From Epiperipatus broadwayi (lineage: Eukaryota > Animalia > Onychophora): a DNA stretch of 64,000 nucleotides. Position 1 is the first letter of the stretch. Each line of letters begins with the position of its first letter. Where the stretch lies: the NCBI GenBank assembly GCA_028023455.1, contig JAQFVV010000011.1, forward strand, positions 124,001-188,000, written 5' to 3'. Of the stretch, positions 1 to 64,000 are shown piece after piece. A program made the translations under genes and the position numbers. The notes beneath the pieces were generated by a model that worked only from the letters and a program-made list of their open reading frames with translations, was not told the DNA's origin and did not search any database.

Positions 1-169
1 ATTAACTTCAGAATCTATACAGTTATTCCTACTTGCCATTATCTATTTTAAATTCTCAATTAAACTCCAAACTTTAAGCTTTCTGATGCAATTTAAGAAC
101 ATTTATAATTCTTTTTTTTAACGATGCTATTAAATCGCTAGTTTTATTTTTATTGCTTGAGAAAAATTC

Positions 170-420
170 TTTACAAATTTTCTTAAATTTTGTAAATTTT
201 TTAGCTTTACATTTAGACAACATTTTATTATACAAAATATTGTACAACATTAAAATTTGGAAAGGATAAGAAAAAATGAATCCCCAAATGTGATTTTATG
301 TTACATAAATAGCACCATTAATAAATGTGATTGCCTACAGCACTCCTAGAGCTGGTGCCATATCGTAAATTTTTTTTACATTTATGAATTTTAATGTTTT
401 TATTTTTTTGTTTGTTTATA
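170..420. repeat. Old dispersed repeat, similar to 9580-9920
   Basis: Shared blocks such as acattttattat..aaatatt, aaaggataa and gagctgg..catat.gtaaa appear in the same order at both loci. Confidence 0.45.
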
Positions 421-1394
421 TATATTGGATAGCATATAATTAAAATAGTATATATTGATGCAGCATATATCACAGTTTCATTCTATTCTTCTTTCAGATA
501 TGTCACTATGGCCTGTAAAAATATAAAAAAGTACATTAATCATATAATGTTAGACTTATGGGTACTTATATGTTTATGCATATAAATAAATTATAATCCA
601 CAAAAATGTATGCTTATATATTTAATATTGATTTTTGCCTTCATTTATATTTGCAATTCAAATTTGCATATGCTTGTTTATCGGCATAATAAAGTGGTTT
701 CTTTCTTCTTTATAACCTAAAGCTGAGTGCACTTTTGGTGAAGTTCACTGTAATCATAAATTTCTTAAATTAATTATTGTTGCTGATTTACTTTTGCTGT
801 AATGTAATTATGCATGCATTTTTATTTAAATTAATTCATTTAAATATTTGATTTATTAGATAATTGGTCATTGTTTTCTCTTTTGTTATATTTCTATATA
901 GAGTATGATGACAGAAAAAGAAAAGTCAAGAATGTATGGTTTATTGCCAACCATAGAAATAATAAGGTTGAACATCATCTTAACTTATTAAGTAGTTTGT
1001 CATTAAATTATTGCTTTATCCAGAAGTTGAAGATTAAATTAAACATAAAAAAAAGATTGATACCCATCAATTAATTGGATGGCTAGTCAAGTTGGTGATT
1101 TAGCCTTTATGGCAATCTTTTCTGGAGGCAATAGTTTTTCTTTTTGATTTTTATGTTTCAGTGAATTAAAAGAATTAATTTTATGTCTAAATTCATTTCA
1201 TCCTTTTTTATGCTTACACAAGCTGTTAAAACAGTAGCAAACTTTCCACACAATAGTGCTACCTAGTAGAAGCCCCAGTAATCAATAGATGGTAATGGTT
1301 GTTGCATTATAATATTTATCCAATATCCTAAGGCTAATTTTTAGATTATGGCTTTTGTTAGTGAGTTGTCTTGATTTCAGAAGCTGTATAGTTG

Positions 1395-1760
1395 GATTTA
1401 ATGATGTGTTTTAGTGGTTTAATACTAATCCTATACAAAAAATAATGGTAACTATGGTTATTAAAAACCAAAAACATCATAATATGTAGACACTGAACTG
1501 AATCAGATCTGCATGGGAATACAAGAAAATACATTTGGATTGGCAACACTGTGTTTTTAATTTGCACTGATAATTTTATAGTTACCCAAAAAGATAACTG
1601 GTGGGTGCTAGCGGAAAGAGTACATTAGATCCAAATATCCAGGTGTATGGTTCCTGAATCTAAGACTCCTCACTGATGGAAAGTATAAGCTAGAAATTAG
1701 TATGGGAATATTGGATAGAAAGACACTGGATAGGGATTGAATGTACAATCTTTTACAATC
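1395..1760 (+). mobile_element. Family A HHR repeat, old degenerate monomer
   Basis: Colinear with the family A monomer. The HHR relic ctcctca-CTGATGG-aaagtataagcta-GAAA-ttagta-tgggaatattggat lies at 1658-1716. An opposite-orientation fragment lies at about 1225-1300. Confidence 0.75.
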
Positions 1761-4559
1761 TACTGATTACTAGAGCTTGCGCTAGGTGGCAGTATTGGAA
1801 AAAATTGTTGTTTTAATGAGACTAGTGTCAAAAGTCACATTCTGTATTCCTTGTCTTTGTACTATTTGCCTTGAAAGTATATTAAAGACCATAGTGATAT
1901 TATTAAAAAACAGGTAATTGCATTTGAATGAACTGAAGTCAGAATAAAAATATTTGCTGATTGTTAACTCTCTCATATTAGTCACTAAATAGATATTCTT
2001 TTTACACTTTCATTTACATCAGTTGGCAATCATTATTCTATTAAAAATGCTGTCATTTGTTTAGTGACAACTGCTATTAGTGTGATTAATTCAAATTTTT
2101 CTGCAGTGATTAACATTTTTTGTAAATGTAGCAATTCTTAAAGATGCACAAGAGTGTGGAATACAGTGTGATTGAGTTGGAGGTTTGTGAGATTGAGGTC
2201 TATGGACTGCAACTCAACTCTATTACTTCCAGTGCTCAAATTTCATATGACCTCCTGAGCAACAAAACATTTAAGTTCTTTGCTTTGTATAATTTGATAT
2301 AATGATAAAGTTGCAGACTTTGAGTTCAAGATCTATGAATCGCCATTTTAGTCCCAACACTTCTGGTGATTAAATGTCCTATAAACTCTTGAGCAAAAAA
2401 TCATTATTGTTACTTTGATTGTTGTTTTAAAAGTAACATTTGAGTAAGGTTAAATATTATTGAGAATCTGGCATAAAGGTTCTCTTTTTTTTTTTTGGAC
2501 TTTTTTGACTATATAATAGTTTATATCATTCTTACTCTAATATTGAAGAACATTACTCTTGACTATATAGAATTAAACTATAGCATATTAATTGTTTTAT
2601 TTATCTGTCATGCTTACTTAACTATAAATCTGAACTGTGTCTATTTGTCCTTGACCCTCACATTTGTCTTTTACATAAGGAGTAATTCTCTCCACCACCC
2701 ACATTTAGATAATACAGATTTTTCTAAACAAGAGAAAATCTGAATTCTCTGACCAACTTCATTGCCAAATGTACATATTAATTCTGTTCCAGTTTTTCAT
2801 TTTAATTGCATTTTCCATGTGTTACATTGAATTTTCTTCTATTGTTTGTAGAATGATAATAACCACAAGCTGTCTTAAAATATGCAAATTTTACTGCCAT
2901 GGGTTCTAGTTGACCACAGTAAAACATCACAGAATATTGATAGATATCTTTATATATTCCTTATTATGAGAAAACTTTTTTGGAGAAGATTTTTAAAATG
3001 AGTAGAAGTCTTGGGAACAATAGTGTGAGGCTTAGGTTTTTTTCCATATATAAGTCATGCTTGTACAGAAGTTATTAATAGTAATAGTATTGAATATACC
3101 CACTAGAAATTGATTTAGAAATGTTTTCTTGAAGAAATCATTATAAACACATTTTAACTGGATCGTGAAATAAATCATATTCCATAATCTTTCTTCTATT
3201 TGGCTTGGCATCTATTGCAGATGAAAAATAAGACATGAATGAGCAGGGTTTAAGCAATTCTTTCGGTTTTAATTTACCGTATCCTAAGTTTGAGTTCATA
3301 TAGACAATTAACTATTGTTATATTCTTAATCTCTAATAATGTGTAATGATGCTACTTCAGTCTGTTCACATAAAAGGGTATTCTCAAACTGGCATCCACT
3401 GAGATAGTTTATATTGTAACTGACCAAAATGTACAACCTACACAAAAATCATCTAAGGGCAATCTGCACGTGCGTTCCACATTTTGACATCACAGAACAA
3501 CAATGTCTTCTTTTACAGCCTGCTAAAATCACCTAGACACATAAGGCTCTCATCTTATTCTAATTAAATTATTGATTGTGAAATAATGACAAATTGCTAA
3601 AAAAATAATGAGATATTACAATTTATTTATGTATATACTAAAAGTCAACACATACAACAGTATAACTGGCTTGTCAAATGATTCTGAAAAGATATCAACA
3701 TGCTGCATAGATTCGTGATCATAAGTAATTATTATCATAGTTTTAAGATTTAACAACCTTGTAAATTGAGGTTGATAATACTTGAGACAAAGATAAATCA
3801 TTCTAAAAACTAGTTAAATAACTGACTGCTACAATTAAAATAATACAGAAAAGGTAAAGTGCATGAAATAACACCTGTATTACATTAAACTATGATACAC
3901 TAATAAATACATGTACCCAATATATGCAAAAGTAGGAATAAGCTTCTACTGCATAATATTGCTCAGAGTAAATGTAGAATGTGTAAGAGTGTGACCAGCA
4001 GACACATATGAATCATATCAAAACTTGTATGAAAACAAGGCAGATAATATACGGTAAGAATTTTCAATCTACTGCATACTATTGCACTAAATAATGTAAT
4101 GAATGTAAGTGGCCAAGGTGTAACATCCTGAGACAGGACAGCCTAAATTAAAGCAGGTTCTTGAACCTGGAGTGATTGTTTGCTTAAAACTACGAACTAT
4201 TTATATACAATCAATGATAGCCTTAATCTAGCCAGATTGAATTCCATTCAGGATTTGTTTAATTATAGGTTTAAAATGTTGCTTATACTTTGAATTAAAT
4301 GGAAATAATGTGTTTAATTGAAATTAATAAATCATAAGTATGGTCAGAGATTACTATAATAAAATTTAATTGCTTTATATAAAATTATTGCTAATTAAAT
4401 TGTGGCATGATAAAGAAAATAACACAACAATCTCTTGCCATACCTGCTCATAAACAGATTTAACAATTATTGACTAAAACATTTTTATTAGAGAAAAAAA
4501 TAATAATAGTAATGCTAGAGTTTTATAATATTCTTTTAAAGTTCATATCTGTTTCTTAC

Positions 4560-5330
4560 AGCAGTACAAGCTCGAATTCATTCGTTAGATATTGGTATAT
4601 TTCAGCTGACTTTATCTGTTGAACCATAGCTATGGTGGTGGCCTGTTTTGACCATTGTTCAAAATTCATGAGATATCCCCAGTGATACATTATTCCTTGT
4701 TTGATGGCTGATTTCTCCCTGAAATTTATGCATATACAGCATAAATGTACTAGACACAATGTTCAAAATGTTTCTCCATTAGTTGACAACTTTCTTTTCT
4801 GGAATCAGTGATGGAGTATGGTTTGCACTCTGCCAATTGGTCAGAATGAAGCAGATGGTAGCTTCTCTACTCCTGCATGGTGTTGGAACCAAAATACATG
4901 AATTAACACAGTATCTGGATAAGATAAGCTGGATTACTTAAAGCACACAGCAGAATAAAATCGGAATAAGAGTAATCAGAATCAGAATCAACATTAAGCT
5001 TATGATCCCTATTTATATTTTGTTGACCCTATTTATCAGCAAAAATAGAATACATCAGTAGTTGTTTGAATACTTCAATCTATTGGTTGTAGATAATATC
5101 TGACCTCTGTTTTGGTCAGCATTCAGTTTGCCCAATCATACCATTTCCAAATTTCTATCTTTAAAAGAAATTAATAAAATAATCACTAAATTATGTCAGA
5201 TATTTATCTCCTTACTTAATTAATCAGTTTACAAGCATTTTAATTACTTTTTGTAAGAATTTTATTTCCACTTTGTAATTGTTAATAAACAAAATACACA
5301 CTTTGTTTTAACATACTTTTAAAATAAATG
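4560..5330 (-). repeat. Decayed dispersed repeat, homologous to 29930-30700 (possible transposon relic)
   Basis: Shared colinear blocks (tttctccct, ctttt/cttctctactc, ttatcagcaaaa, cagatatttatctcc, tttccacttt). The class could not be assigned. Confidence 0.55.
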
Positions 5331-5475
5331 TATCATTAATTATAAAATTGACCTTTTGAAACAAAGCTACCTCACTAGAATTATTTAATCTCTTATTTCT
5401 ATAACAATAATTTCTTAAGCAGCTACTTTATGAGAATACAAGTTGATAGCTATCAGGTTTAATTATAGGTGTTAA

Positions 5476-5656
5476 GTCTTTACTCTTAACATATTAAAAC
5501 AGGCAAAACTCTCTATATGTATTGCCATTCAGTGCAGGCTAGAATAATCAATGGATGCCAGAAGGCTTTGCATAAAATCCCCATCTAGTGCCTACTCATC
5601 CAATATCCCCAGACTAAAAAAAAAAAAAAGGTGATCATGTGATATTTATTGGCTTA
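5476..5656 (-). mobile_element. Family A fragment broken inside the HHR core, then an A-run and an inverted piece
   Basis: ttaaaacaggcaaaactc...ccaatatccccagacta, then A14, then ggtgatcatgtgatatttattggctt in the opposite orientation. Confidence 0.85.
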
Positions 5657-6829
5657 CTCTTAATATAATGACTACATTCCAAACAATTAGTCTTTACATT
5701 TCTAATTACCAATAGATTTTAAAATTTTAATTTAATAAAATCTAACCCCCCTCCTTCTACCAAATATTTTATAGAAGGATCAAAAGAATTAAATTCATTT
5801 ACCAACTCCCTTCAATTTATCATTCTCAATTACAAACAAACAATCATCCACATATCTAACAAATAAGTTTAAATATAAACAATTCTTTTTAATAATAATT
5901 TCCGCTTCCAAATAATATAAACTGAACAAATTAAAAGAGAAAAAATATAACCTATTATTCATTCTTCCTTGATCTTATAAAAATTACCATTATAAATATT
6001 AAGACTCACAAAGATGGTGTTTTCTTTTAAGATTTATTTTCGACTTTACAGGTAGTGTTCTAGATGGTATTTCTAGGTTCTTGAATAATTTTTTAAAACA
6101 ATTTGTTGATTTTGTTCATTACACAGTTTCTTCTTTTGAGTCTTTTGATAAGATCAATAATTGTAAAATGAAAAGTAATTGTATTTGATAGTTTGGATAT
6201 TGAGAATAGGTATCAAACTGTTAACAGATTAAACAGTATTGATGTTCTTATGTCTATATTTGTTAAAGATGGATCTTTGTCAAAAAATAAAATTAAAGTT
6301 ATTAAAGATTTATTATTTTTATTATCATTAATTATATCGTATACATTTATCTGTACATACAAATTATACATATATAATCAAATTGATTAAAACATTTAAA
6401 AATTCCTTCGAATTTTTCAAATTATAGACATGAAGCGTATATAAATATCGCTTCACTATAAAATTTTGTTATGGTCTCCTCCGATTAGTGCTATTTTAAA
6501 ATAATAATGAAACTGCTCTTTTACTTATTAATTAACCTTCTAAAAAATTTAAAAAAGAAAATACAATTTTTAGTAAAATCGCATAATTTTTATAGATTTT
6601 TTAATACGGTTTTTAATGTAAATCGTATCTTTTGGTGATAGTAATATTTGGAAGTCCAGTATGCACTAGTAAAATTTAGTTTACTGTCCTAATATAATTT
6701 TATTTCTGTCTTAAGTAATTTGTCATACTGTCAATAATATTTAGATCTCGTCCATATTTCTAATTGTATCAGTAAACATTCATTTTATGCTAATATGAAA
6801 GTAAATTTGTACAAATACTATTTAATTAG

Positions 6830-6970
6830 AGGGGATTTGAACACAGCTTTCCAAGCTCCCTTCAGTTATCCACTCCATGCTATATAACTGAAACACATGA
6901 TCATATACATGTGAAAAAGACAAATAATCTCCAATCCATGTATTGCATGCTGAACCAGCACTCATTAATT
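6830..6970 (-). repeat. Family C fragment
   Basis: ggatttgaacacag...gctgaaccagcactca matches 21040-21170 and 26877-27010. Confidence 0.65.
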
Positions 6971-7754
6971 GTATATGTTTGTAGAAGATGGTTAATTGTA
7001 GACAATATAATTCAGCTTTACTGAATACTATATTTAAATTAATAACTATTACTGCCTTATTATCCAGCTAGCACATAAGTTTACCATTAATTAAATCAGG
7101 CCTATGTATAACATGTTCTAGGTTGCTTTGATTTTTTTTTATGTGTCAAATAGGTTGCCTTGATTTGTTTCAGTTTCTTTTAATTGATAATTTTATATCA
7201 TATTGCATTATCTATTTTATTTAAGAGTTTCACAAATCAACATTATTGGAGGATTATTTTTCACAGCTGTTTGTAATCAGCCTTGAAGTACAAAAGCTGC
7301 TTGTTTTGTAAAATCTGAAATATCATTATTTACAAAAACTTGTTGTTTAGTAAAAGATTTTCATTGATAAAAGTATAGATAATATGTGGACTGAAATGGA
7401 ATAAATGGATGTTATTTAACTTACATAGAATTTGCAGATCACATGGTTGGTTTTATAAATAATGCTTCAGAGCCTTAGGAAATTTTCCAAAAATTATCAG
7501 ATGAAAACAAAAGTAGGACTTTAGGACAAATGTTAAAAAAACTATATTCAATGGATTTTTTTTCAAAAGAAGAAAGTAAAGATTGGTAATCATGAATTAA
7601 AAGAACTTAATAATCAGTTTCTTACTACAGATGGAAATCCAATTGATTAAATTAATCATAGAAATTAACGTGAGGGAATGCTTTTGGTAGAAGTATATTA
7701 ATATTAAATGAAAACATGCCTATATGTTTTAAAAGGATTTTAAAATAGATTTTA

Positions 7755-8210
7755 CCTGCTTTTATATATAGATCTGAGACTTGTATATGAAATTTTAAAA
7801 AAGCAATGCAGAGATTTTAGACTACTCACTGAAACATGAACAGAATCATATTTAGAGCAGAGAGAGATTAAAAATGAAGTATGTGAGAGAATAAACAGGT
7901 ATTATTGACATTATAGAAGAAATTGGAAAAAATAAAAGAGACTGAAATAGAGGTGTACTGGATATATTTTTAGAAGAGGTAATAAATTGTGGACAATTGA
8001 ATTCTTAAACTAGATTCCAAGAGATTTAAAAGACTGAAAAACAGACCTCATGTGATATGGTTAAATGAATAAGGAACTATGTGGGAATGTAACGGAAAAG
8101 ATATGTTGTGGATTGGAAAAACTGGATTAAATTTGGAGAGAACATCATTTTGTTGTGGATCAGCAAGAGTTGGAAATGTTTGTTCCAATGGAGCATAATA
8201 TATTGAATAT
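7755..8210 (+). mobile_element. RTE-clade LINE 3' fragment (decayed)
   Basis: Homologous to 16270-16682 (gatctgagacttg; tggacaattgaa..ttaaact.gattccaagagatt; ggattaaa.ttggagag). Confidence 0.8.
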
Positions 8211-9579
8211 ATTTATGCTTACTTTTCTCTGCAGTATGCTCTTAGATAATTTTCTTCATAACAAATTAAAATGAATAACCTTAGTTGAAATCAAAATTCT
8301 GAAAAAAAAAATGTTGATTTAGATCAGGCAGTACAAAATATCATACAAATTGAAGTCCATAGTTAAATTGTTATAACTTTTTGAATTAGCATAAATGCTT
8401 CTTATAGGTATTTCGTACAAAACAACATTTTCAAATGCGTTTAAAGCTTTCTATAATCAAAAATTATTATATTATAAAAAGCATATATCAAGAAGTTATT
8501 ATAAATAAAAGACTAAAAATGGCTTGGATGCATTTCCCAATCTTAATATATTTAATAATATATGTAAACAAAAATTTATGGTCTAAATGCCTTTTTTCTT
8601 TAATCAATATATTTTTTTTACCTGTTTTGATTTAAATCTAGAGATTGGATTTTTTTAAAAAAGGATTGAAATAGGTAATGCAAACAATATTGAAAGAAAT
8701 ATATTTAGAAAACAAAGACAAATTATTTGTACACTAATTCAGCAACAATAGCAGATGAATGCAGCCATTGCAACTCCAAAAAAATAAAATAGAAAAATAA
8801 ATTATTAATAATTCACTAGACATGAGTTTTGCTATGATTATACAAAACAAAGCTTGAAAAAGAAATACATCCACATGCAGAATAGATACAGAAAATGATA
8901 GTCTATTGTCATGTTATTATACAATCCAAAAAAGATTGAAGTTAAGGTGAACATGTAAATCACATCAGAAGAGATAAAGATGAGAAAAATATTAAGAGAT
9001 AAAAAAGAGTGATCAAATTTAAAATGAGATAATGATATTGAAAAGTTAATTAGATCATTGTAAGAAAAAAATTATATATAGTGGAGCCACAATATTAACT
9101 ATATTTTGTTCCAAGACACCCCCCCCCCATCCTTGCATATGTCATGTGTAATAGATTACGTTTTGTTGATAAACTTTGATTAGAATAATATATATATATA
9201 TACACATATTGTTTATTGATACATTATTTTTTGACATGCACACACACACATATATATAACAGTTACTTTTTTATATTTATAATATGCATATATAGATTGA
9301 GATTACAGTATAAACAAAATTTTAAAATAATGTAATTAATAATAAATTGAGAGGATACATTAAAATATATTTTATTGAATTTACATTTACCTATTCATTC
9401 CTTGGAAAACAAAAATAAAAATTATGGTACAGTATTTTTTTATTAAAATAAATAGAAAAATGCCTAACTTTAATCACAAATATGCTTAATAACTTTATTC
9501 TCTTATAAAAATGCAATAATAGTTATATTATCAAGAAACTACAATCTCTAATTGTTTTGAAGATTTTAAGTCTATCAAC

Positions 9580-9920
9580 TTTAAATATATTTTTAAATTT
9601 TGTAAAACTTTTAGCATTATACTTAGAAAACATTTTATTATGTGAAATATTACACATCAAATTCAAAAAGGATAATAAAGCAGGTATATGTTTTTACCCA
9701 TAAACAGAAAGAATTTATTACTAAACATGATTGTATGCAACAACCACTTTGAGCTGGCATATTGTAAAATTTATTTAATTTTATTTTGGTTTTGAACATG
9801 ATTGTATGCAATGCTCAAAGATGGAAAAATGGATGCTCACACATTGTAAAATGTATTAAATTTACAATTTTTAATGTGTTTTATTTTTCTTTGTTTTTTT
9901 ACATTTTTGTTTATTTAAAT
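9580..9920. repeat. Old dispersed repeat, similar to 170-420
   Basis: See 170-420. It also has an internal direct repeat aacatgattgtatgcaa at about 9724 and 9795. Confidence 0.45.
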
Positions 9921-10164
9921 TTTTTTGGACAACATAATTGAAATCATTTATATTGATATGGCATAGTTTATGGTTTCACAGTACATATAAATATAAATAA
10001 TTATATGTTGGACTATTTCCATAATCTACTATTAATTGTAAAATGTCTTTAAAAAAAATTCAAATTTTATTCAAACTTTTGAAATACAGTCAATTGTTAG
10101 TAATCACAAACAAAGTAATATATAATACAATCATGAGATTATTTCCTTCTTCAAATGATGCCAC

Positions 10165-10325
10165 CCCAATCAGAATGGGATTTGAACCTGGACCTTTAGA
10201 TTTTTAAATTTTGAAATTAAGATAACACTCTAACCAACTGAAAAAAAAAAACAATTTGGTTAGAGAATTATCTTAAATTCAATATTCACAAACTTAAAAA
10301 TCCGGGTTCGATTCTCATGCTGGTA
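10165..10325. repeat. Head-to-head pair of tRNA-derived (SINE-like) heads
   Basis: Minus copy CAGTTGGTTAGAGTG...CCAGGTTCAAATCCC and plus copy TTGGTTAGAGAA...CCGGGTTCGATTCTC carry A-box and B-box motifs and are separated by an A-run. Confidence 0.6.
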
Positions 10326-12159
10326 CTGTCATTAATGAGGCTAGTAATACCTGAAGAAGAGAGAATATCACATGAAACATTGTGTTATATAGTAACCTGT
10401 GCGCCATTATTAACAGATAAATGTTTTTGAAAAATTTGAATTTTTCTAAAGCCCTTTAATCATTAATACTAGATGATGAAAATAGACCAGTATATAATTA
10501 CTAATAATTATTTGTAAAGAAAAAAAAAAGTTTTTTAAAGTATGCTAACACCTGCTATATATATACGTGAGTGTGCGTTGTATATATAAACAGTTTTCTG
10601 ACATCAGAAAAAAGGGACGAAAAATAAAAAGTTAGAGAATAAAGAGATGATTGAAGTCAGAATTGCTGTGCGTGTAATTAAAGTGTGGCTGCACACATTC
10701 ATAATTCCAAAGATGACCAATGGCATGAGAGACGCAAATGATAATACGACCGAAGTCAAGTGTGTCTAAATTATTTGAAAATCATTTTAAATCTATTTAT
10801 TTAGATGTCAATGCTTAAATCTCAAAATTATTTTTATTCGATAAGTTCTTTGTGGTTTCAAAATGTATTGCAAAACAGTTGATAAAATATGATAATAAAA
10901 AAGTCCTTGTTTAAGGACTTAAATTATAATTTGAATTTTTAATATTATGAGTATTAATTTACTTATAAATTGTATTGTCAAAGTTCAGTGGACACACCTG
11001 CGCGCACTTTATATTGCTTGTAAACAATAAACCATTTGGCAAGGTGCGCGCTAGAAAATGATTTTTGATTGGAATAATGAAAAATATTTAAATCATTATT
11101 AAAAAATGTGTACATGAAATTTATTATTACTTTGTATATTTATTTTACTTTAAAATAAAAAGCTGTAAGCAAAAATTATTTAAAAAAAATAATAATCGCA
11201 TCTTTTTATTAATTCTTTTTTAAGTAAATATGCATTCATAACTCTCTTTTTTATTACGAAGAACCAACAATCGATAAGAAAATTGAACATCTCATCTCAT
11301 CCCAATTACGTTTTCTTTAACTTTTTTAATCCTTTCAATTACTACTCTGGATTTTTTTTTTTTTTTTTTGCTTCACAGCAGTGTTAAAAGTGAAACAGAT
11401 TATACAAACCCATTAAATAAGAATTTCTACGCTCCAAACAATATAAAATGTCGTGCAAGAACTGTTAGATTTTAATTCTATTATTTTTTCAAACTGCCTT
11501 CAAATAGCGGAACAGATAGCGTTTTTATAAGAGCTAAGGAAATGTATTATATTTCAATGCTTACAAATTGCAATAAATTTTTGCCATATTTGTACCGAAA
11601 AAAAAAAATTAAATGAACAAATTATATTTCTTATCGGCATCATTTAATTCATAACGTATTAACTAATGAATTTATATAAAGAATTTTAATTTAATAGAAC
11701 TTTTCAAATTATTACGATAGCAAATATTAAAAACATAATCTGTATTCACCATGTTGCACATAGAAAAAAAAAAGAAATATATTATATGTGTATAAGAATT
11801 AGTAGATATATTAATAATCCAGTCAGTGAATCAGTTATTGTCTCTAAATGCTGAAGACCATTTGAAGGTAGTTATTTTACTTACGGAACAGTTATCACAT
11901 GATCAGGAATTACATTCTGAACAGTAACTTATATATACTGTAATTGTTAATTTACTGAAGCAATTAGACACATTTGACCTCAAAGCGACCAGGGCTAGAA
12001 GTGATAGATTTTTCCTTTTTTTTTTATCATTTACATTACTAAACAATATAATAATATTAATAATCTTTCCAACCTTAAAGGGTAGCAAACTAAATTAACT
12101 ATTATGTGAGATTATTAATATAAATATCTTTAATAAATGTTTGGAACTTTTATATTGAA

Positions 12160-12220
12160 CCACTAAACATCACACGATCACCATTTCTTATGCTTGTATG
12201 GACAGTTTTGTCTGTTTTAA
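12160..12220. mobile_element. Family A short fragment with internal orientation flip
   Basis: aaacatcacacgatcaccatttcttatgcttg is followed by opposite-strand tatggacagttttgtctgttttaac. Confidence 0.65.
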
Positions 12221-12579
12221 CTTTTATATTGGTTTCTCTCAATTGTTTGTATTAGTCAAAAAACATTATCATCCAATATTAAAAAATTTTGTACAAAAGA
12301 ATTGATATAGTCTGGAAGGAATCTATCCTCATGGGCTAATATTAGTAATCCTTATTTAAAATAATAGAACTTTATGTCAAAGATAGCTTCTTTTTTTTCA
12401 AAAAAGTGGGTTAATTTAAAAAATAAATAGGATACATTGTTTTCTTAAAAGACTTTATCCTGGTAATCCCAAAAAACTACCTAATATATTCAGATTGTTT
12501 TTTTCTTAATAATCCAAACCAAGTTAAAATCCTTAAGCTTAATGCCATTTGTAATTATGTATAGTAATGCAAGATTTTG

Positions 12580-13520
12580 CTCGTACGACCAGCTATGAGC
12601 TACATTTTAATCATTCAATATTTCCACTTAGAATATTTCAACTCTAAAATTGTAATCATAGATTAGAGATATGATATCAATCTCTGAATTTAGAGAGAAA
12701 AAAACTAAGGCTTTTATCACAGAACTCAGAAAGTTAACTTTTAACTGTGATTCAAGACTTTCTTATGAGATGTACTGAGAGGCAAATTTATTTATAATGG
12801 ACTAAGAATTAAACTGTTAATAAAGCATTGAATGACTTTTGATTGTGCAATCTGTCTGGTATCCTTAGAAGAAGTCACATTTAATCAGGTGGCTACATTA
12901 AAGAAATTGCTTCACTAATTGATGAATAAAAAAAATGTAGATGAGAAAAACCCTATCTGGTCAAAACAAAAGGATGATCTACTAACTAAAAGTAATTTTT
13001 AAATCTGCTCAAATAAAGTAGTAGAACATCCCTGAAAAGTTTTCTATGGATGCAGCAAGTAGCCACACACATCCAAAAAACATCAACATAGATGTTCAAT
13101 TTGCAAATATACCATTGTTTTCTGCACATCTGAAGCTTATTTGCTTATGAGACAAAGTTAAAGAAACAAAAAAAAATAATAGTCTATTCTCAAAATCCTA
13201 TAGATCTTGAAAGATAAATATAAACAATAGTAAAAATTGCTAGTCAAGAATCAGCTATCAAAATATGAATCATTCATTATTAATGGTATTCCAATAGTAA
13301 TTGAAGTGGATTCTGAGATATGCTAAAAACTCTTTGGGCTTTCATTAATAAAAAAACAAAGTAATTGCTTACTGCAATCAGCAGAAAAGTAATAACAGGT
13401 TACAAAGTAATAAAATATGGAAATGGCAAAACATTAGATTGCTTCTTTGTATCTGCAAGAAAGTACAGTAACTTATTAAAACATGAATAGTTCAACTATT
13501 TTGGGCCATGACACTGTTCA
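12580..13520 (+). mobile_element. Decayed Gypsy-like LTR retrotransposon gag-protease relic
   Basis: Translated patches EYFNSKIVIID*RY, AFITELRKLTFNCD (12713 onward), FIINGIPIVIEVDSE (about 13273, degenerate DTG/DSG site) and TILGHD (about 13495, LLGRD-like). Stops and frameshifts are present. Confidence 0.65.
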
Positions 13521-14344
13521 ATGTAAGCCACACCAACAATATAATAAATTTAAAAAAAGAATTATCCAATTTCATATATTGGTAAGATGATACATGCAAA
13601 CTTCCTCCTATTTGGAAAGATTTTTTTAAAAAAACATTCTTAATTTAACATTTTTGCTATTGGTGGAACTTTAACGGTTTTTTTTCAAATCAGTGATTGT
13701 AGCGCCTCTACAACAGTCTTTCTATTTTTTATCACCCAGTTGATGACTTGTGTGATCAAGTTGAAACATCGGTATATCAATATTTAAATTTTTTAACACA
13801 GATGAACCCGCAAAATATGTCTTTTATATATATAATAGATAAAAGATTACTATTATTTAATATTTAATAAAATACAAATGGATAAATTAGTAATAAAATT
13901 GCATACTTATAGGGTATAAAAAATATGAATGTTTGAAGTGGTATTTGTAGGTGTAATGATAAAATTTTAATATTCTTATTATTTTAATTTATTTGTTTAA
14001 TTTGCTGAACATATATAATTTCAATATGCATATATATTAAAAATCTATAGTTGACCTAAATAGAAAGAGAGTCAAAATATTGAAAATTCAATAATAAAAA
14101 CTGTAAAACGATCAAATGCTAATGTTAGATAACACAATAATTATATTTAAACAGTTGCAAGGAGTTAAATTCAAAACATTACATATAGAAATAATACTGC
14201 ATTACATTTACATCATTGAAATGAAAGCAAATTGATAGTTTGTAGCTATTGTGAGAGAAGTTGATGTCTAACAAATTATTGATGAATATAAATATAATAT
14301 TGAGTAAGATGTAAAACCAAAATCTAATACAATAACTAAAACCT

Positions 14345-15180
14345 TCAACCCTTATTAATCCAACTGAATGATGAAGATTTCTCCAAGTTTAAATCACTTT
14401 CTCTTATCCGCAGTATTTTTTTCTACAGTGCACTAACAAACTTTTTTATTTCAACCATTTATCTCATATGTGGTCCCTTGCTAGATCTTTTGCAATCTCT
14501 TAGGATCCCATTTAAAATTTACATGTCCATCTATTATCATTTCTTCTAGCAATATGTCCAGCCTAGTTCCATTTTAGTCCCTTAATTACTTAATTCTCTC
14601 TTTTTTTTTTAATTCTCATTTCTTCTTTTTATTCCTGAATACAATTCTCCATGCTCTGTATTGTTCAAGTTTCATATCTATAGTTAAATAATTAAATACC
14701 TCTACTAAAAGCATTCCTTTTCAAACACATAGGGGTATTTCCTTTTAATACTAAATTATTTCTACCAAAACACTCCATTCAAATTTATTAATTAATTTCA
14801 TCCATTATATTTTCATCTATATTAATAATACCAAGACATCTGTAGATTATCAATCTTTATTTTTTTTCTGAAAAAATTCACTAAATGTTATTTTATTATT
14901 TTAATACTTTTCTTCAGTCTTATTTTACTTTCATTTTCACAACTCTTGTAACATTTTCTAAAACTCTGAAGGATTACTTGCTAAACAACCATATCTTCCA
15001 CAAAATCTAGATAACTTAAATAATCTCAATTTACTTTTACTTTTTATCTTTCCATTTTAATCCACTAAATACTTCTTGTAAAACTGCTGTAAAAGATTTT
15101 GGAGATATAAAATCACCTTGTCATACACCATTCTCAATGTTAATCTTCACAGATATCAATATATAATATAGTCTCTGCTA
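14345..15180 (-). mobile_element. RTE-clade LINE RT-to-3'-end fragment (decayed, internally deleted)
   Basis: Minus strand reads INIENGV*QGDFISPKSFTAVLQEVF and LSYLDFVEDMVV (QGD and FADD-like motifs). The 3' end matches that of 16270-16682. Confidence 0.8.
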
Positions 15181-16269
15181 TTCCAATTGGAAAATATATT
15201 CAGAATATGACAATATTTTGGATCTATATCTTAAAATCCAGTGTTTTAATTATTGGCAAAGTGCTTATGAATGCCTTTTAATAATGAGAAGAAAAATCAT
15301 GGTATTTCTTGATTTTAAACTTAGAAATAAAAAGCCACATTCACTGTTAAGTATTGGTAAATCCGAGTTCATTTACTATACGAATAATTATAACATTATA
15401 ATAAAAATTACAATGATGAGAATGTACTAAGTGGATATTAGGAATTTGCCCTGTTCTTTTTCTTGAAGGCCTTAAAAAGAAATCATTATCTTATCGATTA
15501 ACAGCAAATTTTTTTTTAAAAAAAAAAAAAAAAAACTGTATAAAAAGAATATCTAAATACTAAAAATAAGTGCAAAACAAATAAAATGAACAAAAAAATA
15601 AATAAAACAAGAATATTTTACTGAAATTCAAACTATTGAAAGGATATTTACATAACTCCGATCAAAGTTTCAAACTTTAATGAATGGTAAGTAGTAACTT
15701 TTTATAATATTAAAGTGATTTCAATTTTTTATAAAATGTTGTTGTTATTATTATTATTGCTGCAGAAAATGCTATATTATAAATTATACAATACACAAAT
15801 GATCTACATAATTTTAAAAAAAATTAAATGTGAGGAAATATGATTTTTTTTATTCAGTTAAACTCATTAAAAAGTTATTTAAAGATATCAAAACATTCAA
15901 AGATTTGTTTTGATGTTTCTTCATAAAATAATTTGAAGATTAGTCATGTGGTTGCAAAATATAATTTGAATAGATTTTTTTTTTTTTAAATAATGGTCAG
16001 TCAAATCATTATTAAAAACAGTAGGTTCATAATCTATAAGTGTATTAATAACCCTTTATTCCCAATCTCTTCAGCTAGAATTTTCTCTGCAAAATTCTAG
16101 GCTCATTAATTACATATCATTTCTTATACTTATGGCAGGGATGACCAAAATTCATGTCTGCAAGAGACACATGTTAAAATTGTGATATGTTCAAGAGCCA
16201 ATTGCATTTTTGAAGCATTCAACAGAAGCCTATATTTAAATTATATATATATTAATATGATTTATTAAT

Positions 16270-16682
16270 GGATCTGAGACTTGGACACTCAATAGAAGAG
16301 CAATACAGAGACTTCAGACCACTCAAAGAAGTATGGAGAGGTGTATGTTGGGAGTAACAAGAAGAGATCGAAAACGCAATGTATGGGTAAGAGAACAAAC
16401 AGGTGTTACTGACATCATTGAAAAAATTAAAAGATTGAAGTGGAGTTGGGCTGGACATATTGCTAGAAGAGATGATAATAGATGGACAATTGAAATTTTA
16501 AACTGGATTCCAAGAGATTGTAAAAGACCCAGAAAGAGACCACATGTGAGATGGATGGATGAAATAAGAAAGTGTGCAGGGGTGATGTGGAGAAGAGAAG
16601 CTAAAGATCGGAGAAGATGGATTAAACTTGGAGAGACCTTCATCCTGCAGTGGATTGATAATGGTTGATAATGATGATGATG
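16270..16682 (+). mobile_element. Young 5'-truncated RTE LINE with (TGA)n tail and 13-bp TSD
   Basis: Uninterrupted frame GSETWTLNRRAIQRLQTTQRSMERCMLGVTRRD...KWSWAGHIARR...WIPRD...RW to 16668. ATGATTTATTAAT lies at 16257-16269 and 16683-16695. Confidence 0.92.
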
Positions 16683-17379
16683 ATGATTTATTAATTGTAA
16701 AAAAAATCAAGAGAACAATATTAATAAGCAAGAACAAGATCAATAAAAAATATTTATTACTTACTTATGATTTCATCTGATTAGCAAAAACATTAAAAAT
16801 TGTCTTATAATTTGTTAATTGCATATGATGCTAATTCGTCAGTTGTGCTCAATGTTTTGATTTTAAAATCTTCATTGTTGAGTAAAATGATTCCCGTGAA
16901 TATGCTGTCCTAAAAACTGACATTAAATTACAAGTAGTTTATTTTAAATTAGGATATTTATAACAATATTTTTTTATTTTTCTGGATATAAATTAAAAAT
17001 AATTACAACTGCAAAAAAATATCATCCTAGGATGAAATCTAAACAAAAAGTGAACCGACAACAACACATTATATCTCCAAGAAACAACCATAATAAAATC
17101 CTAGAACTTGACAATAATGTTAATCATTGCAAAAGAATAAAGCATATATATGGTAACAAGATAAAATATAAATACATCATGCTAATATAATTATCATGAT
17201 TTGATTTCAAAAGTTTTGTGAGAGTTGTATTGAACCATCTAAAGAGCTACATGTTTAGCCAGGGTAGTTCTATACTTTTTTTTTTTTTAGGTATTTTGAT
17301 ACAGCTCAGCAACTGTATTTTTTTTCTATAACTTTATTTAACAAAATTTATTTATGATTCAGTTTTTTGTACAATTCTT

Positions 17380-18950
17380 CATTAATAACTTTTTGCGTCA
17401 ACTTAGTTCTTAATAGCTCTCTGTAATGCGATTCTTCATGTGCCAATAATCTTTTCTTTAAATGTTTGTCATCAAATATTGTTCATGGATTTCTTATAAA
17501 TTCCTGAACAATAAACTATCAAATTTCTTCTTTTAATGTGCTAAAAAAATATTCCAAATTATTTATGTGTGCAGTAAATCTAATTTGATTTATAATTTTG
17601 TCTTTTCTATCTCTAATATATTATTTTCACAATCAAAATCACTAATGATGTTCTAATAAACATGCAAAAATTTACATTGCTTAGTACAATTCCATTAATT
17701 TTCATTTATCTATTTATCTTCTCTTTCCTGTCTTTGTTTCGATTATATTTATGTATAAGTCATATCTTTTTGTTTTTTTCGTTTAAAGTCTCTGTAAATT
17801 TCAGTATATCTTCATATAATCACCATATCATTTCCATATTTTAGTAGTTTATCTTCATTCAATGCACTGATGTTCATTTTTACTTTTCTTAAATATTATG
17901 ACATTATTTTTTAGATATATATGATAAAAATGGCATGATAAGATTGGATCTCATTTGTCTTCCATTTTTTCTATTCAGATTCCAATTTCACTCTCATGGC
18001 TGCTTTTGAACTTATTATAGATATTTTTTAAAAGATTAATTAATTAATTATTTACCCCATATGATTCAAATAATGTCCAAAACATTTTTTCATCAATGCT
18101 AAATAATACATGGATATAAATTCTTCAGATTCTCCATATGGAGACTACCCAAATATCTATTGTATGATACTCTTATTGTTTGTAAATCCAGCTTATTCAT
18201 CTTCTAGGTGTTCTTTGACTTTAAAATGCTTATTAAAACTTTTAATAAATGCCAATTAATATGGTTTTGTAATGTACACATTCTTTCTTACTTATGTTTT
18301 GTAGATTGGTTTTGACAGTGATTGCATCCATCTTTAGATACTGTATTGCTTGTGTGCAATATTACACAGATTGCATATTTTTTAAAGTAATCTATCTTCA
18401 TGATATTTGATCATTTTCACAACTGTTCATTTTCAAGGCTTTTTTAAAATTTAGTCACAGTTTTACTAACTTATTCCAATTAAACTTCATTTTTATTATT
18501 ATACAATAATGATACAATTTTAGTGAACTCTTCTATTGATTTTCATTAAAACTTGTTTTATATTATTTAAAAAGTATTTTGATCATTTTTTTTCTTTTTT
18601 TTTTACTATGTACCTGTCTTATTATTCTGTTTTAGCTGCTTTCTTATCAAGTTTCTTATTGTTTTATAGACAATTTTCTGGATGTATCATCTGGCATGAT
18701 ATTTTTCTATGCTTCACTCTGAATTTATTAGCCTTATTTGCTACAATATGCAAATTTTGTATTGTTCTTTTAGCTTTTCATTATTCGCTTTTTTTTTTTT
18801 AAATAGTTTCAATATTTCTTGTGTTCACCAATCTTTCTTCTGTTTAATTTTAGTAACAGTTTTCCCTAAAGTTTTAATAAGATTTTCAACTCTTGAATCA
18901 ATGTCTTTTATTTGTCTATTTTTTTTTTTTATATTTTCTTCTTAAGCTCT
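17380..18950 (-). mobile_element. Heavily decayed RTE-like LINE ORF2
   Basis: Minus-strand patches KD(W)*TQEILK, YDLYINIIETKT, INGIVLSNVNF and HEESHYRELLRTKL resemble RTE linker, RT and C-terminal motifs. Confidence 0.55.
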
Positions 18951-19121
18951 CTGGCTGATGAATTATTACTCTTCAATTTTTCTAACTTTTTTTAAGCAAT
19001 GAAAAGATTTAGCTTCTTCATTTTTAAAAATAAGTTTCATTTAATTTATTAAGCTTCAACTTGTTATTAGCACTTACACTGGAAAGCATATTACTGTATA
19101 TCAATATCATATTTATTAATA

Positions 19122-19622
19122 ATATAGTGAGTTTTGCCTGTTTTATCAACAGTTATACACAAGCATAAGAAGAGGTAGTCATGTGATGTTTATTGGCTTA
19201 AAACCAATCCTGCCTAATAGGATAGTGGTGGCTATGGTTATTAAAGAACCAAAGACAGCAAAATGTATGGGTACTGAACTGGGTTCAGACCCTTAATGGG
19301 CTTGGATTGAAAATATTAAGGTGTTTTCAATTTAAGACTCATAGTTTTGTAGTTAAATGGAGATAAAAGGTGGTTGCTGGAGGGTTGCATTAGATCCTAA
19401 GATCTAGATGCAGTGCACTCAGATCCAAGGTTCCTCACTGACAAAGGCCATAAGCCGGAAACTAGTCTGGGGATATGGATGGGGATTTTATGCACAACCC
19501 TCCTGGCATCCATTGATTTCTCCAGCTTGCTGTGTGTGGCAATATATATAGTGAGTTTTGCCTGTTTTAACAACAGTTATACACAAGCATAAGAGGAGGT
19601 AGTCATGTGACTTTATTGGCTT
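19122..19622 (+). mobile_element. Family A: about 1.2 monomers with ~78-bp terminal redundancy (period 424 bp)
   Basis: atagtgagttttgcctgtttta...ttattggctt occurs at 19124 and 19548. An HHR with mutated core lies at 19423-19480. Confidence 0.9.
19423..19480 (+). ncRNA. Family A type I hammerhead, G8A-mutated (CTGACAA)
   Basis: atccaaggttcctca CTGACAA aggccataagccg GAAA ctaGTC tggggatatggat. Confidence 0.7.
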
Positions 19623-19669
19623 AAATAATTAAATTATTCAGGATATTCTCTTTTTCCTTATCATGTTTG

Positions 19670-19975
19670 TAATTGGCTCACTTAAATGTTTGGAATGTTA
19701 GTTATGTAAAGGTTTGTTTCATATGTTACCTTTGTTAACTATAGTTGAACATGCTTTCAATGATGAAGCCAGATTTGTAACATTCATGGGGTGGCTGGGT
19801 ACACTAATAGAATTTAAATGTACAATGCTAAGGTTATAGCATCTCCAGCCACTCTTTCAGTACTATGAATCTGGCTTCATCAGCCGAAAGCATGCTAAGC
19901 TACAGTTAACAAAATTAACATACAGAACAAACCTTTATTTAGCTAAAGTTCAAAATGTTTAAGCAAACCCATTAC
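19670..19975. mobile_element. Imperfect palindrome (family B, Penelope-like pLTR pair) with HHR-like relic
   Basis: Arms catgctttc..tgatgaagccagatt / aatctggcttcatca..gaaagcatg. The right arm reads ct ATGAATC T GGCT tcatc AGCC GAAA GCATGC TA ag (19863-19899). Confidence 0.6.
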
Positions 19976-20560
19976 TAATAACTAGTTTACCATATTCTTC
20001 ATTTTTCCATATTTAATTTTTTATTTCCATTTTTTTGCAGTTTTTCTGATAGAATAGTGTGATGCAAATTATATATTCTAAATGATGTTTTACCATCTTT
20101 ATTTTTTTTCTTCAAATCATTTAAATTTGTTCCCATCTTCCACTTTCAATTTTAACAATTTAATTTTCTCTAAGGTAATAATATTTTTATGAAATATATC
20201 AAAAGAGTTAAATTTTAGCTCCACATATAACCATTGTATTTCATCACCTATATTATTCAATGTAGGAGTATATATTTGAATTACTATCATGTTAAAAGGA
20301 TTTCCATTGACCTTAACATATCATTCTTGCATTGATAGACTTATAAATAAAAATCCTACATTAGCTTAATAATTTTAATTATTTCCTGATCACATGACCT
20401 CATAATTTAGCACAACCAGGTAGCATAATGCAAGGTCAATTGATATCTTCCTATTCAGAATAAATTTAGTTTACCAAGTCACTGTAAAGTTCTGACATAC
20501 CAGATTCGTACAGTAAACATATATATAAGCTGAAAATGTATTTTTGTAATTCCTTTTTGA

Positions 20561-20713
20561 TACTTATGTATTAGACCTGCTGCCTGTGTTTGCGATGGCA
20601 GAAAATGTCACTACTATGGCATTCTGCCTTCGCAAACACCCTCTCCTTCCCATTGGAGAAAGTTATGGCATTCTGTCATTGCAAACACGTGCAGTAGGTC
20701 TAATACATAAGTA
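20561..20713. mobile_element. MITE-like element with perfect 18-bp TIR
   Basis: TACTTATGTATTAGACCT 20561-20578 / AGGTCTAATACATAAGTA 20696-20713 with TA at both ends. Internal direct repeat atggcattctg....gcaaacac x2. Confidence 0.7.
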
Positions 20714-21021
20714 CCTGATTTTTTAAATTTATCCCTGATTTCTCAATTGGATATATATATATTGGTGATATCCAAAGTTAATGTGAGATTTTTTTATTTT
20801 AACCAATTCTCAAACTGGTTTTTTTTGGCAAACAATTCAGTTGTCAGTTTTTTTTTTTTTTATATTAGTTAATTATTTTATAGATTAGAGTTTAAAAATG
20901 AAAACTTTTTTTTTTTTGAGTCAAGAGAATCTACTATTCTCTTAACATCATCACATGACTTTCTTATGAGTAAGTATATGAGACATGTAATCATGTTAAT
21001 CCTATAAATTTTCATGAGAAA

Positions 21022-21522
21022 TTAATGTGATTGGACAGGACTTGAACTCAGATTTTCACACTCACCATAACTATCCATTCTATCCTATGAAACTGATACA
21101 TATGACCACATATATGTTAAGAAAATAAATGATCTCCAATACACGTATTTCATACTGAACCAGCACTCAGCAGTTGATCCAGATCACCATCTCTCATACA
21201 TATATACAATCAGTGCTCAGTTTATATTAAGGTAGCAAATCTTCAAACTTTAATGGACAAGCTTCAATTTTCTCTACTCTCCAACTCTTCAGCTATCTGC
21301 ATCATTGAAAATCCGATGATGGAATGCTCAAAGCCCTTTTTGATGCCAATATTATTGTCATATCCATATTGATTTTAAGTCACTATCTCCTCATATATAG
21401 GACTTTAATATGTCCAGTTAAATACATAGAAGAGGGATGGGCAGAATATAGGCTGAATATGCAATATTGAAATACAAGTATATCTAACCTATACTAAAAC
21501 TTAATGTAATTGGACAGGACTT
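21022..21522 (-). mobile_element. Family C full unit (~479-bp period, 22-bp terminal redundancy)
   Basis: ttaatgt(g/a)attggacaggactt at 21022-21043 and 21501-21522. Homologous to 26877-27103, 33640-34010 (inverted) and 6830-6970. Confidence 0.75.
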
Positions 21523-22452
21523 AACAGATCTTTTTAATTACACCGATGAGTTAGCTCGAGTTCAAAACATTAGAATTTTTTTGTGAACTTTAGGCTAGTA
21601 ACATGAATAATATAAATAGTTAAAAATTATTATTAAATACAAAAAATGCATTAGTTCCAGATGTAATTCTAGTTCTTACGAATAATGGCAAAAGTCAGAA
21701 ACTGATCTGGATATTATATAATCTTATTCTCTTGAGTAATAGATAAAGATTCAAAGAAACTAATCTATTTACTTTAAATTGATTGACAAAAACTACACCC
21801 TATAACTATAAAATCACTATACTGTTTTTTTTTTAATTAACACACAAATTAGATTGACTGTTCTTTCTCAGGATTTATAGAAACAAAGCAGATAGACGTG
21901 GGCTAAGTTAGAATAACAAAGTGCTTTTAAATATCTGAGGCTATCTCTTTACTATCTCTCATTCAGTACCCGAATACTAAAAAATTAACAAAAGCAATAG
22001 CTCGAGGCAGAACAATTTTTTTTTAATGATGAAAGAAAAACCTGAACTTACATTTTCTACATTACGACTCATAATGGGAATCCAAAATATGATAAGGTAA
22101 AAAAAAAAAAAGATAAATAAATTAATATATATTAAAAATTTATAAATTTGAAGGATCAAACTCTTATGACTGCATATTTGTATTTAATGATACTTTAACA
22201 CCTAGAATTTACATATTAAAGTATTTTATGATGTTTTAAAATGTAGAATCTAAATATTTAATTCTATAATTATAAAATATTGAATATAAAATTTCAGAGG
22301 TATTTACGTATTAGTCCGACAGTGAAACTTCACTCATATATATATATGGTATTATGTAATTTAATTAATTAAGCACATTTAACTTTCAAAAATAAGTTGA
22401 CGAAGAGTATTTTTATATCTACTATACATTCTTTATTAATTTCTAGCTATCA

Positions 22453-22790
22453 CTGACCTACTTATGCTTTGAAAATAGCCACTTTTTCCATGTGTCATAG
22501 CATCGGCCGGGACGCGAACCCACAACCGTCTGCAAACAACTACTTGCTTGCATGGCGGCTGCGATACCTCTCGGCTAACAACGCAAGACAAAAGCCACTT
22601 TTTGTGCGTAAATAAAGACATTAATATAGAAAAAAAAAGTTATTTACAACCCGTTAAAAATGATTCTTTAAATCTTTGAAAGTTAAATTTACTTAATTAC
22701 TTAAATAAAACGTATTATCAAATATTTAGCAATCATAAATAATAATAATCATTAATGAAGAACAAAAATTCACCATCACAAAAAAGTACC
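22453..22790. repeat. Dispersed repeat (homologous to 38610-38822) interrupted by a tRNA-SINE
   Basis: ctgacctacttatgcttt...ttctttaaatctttgaaa.ttaaatttacttaatta.ttaaataaaacgta.tatcaaatatttagcaat is shared. Confidence 0.85.
22488..22592 (-). mobile_element. tRNA-Gly-derived SINE with 11-bp TSD
   Basis: Minus strand GCGTTGTTAGCCGAGAGGT...GGGTTCGCGTCCCGGCCGATGC-TATGACAC. AGCCACTTTTT lies at 22477-22487 and 22593-22603. Confidence 0.85.
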
Positions 22791-23204
22791 ATTTCAGAAT
22801 ATATGTGCGTAGTCATTATCTGAGGATTATATGATAGCATTTTAATTATTGTTCAATGATGAACCATTATCATTATCTAGTTGAATTCAAATTTTATTTG
22901 AATTTCTCTAAATTCATTCCATCACTGATAAATGATTAGTTTTAACTCGTTCATTTATGCTTATGTGCAATGTAATTGTTATTTCATGCAAATGTCATTG
23001 TTTATGCACTTTTTTGTAAGCTTTTCATGCAAAAAATATTTAAAAATACATACACAAGGACGCAATTCTTACTTCCATTTGTTATGAAATGGTGATAGCA
23101 ATTTTCGAAATTTAAAAAGAATGTTTGTACTTATAAAAATGTGGAAAATATTTTGTGGATCTTTGAAAAAGAATAAACATAAGATTAATTAAATGCTATG
23201 TGTA

Positions 23205-23570
23205 GAGTATACTATAATGTGGTTGTAAAATGTGAACAATGAGTAATAAAATTAGAAAAAGATTGGAAGCTTTTGAGATGCAGGCATGGAGAAAAATGGA
23301 AAAAATCAGTTGGATGAGTAAAATAATAAATGATGTTTTGAAAAAAAAGTAAAGGAAAAAAGAAGATTGATTGAGATAATTAGAAAGAGAAATTGAATTG
23401 GACATATATTAAGAAGAAAGTATAGTTTAATGAAAGATGTTTTGGAAGGAATGGTGAGTGAAAGCAAGAAGAAAAGATTAACATTGATGGATGATATGAG
23501 ATGGGAAGAGTTGTATGAAATTGAAGAGATGGACAATGAAGAGAATGGTATGAAAAAATGGATGAATTGG
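23205..23570 (+). mobile_element. RTE/BovB-like LINE 3' fragment (second subfamily)
   Basis: Translates KRLEAFEMQAWRKMEKISW, like the LEAFEMWCWRRM..ISW motif. Later patches read IGHILR and VLEGMV. Confidence 0.75.
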
Positions 23571-24139
23571 TGGTGTGACTACTATTTGGATCTGTCCATG
23601 AGCAGAATACTATTGATAATGAAGGATATAGGTATTTATAAGGTACAAGCAAAGGAAACAGGTTTCAGATAAATGCAAAATATCAGGAAAGTGAGAGATT
23701 TGTCTCTTATTTTGCTTGAAATACAATTAAACAGAAATGACAGTGAAAAAGTTTTCTCTTGTTAGTCATTGATTAATGATTATATGAACTTTTTTGTTCC
23801 ATATTATATGTTTCATATCAAATCTCATTTCTTTAATAATTGTTTTGAGTAAAAATGTATTTTGTTTACTATATCACTGGCAATTTTAGTCAGTTGTCAA
23901 TTTTTATTTGAGACTTAATATTCAACTTGAATTTTTAAAAAAAATGTAGGTTTGTAATCAATACATATTATTTTGGTTTTACATACTTAATGAGTGTAAT
24001 GAAATGTTAAGTATCTTTACAAAAACTTGGGTGAGGCTTATATAGTCCATTGTTAGTGGTATTTTATGGGCAGTTAACTGCTGTTGATGATTGAATTGTG
24101 TATCATGGTTGTCTATTAGTTTTCTGTTTACCATCCAGA

Positions 24140-24600
24140 ATATTGTTATTTAATAACAGAGCCATTGTCAGTTAGCTTAGTTGTTATAGTATAGTTGGTA
24201 ATTAGGTATGTTTGAATCTCGGTTGTACGAGTGCCATTTTTATCTTTAATTTGCTGGAACCTAATGGGTAATGTACGAACAAGTTCCTCTGCTGCACTAA
24301 TTCTGCATGGTGTATGTCTTATGGTGTTTTGCATCTACAGTAGAGCATGGTGTGAGTTTTAATGTGTTCAGAATAAACTGAAGATGTTAAGATTGGTATC
24401 CATGGTGTTTGGCTTAATGCAAGTAATTTTTTAATTAGATGGAGTTAGATCGATATAAACTCTGTGCCTATTGACTTGTGGTGGCACATTTTTGGAGGTG
24501 AATATGATGGTAATTAATCAAAGATTGATTGTTGTCTGAGGAGCAACAACAAAGTTACAGCAAAAATATCACAGTGTACTATTTTATTGTCTCTGGATTT
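24140..24600 (-). mobile_element. Possible Gypsy integrase C-terminal relic
   Basis: IRHTPCRISAAEELVRTLPI resembles YRNTPH.TTG.SPAELL.GR.LRT.LP. Weak SDN and HPQ.N patches lie upstream. Confidence 0.4.
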
Positions 24601-25527
24601 AATCTGTCAGTTATTGTAGAATGTAAAGGGTAGCATCTTGTGTTGTTACCATAGGTGAAAGTGCACCAAAATGCATAAAGAGTGAATCATTATTATTATT
24701 ATTACTACCAATATTTAATATAAATAGACATTATAAATAGACATTACACAATATTTTGAAATGTAATTTAATAATACTGAAATGCAAATTATTGTTTTTT
24801 AGTAAATACATTTTTTAAATTATTATTTATGCCATTAAAATGAGATACTAATTTTTAAAACAATTTTGATGAACATATAAACTTACAGCTGGTCTGTATC
24901 TGAGTTAGAATGTAGATATCAATGCTGATTTATAAAAACCAAAAGTACTTAATTACAGCTTAAATACTAAATCAACTGCTATCTTAATTTCACAGTACCA
25001 GTTATCATTTATCAAAACAATATTCTATAGATATTGTACAGATAGTTTACAATAAAATATAGAAGATGCATACTCTTTTCTTCCACCACAACTACACTAT
25101 CTTATGTAAGCTTTATTAACTGCTAGATGGCAGGCGATAGCACTTAATAAATCCCTAATCAGTCTTGTATTACCCAATACCTCCAAACTAGTTTTTAACT
25201 TATGTTTGAAACAATGCACCTGAATCTTTAAGATCTGATGCCTCTTCTTTATAGCCATTACTAATAATCCAAACTGAAAAGCATTTAAACCAACTTGCCT
25301 ATATAATCAACTGACATCCAGTGATTATTAAAGTTTACATTAGATGGAAGAATTTTGATGAAAAAAGGAATATACTGCGTAACAACAATGTGTTTTCTGG
25401 AATCATATGATAGTCATGTAATATAGAAGATACTTGGTCATAGTCTTGCTAAATACTGGGTAAACAAATATGGAATTCCCAGCACAGTATTTGAGAGTTT
25501 GCTGTTTAATAAAATAACTATAATCAA

Positions 25528-25597
25528 GCGTTGGTGGTTGAATGGTTAGCACAGCCGCCTTACAAGCAGTTGTCCCGGATTCGCTTCCGGCTGATGC
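25528..25597 (+). pseudogene. tRNA-Gly(TCC)-derived pseudogene/SINE, anticodon now TAC
   Basis: GCGTTGGTGGTTGAATGGTTAGCACAGCCGCCTTACAAGCAGTTGTCCCGGATTCGCTTCCGGCTGATGC aligns along its length with eukaryotic tRNA-Gly(TCC). T-arm and stems are damaged. Imperfect TSD aataaaa..aactataa. Confidence 0.8.
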
Positions 25598-26876
25598 TTT
25601 GACATATGAATAAAAAAAACTATAAATGACAGATTTATTATTGAGCAAATAATTTAATTTTAATAAAAATAAGATTATTTTTTTATAACTTGTTATAAAA
25701 TTTTGTGCAAAATTATGTATATTTATATAGTCTACTGATTTCACATAAATTCTGTATACTATTATATTTCTGATCCATTGATAATAAATTATCCTCACCT
25801 ACTATGAGTATTTGTGTTGGAGAATTGATAGATTCGGTGCCTGCTCTATGTATGTGTGACCATTATTGGAGACAATCAAGCTTAGAAATCTGGCAGTAGA
25901 CATAATTCTGACTGCTATTTTTATGTGGGTGTTGGAGTGTATTAAACTGTTGTTTAACTGGTGACTGTAGTTTTATTGGTTGAAGTATATGCAAAGTGAG
26001 AGATATTAATTTGGAATATTTACTGCAAATTTAAAAGATTTGTTATATAGACATAAGCAAGGATTAAATATCGTAGTCTGGATGAAATTTTTTTTTGTGG
26101 TCAGGTTTAGTTGTACTTTCCCTATGCTAGAGAATAAATCTTTCATAAAATCTGGATTGATATGCTAGAAAACAAAGAAATATAATTCTAAGCCCATGGT
26201 TTACCTTTACTCTTTATCTTTTAAGAAATATTTGTTTTTATTATATTTTGTCAGCCCCCCCTCCCCCATTGCATTTATCATATAATTTTTTCATTTCCTG
26301 CAATAGTATATTTACAAGTATTCTTTCTTCTTTTTCTTTAAACCGATCAAATTATTACGTCCCAGACATAACAATTCATAAGCTTTCTAAGTTTACATTC
26401 TTAAAATTAAAACGTTATTAATTCTCATATATTTTTTCCTCACTTTTATTTTCTCCACTTAGCTAATTTTCTAAGCAAATCTATGAGACTTATAAATTTT
26501 TAACAATCATTCTCATAGCTGAATTATTATACATTTCAAATTTGCTACCAATTTTTACTATTAGTGGTCGCCATTTTTAAAGTTTAATTTCACCTTCGGT
26601 CTTCACTATTCTATTGTTAGCAATCAAATGCTTCGAAATTATTCATTATTTATTATTAATTCATACTTAACGCTTATTAATTATCTTCTTTAAATAAATA
26701 CTATGTACCTTAATAACGGAAGACTTTTTTAAATTCATTAAAAGTCTGAAATTAGAATAAAGTCTGTTAGGGGGTGACAAGTAATGGCAAATAACACATA
26801 TCCATTTATCAAAATATGAATTTTTTTCTACAGTACAGGCTTTTTCATAACTGCACTTATATATGTAATATATAGG

Positions 26877-27103
26877 GAGTTTGAACTCAGACTTTCACAC
26901 GACCCTCAACCATTCATACTATCTCATACCACTGATACCTTTGATCACACACATATCAAAAAGATAAATAATCTCCAATATACATATTTCGTGCTAAACC
27001 ATCACTCATCAGTTGGTCCAGATTATCATCTCCACGCATATATACAATCAAAGCTCAGCTTATATTAAGATAGCCAATCTTCATACTTTAATGGACAGGT
27101 TTC
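26877..27103 (-). repeat. Family C partial copy
   Basis: gagtttgaactcagactttcacac...ctttaatggacaggtttc is colinear with 21040-21265. Confidence 0.8.
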
Positions 27104-27608
27104 TAAAAATAACATAAAATCTTCTCTATAAACAGATTTTTAATAATCCACGTTTATTTTATTTTTTAAAAGTCTAACACATAAATGATTTTTTTTTTAA
27201 ATAATGAAACGATAGTCATTAATCCTAACCAATTTTTTTTTTTGCTGAAGACTTAAATAGATGACAGCTTTCTTGGGGGCCAACCTATTACTAGTATGTA
27301 ACAGCATGTTAAATAGTCTCCATGTGGAAATCAGACTTCTTGATGAAACCCTGCTTAAAGACACAAATTATAAATGTGAATGTGGTATTATAAGGGATAT
27401 CATGCCAGGACTACAGAGATGAGAGTTTTAGGTATTCAAAATCAAAAATGACTACATAGTCTTGTCAACCATAAAATTCCTACAATGCTAGATATACACT
27501 TTATAGATTAACCTTTTCTTCATTTAGGAGACACAATAAAATGTTAATTTATATTTCACTCTATAGATGATAAATAATATTTATTTTTTATAAAGCGCAG
27601 ACGATATT

Positions 27609-27847
27609 GAAATTAAATTGAGAGACTGCAAACCTCTCAAGTGCTTATGACTATCAACAGCCAATCAGATCGTAAATACTGAGACAGAGAATTTAACAAG
27701 AAAAGGGTGATTCCACACTCTTCTTTACTTGTCTTTCTATATATCCAAGCCAGTCTTCTTGTTAAATTCTGTCTCAGTATTTACGATCTGATTGGCTGTT
27801 GATAGTCATAAGCGCTTGAGAGGTTTGCAGTCTCTCAGTTTAATTTC
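27609..27847. repeat. Near-perfect long inverted repeat (~92-bp arms, ~53-bp spacer)
   Basis: 27609-27702 is the reverse complement of 27757-27847 apart from a few changes (aagtgctt/aagcgctt CpG decay, a 2-nt indel). Confidence 0.9.
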
Positions 27848-28091
27848 TATAGATAATGCTTAATTAGAATCTTAGGTAATTATGGCTAACAGGTTTTTCT
27901 GGACATAGTTGCTAAGAGATTCCTGACTCCATATAAGGAGAAGTCACAGTGCATCACATCACATCAATTATGCTATAGTATTAAAAGTTATATTATTATG
28001 GATTATCCAGTATAGAATACAATGATTTATGCAATCAATTAGAAAAATTGATACTCATTTAATAACATTCATATTTAGAAGTTATATTAGA

Positions 28092-28232
28092 CTGCGCTCA
28101 CTACCATTTTGAATTCTAAGAATCACCTGAAACTACCGCTAAACCATCTAAATGACCTCAATGTCAATTATTGCTTGAATATGTCAGTGGTGGTTTTGGG
28201 TGACCCTTAGAATTTAAAATGTAAATGAGCAC
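28092..28232. repeat. Imperfect inverted repeat (MITE-like)
   Basis: gctca..cattttgaattctaag..tcacc..aaac.acc / ggtggtttt.ggtga..cttagaatttaaaatg..tgagc. Confidence 0.5.
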
Positions 28233-29448
28233 ACTTTAAATCAGCACTGAAAAGTTAGTCAACTTTCTTCTAGTTCTTCATAATATCATTCACCTGTTTC
28301 CTGTTTTATATTATAGAAAAAAATCTTTCTTAATTAATTTTTTTATTCATCACTTATAAACTTTCTTTATATCTAGATAGTTTTTTTTTAATATTCCATT
28401 TTTTTTTATAACTCTATTTACAATTCTTTACTAGTATTGCTTTCTGATTGTTATTTAATTACTATTAGTATATTTTTAATCTTTAAATTTGTTTATTAAA
28501 ATATTTTTTGTTTATTTTATCCACCTTATCCTTTTATCTGTCTGATTGAAGATTTATATGCACATCTTCCGTTTTTGTTAACAAATTTTTGCCATTCTAA
28601 TATAGTAAGCTTACTTTTCTTTATGATTATTTTATTATCATCAGTACAAATTCTTCTAAGTGTATTATATAGAATAAAATTTATTACCCCAGCAAAATTC
28701 TCTAATCATTGAGTACAATGCGATAATATGTTAATATCCAGATCATTTTATGGATTTTTTTGACTTCAAAGTGAGAACTAGGATTTAAAGCTGAAGTGAT
28801 ATACTTAGTAGCCTAAAATTAAAAAAAACCTTAATATTATTCCCTAGTAAACTCACTTGCAAATAAGAGTAATATTAACAATATCATCTAATTTTCTTAT
28901 ATACTTATTAAAATACTTCCCAAGCAGTTCTTATGTTTGCTTTTGAAGCATATGTGGTTATTTGATATTGTTGTTGATATACTGTTATATTATTAAATTT
29001 CTCTTTATATTACAAAAGTAAATTTAAGCACTAGATAGATTTAATGCACAAACCTTTTAGTATCCATTAGGTGGCACTGTTGTATGGAGAGTTTGTAACT
29101 GTTTTCAAAGTAAATGTAGCCATAGGATTAACATTCATAGAAGTATGATAACTTTTTCATAACTGATAACAGCAATTCTATATTATAATATATATTGCAA
29201 TGTAAGTAGACATTATACATTGACCAAACAGAGCAAGAAATAAAAATATATCAGCTCAAGTAAATTTAATAATCAACTACCCTTTTCATGCTTGTTTCTT
29301 CCCTAACTGGGAAAGGATTTTGCTTAAAACTGAACTATTAAAAAGACAATCGTATTTAATTTAATCTAGTGGTGCAACACTATTCATGTTAATTATTGAA
29401 ATAGTTAAGGCTTTATTTCATTAGCGTTTGAAATCAATATATACATAT

Positions 29449-29658
29449 GTGCTTTGCGCACAGATAATGAAGCTGTTAAACGTAATTAATATTATAAAGT
29501 TACCACCAAGCGCTTTCAGGAGAGTTTATAGTCCCATATTCATGGCTACTAAACTCCAGTACCCATGAATATGGACTATAAACTGTGCTGAAAGCACTTG
29601 GTGGTAACTTTATCATATTACTTATGTTTAACAGCTTCATTATCTGTGCACAAAGCGC
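29449..29658. mobile_element. Family B palindrome: two back-to-back Penelope-type pLTR ends, each with an HHR-like motif
   Basis: Arms 29449-29548 / 29559-29658. Minus strand: gcc ATGAATA T GGGA ctataaactc TCCT GAAA GCGC TT gg. Plus strand: cc ATGAATA T GGA...GCT GAAA GCAC TT gg. Confidence 0.7.
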
Positions 29659-29929
29659 GCGCACACACACACACACATATATATATATATAGTGTTAATT
29701 ATTACTATTATTTTTACAATTTCTATATTTAAGGCTAGTGGAAATGACAACCATTATTAGTTCTGATTTTAAAATGCTAAGTTTTCAGAGCATGGTGAGA
29801 GTTTACAACAATAAGCTAATTGACTTATAAAAAATATTTTTCTTTTTGGATTTACATGCTGAGTGAATTGTAGCATGATTAATAAAAAAATAGCAATTCC
29901 CTGCATCTAATATTAATAATATACAATAA

Positions 29930-30700
29930 TAATGATATATGAAAAGTTCATACACATTAATATTTTCATCACTAAGAGTTCAAGTTCTGAATTCAGGTAC
30001 TGGTAGGCTTTTAGTGGATTCAGTCTATGCAAACATAGATATGTCTGGTGAAGCTTCTGCCATGTTAATCTTAATTACTACAGTGATCTTCATTAATGTG
30101 CAGTTATTTTCTTATTCAATGGGCAGCATCAGATGATGTTTTCCTTGTTGATTGATAGCTGGTTTCTCCCTAAAGCAATAGGCACTTGAAGTTCAGATGG
30201 CATATAGTTTGCATATAAACTGGACACAATGCTCCTTAAGATGGTTCTACATTACTTGATGGCTTCTCAGCAATTCTCAATGGACTTACAGATTGCACCC
30301 AGACAGCTTGACCAGAGTGGAGATGACAGCTTTTCTACTCTTACATATTTTAACATAAATCACACTAACAAATAAAAGCGGAATCAGCCTGTTATCATTA
30401 AAGCAGAATAATTTACAATCTTCTGATAGATCCCATTTATAATTTACTTTGTCTTATCAGCAAAATCAGTTTCCACCCTGCACCATTTCTATCTTTTATC
30501 AATTGGTGATAAATAACTTCTAAACTTTATTATAGTCTGCACCTTATTTGTTCAATTACAGCAGCTTTAAAAGGAATTATACCAAAATAACATACAATGT
30601 TTTTGTTTAAATTACATCAGATATTTATCTCCCTAATTAGTTGATCTATTTATAAGAATTTAATTAATTTTATACAATAATGACATTTCCACTTTAATTA
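29930..30700 (-). repeat. Decayed dispersed repeat, homologous to 4560-5330
   Basis: See 4560-5330. Confidence 0.55.
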
Positions 30701-31944
30701 ATTTTATAAAATAGTGTCATTTCCACCCAACTATTTATAAAATACCTTTACAAATAAATGTTAATAAAAGAAATATTCTGCTTTAAATTATCTTTAAAAT
30801 AAACTTAAAATCAACAATATATTTATCTGTGCACATACTTATATATATAATTTCTACTTATTAAATATTATTAAAAACTTTTAATTTAAAAATTCCTTCA
30901 AATTTTTCAACTTATATACATGAAGCGCATATATAGCTTCAATATATAGCAACTAGACGTGTAAAGTCGATTTAAAGTACAATATAGTTTTACAGTTTTA
31001 TTTACTATGCCAATACTAAAAAATTAAAAATAATAGAGAAAAAAAAATTATCTTAAATTTATTACTATATAATTTTATTTTTTCAGTCTTTTAAAACTTG
31101 GTTTATTACTTAATCACATTAATATAAAATAAAATAAAAACATATTTTTTTTTCTGATCTGATTCATTGTGCCTTAAAGAAATTAGTGAATATTTATTAA
31201 TAATTTTTATTAATCAGTCATTAGATTAGAGATTATCCAAATTACACTACAAAATATTATTAAGTGGACAATTTTTAGTCTAAAAAATCACTAATAAAAA
31301 TTATTAATATACTTCCATCAAGTGATTTGTGTCAAAGTTGTGAGGGCAGTAAGTTTGGCACCTATCAGTTAAGCTGTAGTAATTGGATATCTATATATAC
31401 TGAACAGTAATAAAGATGTGTAAAAGATTGTGATACAAGACAACTAATGAGTGCTGATTCAGCACATAATATGCACCTTGGGAATCATACATCTTTGGTT
31501 ATATGTTTATACCTCTCCACAAAGTGTTAAAAATGGATAGAAACCAATTCCTATCTTGCATGAGAGTAGTGTAGTATTCACTACACTATAGATATATTAT
31601 TCATTTAATGAATACTTGTGTTTAATTTATTAAAAAATCAATACAGAGCAAAAGTGCACCAGTAATTTAATAAATTAGAATTTAAATTATTAGGAACTAT
31701 TCGATTAATTGAATGAAATTTATAACTAATATATTTAGAAATTGTATGAATAAAGAGTTAAAATAGAAAAATATACTCAAGTATTTATTTCTATGCTGTT
31801 ATTATAATTCCAATAACTTTTGGAAATTTAAAGATGCACTATGACTGATAGACGAATATTGGATTTTGGAAATAAGGTATTTTTCAAACTGGTTTAGAAA
31901 TTATATTAATAATTTTTATTAGTCATTCATTAGATTAGAGACTA

Positions 31945-32205
31945 TCCAATAATGAATAATATTTCTCTCATGTAATTTTATTACACCACTTTCGTAAAAG
32001 ATTTTCTATCCACTTTTAACATCTTGTGGATGTATTCATAAACATATGAACCAAAGACATAAAGATCTTTTTCACGTCTTTGGTCATATGTTTATGATTG
32101 CACCCTTCCACAAGGTGTTAAAAGTAGATATAAACCAGTCTCTTCTACCTTGCTTGAGAATGCTGTAATGAAAATTATATTACAGAAATATTCATTACTG
32201 GTTTA
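31945..32205. repeat. Imperfect inverted repeat with a further partial copy at 31475-31585
   Basis: tatccacttttaacatcttgtgga..cataaacatatga.ccaaagac / gtctttggtcatatgtttatga..tccacaaggtgttaaaagtagata. Confidence 0.7.
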
Positions 32206-33010
32206 GAAATCTTTTGCACAATTATTTTGCTATTTAATTTTGTCAAAAAATTCATATTTTCAAAGAAGTTCAAATATTTAAATTAATTGCAACAGAATTA
32301 TATGGGTAAATAAATAGAAAAACACTTATTGACACAAGTGATCAATGCTTACATAATAAAATCTTAATATAAGCTTAAGTATTAATCTATTAAATATATA
32401 TTGACATTTATTTATAATAGCTATATTTAAAAACAATATATATAAAATGGAAGATAACTGGCCCTTGTGTTAGTGATCTGAACTATTGTTTGTAGTTACG
32501 TCTATTACAAGTAGAAAAATTTCAATTTTTTTTTTTTAGTATTAATTTTTTTTATACCTTTAATATCAAGAAGAAAAAAGACCAGAAGAGTAAATTCATA
32601 AGTCAGTCATCTTCCATTTTATATGTACTGCCTTCAAAAATTGCTATAAATTTTAACAATAATGTCAATACATATTTAATCATTTAATGCTTAAACTTTC
32701 ACACTTTTTATTATGTAAACACCAATCAATTATCTCAATCTATTCTTTTCTATAGTTCTGTGTGGTTTCGTGAAGTAGTACAGAGATGGATCTCTGGATT
32801 CAGGGTACATAGATCATGGTCCAGCTTCGCAATTTCTGATGCTAGGTTATTAGATATGTGGATGATGAGTTCATTGTTGAATCATCAGGTTTAATTAGAA
32901 TATTTAGTGATTTCTTTTCAAAATTCTTATTACTTATAAATCGAATGCATTTAGAATATTTTTATTTATGAATAAAATATGCAAGTATTAAAGCAGTCAT
33001 TAATCTAAAC

Positions 33011-33436
33011 CAGGGGTGGGCAAATAGCGGCATGCCAAGACAATCAGAAAAATTCACCTTGAACTGACATTTCCTTCCTGTATGCAAACAAAGATTCATC
33101 TCTATTTTCCACTAGGATGACTATGTCAATGTACATGCACAGTGTAGATATGATGTGCAGTGCTTTTCCAGTTGATCTGGTTAATTTCAATTTTGTCTTT
33201 GCATTTATTGAAACCATGAACCCTCCGAAAAAATGTAAAATCGGTGATGAATGTCGTGTATTTAATGAAGAATGGACAAATATTTCTTTGGTAATACAAG
33301 GAATAAAGCAGTGTGTTTATTGTGTTGTGAAAAAAAGGTGTGGCCCTCTGCTAACCTTTACTTCCACAAAGTGGCCCCCAATGCAGCCCTCTGCAAAACT
33401 CTGTGGTCCCTGAGCCAAAACAAATGCTCACCCCTG
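33011..33436 (+). mobile_element. hAT (Charlie/Buster-type) internally deleted DNA transposon
   Basis: TIRs CAGGGGTGGGCA / TGCTCACCCCTG. Perfect 8-bp TSD ATCTAAAC at 33003-33010 and 33437-33444. Transposase N-terminal relic MNPPKKCKIGDECRVFNEEWT. Confidence 0.9.
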
Positions 33437-33639
33437 ATCTAAACTTTAAAATATATACTAATGAATTTGGTAATATTAAAATATAACTATAATTTAATAT
33501 ACTTGGAAATTGGATATAATTGTATATGATTTGAATACTAACATTCAAGCATCCTTCAGCTATCAACTCTACTTCATACAACCGATACACATGAGCCACA
33601 CAAGTATATTAAATTATAGGTGTATTCTAATATTACAGA

Positions 33640-34010
33640 TTTAGCCTGTATCCTGCCCATTCTCTTCTGTGTTATTTAAATGGACAAAGTCCTGTAGTCA
33701 GAGTGACTTAAGGTCAACATGAACATCACAGTAATATTGGCATCAAGTAAAGAATTTGGGCATTCCATCAGATTTTCAATGGTATGAATGGCTGAAGAGT
33801 TTAAGGGTGGAGTAGATTGAAGCCTGTCTGTTAAAGTTTGAAGATTTATCTTAATACAAATCGAGCACTGATTATTATATGTGGGAGATAAAGATCTGGA
33901 CCAACCAACGAGTGCTGGTTCAGCATAAAATACATATATTGCAGATCATTTTTACATGTGCATGGTCATATGTGTGTTGTGAGATGAAAATCAGTGTTTA
34001 AATCCTTATA
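33640..34010 (+). repeat. Family C copy (opposite orientation to 21022-21522)
   Basis: Reverse complement matches 21045-21450 (gagtgctggttcag, gagcactgatt, ctgaagag, ttggcatcaa). Confidence 0.8.
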
Positions 34011-36441
34011 ATTATAAAATGTTGGATACAAAAGAAATATGAAGAGAAGCCTTTTTTATATGAGGGTATATGGAATAATTTCATCAAGTGTTTCTTCATA
34101 TTTAAACTTAGCATTTAAAATAGCACAAAATACTGTTGACATAATCATAGCTGTAATATTATTTATAAAATAGTGTGTGTGGCAATCTTAAGCAGGGAAT
34201 CTAAATGTGCATTAAAAAGTGATTCTGTTGGCATCAGAGAAAGAGCAGTCTGTTTTTACAGAACTTATTGTTATTTACAAATGAAGTGTTTGTTATGATC
34301 ATTTATAAAATGAAAATATTATTAAATGGGAAACTTTTATATGAAGTGGCTGAAATTCAAATAACATTTTAAAAATATCACAAGTAGCACAGACTATTAA
34401 GAAGATGTATCTGATATGAACAACATGATATTTAAAAAGTGTTTTAAATAAGAAAAAAATATTTCCTTAGAAGATTCAAGAGTGGTATAAGCAGAAAAGA
34501 TCAGTGCAAGAATTGTAAATACACTCAAACCTGAAGATCCCCCTCCCCCCAAGGCCAAACATTTGCTGCAGTTATATTTGGACACTAATAATCTTGTAGT
34601 TGAATACATTCCATCTAACAGAGCATCCAAAGTAGATCTTAGGACTTAATAATCTCATTGGGGGGATTATTTCATGTATGAGCAGTCCCTGTCATATTGA
34701 AGTCATCTTTATATAATAATTAAAACAAGTCAAGTTAAGTATATTTTCCATGTGCAAATTTAAAAAAATATATGATTTTTATAATACGTCAGATGATTTA
34801 ATGAATAAACAGTTTATCTACATAAATATAAGTGGATCATCCATATTTAAATATTAATATTTTAAAAGTATAAAAGTTCATATGAATTTAAAATGCTATT
34901 GGAATTGATATACAAACTTCAGGCTAGTTGTAATTAACATTTAACTATAAATTTTTTACTTTAATATATATATATCATTATCATTGCAATAAATTATTGA
35001 TCTACGACAGGATGGTCTCTCCAAGTTCAATCCATCTCCAATATCTAGCCTCTTCTCCACACACCCATATATATATATGTTTTGTGTGTGTAATAACATC
35101 ATATTTGTATATAGCTATCCTATAGCACACTGAGCAACTAGAAGTAAAACCTACTATCCTACAGTTGGTAAGCCTGGTAAATGGCCTTCAACTTCACTGT
35201 TCTTATTGAAAAGCCATTGCTTTATGTGATGATTTGACCCAACAGATCTGTTGTGCATAGTTTGAACAAAACAGATTGAAAACATTAACAAATGAGGAAC
35301 AATACAGCCAACAAGATAAACTGGCAATCCCCAACAAAAAGATTTATAATCTAATTTTACATGAAAATCTGTTTACAATCTCCCAAATATTCATTGTTAT
35401 CTACCCAGGTGAGTAACAAACATATATTTGTTTAAACCATGAAATAATACATTAAGTAATGTATAGCATAAGATTATGTTTTGGTGAGTACCCAGCATAC
35501 CATTAAGTTGGGCTTTTGCTACAAGCTTTTATACATGATTAACTTTGATAGTGGAAAATCTTACATTACCTTTGCAAACTAATGAACCTGAACTGTTAAA
35601 TATATAACCCTTATTATTAACAATAAAATATAATTAAATGTGATTGCAGTTTATTTTTATCACCAGGCACAGTAGAATTGACCCAGCTGCACTTTTACGA
35701 ATAAAAAATTATCATACTCAGCCGGATTTCACCCATGATCAAAAAAAAATCTGCATAAAGAAAATTTTATTTTTGCTGATGATGGACAAAAGTGAAATAA
35801 ATTTAATTGGATGAATTTGTTCCAAGTTTTCTGGAAAGTTGGTTAATTGCAGTGTTTATTAAGTTTAATATTTGAATAGGATATTGATCTACTTGCTACC
35901 CACTACAAATGTTGCAATGATACACTTTCAATATGTAAAATTAAGAATTTGATGAAAAATAGTCATTACACTGCCAGGTTTAGTAAATTAACATAGACCC
36001 TATATTTTAAAGGTTTCCTAGATTCATCTTCAGTGTGACAGCTGACAGTTTATGAACCAAGTTGACGATGACCTTAGTATCAAATACTGGTTAATGTTGC
36101 AATACTGGGTTGCATTTTTTTAATATTTAGTTTAATATATTTCTTTTTATTATAATCAATAAAATTATTATTTATTTATTTATAAAAAGACAAACCTGTA
36201 TTAAGAGGCAGACCAAAAATAATATCTGTAGGCCCTAAATCTGCTAGTTATAGGTATAAAAAAAAAATCCACAAAAGCAATACTCATAAATAGAATTGAT
36301 TTAACAAATATTGCAATTATATTGGGTATATAGAAGCAATTTACTTGAAAAAAAAAAAGGCAGTAATATAGTCAAAACAAATGACTAAGCCAGGCTCCAA
36401 AACGTATGAAGAACTTAATGTAATAATAAATTTGTTTTACC

Positions 36442-36939
36442 AGTTCTTCATAATTAATACAATACATGCTTCAATGTATAAAGGTGAAATTACTAAATTC
36501 TAAATCTTAATATTGGCTAAGCACTTTCAGAACCTGTTTACTCCATATTCATAGCCTTAATAAGTATTAAACCCATTGTAGGAAATTCTATATTTGTTGA
36601 TCATCAAGACAGTTTATCATGTATTTGACTCCTCCAGAGCTGAGATAATGTGTATTGAGAGATACAATGCCAAAAGGAAAATCAAGAAGGCTTAGTTCAT
36701 TGCTAGTGGCATAAATGCTATAAATAGAAATGACACGTTTCGCAATTTCAAAAAAATGGATGGTCTGAGTTGTTTTGCATAAATTTGCATACAATAAGTT
36801 TAATACATATTTTTAATACATATTAAGGCTATGAATATGGAGTAAACAGGCTCTGAAAGCACTTAGCCAATATTAAGATTTAGAATTTAGTAATTTCACC
36901 TTTATACATTGAAGCATATTGCATTAATTATGAAGAACT
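36442..36939 (+). mobile_element. 5'-truncated Penelope-like element: inverted pLTR, GIY-YIG C-terminal relic, pLTR
   Basis: ~129-bp arms 36442-36571 / 36812-36939. The spacer frame from 36618 reads HVFDSSRAEIMCIERYNAKRKIKKA*FIASGINAINRND, matching the PLE endonuclease tail pattern H.FD...A.I...E....KR.I.EA..I.....N.IN. Confidence 0.75.
36821..36872 (+). ncRNA. Candidate minimal hammerhead ribozyme with A3-U8 core (mirror copy 36511-36562, minus)
   Basis: Stem I GGCT/AGCC (plus TATT/AATA), core ATGAATA, extra T, stem II GGAG/CTCT, GAAA, stem III GCAC (GTGC in the mirror, GCGC ancestral), predicted cut after CTT at 36864. Confidence 0.6.
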
Positions 36940-37647
36940 TAATCTAAATTACATAAATTTGTAAGAAGCTCAACAATTGATAAGAAAGCTAGAGATTATA
37001 ATAGATAGATAGATAGATGAAGTCTTAAAGAGGATCCCAAAAAATTATAAAAGACATAAAAAAGTTCATACATGACATGAATGGATGAAACAAGAAAGTG
37101 TATATACCACCAAATGTTTTTTTTTTTTTTTAAAAAAAAATCATTAACCCGTAATATGGGATGGGATCTGAAGTTAAAAATGGTTGACAACATTTATTTT
37201 TCTTATTTACAGAAATAAAAAAAATTATAAGTTGAAAAATTATATTTGGGGATACTTAGAAGTGCTCCATTTATTACTACCATTGATGTAAAAAAAAAAA
37301 AAAAGGCAAATTTATGTTCATGCCTCTCCCTCCTGACTCAGATCAAGGATATGCAGGTAACAGTCTCAAGAAAAATGAATGATTGAATGTAGATTATTGT
37401 TGTGCTAGTAGTTTATATGTGAAAATAAATTTAAATGCATCCTTTCAAACGTTATTGTGGTCCAGAGTTTTAATAACATTATTTAGATACTTACGTATAG
37501 AAGGAACTGATATCGGTTTTTCTAATCAAACAAAAATGTTTATAATTTAGACCAAAAATTCTGCAGAAAAGGACATTTCTAAAACAATTATAGAGAATTA
37601 AAAATTTATTTAAACGCACATTCATTACGTAAATAATATTTATTAAG

Positions 37648-37789
37648 GCTGTAGCCTCAATCACATGCGTATAAAATGCGATAGTAGGGACCTCTACAGG
37701 TCTTAAAACCACAAGCTTACTCTTGTGGTTTTAAGACCTGTAGAGGTCCCTACTATCGCATTTTATACGCATGTGATTGAGGCTACAGC
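37648..37789. repeat. Perfect palindrome, 68-bp arms with 6-nt loop
   Basis: 37648-37715 is the exact reverse complement of 37722-37789 and extends imperfectly about 15 bp each side. Confidence 0.97.
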
Positions 37790-38609
37790 TTTAATGAATA
37801 TTATATAGAGAATTAATTAAATTATTTACTGAAATAAAAACTAGAGAATAAAATGTTAAGATATTTTTTTTAATTCTGTAAACCTTGTATTATATTTTAA
37901 TGTAGTTTTTGTTCAATTTCTGTCTTTTTTTTTTTTAGTTTTATAATTTTTTTCTTCTAATATACTGATTCACCCTGATTTTCTTTCAATATATATACTT
38001 TCCTTAATACATAAATTACTTTATTCAGTAGACTGTAATAAATAAGTAAAACAATCTTTAGTCTCTCCAACGTTTCCAGACGAGCAGTGGAAGGCAGTAC
38101 CATCAAATTTGTAAAATGCTGAGAATTTGAATAGTTATCTATCCTTGCTTTATCCTTCTAAAGCTAATTAAATATATATTTACTAACCAATGTTGAATGG
38201 TTAGCTATGACCATCTATTTGAGAGAAATATTCTAAGTCTCTTGAAGTTTTTCAATAATTTTAAGAGACATAGATTTTAAGGTTTGACTCCAGTGCCAAA
38301 ACGAGCGATCTGATCCTGTTAGAAATTAACGTTTCTTTATTGTTTCACTAGAATGGCAGTGGACTATTTTAAAGCTATTTTTATATTGCACTGAAGAAAT
38401 GTAATACTGTACTCAAGTAAGTACATTACTAGCTACTTACATATTAGTCTGGTGGGGAACTTTTAGTCTTCATTAAAATCATTATCTATGATTGATAAAT
38501 ATTTGATAGTATGTTTTATTTGATTAATTAACTTTCAAAGATAAGTTTTTGAAGATTTCTATAGTATTTTTATAACTACTTTACATTCTTTATCAACTTT
38601 TACTTACTC

Positions 38610-38822
38610 CTGACCTACTTATGCTTTAAAGATAGTCATCTTTTGCCACGTAAATAAATTAACATTAATACAGAAAGTGGATTTGTTATTTACAACTTTG
38701 TAAAAAAAGTTTCTTTAAATCTTTGAAAATTAAATTTACTTAATTAATTAAATAAAACGTACTATCAAATATTTAGCAATTAATTATAAATAATCATTAG
38801 TAATGAGGACTAAAAATTTCAC
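38610..38822. repeat. Dispersed repeat; empty-site paralog of 22453-22790
   Basis: Same sequence as around 22453-22790 but lacking the SINE and with a single copy of the target region. Confidence 0.85.
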
Positions 38823-41199
38823 GGCCGAACTAATACATAGGTATTTAGTATTATATTAAATATTATTTAGAAATTGATTTAAAAATTGCTTCAGGGAATG
38901 ATACAAATAAAACCTTCCTCGTGACCGCTCGTTTTACGTTTTATTATTTCTACCGGATGCTTCGTATTGTCTGATTTGCGGTAGTTGAGTAGCAGAAGAT
39001 ATTTTTCTTATACAGTATTTCTTTGTTTCTAATATTTTATGAAGAGTTTCTCATGAGCATACTTGCCATAAAATATACATTGTTTCCTTTTATATTTTCA
39101 ATCTATAGGATTTCCTGGACTTTTAATCAAGGTTTCCGGTAAATGTAACAATTTTCTTAGATAATTAATTTGTGGATGACAAGGATGTGTTATCCCAAAG
39201 GAAGACGCTCTTTTTAATTTGTATCCAATAATAAAAAAAAAGTGATTAAAATATATAATTGCCGGATAATCAATCTACAATAATTTCTAATTTTTAAAGT
39301 CCGTGCATGATTATTGTAAAATAAATACAGTAGAAATATATATTTTAATTTCCTTTATTTGCGTACAGTGCACTTTAGGAAGTATGTGGCGATATTTTAT
39401 AATGATCCCAGTTGCTACAAAAATAACTGACGTTTTAATATTAACTTTTTAAGTCAAGATAAAATCTGAGTTAAGCTAATATACAACTTAACAATTTGAG
39501 TTAAACGTAAGAGTCACAACATTCTATATTTAACATATTTTCTAAACTAGATACAATGAAATTTACTTTCCCTTTAGAAAGTTTGGAGGTAATTTAAAGA
39601 AAGGGCTATTTTAAAACTACTGACGAACGTGCCAGTTCATTACGAACCTGGCTATTTAGGCGATCCTTCTTGATTCTAAATACACTACCGTTTTGTTTAA
39701 ATTTGGCTGTGGGCGATCTTAGAAGAAATCAGCGGCTTACTGCTAAGAATGAGGTGAAAGGACTAGGATGGAAAAAAGATAAAAGCCGGATGAACTTCTC
39801 ATTTTAACAAAGAATTTTGTAACTTCGCGAAGAGTCCTCACGGCTAAGAATAACTCTGGCAAGGATAGTGACTTAACGATGCAGCTTGCATCACGGCCAA
39901 TAATAAGGAAGAATCACCAGTGGAAAAATAAAAGGACAATTCAAATCTTTGGAGAAAGTTAATTATTCATTTTCTTACGTAATTAATACTTGCATTAGGC
40001 TTGTTCATTAATACTATTTGCTTTTTATATTTTTATCAAAACTTTATTCAAATAATTGGAATGTTAAAAGCAATGTACGAAAAAAAAAAAAAAAGGAGCC
40101 TTCAAGCACGTAATCAGTCTTCTTATGTGGTCACTTTGACCAGGTCTTTTGTTTACAAATTCAATAGTACTTTTTTTTCTTTAAAAAAGAAAAAAAAAGC
40201 GGGAAAAAAATAAAAGGTTAAATTTGACCGCCACTTTTCTTTTGCCGACTTCAAAATTGTTAAATACGGTAGCTAATTTATTCAAATCTATCAATGAATC
40301 TTAAGTTTAATTAAAAGTAATTACTTTAACAAACTGATATAGAAATAAATTCTAGGATAATTATTTCATTAGATATTTATAGTTTGATAAATTTATTTCA
40401 ATCTTTAACTAAATCTTTGATTTAAATTTGATTAAAAATAATAAATATATAGAAATAAAATTGTATTTCACTAATACATTATAGGTTTAACATATATTCA
40501 TGCATATATGACGTCAAGAAAATAAAGATCTTGATAAGTATAATAATTTATTTACAAAAAAAAAAAAAAAAGCATAAATTAATTATCTTTCATTAAAAAT
40601 GTACAAATATTCCGGTTCAAGTTCGTCGGAAAAAACAAAACAATACAAAATTATATTTAACGTTCTCCCATATGGCGCTTAAACTTTTTTATAAGACAGA
40701 CTAGATTATTTCATTGTTTAGAAAAATAAATATATACGCATATATATATACAATATATAGATTATTGTATGTTTTAAATGAACCACCTTTCTAACAATTT
40801 TATATGCAGGATATACAAACACACATTCTACAAAAATTTGAAAGCAGAACTTAATTTCAAAATTGATTAATTCTTTACAAAATGAATTTAAGACAATTTG
40901 TAATCAGTTATGACAATTTGTAATAATAATTTTTTCTTTGTTACAATTTTTTTTTTTAATTAGCTTTATAAAAGATTTTCAGAGATATTTCTCAAAATGA
41001 GTTTGTAAAATATATATATAGTCTTACCTTTTAATAAAAAAATTATATTTTTTAAACATCAACAACAAAAATGAATAATTTTGCTATTTTTTTTTTTAAA
41101 TAATAATTTGTAAATATTTTTTTTCATTTAAATATTTTTATAACAATTTTTTTTTTCATTTCGTTTATTCCTTTCGCTTTTAAGTTATTTTTAATAAAC

Positions 41200-42108
41200 T
41201 TATATATCTTTAGGCATTTGTTTATTATCGGTTAATAAACTTACTATAGGTCGTTGCGGCCAGTCCGTGTTCGGATGGTATTCTCTGAAATGATTCTCTA
41301 ATTCAGTTTGAATGGAAAAGGATACGCGGCACCCCGAACACTTATATGGTGTAGCAAATATCCTTAATGACGACCTTTTTCTTTTTTTTATTGGAACTTT
41401 TTGAGAAAGTTTTCCATCATCGGAAAAGTCATTTTGTTCTATTTGTACTGGAGAACATTGCAAGCTTACATTTGTGGCGGAAGAAGTTTGATTTATTTTT
41501 GATTGCTCTGTTGCAAAATGCGCAAGAAAAGCTTGAGGATCTAAATACGCACACATTTGCTCGTTACGCGAATCGTGTACTGCATTATTAGAAAAACTAT
41601 GTAATTCAACAGGCATTTTATGATGAACTTTTTTATGCCTTTCTAAATTACTTTTATGGCTTGTAGCGTAGTGACAGAGGGAACATGCGAAATCCTTTTG
41701 TCCACTATGTACGCTAAGGTGTCGCTTAAGCAAAGCTTTCCGGCAAAAGTTTCTTCCGCAAAGATTGCAGCAGTACCCGTTTTTATGGAAAAGTAAGGAA
41801 TGATTTCGTAAGGCTGCTTTGCATGAAAAACGGGTATTACAGCATTCCAAAACACGTGCACTTTCTTCATGCATAGTAGAAATGTGTCTTTTTAAATTGT
41901 TCTTGCGATCCGTACTATAACTGCACAAATCACAGTCAAATAATTTTTTAGATCGCCCATCTTCTAAGGTCGAATCCGTGATTCCAAACTGGTGGTCCAT
42001 GGGCTGTAAAGAAGAAGAAACAGCGTGTGTTGACACCATACTGTCCGGAATCCCAAACTGATGGTCCATGGCCTGTAAAGTAGAGGTAATAGTATGTGTT
42101 GCCACCAT
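41200..42108 (-). CDS. C2H2 zinc-finger protein, 302 aa, single exon, uncharacterised
   Basis: Longest ORF in the window. Four clustered fingers (CDLC..HISTMH; atypical CC..HSLLFH; CNLC..HLSVH with SGQKDF linker; CSLC..HKKVH) plus a C-terminal finger (CSGC..HFREYH). KKRKR NLS-like motif. In-frame stop upstream of the ATG. Confidence 0.92.
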   Translation of the reverse strand: MVATHTITSTLQAMDHQFGIPDSMVSTHAVSSSLQPMDHQFGITDSTLEDGRSKKLFDCDLCSYSTDRKNNLKRHISTMHEESARVLECCNTRFSCKAALRNHSLLFHKNGYCCNLCGRNFCRKALLKRHLSVHSGQKDFACSLCHYATSHKSNLERHKKVHHKMPVELHSFSNNAVHDSRNEQMCAYLDPQAFLAHFATEQSKINQTSSATNVSLQCSPVQIEQNDFSDDGKLSQKVPIKKRKRSSLRIFATPYKCSGCRVSFSIQTELENHFREYHPNTDWPQRPIVSLLTDNKQMPKDI

Positions 42109-42239
42109 TTCATCTTTTCTCGGAATGACTTTGAAAATTAATTAAATGAAATACAAGTAGTCGCATTATTTCTAGTCTTAAAAACCGGACGAAGATTTAC
42201 CCAAAAGAAAATCTAAAAGCTGTACTATTAAATAATCCC

Positions 42240-42540
42240 TCGAGAGTTTTTTTTTCCCCATTAAAAGAGCGAAATCTATTTCAGGAGTAAATTTTTTATT
42301 CACTTTTGGATGTGGTCTTTACAGCACTAGCAGAGCTTTAGTAATGCCCGCAGTGCTTCGGGCGAGTTCGCAGGGGCACGAACAAGTATAAACCACCGAC
42401 CTACTCGGCAGCAGTTGTGCTGGCGGAACTAAATGACAGGTCTAGCAGTGGTGGAATTTGGATTCTTATAGTCTTTTATTGTAAATGTTAAAGTAGATAT
42501 TAAATTGTCATACCGGCACGTGACTACTAATATCTAAACA
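42240..42540 (-). promoter_or_regulatory. Probable promoter/5' UTR region of the zinc-finger gene
   Basis: Locally GC- and CpG-rich just upstream of the ORF. TCATTT Inr-like motif on the minus strand at about 42431-42436 and a CACGTG E-box at about 42517. Confidence 0.35.
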
Positions 42541-43004
42541 AAAAAACTTTCTGAATTATTTTTTTTTTCATGTGTGTAATAATTCTAATTAAATATGGCT
42601 AAATTGCATAATTTGCATAACAGTGAATATATAATATGTAACGATTTTCCCAGCTGTTAACTATTTCACATTTGCAGACTATATTGTCAATCTAGGTTAA
42701 TGATTGTAATTATTAATTTTAGTGTTGTTGTTTAAGTTACGTAAGGCAATAGATAGAAAACTAGAAATTTCCGGTCGTACTATTAAAAAGATTGGATGGT
42801 ATTGATGACTTTGTAAGAGAAATAAACAATATTATGGATGTGTGTGTGTCTATTTTTTTTTTAAAAAAAAAACAACAACCACGGAATATTGTAATTAAAT
42901 ATGCTGTATTTGCAAATTCTAAATAAATAATTTAAATAAAGAACTTTAAAAAAATAATATTAACATTTATTTTTTAAAACTAAAATCTCTAACATTTTCA
43001 ATCA

Positions 43005-43730
43005 TTGTTAATCCACTGTACGATAAAGGTCACTTCAAGTTTAATTTAAGTTTCTCCGATTTCTAGCTTCTTTTTTTCACATCATACCAGCAAACTTCCT
43101 GATTTCATCCATGCATTTTCCACATGGTCTCTTTCTAGATCTTTTACACACTCTTGGGATCCAATTTAAAACTATAACTGTTGTGATTTCTTTTAGCAGG
43201 ATATCCAGCTCAGCACCATCTTAAACTTTTAATTATTTTAATGAAACTTATTTGTTCTCTTACTTGTGTATTTGTTCTATTTTATTTTCGATATCTTCCT
43301 GTTACTCTTAACACACATCTCTCTATACATTGCTGAGTTGTTTAAAGTTACTGTTTTGTTTTTCTGTTAAGTGTCCAAGTCTTAAATCCCTAAGTAAAAA
43401 TTGGTAAAACATTTCTATTAAAAATCTTCCCTTTCAAAAGCATAGATATATTTTCTTTTAATATGAAGTTATTTTTTATCAAAAGCACTCTATCCACGTT
43501 TAAATGTACAATTTCATCAATATTAATAATCTCACCAAGTTATTTGTAATTGCTAAATTTTTCTAATTTATAATTGTCAATCTTTATTTTTTCTGAGAAA
43601 ATATATGGAACATTAGTTTATCTTTAGTTACCTTTTTATCTAATAACTCTTATAAGATTTCCAGAAAATGTGAAGCATTATTTTCAAAAACAGCATTATC
43701 TACAAACTTTAGATGATTTAAATTAATCTC
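43005..43730 (-). mobile_element. RTE LINE 3' fragment, same family as 16270-16682
   Basis: Minus strand NWIPRVCKRSRKRPCGKCMDEIRKFAGMM*KKEARNRR with a matching 3' end. Confidence 0.85.
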
Positions 43731-43770
43731 CATTAATTAACTTTTATTCTATTAACACTCTGCCCTACCT

Positions 43771-44005
43771 TACTCTCAAATTAAAACAGGCAAAACTTAC
43801 TATATATATATTGCCACACACAGCAAGCCAGAGTAATCAATGGATGTCAGAAGGCTTATGCATAAAATCCCCATCTAGTGCCTACTCATCCAATATCCCC
43901 AGACTACTTTCTGGCTTATGGTCTTCATCAGTGAGGAGCCTTGGATCTGAGAGCAAACCTTCTGGCATCCATTGATCACTCTGGCTTGCTGTGTGTGGCA
44001 ATATA
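43771..44005 (-). mobile_element. Family A fragment with HHR (43888-43946) inside a fold-back
   Basis: Minus strand atccaaggctcctca CTGATGA agaccataagcca GAAA gtaGTC tggggatattggat. 43956-44005 is an inverted copy of 43808-43857. Confidence 0.9.
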
Positions 44006-47000
44006 TTGTAACATAAATTTAAGGGAGTTCAAAAGAAATATTATTAAAGAGAAATCAATTGTATATTAAAATATCATTGGATTTGTCAAAATCCAAATAT
44101 TATTAAAATCTCAAATATTCAAATATTATATTCATTGTAACTTAATAAAGAAGATCAAACGATCCAAATGTATTAAATAATTATGAAAAGATTCAAATAT
44201 AAATCTTGTAACTAATAAACGAAAAGCATTGTAGCTTAAATTAAATTATGAGAAGAATACCTGAGTAGTGGCTATTAAACAAAAAGATCAGACTGAGTTA
44301 TCACTCCTATTAAGGGTCATTGGATTAAATGAAACATACTTCTATAATTAGATTCCTCAAGATATCACAATATCAATAATTATAAACAAATTATTAATAA
44401 CAACTATTATAACTCAGGTATATGGAAACCATGTGAGGTGAGTACACTAGTAACTCAATAAAATATCTGCTCAGTTATACAGACAGTAGATTTTATCCAC
44501 TTTCATTTCTTGGTCTGATGTTAAGTGCATATCCAAACAAATACCAAGTGAATATGGTCTAGCAGGGCGCCACTAGATTATTTGAATCTAGACACAGTTA
44601 TATCTAATAACCTTTTCACATGTACCGGGTTTGAATCCCTTTTTGGTACTTTATTTCTAATAAACATGGAAGATTTTGCTTTTTAGAGCCATATCACTGT
44701 ATGCACTAATATCTAAGTAAGCATAAAACATCTTTAAACTAAAGTGGAATTCATTAGGCATAAATCATTTCTTAGACCTTAGCATAACAAATGTGTTTCA
44801 ATATTTTTTTTTATAAGTTTTACTAGCTCAGATTACTATTAATTTAGGATGGCAATTCACTCATCCTTGCATGAAATAGATGATGGAATGGTGGTTATAA
44901 TATTATTAAGAAATCACTAAATATTATGAAATCAATATTTATTTATGGCCTTTGAACATTTAAACAGCTCATTAATTAAAACGTGATGATGATGATGATG
45001 ATAATGATAACGATAATGACAATGGTTTCAACCACAGTTTTAGGACTGAGCCTAAACATAAAACCTAATTTTTATAAAGAAATTCATAATTATTGTTAAT
45101 CTTAGCATATTTAATCATATCTTAAACAACTAATATTCAACCATTGATGATGAATGATCACACTTACTAAAGACTACTCTTAATGAAATATATACGCCTC
45201 GTTTAATAATATAAACTAATATTTATTACTGCATTTCTATACATGAAAATTTATATTAACAATAACAACAATAATCATAATCGACTGTTTTAAAATCATA
45301 ACATTAAATTTTGAATTCTTCCCCCTTTCCCGTAAATGTATTTCAAACGTATATTGTATTAAATTGGGGTAACCTATTTGTTAAAATGTTCCATCCACAA
45401 GAAAAGTATTTCATAAAACAAAATATCCACTCATTGGCACACATACTTTATAAATCTAACACGTAAGTAGAATGACAAAAATAAATGTTAGTAAAATTGG
45501 AAAGAGCAAGTTTTAGAAACAAGTTTTAATTATTTTCTCCCTCTCTCTTCTACCTCTGAAATGCTATACTTTAACTTGAAACAAAATAATCTAATATTTT
45601 AATACTACTTATTACTTCACATTTACTCGCAATTATACACATATAAATATTATTATGTATGTGCATGTTTTATCCCATAATAGCAAAATATTATTTAAAA
45701 CCAAAATAATAATACAAAAAATTATTTTACACATTAATATTTCATAACTGTAAATTAATAAACAAATAATTTTGATACATTCAAGATCATTTATGGAGCT
45801 CAAGGCTATTATTAGTAAGAAATTATTGTTTTTAATCGATCTGAATTGTCTTTAAAAGTTCTTTAAATAAACTATACCACTTTATTGCTAAAAGTTTATT
45901 AAGACTCTGATATCATAAAGAAAATATATCAAAAAAATTTTTTATACTACCAGTTCTTTGTAGCGACTTCTAATGATCAATTTTCTCTTGTTCAATGTCT
46001 ATCTTTGGCAGCAACAATTTCCGTGTTTCTTTGAAATAATCTCTTTCTTAAAGTGTATAATTATTTGATGATGATGATCCTATTGAGGTTATTTGCTTTA
46101 GTGGACAATTTGGAAATCTTTATATTAATTTTTCTTCTCTTCCTGTCAAGCATGATTCTTTTAGTGAATGAAATACAGCAGTTGTTTTCACGTTTATAAA
46201 TTTCCTGGGTTTTAAACTCAGTTGCTAGAACAATTAATTGGACTTGATGATTAATATTTATCAGTAGATTAATTCATCTTTCTGATCTTCGAATGCAGGT
46301 GAATGTTTTCTTCTTTCTATTTAAAAACATCTTATTTCTCTGGTCAGTTGAAAGGTGTAGAATATTATTTTTCAGACAAGACATCTTTTCTTTCCTATAT
46401 GATCTGCAGCTCCCCGATGGTCAGGTTTTGATGGGACACATATATAATTTTTCTACCCCGTCATTTCTTATATTTTCAGCATTCAAAACTTCATAAAAAA
46501 TGATTTAAAAAAAACAACTATCTAGCAGAACTAAAAATGTTTGTCTGCTTTAGTTTCAATAATTTTTAAAAGGTCTCTCTCACAATATTTTATAATAACA
46601 ATAATCTAATAATAGTCTAATAATAGCTCAACCGATTTTCCAGACTGCTTTTATATCCGATTTTTGAGTCAACTCACCCAATTAGAGTGATAGTGTGAAT
46701 TGCTATTTTTGATCAACTCAAAAAATCACACACCTGGTTTTCAGACACTTTTGTCTAAAAAAAAAAAAGATTTAACCCTTTTTTCTTACGTATATCTGTA
46801 ATATCTAAAATTGGAGATTCTTTTCTCTAATCTTAAGATAAGACAGTTTCAAAATTAGAGTTCCCACCAAGCTTAAGCTCCCAAAATGACAATCATTTAC
46901 AAAAACAAAATTGCTACAAAAATAAATATCTGATTCAACAGATTTCCTCTTTTAACATAAAATTGTACAAAAAATAATTTGACAGATTTAACCCTTCCTT

Positions 47001-47562
47001 TTCTTTCAATATTTAATAAATGTAAATTTCTGTATGTAATGTACACACATACTTTATCATTTAAAATCATTCATAAACTAACATTAAATAATATAATTGC
47101 TAGCTTAGTAATTATAACCCTAATATTTAAAATTAAATCTGTGACTTTTTCAATTCCCACTTACAATTATAGAAAAGCAAAATAGAAGTATAGAATAAGA
47201 TATTAGAATTGATCAAGCATAGGTTAGTTTTAAAGAAAGTTAAATATCTGAAATATAAAACAATCAATAGCTTACACATATACTGCCTATACGTATGCAT
47301 TATAACTTTGCTTTTTAACAGAAAAATTTAATATTGAATAGTTTAATTATGTGTATTACCTTTCTATCAACACACAAACAAATAAAGAATATAATTGTTG
47401 ACCCACTCTCTTTCTGTCTAAAGCTTTTAGAACTGGATCTTGTAGGGTTTAAACTTGGATGCCCTACAGCTTCCTTTTTTTATATAAAAAAATGTGATGA
47501 TGATTTTTGTTCATTTTCTCTTGTGCACATTACTATAAATTTAGCTAATGACTAAATTGTAA

Positions 47563-47644
47563 TGGCACAACATATAGTGAGTTTTGTCTGTTTTAACAAC
47601 AGTTATACACAAGCATAAGAGGAGGCGGTCATGTGATGTTTATT
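47563..47644 (+). mobile_element. Family A short fragment (no HHR)
   Basis: atatagtgagttttgtctgttttaacaacagttatacacaagcataagaggagg.gtcatgtgatgtttatt matches 19546-19620. Confidence 0.8.
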
Positions 47645-48059
47645 ATTCTCAAATGTAAATCTTTTTAATATCACAATGTAATATAAATTACTGTTGCATT
47701 GTGATAAATATTCTTCAAAATATGACAATATGCTAGGTTCTACATTTTGATAGTCTGAAATTTTAATCAAATACCTTTTCATAATCTATAAATCCAAAGC
47801 CTAATGGCAACTTAATATGACTTCTTTAGATACATGGATGTAACTCATTAAACCTATTTTTAAATCAGTTTTTTTTTTTACTTGTTTTAATTGGTTAGAA
47901 TCCAAAGTTCACTATAGACAAGTTGTAATATTTTGGTAAGGATTTTGTGTTGAATTGATAGAAGACTGATAAGTCTATAATTTCTAATATCTTCTTTGTC
48001 ACTTTTCTTAAATATCAATATTACTATTACATTCTTCTAATCATCTGGCGTTATTGGAA

Positions 48060-48185
48060 AAACTCTCCATACAGTAGCGTCACTCGGTGCAAACCAGAGT
48101 AATCAATGGATGTTGGAAGGTTTGTGCATAAAGTCCTTATTTTCCCAGACTAGTTTATAGCTTATGACTTTCATCAGTGAGAAGT
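48060..48185 (-). mobile_element. Family A fragment with degenerate HHR (GAAA changed to TAAA)
   Basis: Minus strand ttctca CTGATGA aagtcataagcta TAAA ctaGTC tgggaa (48138-48184). Confidence 0.8.
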
Positions 48186-48249
48186 TACTGCATTGAGAGT
48201 TTTGCCTCTGTGTAAACAGCTTGTGTAAGCATAAAGAATGGTGTTCTAT

Positions 48250-50400
48250 GATATTTAGTGATTTAAACTTTGTCAATAATTTTTCTATTTATTCACCTTC
48301 TTTTAAGATATTAATAATTCCCTTTTTCATATCACTTCTTTGTATATTTAACATGTCTCACTTCATTTAAATTATGGAAAATTCAGATATAATAAATATA
48401 GATCATAGTTTGCTCTCTTGTTCTTTATTATTATATAGTTCTTTGTAAATTTCTTCCACACATTTCATAATGTTATCTTTTTTTTAATAGTAGCTTTATC
48501 TTTTCTTCTTATTGAAGAAGTAACTTTTTCCCCCCAATACCAAGATTTTGATTTACAATTTTGAGATTTTTATTCTTGTCCATGGCTTTTATTGAAAATC
48601 CACAAATATATTTTTTAATATCAGTATTAATTTTTTTTTTGTAGCATTTTACAAAATTCCAGATATTTAATTCCTACATATGTATATATGTTCAGTTTTT
48701 TTTTATAAAATCCCATTAGCAAATCCATCTTCTTCTAGAGTTCTGGAAAGATAAAGATTCATCTTTCAATGCTGCAGAAGTTTTTATCCGATCTTTATGA
48801 CTATTAGGAATTTGAAGACCTCTTGCTAATTTTACATAGTTAATGCATCTTTTTAAATGCATTTTTTTAAAAGTATTTTAATAACATCTGTTAAAAATTA
48901 TTAATTTATAATATATATGCAATTTGTCATGATATGGGAAACTTAGTAGAAACAGTGCATTTAATGGAGTAAGCTTGTAATCTTTTTGTTCAACATGGAC
49001 CTCTGATTAGATGACTTATCTATAGAAGAAGAAGCCAATAATATATTTAATTTCTATTAATGAATCATTTTAAAGTATTTTGATATTTCTTTTTTTCCCT
49101 TCATATATTGTGTTGTCTCCATAGAAAATTTATTGGAGAATTACATTTTATATTAGCTATACCTTTGTTACATATCTTAAAAATGTATCTATTATCTTCT
49201 TACTGATTTCATTCAAATTTGAATCATCTTTAAAGAACAAATAGTGGCTCATACTATAAATCCTCCCAAAATCTAAATCAGTTTAGTGGGATTGAAATTC
49301 AAGAGCCAAGAAATAAGTCATCATAATTCATCTAGCAGAAGAGCTAAAGCAGCCCAACAGGGGTACAAGAGGGGAAGAAGTCAATAGGATACTTCCAACA
49401 GAGTCAAAGTCCTAGTGCAGTGTCCACCAAAGGTCCAAAGAGAGTCTCATGAGATTTAAAAGACCATAAGAATATACACATTATTTATTTTATTATTTGA
49501 TTGCTGGAGCAACCTTTCACCCACTCACACACAATAACTCAATATATGACATTATCTTATTAATTTTTGTCTCTGCAACTTTGCATTAGTACATATTATG
49601 TATCTTATTGTTCATAATCATTTCCTGCAATGAATATATTAAAAATATTACAATCTCAAAATACATATTTTCTGTTACCAAATAATATCCAATTTGATGG
49701 TACCTGCATTTAAATGCTTTTATATCCATTTCTGTTTAGGTTTTTTTCTCAATGAAAGTGAAGTTAATTTTTTTATGTTAATTCCACAAATCTGTGCTCT
49801 CTCTCTTATTTCTATCACCATAACCAAATTTACAGAATTTTTATCCATCAATCATTTATAGTTATAAAATTTTGGTTGTGTTATTTAGTGAAGTGGTAGA
49901 ATATCAGGCTCTGGTGAGTAAAGTGTTCAGATTAATGCTAGTTATGACTTCCAAACCTCAGACTTTTTATGATTTGACTTTTAAAGTCCTCTCTACTTTT
50001 TCATCCCAATGAGAACTTATTGAGACATAAACCTTAAATATTTTCATTTGGTACCTTTCACTCATAACTAATTTTGCCATTCTGTCTAATATACCATAAA
50101 TGTTGTTTTTCACTTTTTATTTGTAATAAATCCCACTCCATTTGTCTTTAAAATATATGTGCTTCTGTTAGTAAAGTACATGTCCATTTTTTTAAAATCA
50201 ATTGTCTCTTCACCTTTTTTTCTAACTTTATAAAGTCTAATAAAAGCCTCATTTAATATTAGTTCTTTTTCCAATTCATACAATCTTCTTTTGCTTAAAA
50301 GTGATCTGTAGTTATAAATACCTAAACAAAAAGTCATCAAATGATAGCATGAGTTCGCAATCAGAGAATCCTTAGTCCTTCCTTGACTGGTGACTTTATA
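48250..50400 (-). mobile_element. Decayed RTE LINE 5' half (APE endonuclease and linker)
   Basis: ORF 50110-50340 LGIYNYRSL...LYELEKEL...VRKKGEETI...GVGFI. Further patches KIFKVYVSISSHWDEKVE, FGYGDRN and IMKCVEEIYKELY. Confidence 0.75.
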
Positions 50401-52587
50401 GCCTTCAGGGAATAAAGACTATAATTTAGTTTTGTCTACCATGATATGTAAATGTCTTGAAGAAATCATTAGCACATCCATTGTATGCTTCAAGAAAATT
50501 CAATTGATATTTCAGTTAAAAACTATCAGGCAACTTAGAAGAACTAATTCTTGTCTTTTTAATAATATGGTAGTTGTTCCTCAAGTGAAATTTTAGAACC
50601 TTTACGTTTTAAAGTTTTTATGTGTGATGTTGATCAAAACATAAAAAATAGTATGATACTAATGCTGATGATTGTAAGTTATTCAAAACAATTATTACTT
50701 ATAATGATTGCATTGATCTTTAAAGGATTGGTATAAGTTTAACAGTTTGGTGATTAATATTAATAAAGCATGTATTGTTTTCTATACTAATAAAACTAAA
50801 AAATCTGTTTATCAATATAAAATTAAGAATGGTATTTTTACATATAAATAGATTATATCTGATTTAGGAATTACGTTTTGTAACAATTTAGTTTACATTG
50901 CACATATTAAGTATATTATTAATAAAGCTTACAGAAAGATGGGATATATTTTGAGATATGGAAGAGATCTATCTCTTTACATAAAATATGTCTTTTTTCT
51001 TCTTATTGTGTTACTTTTGGAATATGGTTTTTCACTATGGAATTTGAATTTAATTCGCTATGGTTGTGGAAAAAAGATTCATTAAATTAATAAAGGGGGA
51101 ATGTGTAAATCTTAAAACAATATTGAAAGAAAGAATAGTAAAAATTATGGTATTGTTGAAAAAGTTAATTGATGAGAAAAATGATATGAGGAATGTTTAT
51201 CGAAAATATAATTAACAAGTATTTAGTCGTAAGTTAAGAGAAATGTATATTTTCGATATTAATAAACGCAAAAATACTTTCCTAAATAATCTGAATTTTA
51301 ATAATATTGATATTTTTTTGTGATTAATTTATTATGAATATTATGAAAGAACTAAATTTATAGTTGATAACATACATGTATATACAATCTTTTGTATATA
51401 ATTTTGTAATTATTTGTTTATTTTTTGTTTATTGTGTATTTTTGTTAAAGCGTGAATGTTGAAATGCACATAACAAATAGATATGGAATTGAATTATTAT
51501 TTTGTTATACATCACAGTCTAAGGGTTGAATGATTGGTCCATCCACTTCCTATAAACTAGTGTTTGAATCTGGGTGAATTAAAATATTTTAGCTTTCAAT
51601 CAATTTCAGATTTTTAAGGCTGAATAGTCTAACCAGTCTTTTAAGATTGGTAAATAAATACAAGTTGTCTAATTATTCTGTAGTCTAATTATTCTTAGAG
51701 AAAGATAAAACAAAGATGAATAAAACATTTAAACTCTCAACAACTGGTAATTTGCAAATCTGATAAGTACTTTCTCCTTTCTGTTCTTTTACAATGGGCT
51801 ATTGCAGAAACTTTGTTCAATTTTTAATGGCTGACTGCTTAAACCTTTATAGTACATATTCAACTTTTTTCAATTAAAAGGTTTCTTTTATTATATATAA
51901 ATAGAAAGTTGATTGAGTCTTTTAGACAAAGTTTCCATTTCTAATTTTCTCTATCCTTTTTTTTTACGTATGTGTACATACTCTTGTATTACCATGTAAA
52001 TATTCTTGCTACAATGAAAAGTCTTCTATTCAAAACGCTTTTTTTTTTTTTTAAAAGAGATCCAAATTTAGATATTAGAACAATTTGTGCCAAGAACAAA
52101 ACATAGTAAAGTGCTACAAACAATGATCGAAACGTTAACTTTAATCTTATTGATTTCAGAAAGAAAATCACACCCATAATTTTTATAATTCAAAATTAAA
52201 ATGTATATAAATATATATTATTTTGCCACATTAATAGTGACAATGGGGTGTATTTGCTTACTCATATTTCTATTTTTTAATTACAGACACAACAGTTTTA
52301 ACTTAAATCTCTTAACTCATACTTAACTTTTTTGTATGTCTTTCTACTTTGGGGCGTGTTGTAAGAGTGACTTTTAATGACAGACAATTTTGTATGTAAG
52401 TAATAAAATTGTTGCAGTTAAATAGTTGCATGCTGAGATAAATATTCCATGATGTTATATGCATATAAGCTTATAGTTCATTAGTTTGCAACAGTAATCA
52501 TTGAGTGAATACATTAAGTTCCCTTTATACTTCCAGACCAGTGATCTAATTGTACTAAAAGAAGAAATAATTTAAAAACTCTCTAAT

Positions 52588-52629
52588 GGGAAATACTGTG
52601 ATAACTTTGGGAAATACTGTGATAACTTT
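52588..52629. repeat. Perfect 21-bp tandem duplication
   Basis: gggaaatactgtgataacttt x2. Confidence 0.95.
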
Positions 52630-54326
52630 GTTGTTGTTGTTGTCATTATTATCTTACTATTATGGTGATTACTGTTGCAGCTGTTACTATTACTACTACT
52701 ACTTTTCTTAAGACAGACTGTTGAACTTCACCAAAAGTGAACTCAGTTTTAGTTAAGTCGAACAAGCTGAACAAACACATGCAAATTTGAATTATGAGTA
52801 AAATAAAATAAAATTTTGGACATAAAGTCATCTTCATTTAAAATATGATGGTAAATTCTTTAATATCATAAAAGAAAAGTAATTTTCTGAAATTATTACA
52901 CTTATTATGATACTAGATTCTTTAGCAAAATTAATAATTTTTTTTTTTTTTATCACTTAATGCATTTTATATCTATCATTGACAGTATATAATTCACTTT
53001 TTTGATTCTTCATTCTAATGATACTTTTTTGATGTGTCTTTTTTAATCAAGATCATCACATTTGTGTTATACATCTAACAACCATATTTATTTATTTATT
53101 TTATAATTTCATGAGATTCAAAATCAATCTATGATTTTGAATTTCCCAACTTTCTTGTATATGTGATTTAAATCAATGCTCCTCATTTAAGAAAACCAAT
53201 AGCTTGAAAATAGTTTGGCTTAATAGATGTAACACTCTTACTGTGTCCATTGGTTACTTAAGTCAGCTTATGTCCTACTTGGTTGGTGCAGTCAAAAAGT
53301 GACAGACTCTGAAATTCAAGGACCATAAATCACATCTCAGATTTGCTAATTTCCAATGTTAAAACTTTATGACAAAGAACAAATGGATCTGAGGTAAGTA
53401 AATAGAATGAATCCTACCCTAATGTAGATATTGAACAAAAGTTGAGAATGCCTGAATGCTTTGATATAAGAAAGATTATCATTTGGAGAGCAGTGAAATA
53501 GTTTGCTTTAAAAAACTATCATTTGGAGAATATTACAAAGAAATTTTTTAATATATTTAGCTTTATGATAATCAGAAAATACATAGCTAATTAAATTAGT
53601 TTACTATAATTAGTTCACATGGTTATACTGAAGCTGTACTTAAACTCTAATTTTCAACTTAGGGCTGAACTTTGTCTGAATTCATTTCAGTTTATGTATT
53701 TGTAGAATTTTATAACTTTGCATTATTTTTTATATGATTTAATGAGGAACACGACTTGATAGACAATGCTGAATTTATTTGTTATATGGAATTTGGCTGG
53801 AAATGTGGAAATATGTCAGTTACAGAAGTGGAGTAGAGTATAGTTAATGATTTGATGTTGGTAGGTTTAATTTTAAATGCCCAAAGTAGAAAAGCTTAAT
53901 TTGGTAACACACTGGACTATAGGTGTGAAATCCGAGCATGGTTCAGAAGTTTTATCTCTTTTATATATAAAGAAGCAGTTTTAAAAAGGGTCTTATGTAT
54001 ATATTGTAGTTATCTTTACTATCACATTTATAAAATTATAGGCATAGTAGTCTAGATAAGTATACATTCATTTCTAAAAATAATTTGAACATTTTTTTGA
54101 AAATTCTAATTATTATTTTTCAGTAAAATTAAATAAAACAGGCTATGATGCATGATATGTTTATAAAATAATATATAATTCTTTTTTAAAGACGAAATAG
54201 AAAGATAAAATTCAAGTTAAAGAGACAAGCACTATAATTAATTATTAAGGAACGTTACATTATATTAGGCAAACAATTTAACACATACTACACAAAAACT
54301 ATGATGAAATGTATTATTTTTTTTTT

Positions 54327-54425
54327 AAGTGTCATAGCATCGGCCGAGACGCGAACCCGCAACACGGGCAACTGCCTGCAAGTGCAAGGCAGTCGCGCTG
54401 ACCTCTCGACCACCAATGCAAGACG
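54327..54425 (-). mobile_element. tRNA-Gly-derived SINE with 14-bp TSD
   Basis: Minus strand GCATTGGTGGTCGAGAGGT...GGGTTCGCGTCTCGGCCGATGC-TATGACAC. TGTATTATTTTTTT lies at 54310-54323 and 54426-54439. Confidence 0.85.
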
Positions 54426-55139
54426 TGTATTATTTTTTTATTTTTTTATTAAGGATTGTAATACTTTTTTTAAATAAATGATGTTTTATCAAATTTTAGC
54501 ATTTACATATTCTTAAGATAAAATTTTCGCACATAATGTATGAAAATTTATAAATCCAAACAAATTAGAAATAATAATAATAATAAAAAACTATTTAGGT
54601 ACTCAGAGATGATAAGATTCGACATCAGGAGTGACTACTTAAGTTAGTTTAAATTTGTAATAACTTTATTAAACTCATATAATAACTGAGATAATAATTT
54701 TCTTAGCTTTGAATCGTTTGAGAGGTTTTAATTTTATATGGATCTATTCTTTCTCTAGTTTATTATTATTAACATGAGTATTTTAACAATGCTATAGATT
54801 AATGAGAATCAATAATAATTATACTTTAGCAACAATATATATATATATATAAGTATTTTTTGAATAGCTGATTGCAGGGGGAAAGGCTTCTCCCAATAGA
54901 AAAACAATAATGTAAGTCATTATTAACATTTGACCATTTTTTCATGATTGTTTTTAGCTAAGAATGTTTAAATATCCATTTAAGCCAATAAGCATCACAT
55001 GGTCACCATTTCTTATGCTTGCTCTTAAGTGTTGATAAACAGAGCAAAACTCTCCATACAGTATTGCCACCTGTGCTAAACAGAGTAATCAATGGATGCC
55101 AGAAGGCTTGTGCATAAAATCCCTATCTAATGCCTACTC

Positions 55140-55198
55140 ATCCAATATCCCCAGACTAGTTTCTGGCTTGTGGCCTTCGTCAGTGAGGAGCTTTGGAT
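55140..55198 (-). ncRNA. Type I hammerhead ribozyme, intact core (CTGACGA)
   Basis: ATCCAA agc TCCTCA CTGACGA a GGC cacaa GCC a GAAA c ta GTC / TGGGGA ta TTGGAT. Predicted cut between 55154 and 55153. Confidence 0.88.
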
Positions 55199-55798
55199 CT
55201 GAGAGCACTGCATCTAAATCTTAGGATCTAATGCAAGCCTCTAGCAACCACCTTTTATCTCTACTTAACTACAAAACTATGAGAATGAAATTGAAAACAC
55301 ATAAAATATTTTCAATCTAAGCTCAATAGCTTATATAGTCATATGGGTCTGAACTCAGTTCAGCACCCATACATTTTGGTGTCTTTGGCTCTTTTACAAC
55401 CATAGCCACCACTATACTATTAGGCAGGATTGGTGTTAAACCATTAAGCATCACATGATCACATTTCCTATACTAGCACATTAATTGTTGATAAACAGAG
55501 CAAAACTCTCCATACAGTATTGCCACCTGTGCTAAACAGACTAATCAATGGATGCCAGAAGGCTTGTGCATAAAATCCCTATCTAATGTCTACTCATCCA
55601 ATATCCCCAGACTAGTTTCTGGCTTGTGGCCTTCATCACTGAGTTCAGACCCATATGACTATATAAGCTATTGAGCTTAGATTAAAAATATTTTTTGTGT
55701 TTTCAATTTCATTCTCATAGTTTTGTAGTTAAGTAGAGATAAAAGGTGGTTGCTAGAGGCTTGCATTAGATCCTAAGATCTAGATGCAGTGCTCTCAG

Positions 55799-55857
55799 AT
55801 CCAAAGCTCCTCACTGATGAAGGCCACAAGCCAGAAACTAGTCTGGGGATATTGGAT
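55799..55857 (+). ncRNA. Type I hammerhead ribozyme, intact core (CTGATGA)
   Basis: CTGATGA 55814-55820, stem II GGC/GCC, GAAA 55834-55837, GTC 55841-55843, stem I TCCTCA/TGGGGA plus ATCCAA/TTGGAT. Confidence 0.9.
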
Positions 55858-56292
55858 GAGTAGGCATTAGATAGGGATTTTATGCACAAGCCTTCTGGCA
55901 TCCATTGATTACTCTGTTTAACACAGGTGGCAATACTGCATCAAGATCTTAGGATCTAATGCAACCCTCCAGTAGCCACCTTTTATCCCTACTTAACTAC
56001 AAAACTATGAGACAAATTGAAAACACTATAATCAGCTTATATAGTCATATAGGTCTGAACTCAGTTCAGTACCTATATGTTTTGGTGTTTTTGGTTCTTC
56101 AATAACCATAACCACCACTATCCTATTATCCAGGATTGGTTTTAAACCAATAAACAACACATGTTCACCATTTCTTATGCTTGCTCTTAATTGTTATTAA
56201 AACCGGCAAAACTTTCTATACATATTGCCACTCAGTGCAAGCCAGAGTAATCAATGGATGCCAGAAGGTTTGTACATTTTTAGTGCCTACTC

Positions 56293-56351
56293 ATCCAATA
56301 TCCCCAGACTAGTTTTTGGCTTGTGGCCTTCATCAGTGAGGAGCCTTAGAT
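56293..56351 (-). ncRNA. Type I hammerhead, G12A-mutated (AAAA)
   Basis: ctcctca CTGATGA aggccacaagcca AAAA ctaGTC tgggga. Confidence 0.7.
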
Positions 56352-58967
56352 CTGAGAGCACTGCACCTAGATCTTAGGATCTAATGCAACCATCCAGAAG
56401 CCACCTTTTATCTTTACTTAACTACAAAACTATGAGATTTAAATTGAAAACATGGTAATATTTCCAATTCAAGCTCATCAGCTTATATAGTTATATAGGT
56501 CTGAACTCAGTTCAGTACCTATACATTTTGATGTCTTTGTATCTTTAATAACCATAGTAACCACTATCCTATTAGGCAGGATTGTTTTTAAGCCAATAAA
56601 CATCACATGATCACCATTTCTTATGCTTGCTTTCAACTGTTATTAAAACACGCAAAACTCTCTATACATATGTGTTTTAATAACAGTTAAGAGCAAGCAT
56701 AAGAAATGGTGATCATGTGATGTTTGTTGGCTTAAAACCTATCTTGCCTAATAAGATAGCAGTGCTATGGTTATTACAGAACCAAAGACACCAAAATGTA
56801 TAGGTACTGAACTGAATTCTGACCAAATGACTATATAAACTGATGAGCTTGGATTGAAAATATTATAGAATTTTCAAGTTAAGTAGAGATAAAAGGTGGC
56901 TGCTGGAGGATTGCATTAGATCCTAAAATCTAAGTACAGTGCTCTCAGATCCATGGCACAACCCATAAACTAGTCTGGGGATATTGGATGAGTATGCACT
57001 AGATGGGGATTTTAAACACAAGCCTTCTGGCATCCATTGATTACTCTGGCTTGCACTGAGTGGCAATATGTATAGAGAGGGTTGCTTGTTTTAATATCCA
57101 TTTACTGACCAATAATTAGCTGGTTGCTGAGATAATTTCCCAAAAAATAAAAACCTAAGAATCTACCCCCTAGTCCAAGTTATAATTCAGGTTGGATGCA
57201 TAAGCATGTAGATGCAATATATGGAAGCAGAATAAAGATACTAAAGTAATGTAAAAAAATATATTTCAAAACTACATAATAATTTCATTAGTAAAATTAA
57301 TTGTGGTTTTGAAAGTTAATGACATCATTTCCAGATTTATTCTTACAAATTTTATTTACCTCCAGCTTTAAGCTATGATATAATGATGATGATGATAATA
57401 GTAATATTTATTATCAAGCAGATTATTGAGAGAATATAATTAAAGATATAAGAGCATGTAAAGGCCCAGAACATAGTATCAACGATTTAATGGTTAAACT
57501 TATTTAAAACTAACAACATGTAGTAATAGGATATTAATACAGTACTCCTAATTAAAATAGTATTTAGTACAAAAATCATATGTAGAGAATATAAATAAAA
57601 TTAAAAAGTTATGCTTGGGTATCATATGAAGACACCATAAAAAAAAATATCAACTAAAAAACAAGCTATTTCAAAACACAGAGAAAGCCACTGGTATTGG
57701 GGATACTAAAAATATTTCTTGTAACATCTGGATGATGATGATTATAAGTCATTTTAGAGTTTTTTTTGTAGGTAAGTAATGCGTATACTTTTTTAAATGG
57801 CGAAATAAAATAAAAACTGAAAAATTTTTATTTTAAAAAGTTTGTATGTGTGTTCAAAACAGTCATGTTAAGTGAGGCTTCTTTACCAAATAAAATAACT
57901 ATTTTCATGGTGCTCTATAAATTTCATATTCTCAAAATCTATGTTGTTGCTTTTTTAATCAAATTTAAATTTTATTGATTACATCTATTTTATTTTCCTT
58001 TAACTAAAAAGGATACGGTTTAAATTTGAATTTAAAGTTGCCTTTCTTTAGATGCACTTTTTTCTTTTAGGTAATCTTCATTTTCACTTTCTGAAAAATA
58101 ACTTTATATTGGTATATTTTTCCAAATGCTCTTCTTGACGCTCAATTTCTTAAGTAAAAGAAAGTCTACTTGCCATACTCTAATACTATCTCTATACTCT
58201 TGCATTCTTTATGAAGGTAAATCACTATTATGACTCCGAATGTTCAAAAAATGACCTTTGATTCAAGATTATCAAACAATATGAAATGGACCATTGCTTA
58301 TTACCAGATTTCAATAGAAAGAAGGGGATTCAAAGAATTTAATAATTATTTATTTAATAATCCTTTTTAAAAGCAAACACATTTACACTGAGTGTTTATT
58401 TTATTTTGAATTCACATTTGTTACATTGAAAATGATAATACTTTATTTCGATAGAGATGAACTTCTTAGCTTAAGAATCACTTTATTTAATTTATAATGA
58501 AATATAAACTTTTCAAATTGTCTTCCGAAACATGAAAGTAAAGCATTTTATTATTCAATTAGTTTTTCCTACGTATTTTTACAATGACGAGCATATTTAG
58601 TTGAATTGTTTAATAATAACTCTTATCAATATCAATATTTTATTTTTTAAATAGAATTTAGTTAATTATTTCCAATATACTTTGAAAAAATTCTAAGACT
58701 CGCGAATGTAGATTTTTTTTATTCATCTGTATTATATCATTATAAAAATTACACTCATTTAAGTCTATTATTAATTTTAACAACAATTCTATTTAACTAT
58801 AATATCACGCCTATAATTTTAATAAATATTTTTCAGAATTTGACATCATGGGTCTATATTGTGATGTTCCAAAATTATATTCACTATCTAATATAAAGAA
58901 AGGAATAAACTTTCGGTCATGCGCTCTTCGTGACTTATTTATTACAATCATCATCTAAATGTTTATA

Positions 58968-59050
58968 ACCAATAAACATCAGATGATCATCATTTTTTAT
59001 GTTTGCTTATAACTGTTATTAAAACAGGTCAAACTCTATACGTATTTCCA
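58968..59050 (-). mobile_element. Family A short fragment (no HHR)
   Basis: ccaataaacatcagatgatcatcattttttatgtttgcttataactgttattaaaacaggtcaaactc. Confidence 0.7.
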
Positions 59051-59899
59051 ACATAAAAGGGATAGTTATCATTGAAATAGATTTATACTACAATTGTATT
59101 GTATTGTTCTATAAATAAACTTTGTTTTGTTTACTTTTAGATTTATTTTAATGTTTGTTTATTGTGAGATCTGTTTTAATGTTTCTTTACTATTGCCTTC
59201 TCTACCATTTTCCAAAGAATTACTCTTCTCCATGATTTAGTGGCAATTTTAAATGTCTAAGAGTGATGGCATAGCTGTGTAGGCATCTATTTTTAGTATC
59301 TTCACCAGTAAATGCTCATGTAATAGACTATAGATATAGTGACACCCGTTCATGCTGGATATTAGTGTACCTACTGTCCATTACACTTTATATTTATTTA
59401 CTATGAAAAATGGTTATTGATTACATCTCATGTGAGTTGTATTAACTTATTTTATCCTTTTCCTGAAAAAAGTTCATTGCTGAGGAGTCCTCAGTTCCAA
59501 GTAAGGTTTTATTGCCTATTTTCATTCATGTCATTCATATTTAAATAAGATTTCACTAGTTCATATTTCCTGAGATGATCCAGCTGTCCTAGTATGGTAA
59601 CTATGGATATAAGATTATTCATATCACATTTTTTCCAAGAAATATCAGGAAATACTTTATTGGCATAAGAAATAAACTGAACCAGGGTTTCGTTACTGCT
59701 GGTTAGCGGCTAAACCAGAAATTATTCTTTTGGCAATAAGAAATAGATATGCCTAGGCCTTAGCAATGGGCACAATATCTAAACATAGTGCACAATTCAT
59801 TGATACTGCATGACCAGCTTATATTAACATTAATATACAAAATCTGACTACCAAATTCCTCACTACTTTTTGTAAAATACAAATTTCTGACTCTCCAAT

Positions 59900-61850
59900 G
59901 AATCTACAGAATATCAATTCTATAACCTTACAAATTCTTCTTCCTTTTTTTCTTTTTAATATAATATCTTTAATTTTTTTCTCAAAATATTATTTTAGTG
60001 CGAGATCAGAAAAATATTAACTTGTTTAAACTGCATTTGATATCAAGTCATGACTAATATTCTAGACATGGACTCAGTTTTTATAATAATTTTGACATAG
60101 TAATAGAAATGTTATTAAGGCATAATGCATTAATATCAAGACTTAACATAAATTCTCAGTCATCAGGAATAAACATATGCTTTGGACTCACCTTGGTTAA
60201 TTATCTCTATATCTATCCAGATGTGACTTGATTTTGTTCTAGCTCATGATTTCTCTTGAAGTCTTCTGCTTAACTCAATGCCATCTATACTCTTTAATAT
60301 GGATCAGATTAGAATTATTCTTGATGAATTTCTCTCTTGTTGAATCTAACCTCTAGGATGTTTATTAAAAGTTGATTCTGGTTCATGTGATTCTTGAGAA
60401 ATGTTTTAAAAATGTATGTACCAATTTGGACTTTTAGGGTTATATCTACTATTTCTTTTTGTGGACATTCAATTGTATGTGCCTATCTTGTACTTTTGGT
60501 GTTATATTTCTTTTTGTGGACATTCCATTCATATTAGTTTTCTGTGTTGCTCTTTGTTCTCCCTTATTTTAAAAATTATCAGATCTAAACTCCCTCATTT
60601 CAAGATTCTTTTTGTATCTTTTGTTTCATGTTCATGTAATATTAGTAATAGGCCCTTGATCAATATTCTATATGTGCCTACATTCTTATATTATTTGGTT
60701 ATCAGATAAAGTACATGAAGTCAGAATTCTCAAAATCTCTATGGTAACAAAAAAATTATATATAATTTCTCAACTTATACTATATATTTTATTTGCAGTG
60801 CTCGCACTTTATATTTTTCTTCCAGTGCTTATATTCTCTATCTCTCTTGCAACACCTAGTACCACATACTATCCTGCCATTCTTCTGTCTTGTATTCTTG
60901 TAACATTGACTTTTTGTATTTTTGGAAGTCTTCTGGTTTCTGTGATAATGACTTCTACCAGTGATTTACTTTACCCTTGTAGATGAGCATAGACCAGTGC
61001 TATTTTCCTTCATTTCTTCAATTCAGTTTAACGAGAAATAGTTCTCCAAACTATCCAGATGTTTTATAGATATTCCCTTTGCATTTCCTAAGTAATTTTA
61101 TGAATCAATTGATCCATCAGTTTCTAGGATTTGTTCTCATTCTATGGTCAAGATCATTAATCATTTTTCACCTAGTTTTATACCTTTCTTTAGTTTCATA
61201 TTTACCCTTTTATATAATGTTTCTGCATATTTATCTAAGTTTGTTCTTTTCTCAACTGTATGAAATCTTTGACTAAAACTTTTTGAGTTAATCTCTTACT
61301 AGCTCTAAACTGATACTGTTCAACTATTCAGTTGGGATTTTTTTGCTGATTTTTTGACATATTATCCATAACTTCACCACTCTTTCTCTTCTTCTATTCT
61401 GCCTTAATTCTTGTATTTGATGTAAAGTATTTTATTTTTTTTATCTTTATCTTCTTCAATTTTTCTTATGAGATTCTGAATAACTTACTTTAATATTTTT
61501 GTTCATTGTTTATCTTTTCTGTTCATTCTCTTCTATTTTCATCATCATTTGATTGTTTTTGTCAATCTTTCTTATCATCATCTAATTGTCTTCTTTTCTT
61601 TTTTTATCACTTTTTTCTATCTTCTTCAATCATTTTTTTATTTTCTATTTTTCTTATTTTCTTTTTTTATTCAGTTCCTTCTGTTTTTATCACCAACACC
61701 TAATAGTTTGCCTTTTTCTCACTACCATCTGACTTCCATTTTCTTTACCATCTTTTAATTTTCTTTTTTTTATTATCTTTTTTTTTATTATATTCTATCT
61801 CCCACTTTTATTCTGTTATGATTGCACCTTCTTGATTTTTGCTTGCCTTT
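59900..61850 (-). mobile_element. Heavily decayed LINE (ORF1-like coiled coil plus APE endonuclease)
   Basis: Strongly A-rich minus strand with K/E-rich frames. Patches VEVIITETRR (about 60940) and EWNVHKKK resemble APE motifs. The plus-strand F/L-rich ORFs are its antisense. Confidence 0.45.
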
Positions 61851-63268
61851 TTGCTTTCTGTTTCTTGAATTAGGTGTAAATCATGACTTTGATCGCTTTC
61901 TGCTCCCCTTCTACTCTAGTTAACTTGCAACTTAATATTTATTTTGTAAAATATATATATGCCTTTTTCTCCATGCAACTTTCTATCTTGGTTTAAATAT
62001 CCCAGATTTGGCTTTTTTCTTGAACAATACTGTATCAAACCATTTTTTTTTTAAATATTTGATCTAATTTATTGCTGCCCATACATGTATAATTAATTAT
62101 CTTTTTTCAATATTCAGTAATATTAACCTATTAGTTATAATAATAGTTCTTTTTATATCAAGTTTTTGTTGTTTATTATTGAATTTCATTAGCATGTCAT
62201 ACAAAATACAATAGGCTATTTGGGCTGGAGTTGAAAAGAATCAAAGTTGTGATGTACAAGATAATGGGTATATTCCACATTGTCAACCAAAATAAAATGG
62301 AAAACAAGTCTTTTGTAGGATATTATCTAGAGTTGACAACTATATATAAGCCAGATATTGATGCATGAAAAGATAATATAGTTTTACTAAGAATTACAAG
62401 ATCTCATTTGAAATGCAAAACATGCCATAATTTTATGAGAAGGTGGAATGGAAATCCACTACCATGTTCTCTAAATATGCTTAATGTTTATTTTTTAAAA
62501 TAAGGTAAATTTTATCTTTCTTGATCTCATCTCATAATATTAAGAATCAAAAACATTATTTTCCATGGATTAATATTTAATACTATCATCATAGAGAACA
62601 TTATTTGATGATGTACTAACAAGATTGTTGCCACCATAACCAAATTCTTAACTAAGTTACCTGAACTGATTACTATTCAATTTCAAGTTCAGTATCAAGC
62701 ATGATTCTTCTTAGCTTCCCCCTTAAGTTGAAGAAATTAAATTATAATAAAATTTAATCAAATTGAAAAATATTACAATTTATAAATTGATAGTGTAACC
62801 AGATAAAAAATTAAAAATATGCACTTATTTATACAGAGTATAATATTTATAAGTACACATTATTGTTAGTTGTCTAGTTTTCTTTAATCATAAGGAAATA
62901 ATAATAATACTTAATTTTGAAATATTAAAGGAATGGTAGTCATGCAAATATATATATATATTAAAGTTAAATATCACATCCTTAACTCCATGTTTAAAGG
63001 CACAATATTATAATAGATTTTCTTCAGAACAAACGCTGTGATGGAAATAATCTGTATTCAGATTTCACCGTTTTTTCACTATTAAAATCGAAATGGCAAG
63101 CATTTCTTTATAAATATTTAAAACATATATACAAAAAACTATTCAAATTAATATCTATAAATAAATGGAAAAAATATTTTATTAGAATAAGGATTTATTA
63201 AACAGTTAAATAAAAAAAATAAGATTTATAAACTCACTATTTTTTTAAATTTATGTTGACGCATTAAG

Positions 63269-63387
<119 letters not shown>

Positions 63388-63695
63388 AATATTTTAAGGA
63401 AATTATGGATTTTACCTTCTTTTTGCATAATGTTTCATTTGATAATTTTTTTCTGTAGAGAAAGTCATGCTTCTAGATTGAACAGACTTGAAATTGGATT
63501 CAGGGCCTTATTTGAAAAAAATGCTTCTTCCTTTCACAGAAATCTAGTGAAATTGCCTACATGAATAAGTCAACAGTACTCAACTCAGGTTAGTTTATCA
63601 CATGCTGTTAAAAAATTCCATACTTTTATATATTCTGAAAGTCATTGTCAGTTTGCAGAAGGATTTAATATTTATTATTTTTTTGTTCCAGAAAT

Positions 63696-63760
63696 CCTAT
63701 GAATATGGGTACTAGTACATATAATACACTCCACTGTTTGATTATTATATGTACTAGTAC
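63696..63760. repeat. Small hairpin (18-bp arms) preceded by the family B motif ctATGAATATGG
   Basis: gtactagtacatataata / tattatatgtactagtac. Confidence 0.6.
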
Positions 63761-64000
63761 CATATAGGTACTATATATATGAACTTATATGTACATATAG
63801 ATTCTCTCTCTCTATATATATATATATTAACTTCAATTATTACCATTTCAGATCATTAACTAATAAAGCTATAAATTTTGTAAGAAACATCATACCTTAA
63901 AATATATAACAGAACTTTTATTTATCACATTCAATAATTCTCTTTCAATAATGATTTTTTTAATATTTGGTAATTAGTCTTTTCTAATTTATCAAAGACA

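Follow-up and report, generated by a model that had tools for sequence, protein, structure and literature searches.

A young non-LTR retrozyme family of the onychophoran Epiperipatus broadwayi with a predicted variant hammerhead and insertions that point to Penelope-like machinery

INTRODUCTION

Metazoan non-LTR retrozymes (Cervera and de la Pena 2020, PMC7229834) are short, non-coding, low-GC units, with published lengths of 150 to 450 bp, that carry one type I hammerhead ribozyme, occur in tandem copies and at high copy number, give self-paired monomer RNAs, and co-occur with Penelope-like elements (PLEs). The repeat family of Epiperipatus broadwayi described here resembles them in all of these respects, the self-pairing being predicted in our case, and is a further member of this known kind; the kind itself is not new. 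It differs from the described non-LTR retrozymes in that most of its copies are short, dispersed twin-arm insertions with target site duplications (TSDs) and not long tandem arrays, and in that an A·A mismatch lies at the base of helix II in its hammerhead.

Hallmarks of PLE insertions are partial tandems, an adjacent inverted and 5'-truncated copy, and a tail of 30 to 40 bp that is confined to one end (Craig et al. 2021, PMC8557442). A PLE protein cuts and extends both strands, and it begins reverse transcription at a pair of neighboring internal sites that mark the limits of the tail (Frangieh et al. 2024, PMC11167929). Partial tandems, an inverted 5'-truncated neighbor, a tail at one end, and TSDs are also found in our family, as are two apparent reverse transcription start sites downstream of the hammerhead and a minimal helix III. 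Unlike PLEs, the unit has no reverse transcriptase (RT) or GIY-YIG ORF, and its tail is about 45 to 50 nt long; unlike that of the minimal PLE hammerhead, its helix I is long and internally looped, as in the "canonical" retrozyme ribozymes. Animal retrozymes have recently been proposed to be non-autonomous PLE derivatives, on the basis of co-occurrence and similarity to PLE pseudo-LTRs (pLTRs) in vertebrates (bioRxiv 10.64898/2026.07.22.740005). The present family adds a different kind of support for this proposal, since many independent insertions have left DNA scars that agree with what is reported of the biochemistry of a PLE protein (priming of both strands, RT starts at two internal sites, and a tail on one side only).

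Two further systems are close to this one. Newt and salamander satellite 2 and the axolotl ribozymes HHR_Amex1 and HHR_Amex2 (PMC7229834) have a similarly short palindromic helix III, with predicted activity as dimers. The weakly active HHR_Amex2 is also the sole precedent that we found for a mismatch at the base of helix II, which is U·U in the axolotl ribozyme and a purine-purine A·A here. The unit sequence of our family is unrelated to theirs, and it includes a subfamily of 6,290 copies with a U-A pair instead of the mismatch. The other is a second retrozyme family in the same genome (loci L001 to L010), whose hammerheads score 32 to 40 bits with Rfam Hammerhead_1. The two families have in common an identical proximal helix I (UCCUCA/UGGGGA), a two-part helix I, a palindromic helix III, a twin-arm or tandem arrangement, and a 25-nt hairpin block (q76-100, 88%). 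The second family differs in its unit of about 410 to 425 bp, its otherwise unrelated sequence, its CUGAAGA core, and its helix II, which is GACC/GGUC with a canonical G10.1-C11.1 pair. Between the two families, helix II shows two double (compensatory) changes, and the palindrome of helix III is kept (ACUAGU versus ACCGGU).

RESULTS AND DISCUSSION

A dispersed, young, and non-coding family

All coordinates refer to the window, that is, the whole stretch of 64,000 nucleotides that was analyzed. The repeat unit is 456 bp long at 54983-55438, and its genomic consensus, taken as the majority of 45 copies and serving only to measure divergence, is 454 nt long with a GC content of 39%. In a trimer of the unit, no stretch free of stop codons exceeds 61 aa, so that the original prediction of an ORF-free unit of about 456 bp is borne out. 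The unit carries no tRNA, 5S, or 7SL head, and a Pfam scan of the 13 longest ORFs of the window returned only a C2H2 zinc-finger protein, with no RT or endonuclease. The predicted fold of the monomer RNA has a minimum free energy of -144.2 kcal/mol, compared with -114.9 +/- 5.7 kcal/mol for shuffled sequences (z = -5.2), indicating a high degree of self-pairing, as in the retrozyme circles of PMC7229834. The unit of 454 to 456 bp thus combines short length, low GC content, lack of coding capacity, a single type I hammerhead, and tandem copies, as those elements do.

Copy number, which had been listed as a point to check, was counted through the exact 35-nt hammerhead core, which occurs 32,908 times genome-wide (reversed control, 0). 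Tandem arrays with a 456-bp period and up to 5 to 6 units exist elsewhere in the genome. Mean identity of 45 full units to their own consensus is 98.3%. The family is dispersed and young, and these figures support the earlier claim of a recently active, non-coding, hammerhead-bearing family of the retrozyme type. The sequence also occurs in contigs under four other organism labels; there the portion of the unit with the hammerhead is shared more widely than any other, and the best-supported of the listed differences inside the hammerhead motif are N7 and the internal loop of helix I. The motif was not found in print in the literature searched.

An older insertion hit by a younger one

The block at 54971-57104 had been read as a single 2.1-kb concatemer with one TSD. 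Segment identities instead divide it into an older insertion, O, which owns the TSD, and a younger insertion, Y (55035-55941), nested inside it. O is 78 to 85% identical to the young consensus and Y is 98 to 99% identical. TRF found no tandem array in the block, in which partial copies, some direct and some inverted, form a mosaic with three inversion points. The block has no evident host function, and the element is best annotated as an ordinary repeat. The segments are as follows.

54971-54982, no strand: left TSD copy of O, AATATCCATTTA; 54966-54982 and 57088-57104 agree at 16 of 17 positions
54983-55034, minus strand: outer "tail" end of the O minus arm, q456 to 405; 92% identical to old copies and 82% to the young consensus
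55035-55438, minus strand: Y minus arm, q404 to 1; 99.0% identical to the young consensus; starts at the canonical "short" end, in register with O
55441-55643, minus strand: Y minus arm continued, q454 to 252
55638-55941, plus strand: Y inverted plus arm, q80 to 383; 98.4% identical to the consensus
55935-56668, minus strand: rest of the O minus arm, q232 to 1, q454 to 1, and q456 to 379; 78 to 85% identical to the young consensus
56676-57096, plus strand: O inverted plus arm, q400 to 456 and q1 to about 407; ends at the canonical short end
57093-57104, no strand: right TSD copy, AATATCCATTTA; its first bases overlap the terminal bases of the element (microhomology)

The 12-bp direct repeats that had been reported do stand at both borders, but they belong to O, and since the right copy overlaps bases that can be aligned to the end of the element, the true TSD would be 8 to 12 bp long with added microhomology. 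The two arms of Y have a private variant in common (q202 G>C), and both intact ribozyme motifs sit in Y. Its right junction is non-canonical, with q383 joined to q232 of O and about 172 bp of O (q404 to 233) missing. An older insertion with its TSD was struck later by a younger copy, in register at the older tail boundary; gene conversion could be an alternative origin of this in-register left junction. Units A and B of the Y minus arm differ at N7, which does not fit copying from a single monomeric circle, unless a CpG decayed later.

A hammerhead with a mismatch at the base of helix II

The motif reads exactly as it had been spelled out in the original prediction. A strict hammerhead descriptor matched exactly twice in the window and not once in 200 simulated windows, confirming the two copies reported as intact; the three reported as damaged are one G12A copy, one truncated at C3, and one that has lost its core, as claimed. 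These are as follows.

55799-55857, plus strand: intact type I hammerhead motif with a CUGAUGA core, predicted cut after 55843; 33.8 bits with model R1
55140-55198, minus strand: intact type I hammerhead motif with a CUGACGA core, predicted cut between 55154 and 55153; 33.5 bits with model R1
56296-56354, minus strand: G12A hammerhead within O
55597-55643, minus strand: hammerhead truncated at C3 by the inversion junction, within Y
56953-56997, plus strand: hammerhead that has lost its core, O plus arm

Both intact motifs have every core base (C3 U4 G5 A6 N7 G8 A9, G12 A13 A14, A15.1-U16.1, and H17), with C17 at the predicted cut site. The core bases are kept in the 45-copy consensus, and the invariant ones are kept in both the old and the young subfamilies. 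Helix I is open and consists of 6 + 6 bp with an internal loop. The other two helices are closed: helix II consists of three G-C pairs under the A10.1·A11.1 mismatch at its base, and helix III has 2 bp and a 2-nt loop, forming the minimal palindrome ACUAGU. Activity as a dimer is predicted because helix III is short and palindromic. The minimum free energy fold recovers helices I and II of the hammerhead. The motif thus has the three helices of a type I hammerhead, with a non-canonical position 10.1/11.1. The fold proposed originally stands as regards the looped stem I and the minimal palindromic stem III, but it did not flag the departure at A10.1·A11.1, a mismatch that is present in most copies.

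The Infernal scan with Hammerhead_1 that had been suggested as a check did not report the motif. In scans that covered the window, the block, and a stretch of 86 nt, no Rfam hammerhead model matched at the gathering threshold (34 bits for Hammerhead_1), nor at E<=10 on either 2.5 kb or 86 nt, although Rfam RF00163 (Hammerhead_1) does find other hammerheads in the same genome. A covariance model, R1, was derived exclusively from seven Rfam-positive hammerheads that belong to another retrozyme family of the genome. It gives both intact motifs the scores listed above, with E values of about 5e-7, indicating homology to accepted hammerheads in sequence and structure; helix II is skipped as a local end in these alignments. 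Rfam-based scans overlook a very abundant hammerhead variant.

Insertion anatomy

In all 16 complete two-armed insertions elsewhere in the genome (16/16), and in O, the arms lie head to head, with one short end and one tail end. The 3' ends of the element face outward, and its 5'-truncated ends abut at an inversion point whose position varies and where they overlap by a few bases. One outer end falls at q402-414 and the other at q443-456, about 119 nt and 165 nt downstream of the hammerhead cut position, respectively. Since the insertions end away from the cut site, cleavage is not necessary to explain the DNA copies. TSDs are mostly 11 to 16 bp long (17 measured; median 13, range 6 to 16). 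Arms span up to five or more units, cycling into the same 454- to 456-bp sequence and never into coding sequence, and the 3' ends have no poly(A), microsatellite, or other simple-repeat tail.

Partial tandems, an inverted 5'-truncated copy, a tail at one end, and a TSD make up the insertion signature of PLEs, and the anatomy points specifically to PLE machinery, presumably acting in trans. The original prediction had named PLE or RTE machinery; the twin arms, one-sided tail, and TSDs uphold the former, and the lack of a poly(A) or microsatellite tail counts against the latter. Autonomous PLEs are present in the same genome, in which we found 10,244 GIY-YIG candidates with open frames of up to 901 aa. 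All 150 candidates that were scored exceeded the Pfam cut-off, and some lie in tandem or inverted pairs. For a partner search, 30 PLE loci were chosen through the GIY-YIG domain, and blastn and an nhmmer family profile found no unit sequence shared with their 3' regions, barring two incidental retrozyme matches. One of these (L069) stems from an independent retrozyme insertion, 110 bp long and flanked by a 13-bp TSD of its own.

Variants that spread

Variants in five classes were counted genome-wide as exact 35-nt patterns. C and U at N7 are both very common. U10.1, by which a U-A pair replaces the A·A mismatch, has 6,290 copies and is often found in the two arms of the same insertion, versus 114 copies, all singletons, for the non-pairing transition G10.1. 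G12A occurs in 865 copies, nearly all singletons, and is at baseline, and G8A occurs in 4,405 copies, about 10 times the G>A baseline, as expected because it lies in a CpG site. Paired G8A copies were considered as a sign that dead ribozymes are mobilized, and this was rejected, as their excess vanishes after the CpG rate and the C7 subfamily are accounted for. The counts suggest that only variants compatible with the ribozyme (C or U at N7 and the pair-restoring U10.1) spread. With its youth and its size (about 33,000 perfect cores), the family lends itself to a simple mutational-spectrum test of the ribozyme variants that are able to spread, and thus offers a convenient means of asking whether mobilization needs self-cleavage and circularization.

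Origin of the block

The block probably (about 0.8) consists of copies of a non-autonomous, non-coding non-LTR retrozyme with a predicted hammerhead, inserted by PLE machinery, in which an old insertion was later hit by a young one. A different reading retains mobilization by PLEs but takes the hammerhead to be a dead or nearly dead passenger derived from a PLE pLTR, with no self-processing or circles and with read-through multimers as templates. The failure of the Rfam models to recognize the motif, the A·A mismatch combined with a helix III of two pairs, and the N7 difference between two units of one arm (the Y minus arm) would all fit such a passenger, as would cDNA ends at a distance of 119 and 165 nt from the cut site, and cDNAs that pass through cut sites; moreover, the runs that contain the sequence are contigs, none of them on record as RNA. 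We nevertheless regard a passenger as unlikely. The invariant core bases are kept in the consensus and in old and young subfamilies alike, the only variants among the five classes to exceed the mutational baseline are those at N7 and U10.1, with G12A remaining at baseline, and the compensatory changes in helix II relative to the second family, together with the kept palindrome in helix III, speak against a passenger. In addition, one natural retrozyme hammerhead is published as active although the base of its helix II is mismatched (PMC7229834).

That the unit is instead the pLTR or the 3' end of an autonomous coding PLE, and its copies ordinary 5'-truncated PLE insertions, is improbable. PLE pLTRs do bear hammerheads, 5'-truncated PLE copies have the same twin-arm and tail anatomy (PMC8557442, PMC4209133), and relatedness of retrozymes and pLTRs has been reported (10.64898/2026.07.22.740005). 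However, the unit lacks an ORF, arms longer than one unit re-enter the same 454- to 456-bp sequence, up to at least five times, and never enter coding sequence, and none of the 30 sampled PLE 3' regions shares sequence with the unit apart from the two incidental matches, of which one is an insertion flanked by a TSD of its own. A SINE-like element mobilized by a LINE such as RTE is very improbable, since the 3' ends have no poly(A) or simple-repeat tail, the unit has no tRNA, 5S, or 7SL head, and the head-to-head arms with a one-sided tail in 16/16 insertions and in O are a PLE signature unseen in LINE target-primed insertion (PMC8557442); only the general abundance of retroelements in the genome speaks for it. 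We give hardly any credence to a satellite-like tandem repeat that was spread by recombination or segmental duplication and has a flanking repeat by chance. Tandem arrays exist in the genome, and the classical hammerhead repeats of newts and crickets were first described as satellites, but the family has tens of thousands of dispersed short insertions with defined ends, each with a different TSD, no TRF array was found in the block, and for this base composition a chance 12-mer repeat exactly at both borders is estimated at about 5e-7 per placement.

For the retrozyme reading, a mechanism may be sketched. A PLE RT/GIY-YIG protein would make staggered cuts in the two target strands and prime reverse transcription on both of them. 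For each strand, copying would begin at either of two positions inside the retrozyme RNA, some 119 and 165 nt downstream of where the hammerhead is predicted to cut, and microhomology would join the two cDNAs. As the cDNA crosses hammerhead cut sites and several units, the template would be either an uncleaved multimer or a religated circular monomer that is copied round and round. Monomers able to circularize would arise from multimeric transcripts through the action of the hammerhead, most likely as a dimer formed through its palindromic helix III.

A more tentative possibility, which we put forward with some doubt, is that ribozyme competence is needed for propagation and that the PLE RT, whose start is internal and not at the 3' end of an RNA, copies hammerhead-made circular RNAs round and round. 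If so, this would explain why arms of several units extend across cut sites and why starts are fixed at 119 and 165 nt downstream of the cut, as well as the spread of hammerhead-compatible variants only (C or U at N7, the pair-restoring U10.1, and a G·U-compatible change of the helix III palindrome), and A10.1·A11.1 would be a tolerated natural variant adjacent to the core that standard models miss. Pairs of units are 97.6% identical within insertions and 96.8% identical between insertions, a difference so small that homogeneity is not decisive for rolling-circle copying.

Other copies in the window

Four dispersed hammerhead relics had been reported in the window, and all were found again, starting at 19432, 43896, 48142, and 1667. 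They belong to the following copies of the family.

19123-19621, plus strand: older one-armed copy, q381 to 454 and q1 to 447; G8A hammerhead at 19432-19473
43781-44003, minus strand: truncated two-armed copy; hammerhead relic at 43896-43937
48057-48243, minus strand: decayed copy; hammerhead relic at 48142-48183
1198-1797, plus strand: old two-armed copy, about 67% identity; hammerhead relic at 1667-1708

A hammerhead-bearing repeat in mosaic arrangement

Our results demonstrate that the hammerhead-bearing repeat feature is real, and that the first reading of it was largely right once corrected. The reference unit is 456 bp (window 54983-55438), and its positions (q1-q456) are counted in hammerhead sense, on the reverse complement of that interval. 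The unit, when blasted against the AT-rich window (27.6% GC; source assembly, 5.6 Gb), gave a mosaic pattern rather than a plain tandem array, and no tandem array was found in the block (54971-57104) by TRF.

Segments of the block, with unit positions
54983-55438, minus, q456 to q1
55441-55643, minus, q454 to q252
55638-55941, plus, q80 to q383
55935-56144, minus, q232 to q1
56147-56590, minus, q454 to q1
56591-56668, minus, q456 to q379
56676-57096, plus, q400 to q456, then q1 to about q407

Further copies of the family lie in the window at 1198-1797, 5492-5654, 12160-12196, 19123-19621, 29025-29108, 43781-44003, and 47573-48243, and four of these further copies keep recognisable hammerhead relics. 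The window also holds a tRNA-like sequence (25528-25598, plus; 32.2 bits, barely over the Rfam gathering score) and a 302-amino-acid open reading frame with C2H2 zinc fingers (41200-42108, minus), the sole Pfam-recognisable coding sequence among the 13 longest open reading frames.

The hammerhead motif

The hammerhead string of the original prediction is found letter for letter in the window, and all of the copy statuses that it assigned, as well as the four dispersed relics, were recovered.

55799-55857, plus, hammerhead, intact
55140-55198, minus, hammerhead, intact
56296-56354, minus, hammerhead with G12A
55597-55643, minus, hammerhead cut at C3 by the inversion junction
56953-56997, plus, hammerhead with core lost

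By direct reading, the invariant core is complete (C3 U4 G5 A6 N7 G8 A9; G12 A13 A14; A15.1-U16.1; C17). Helix I is in two parts (UCCUCA/UGGGGA and AUCCAA/UUGGAU) flanking an internal loop, helix II has an A10.1·A11.1 mismatch over three G-C pairs, and helix III has two pairs within a palindrome of six bases (ACUAGU). The mismatch lies at the base of helix II, as in axolotl HHR_Amex2, a ribozyme whose cleavage is weak in the monomer and good in the dimer (PMC7229834).

The proposed Infernal check against Rfam was negative: the motif did not match the Rfam hammerhead families at the gathering threshold, or at E<=10 on either 2.5 kb or 86 nt. The same Rfam model detects other hammerheads of this genome with 32-40 bits, and these belong to a second retrozyme-like family with a unit of about 410-425 bp (loci L001-L010). 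A strict hammerhead descriptor permitting the single mismatch gave exactly two matches in the window, the two intact copies, and 0 in 200 simulated windows. With a covariance model trained solely on seven Rfam-positive hammerheads of the second family, the two intact copies reached 33.8 and 33.5 bits (E about 5e-7), and the relics were recovered as well. Set against the second family, the 456-bp unit has an identical proximal helix I (UCCUCA/UGGGGA), and in its helix II two base pairs have both partners exchanged with pairing retained (A-U to G-C; C-G to G-C); helix III of the second family is likewise palindromic with another centre (ACCGGU). The descriptor, the covariance model, and this comparison support the assignment of the motif of the 456-bp unit as a predicted hammerhead.

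Two nested insertions in the window

The segments split into two identity classes. Identity to the young consensus is 99.0% at 55035-55438, 98.0% at 55441-55643, and 98.4% at 55638-55941; it is 82% at 54983-55034 (92% to old copies) and 78-85% in the four segments of 55935-57096. From these identities, we infer that the block represents two insertion events, a younger one nested in an older one, and not the single 2.1-kb concatemer initially proposed. The older insertion has its tail end (q456) at 54983 and its short end (about q402-407) at 57091-57096. To it belongs the flanking repeat AATATCCATTTA, with 16/17 positions in agreement when 17 bp are compared; the direct repeats predicted as a 12-bp TSD are thus present, but they are those of the older insertion alone and do not mark a single event for the whole block.

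The younger insertion (55035-55941) is embedded in the older one and contains both intact ribozyme motifs. A private variant at q202 is common to both of its arms, which fits one event. Its right end is non-canonical: q383 joins q232 of the old arm with a 7-nt overlap, and the old arm lacks about 172 bp there. Its left end is a canonical short end, in register with the old copy at about q411. Targeting of the existing tail region by the endonuclease of a Penelope-like element (PLE), which reportedly recognises that region of existing copies (PMC11167929), would fit this in-register junction; gene conversion may also have produced it.

Insertion anatomy and the RNA template

Loci from the rest of the genome repeat one architecture, in which minus-oriented units are followed by plus-oriented units, so that the 3' ends face outward. 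Where the 5'-truncated ends of the arms meet, they overlap by a few bases; the position of this inversion point varies, and the longest arms contain five to six units. One outer end lies at q402-414 (...GCUCUGUUUA(UCAA)) and the other at q443-456, with one end of each kind in 16/16 complete two-armed insertions. Of 17 TSDs measured, most are 11-16 bp long (median 13, range 6-16), and they frequently overlap the last bases of the element. PLEs are described as leaving partial tandems, a neighbouring inverted copy truncated at its 5' end, and a short tail confined to one end (PMC8557442), and a PLE protein cuts and extends both target strands and begins reverse transcription from two neighbouring sites inside the RNA, which bound the tail (PMC11167929). 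The twin arms and one-sided tail of the 456-bp family correspond to this insertion signature (PMC8557442, PMC11167929). Counted from the predicted hammerhead cut (between q285 and q286), the two putative reverse transcription start sites lie downstream at about 119 and 165 nt, a geometry resembling that of the PLE system of PMC11167929. The anatomy thus agrees with the suggested mobilisation in trans by Penelope-like machinery; the RTE alternative is unsupported, as no poly(A) or microsatellite tails were found on insertions of the family.

Because the cDNA crosses cut sites and several units, its template would be either a multimer left uncleaved or a circle that was closed by re-ligation and copied repeatedly. 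The computed fold of the monomer RNA between predicted cut sites (55154-55609, minus) is at -144 kcal/mol (z = -5.2), a strong self-pairing of the kind reported for retrozyme circles.

The genome holds a very large number of PLEs (10,244 GIY-YIG candidates, open frames up to 901 amino acids), and a sample of 30 PLE loci yielded no autonomous partner of the 456-bp unit. At G000:C12394:20942626-20950119 of the assembly and other places, PLEs whose open frames measure about 870-900 amino acids occur in tandem about 3.1 kb apart or as inverted pairs, and are candidate autonomous partners. About 800 bp downstream of one PLE GIY-YIG remnant there is a very small insertion with two arms that belongs to the old subfamily (L069:589-715, minus strand; a tail arm of about 30 nt plus q281-395). 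This match was rejected as the PLE's own end, as it is an independent insertion with its own 13-bp TSD (CCTTTAATTTATT).

Family size, age, and variants

The assembly contains 32,908 instances of the 35-nt core with Y at N7 (reversed control, 0); among the first 100 listed, C7 accounts for about 42% and U7 for 58%. Mean identity to the consensus is 98.3% (45 full units, 22 loci), and the family is therefore young, in line with the recent activity originally proposed. Single-variant counts demand that the other 34 positions be perfect, and serve as an internal mutational baseline.

Table. Single variants of the 35-nt core
A>G at 10.1: 114 copies; singletons, no pair made
G12A: 865 copies; singletons almost throughout
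G8A: 4,405 copies; about ten times the G>A baseline, expected from the CpG in CUGACGA
U10.1 (transversion): 6,290 copies; A·A becomes a U-A pair

Both arms of one insertion often carry U10.1, and with its 6,290 copies this variant is therefore a propagated subfamily. Among the five variant classes counted, only fold-preserving or fold-improving ones exceed the mutational baseline. One insertion (L035:640-3448) has six hammerheads over both arms, each combining U10.1 with an A>G substitution in the loop of helix III; helix III is ACUGGU (ACGGGU in one unit), and self-pairing is still possible via G·U. In young repeat copies genome-wide, mutation is strongly biased to A/T, a specific G>A (865 copies) outnumbering a specific A>G (114) about 7.6-fold, and the CpG site lying about a further 10-fold above that. 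Among the matches listed for contigs under four other organism labels, the stretch with the hammerhead is shared more widely than any other portion of the unit, and within the motif the differences with the best support fall at N7 and in the internal loop of helix I.

Placement and a second family

Judged from sequence, the 456-bp family is placed among the non-LTR retrozymes in the sense of PMC7229834, with insertion anatomy of the PLE type, and would agree with the recently proposed derivation of animal retrozymes, as non-autonomous elements, from PLEs (10.64898/2026.07.22.740005). It adds to an already known class; the motif sequence was not found printed in the literature searched. Particular to this family are conservation of the A·A position alongside a subfamily that restores the pair, a motif that escapes the Rfam models, and clean twin-arm and tail statistics.

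The second family also has tandem and inverted arms, and its sequence is unrelated to the 456-bp family. Its hammerhead has a CUGAAGA core, GACC/GGUC, and ACCGGU (e.g., L003:1493-1549, minus strand). A 25-nt perfect hairpin of the 456-bp unit (window 55339-55363, q76-100; CUGAAC-UGA-GUUCAG with flanking G/C pairs) is common to the second family with 88% identity. Because the two units are otherwise unrelated, this hairpin may be a functional module common to both families.
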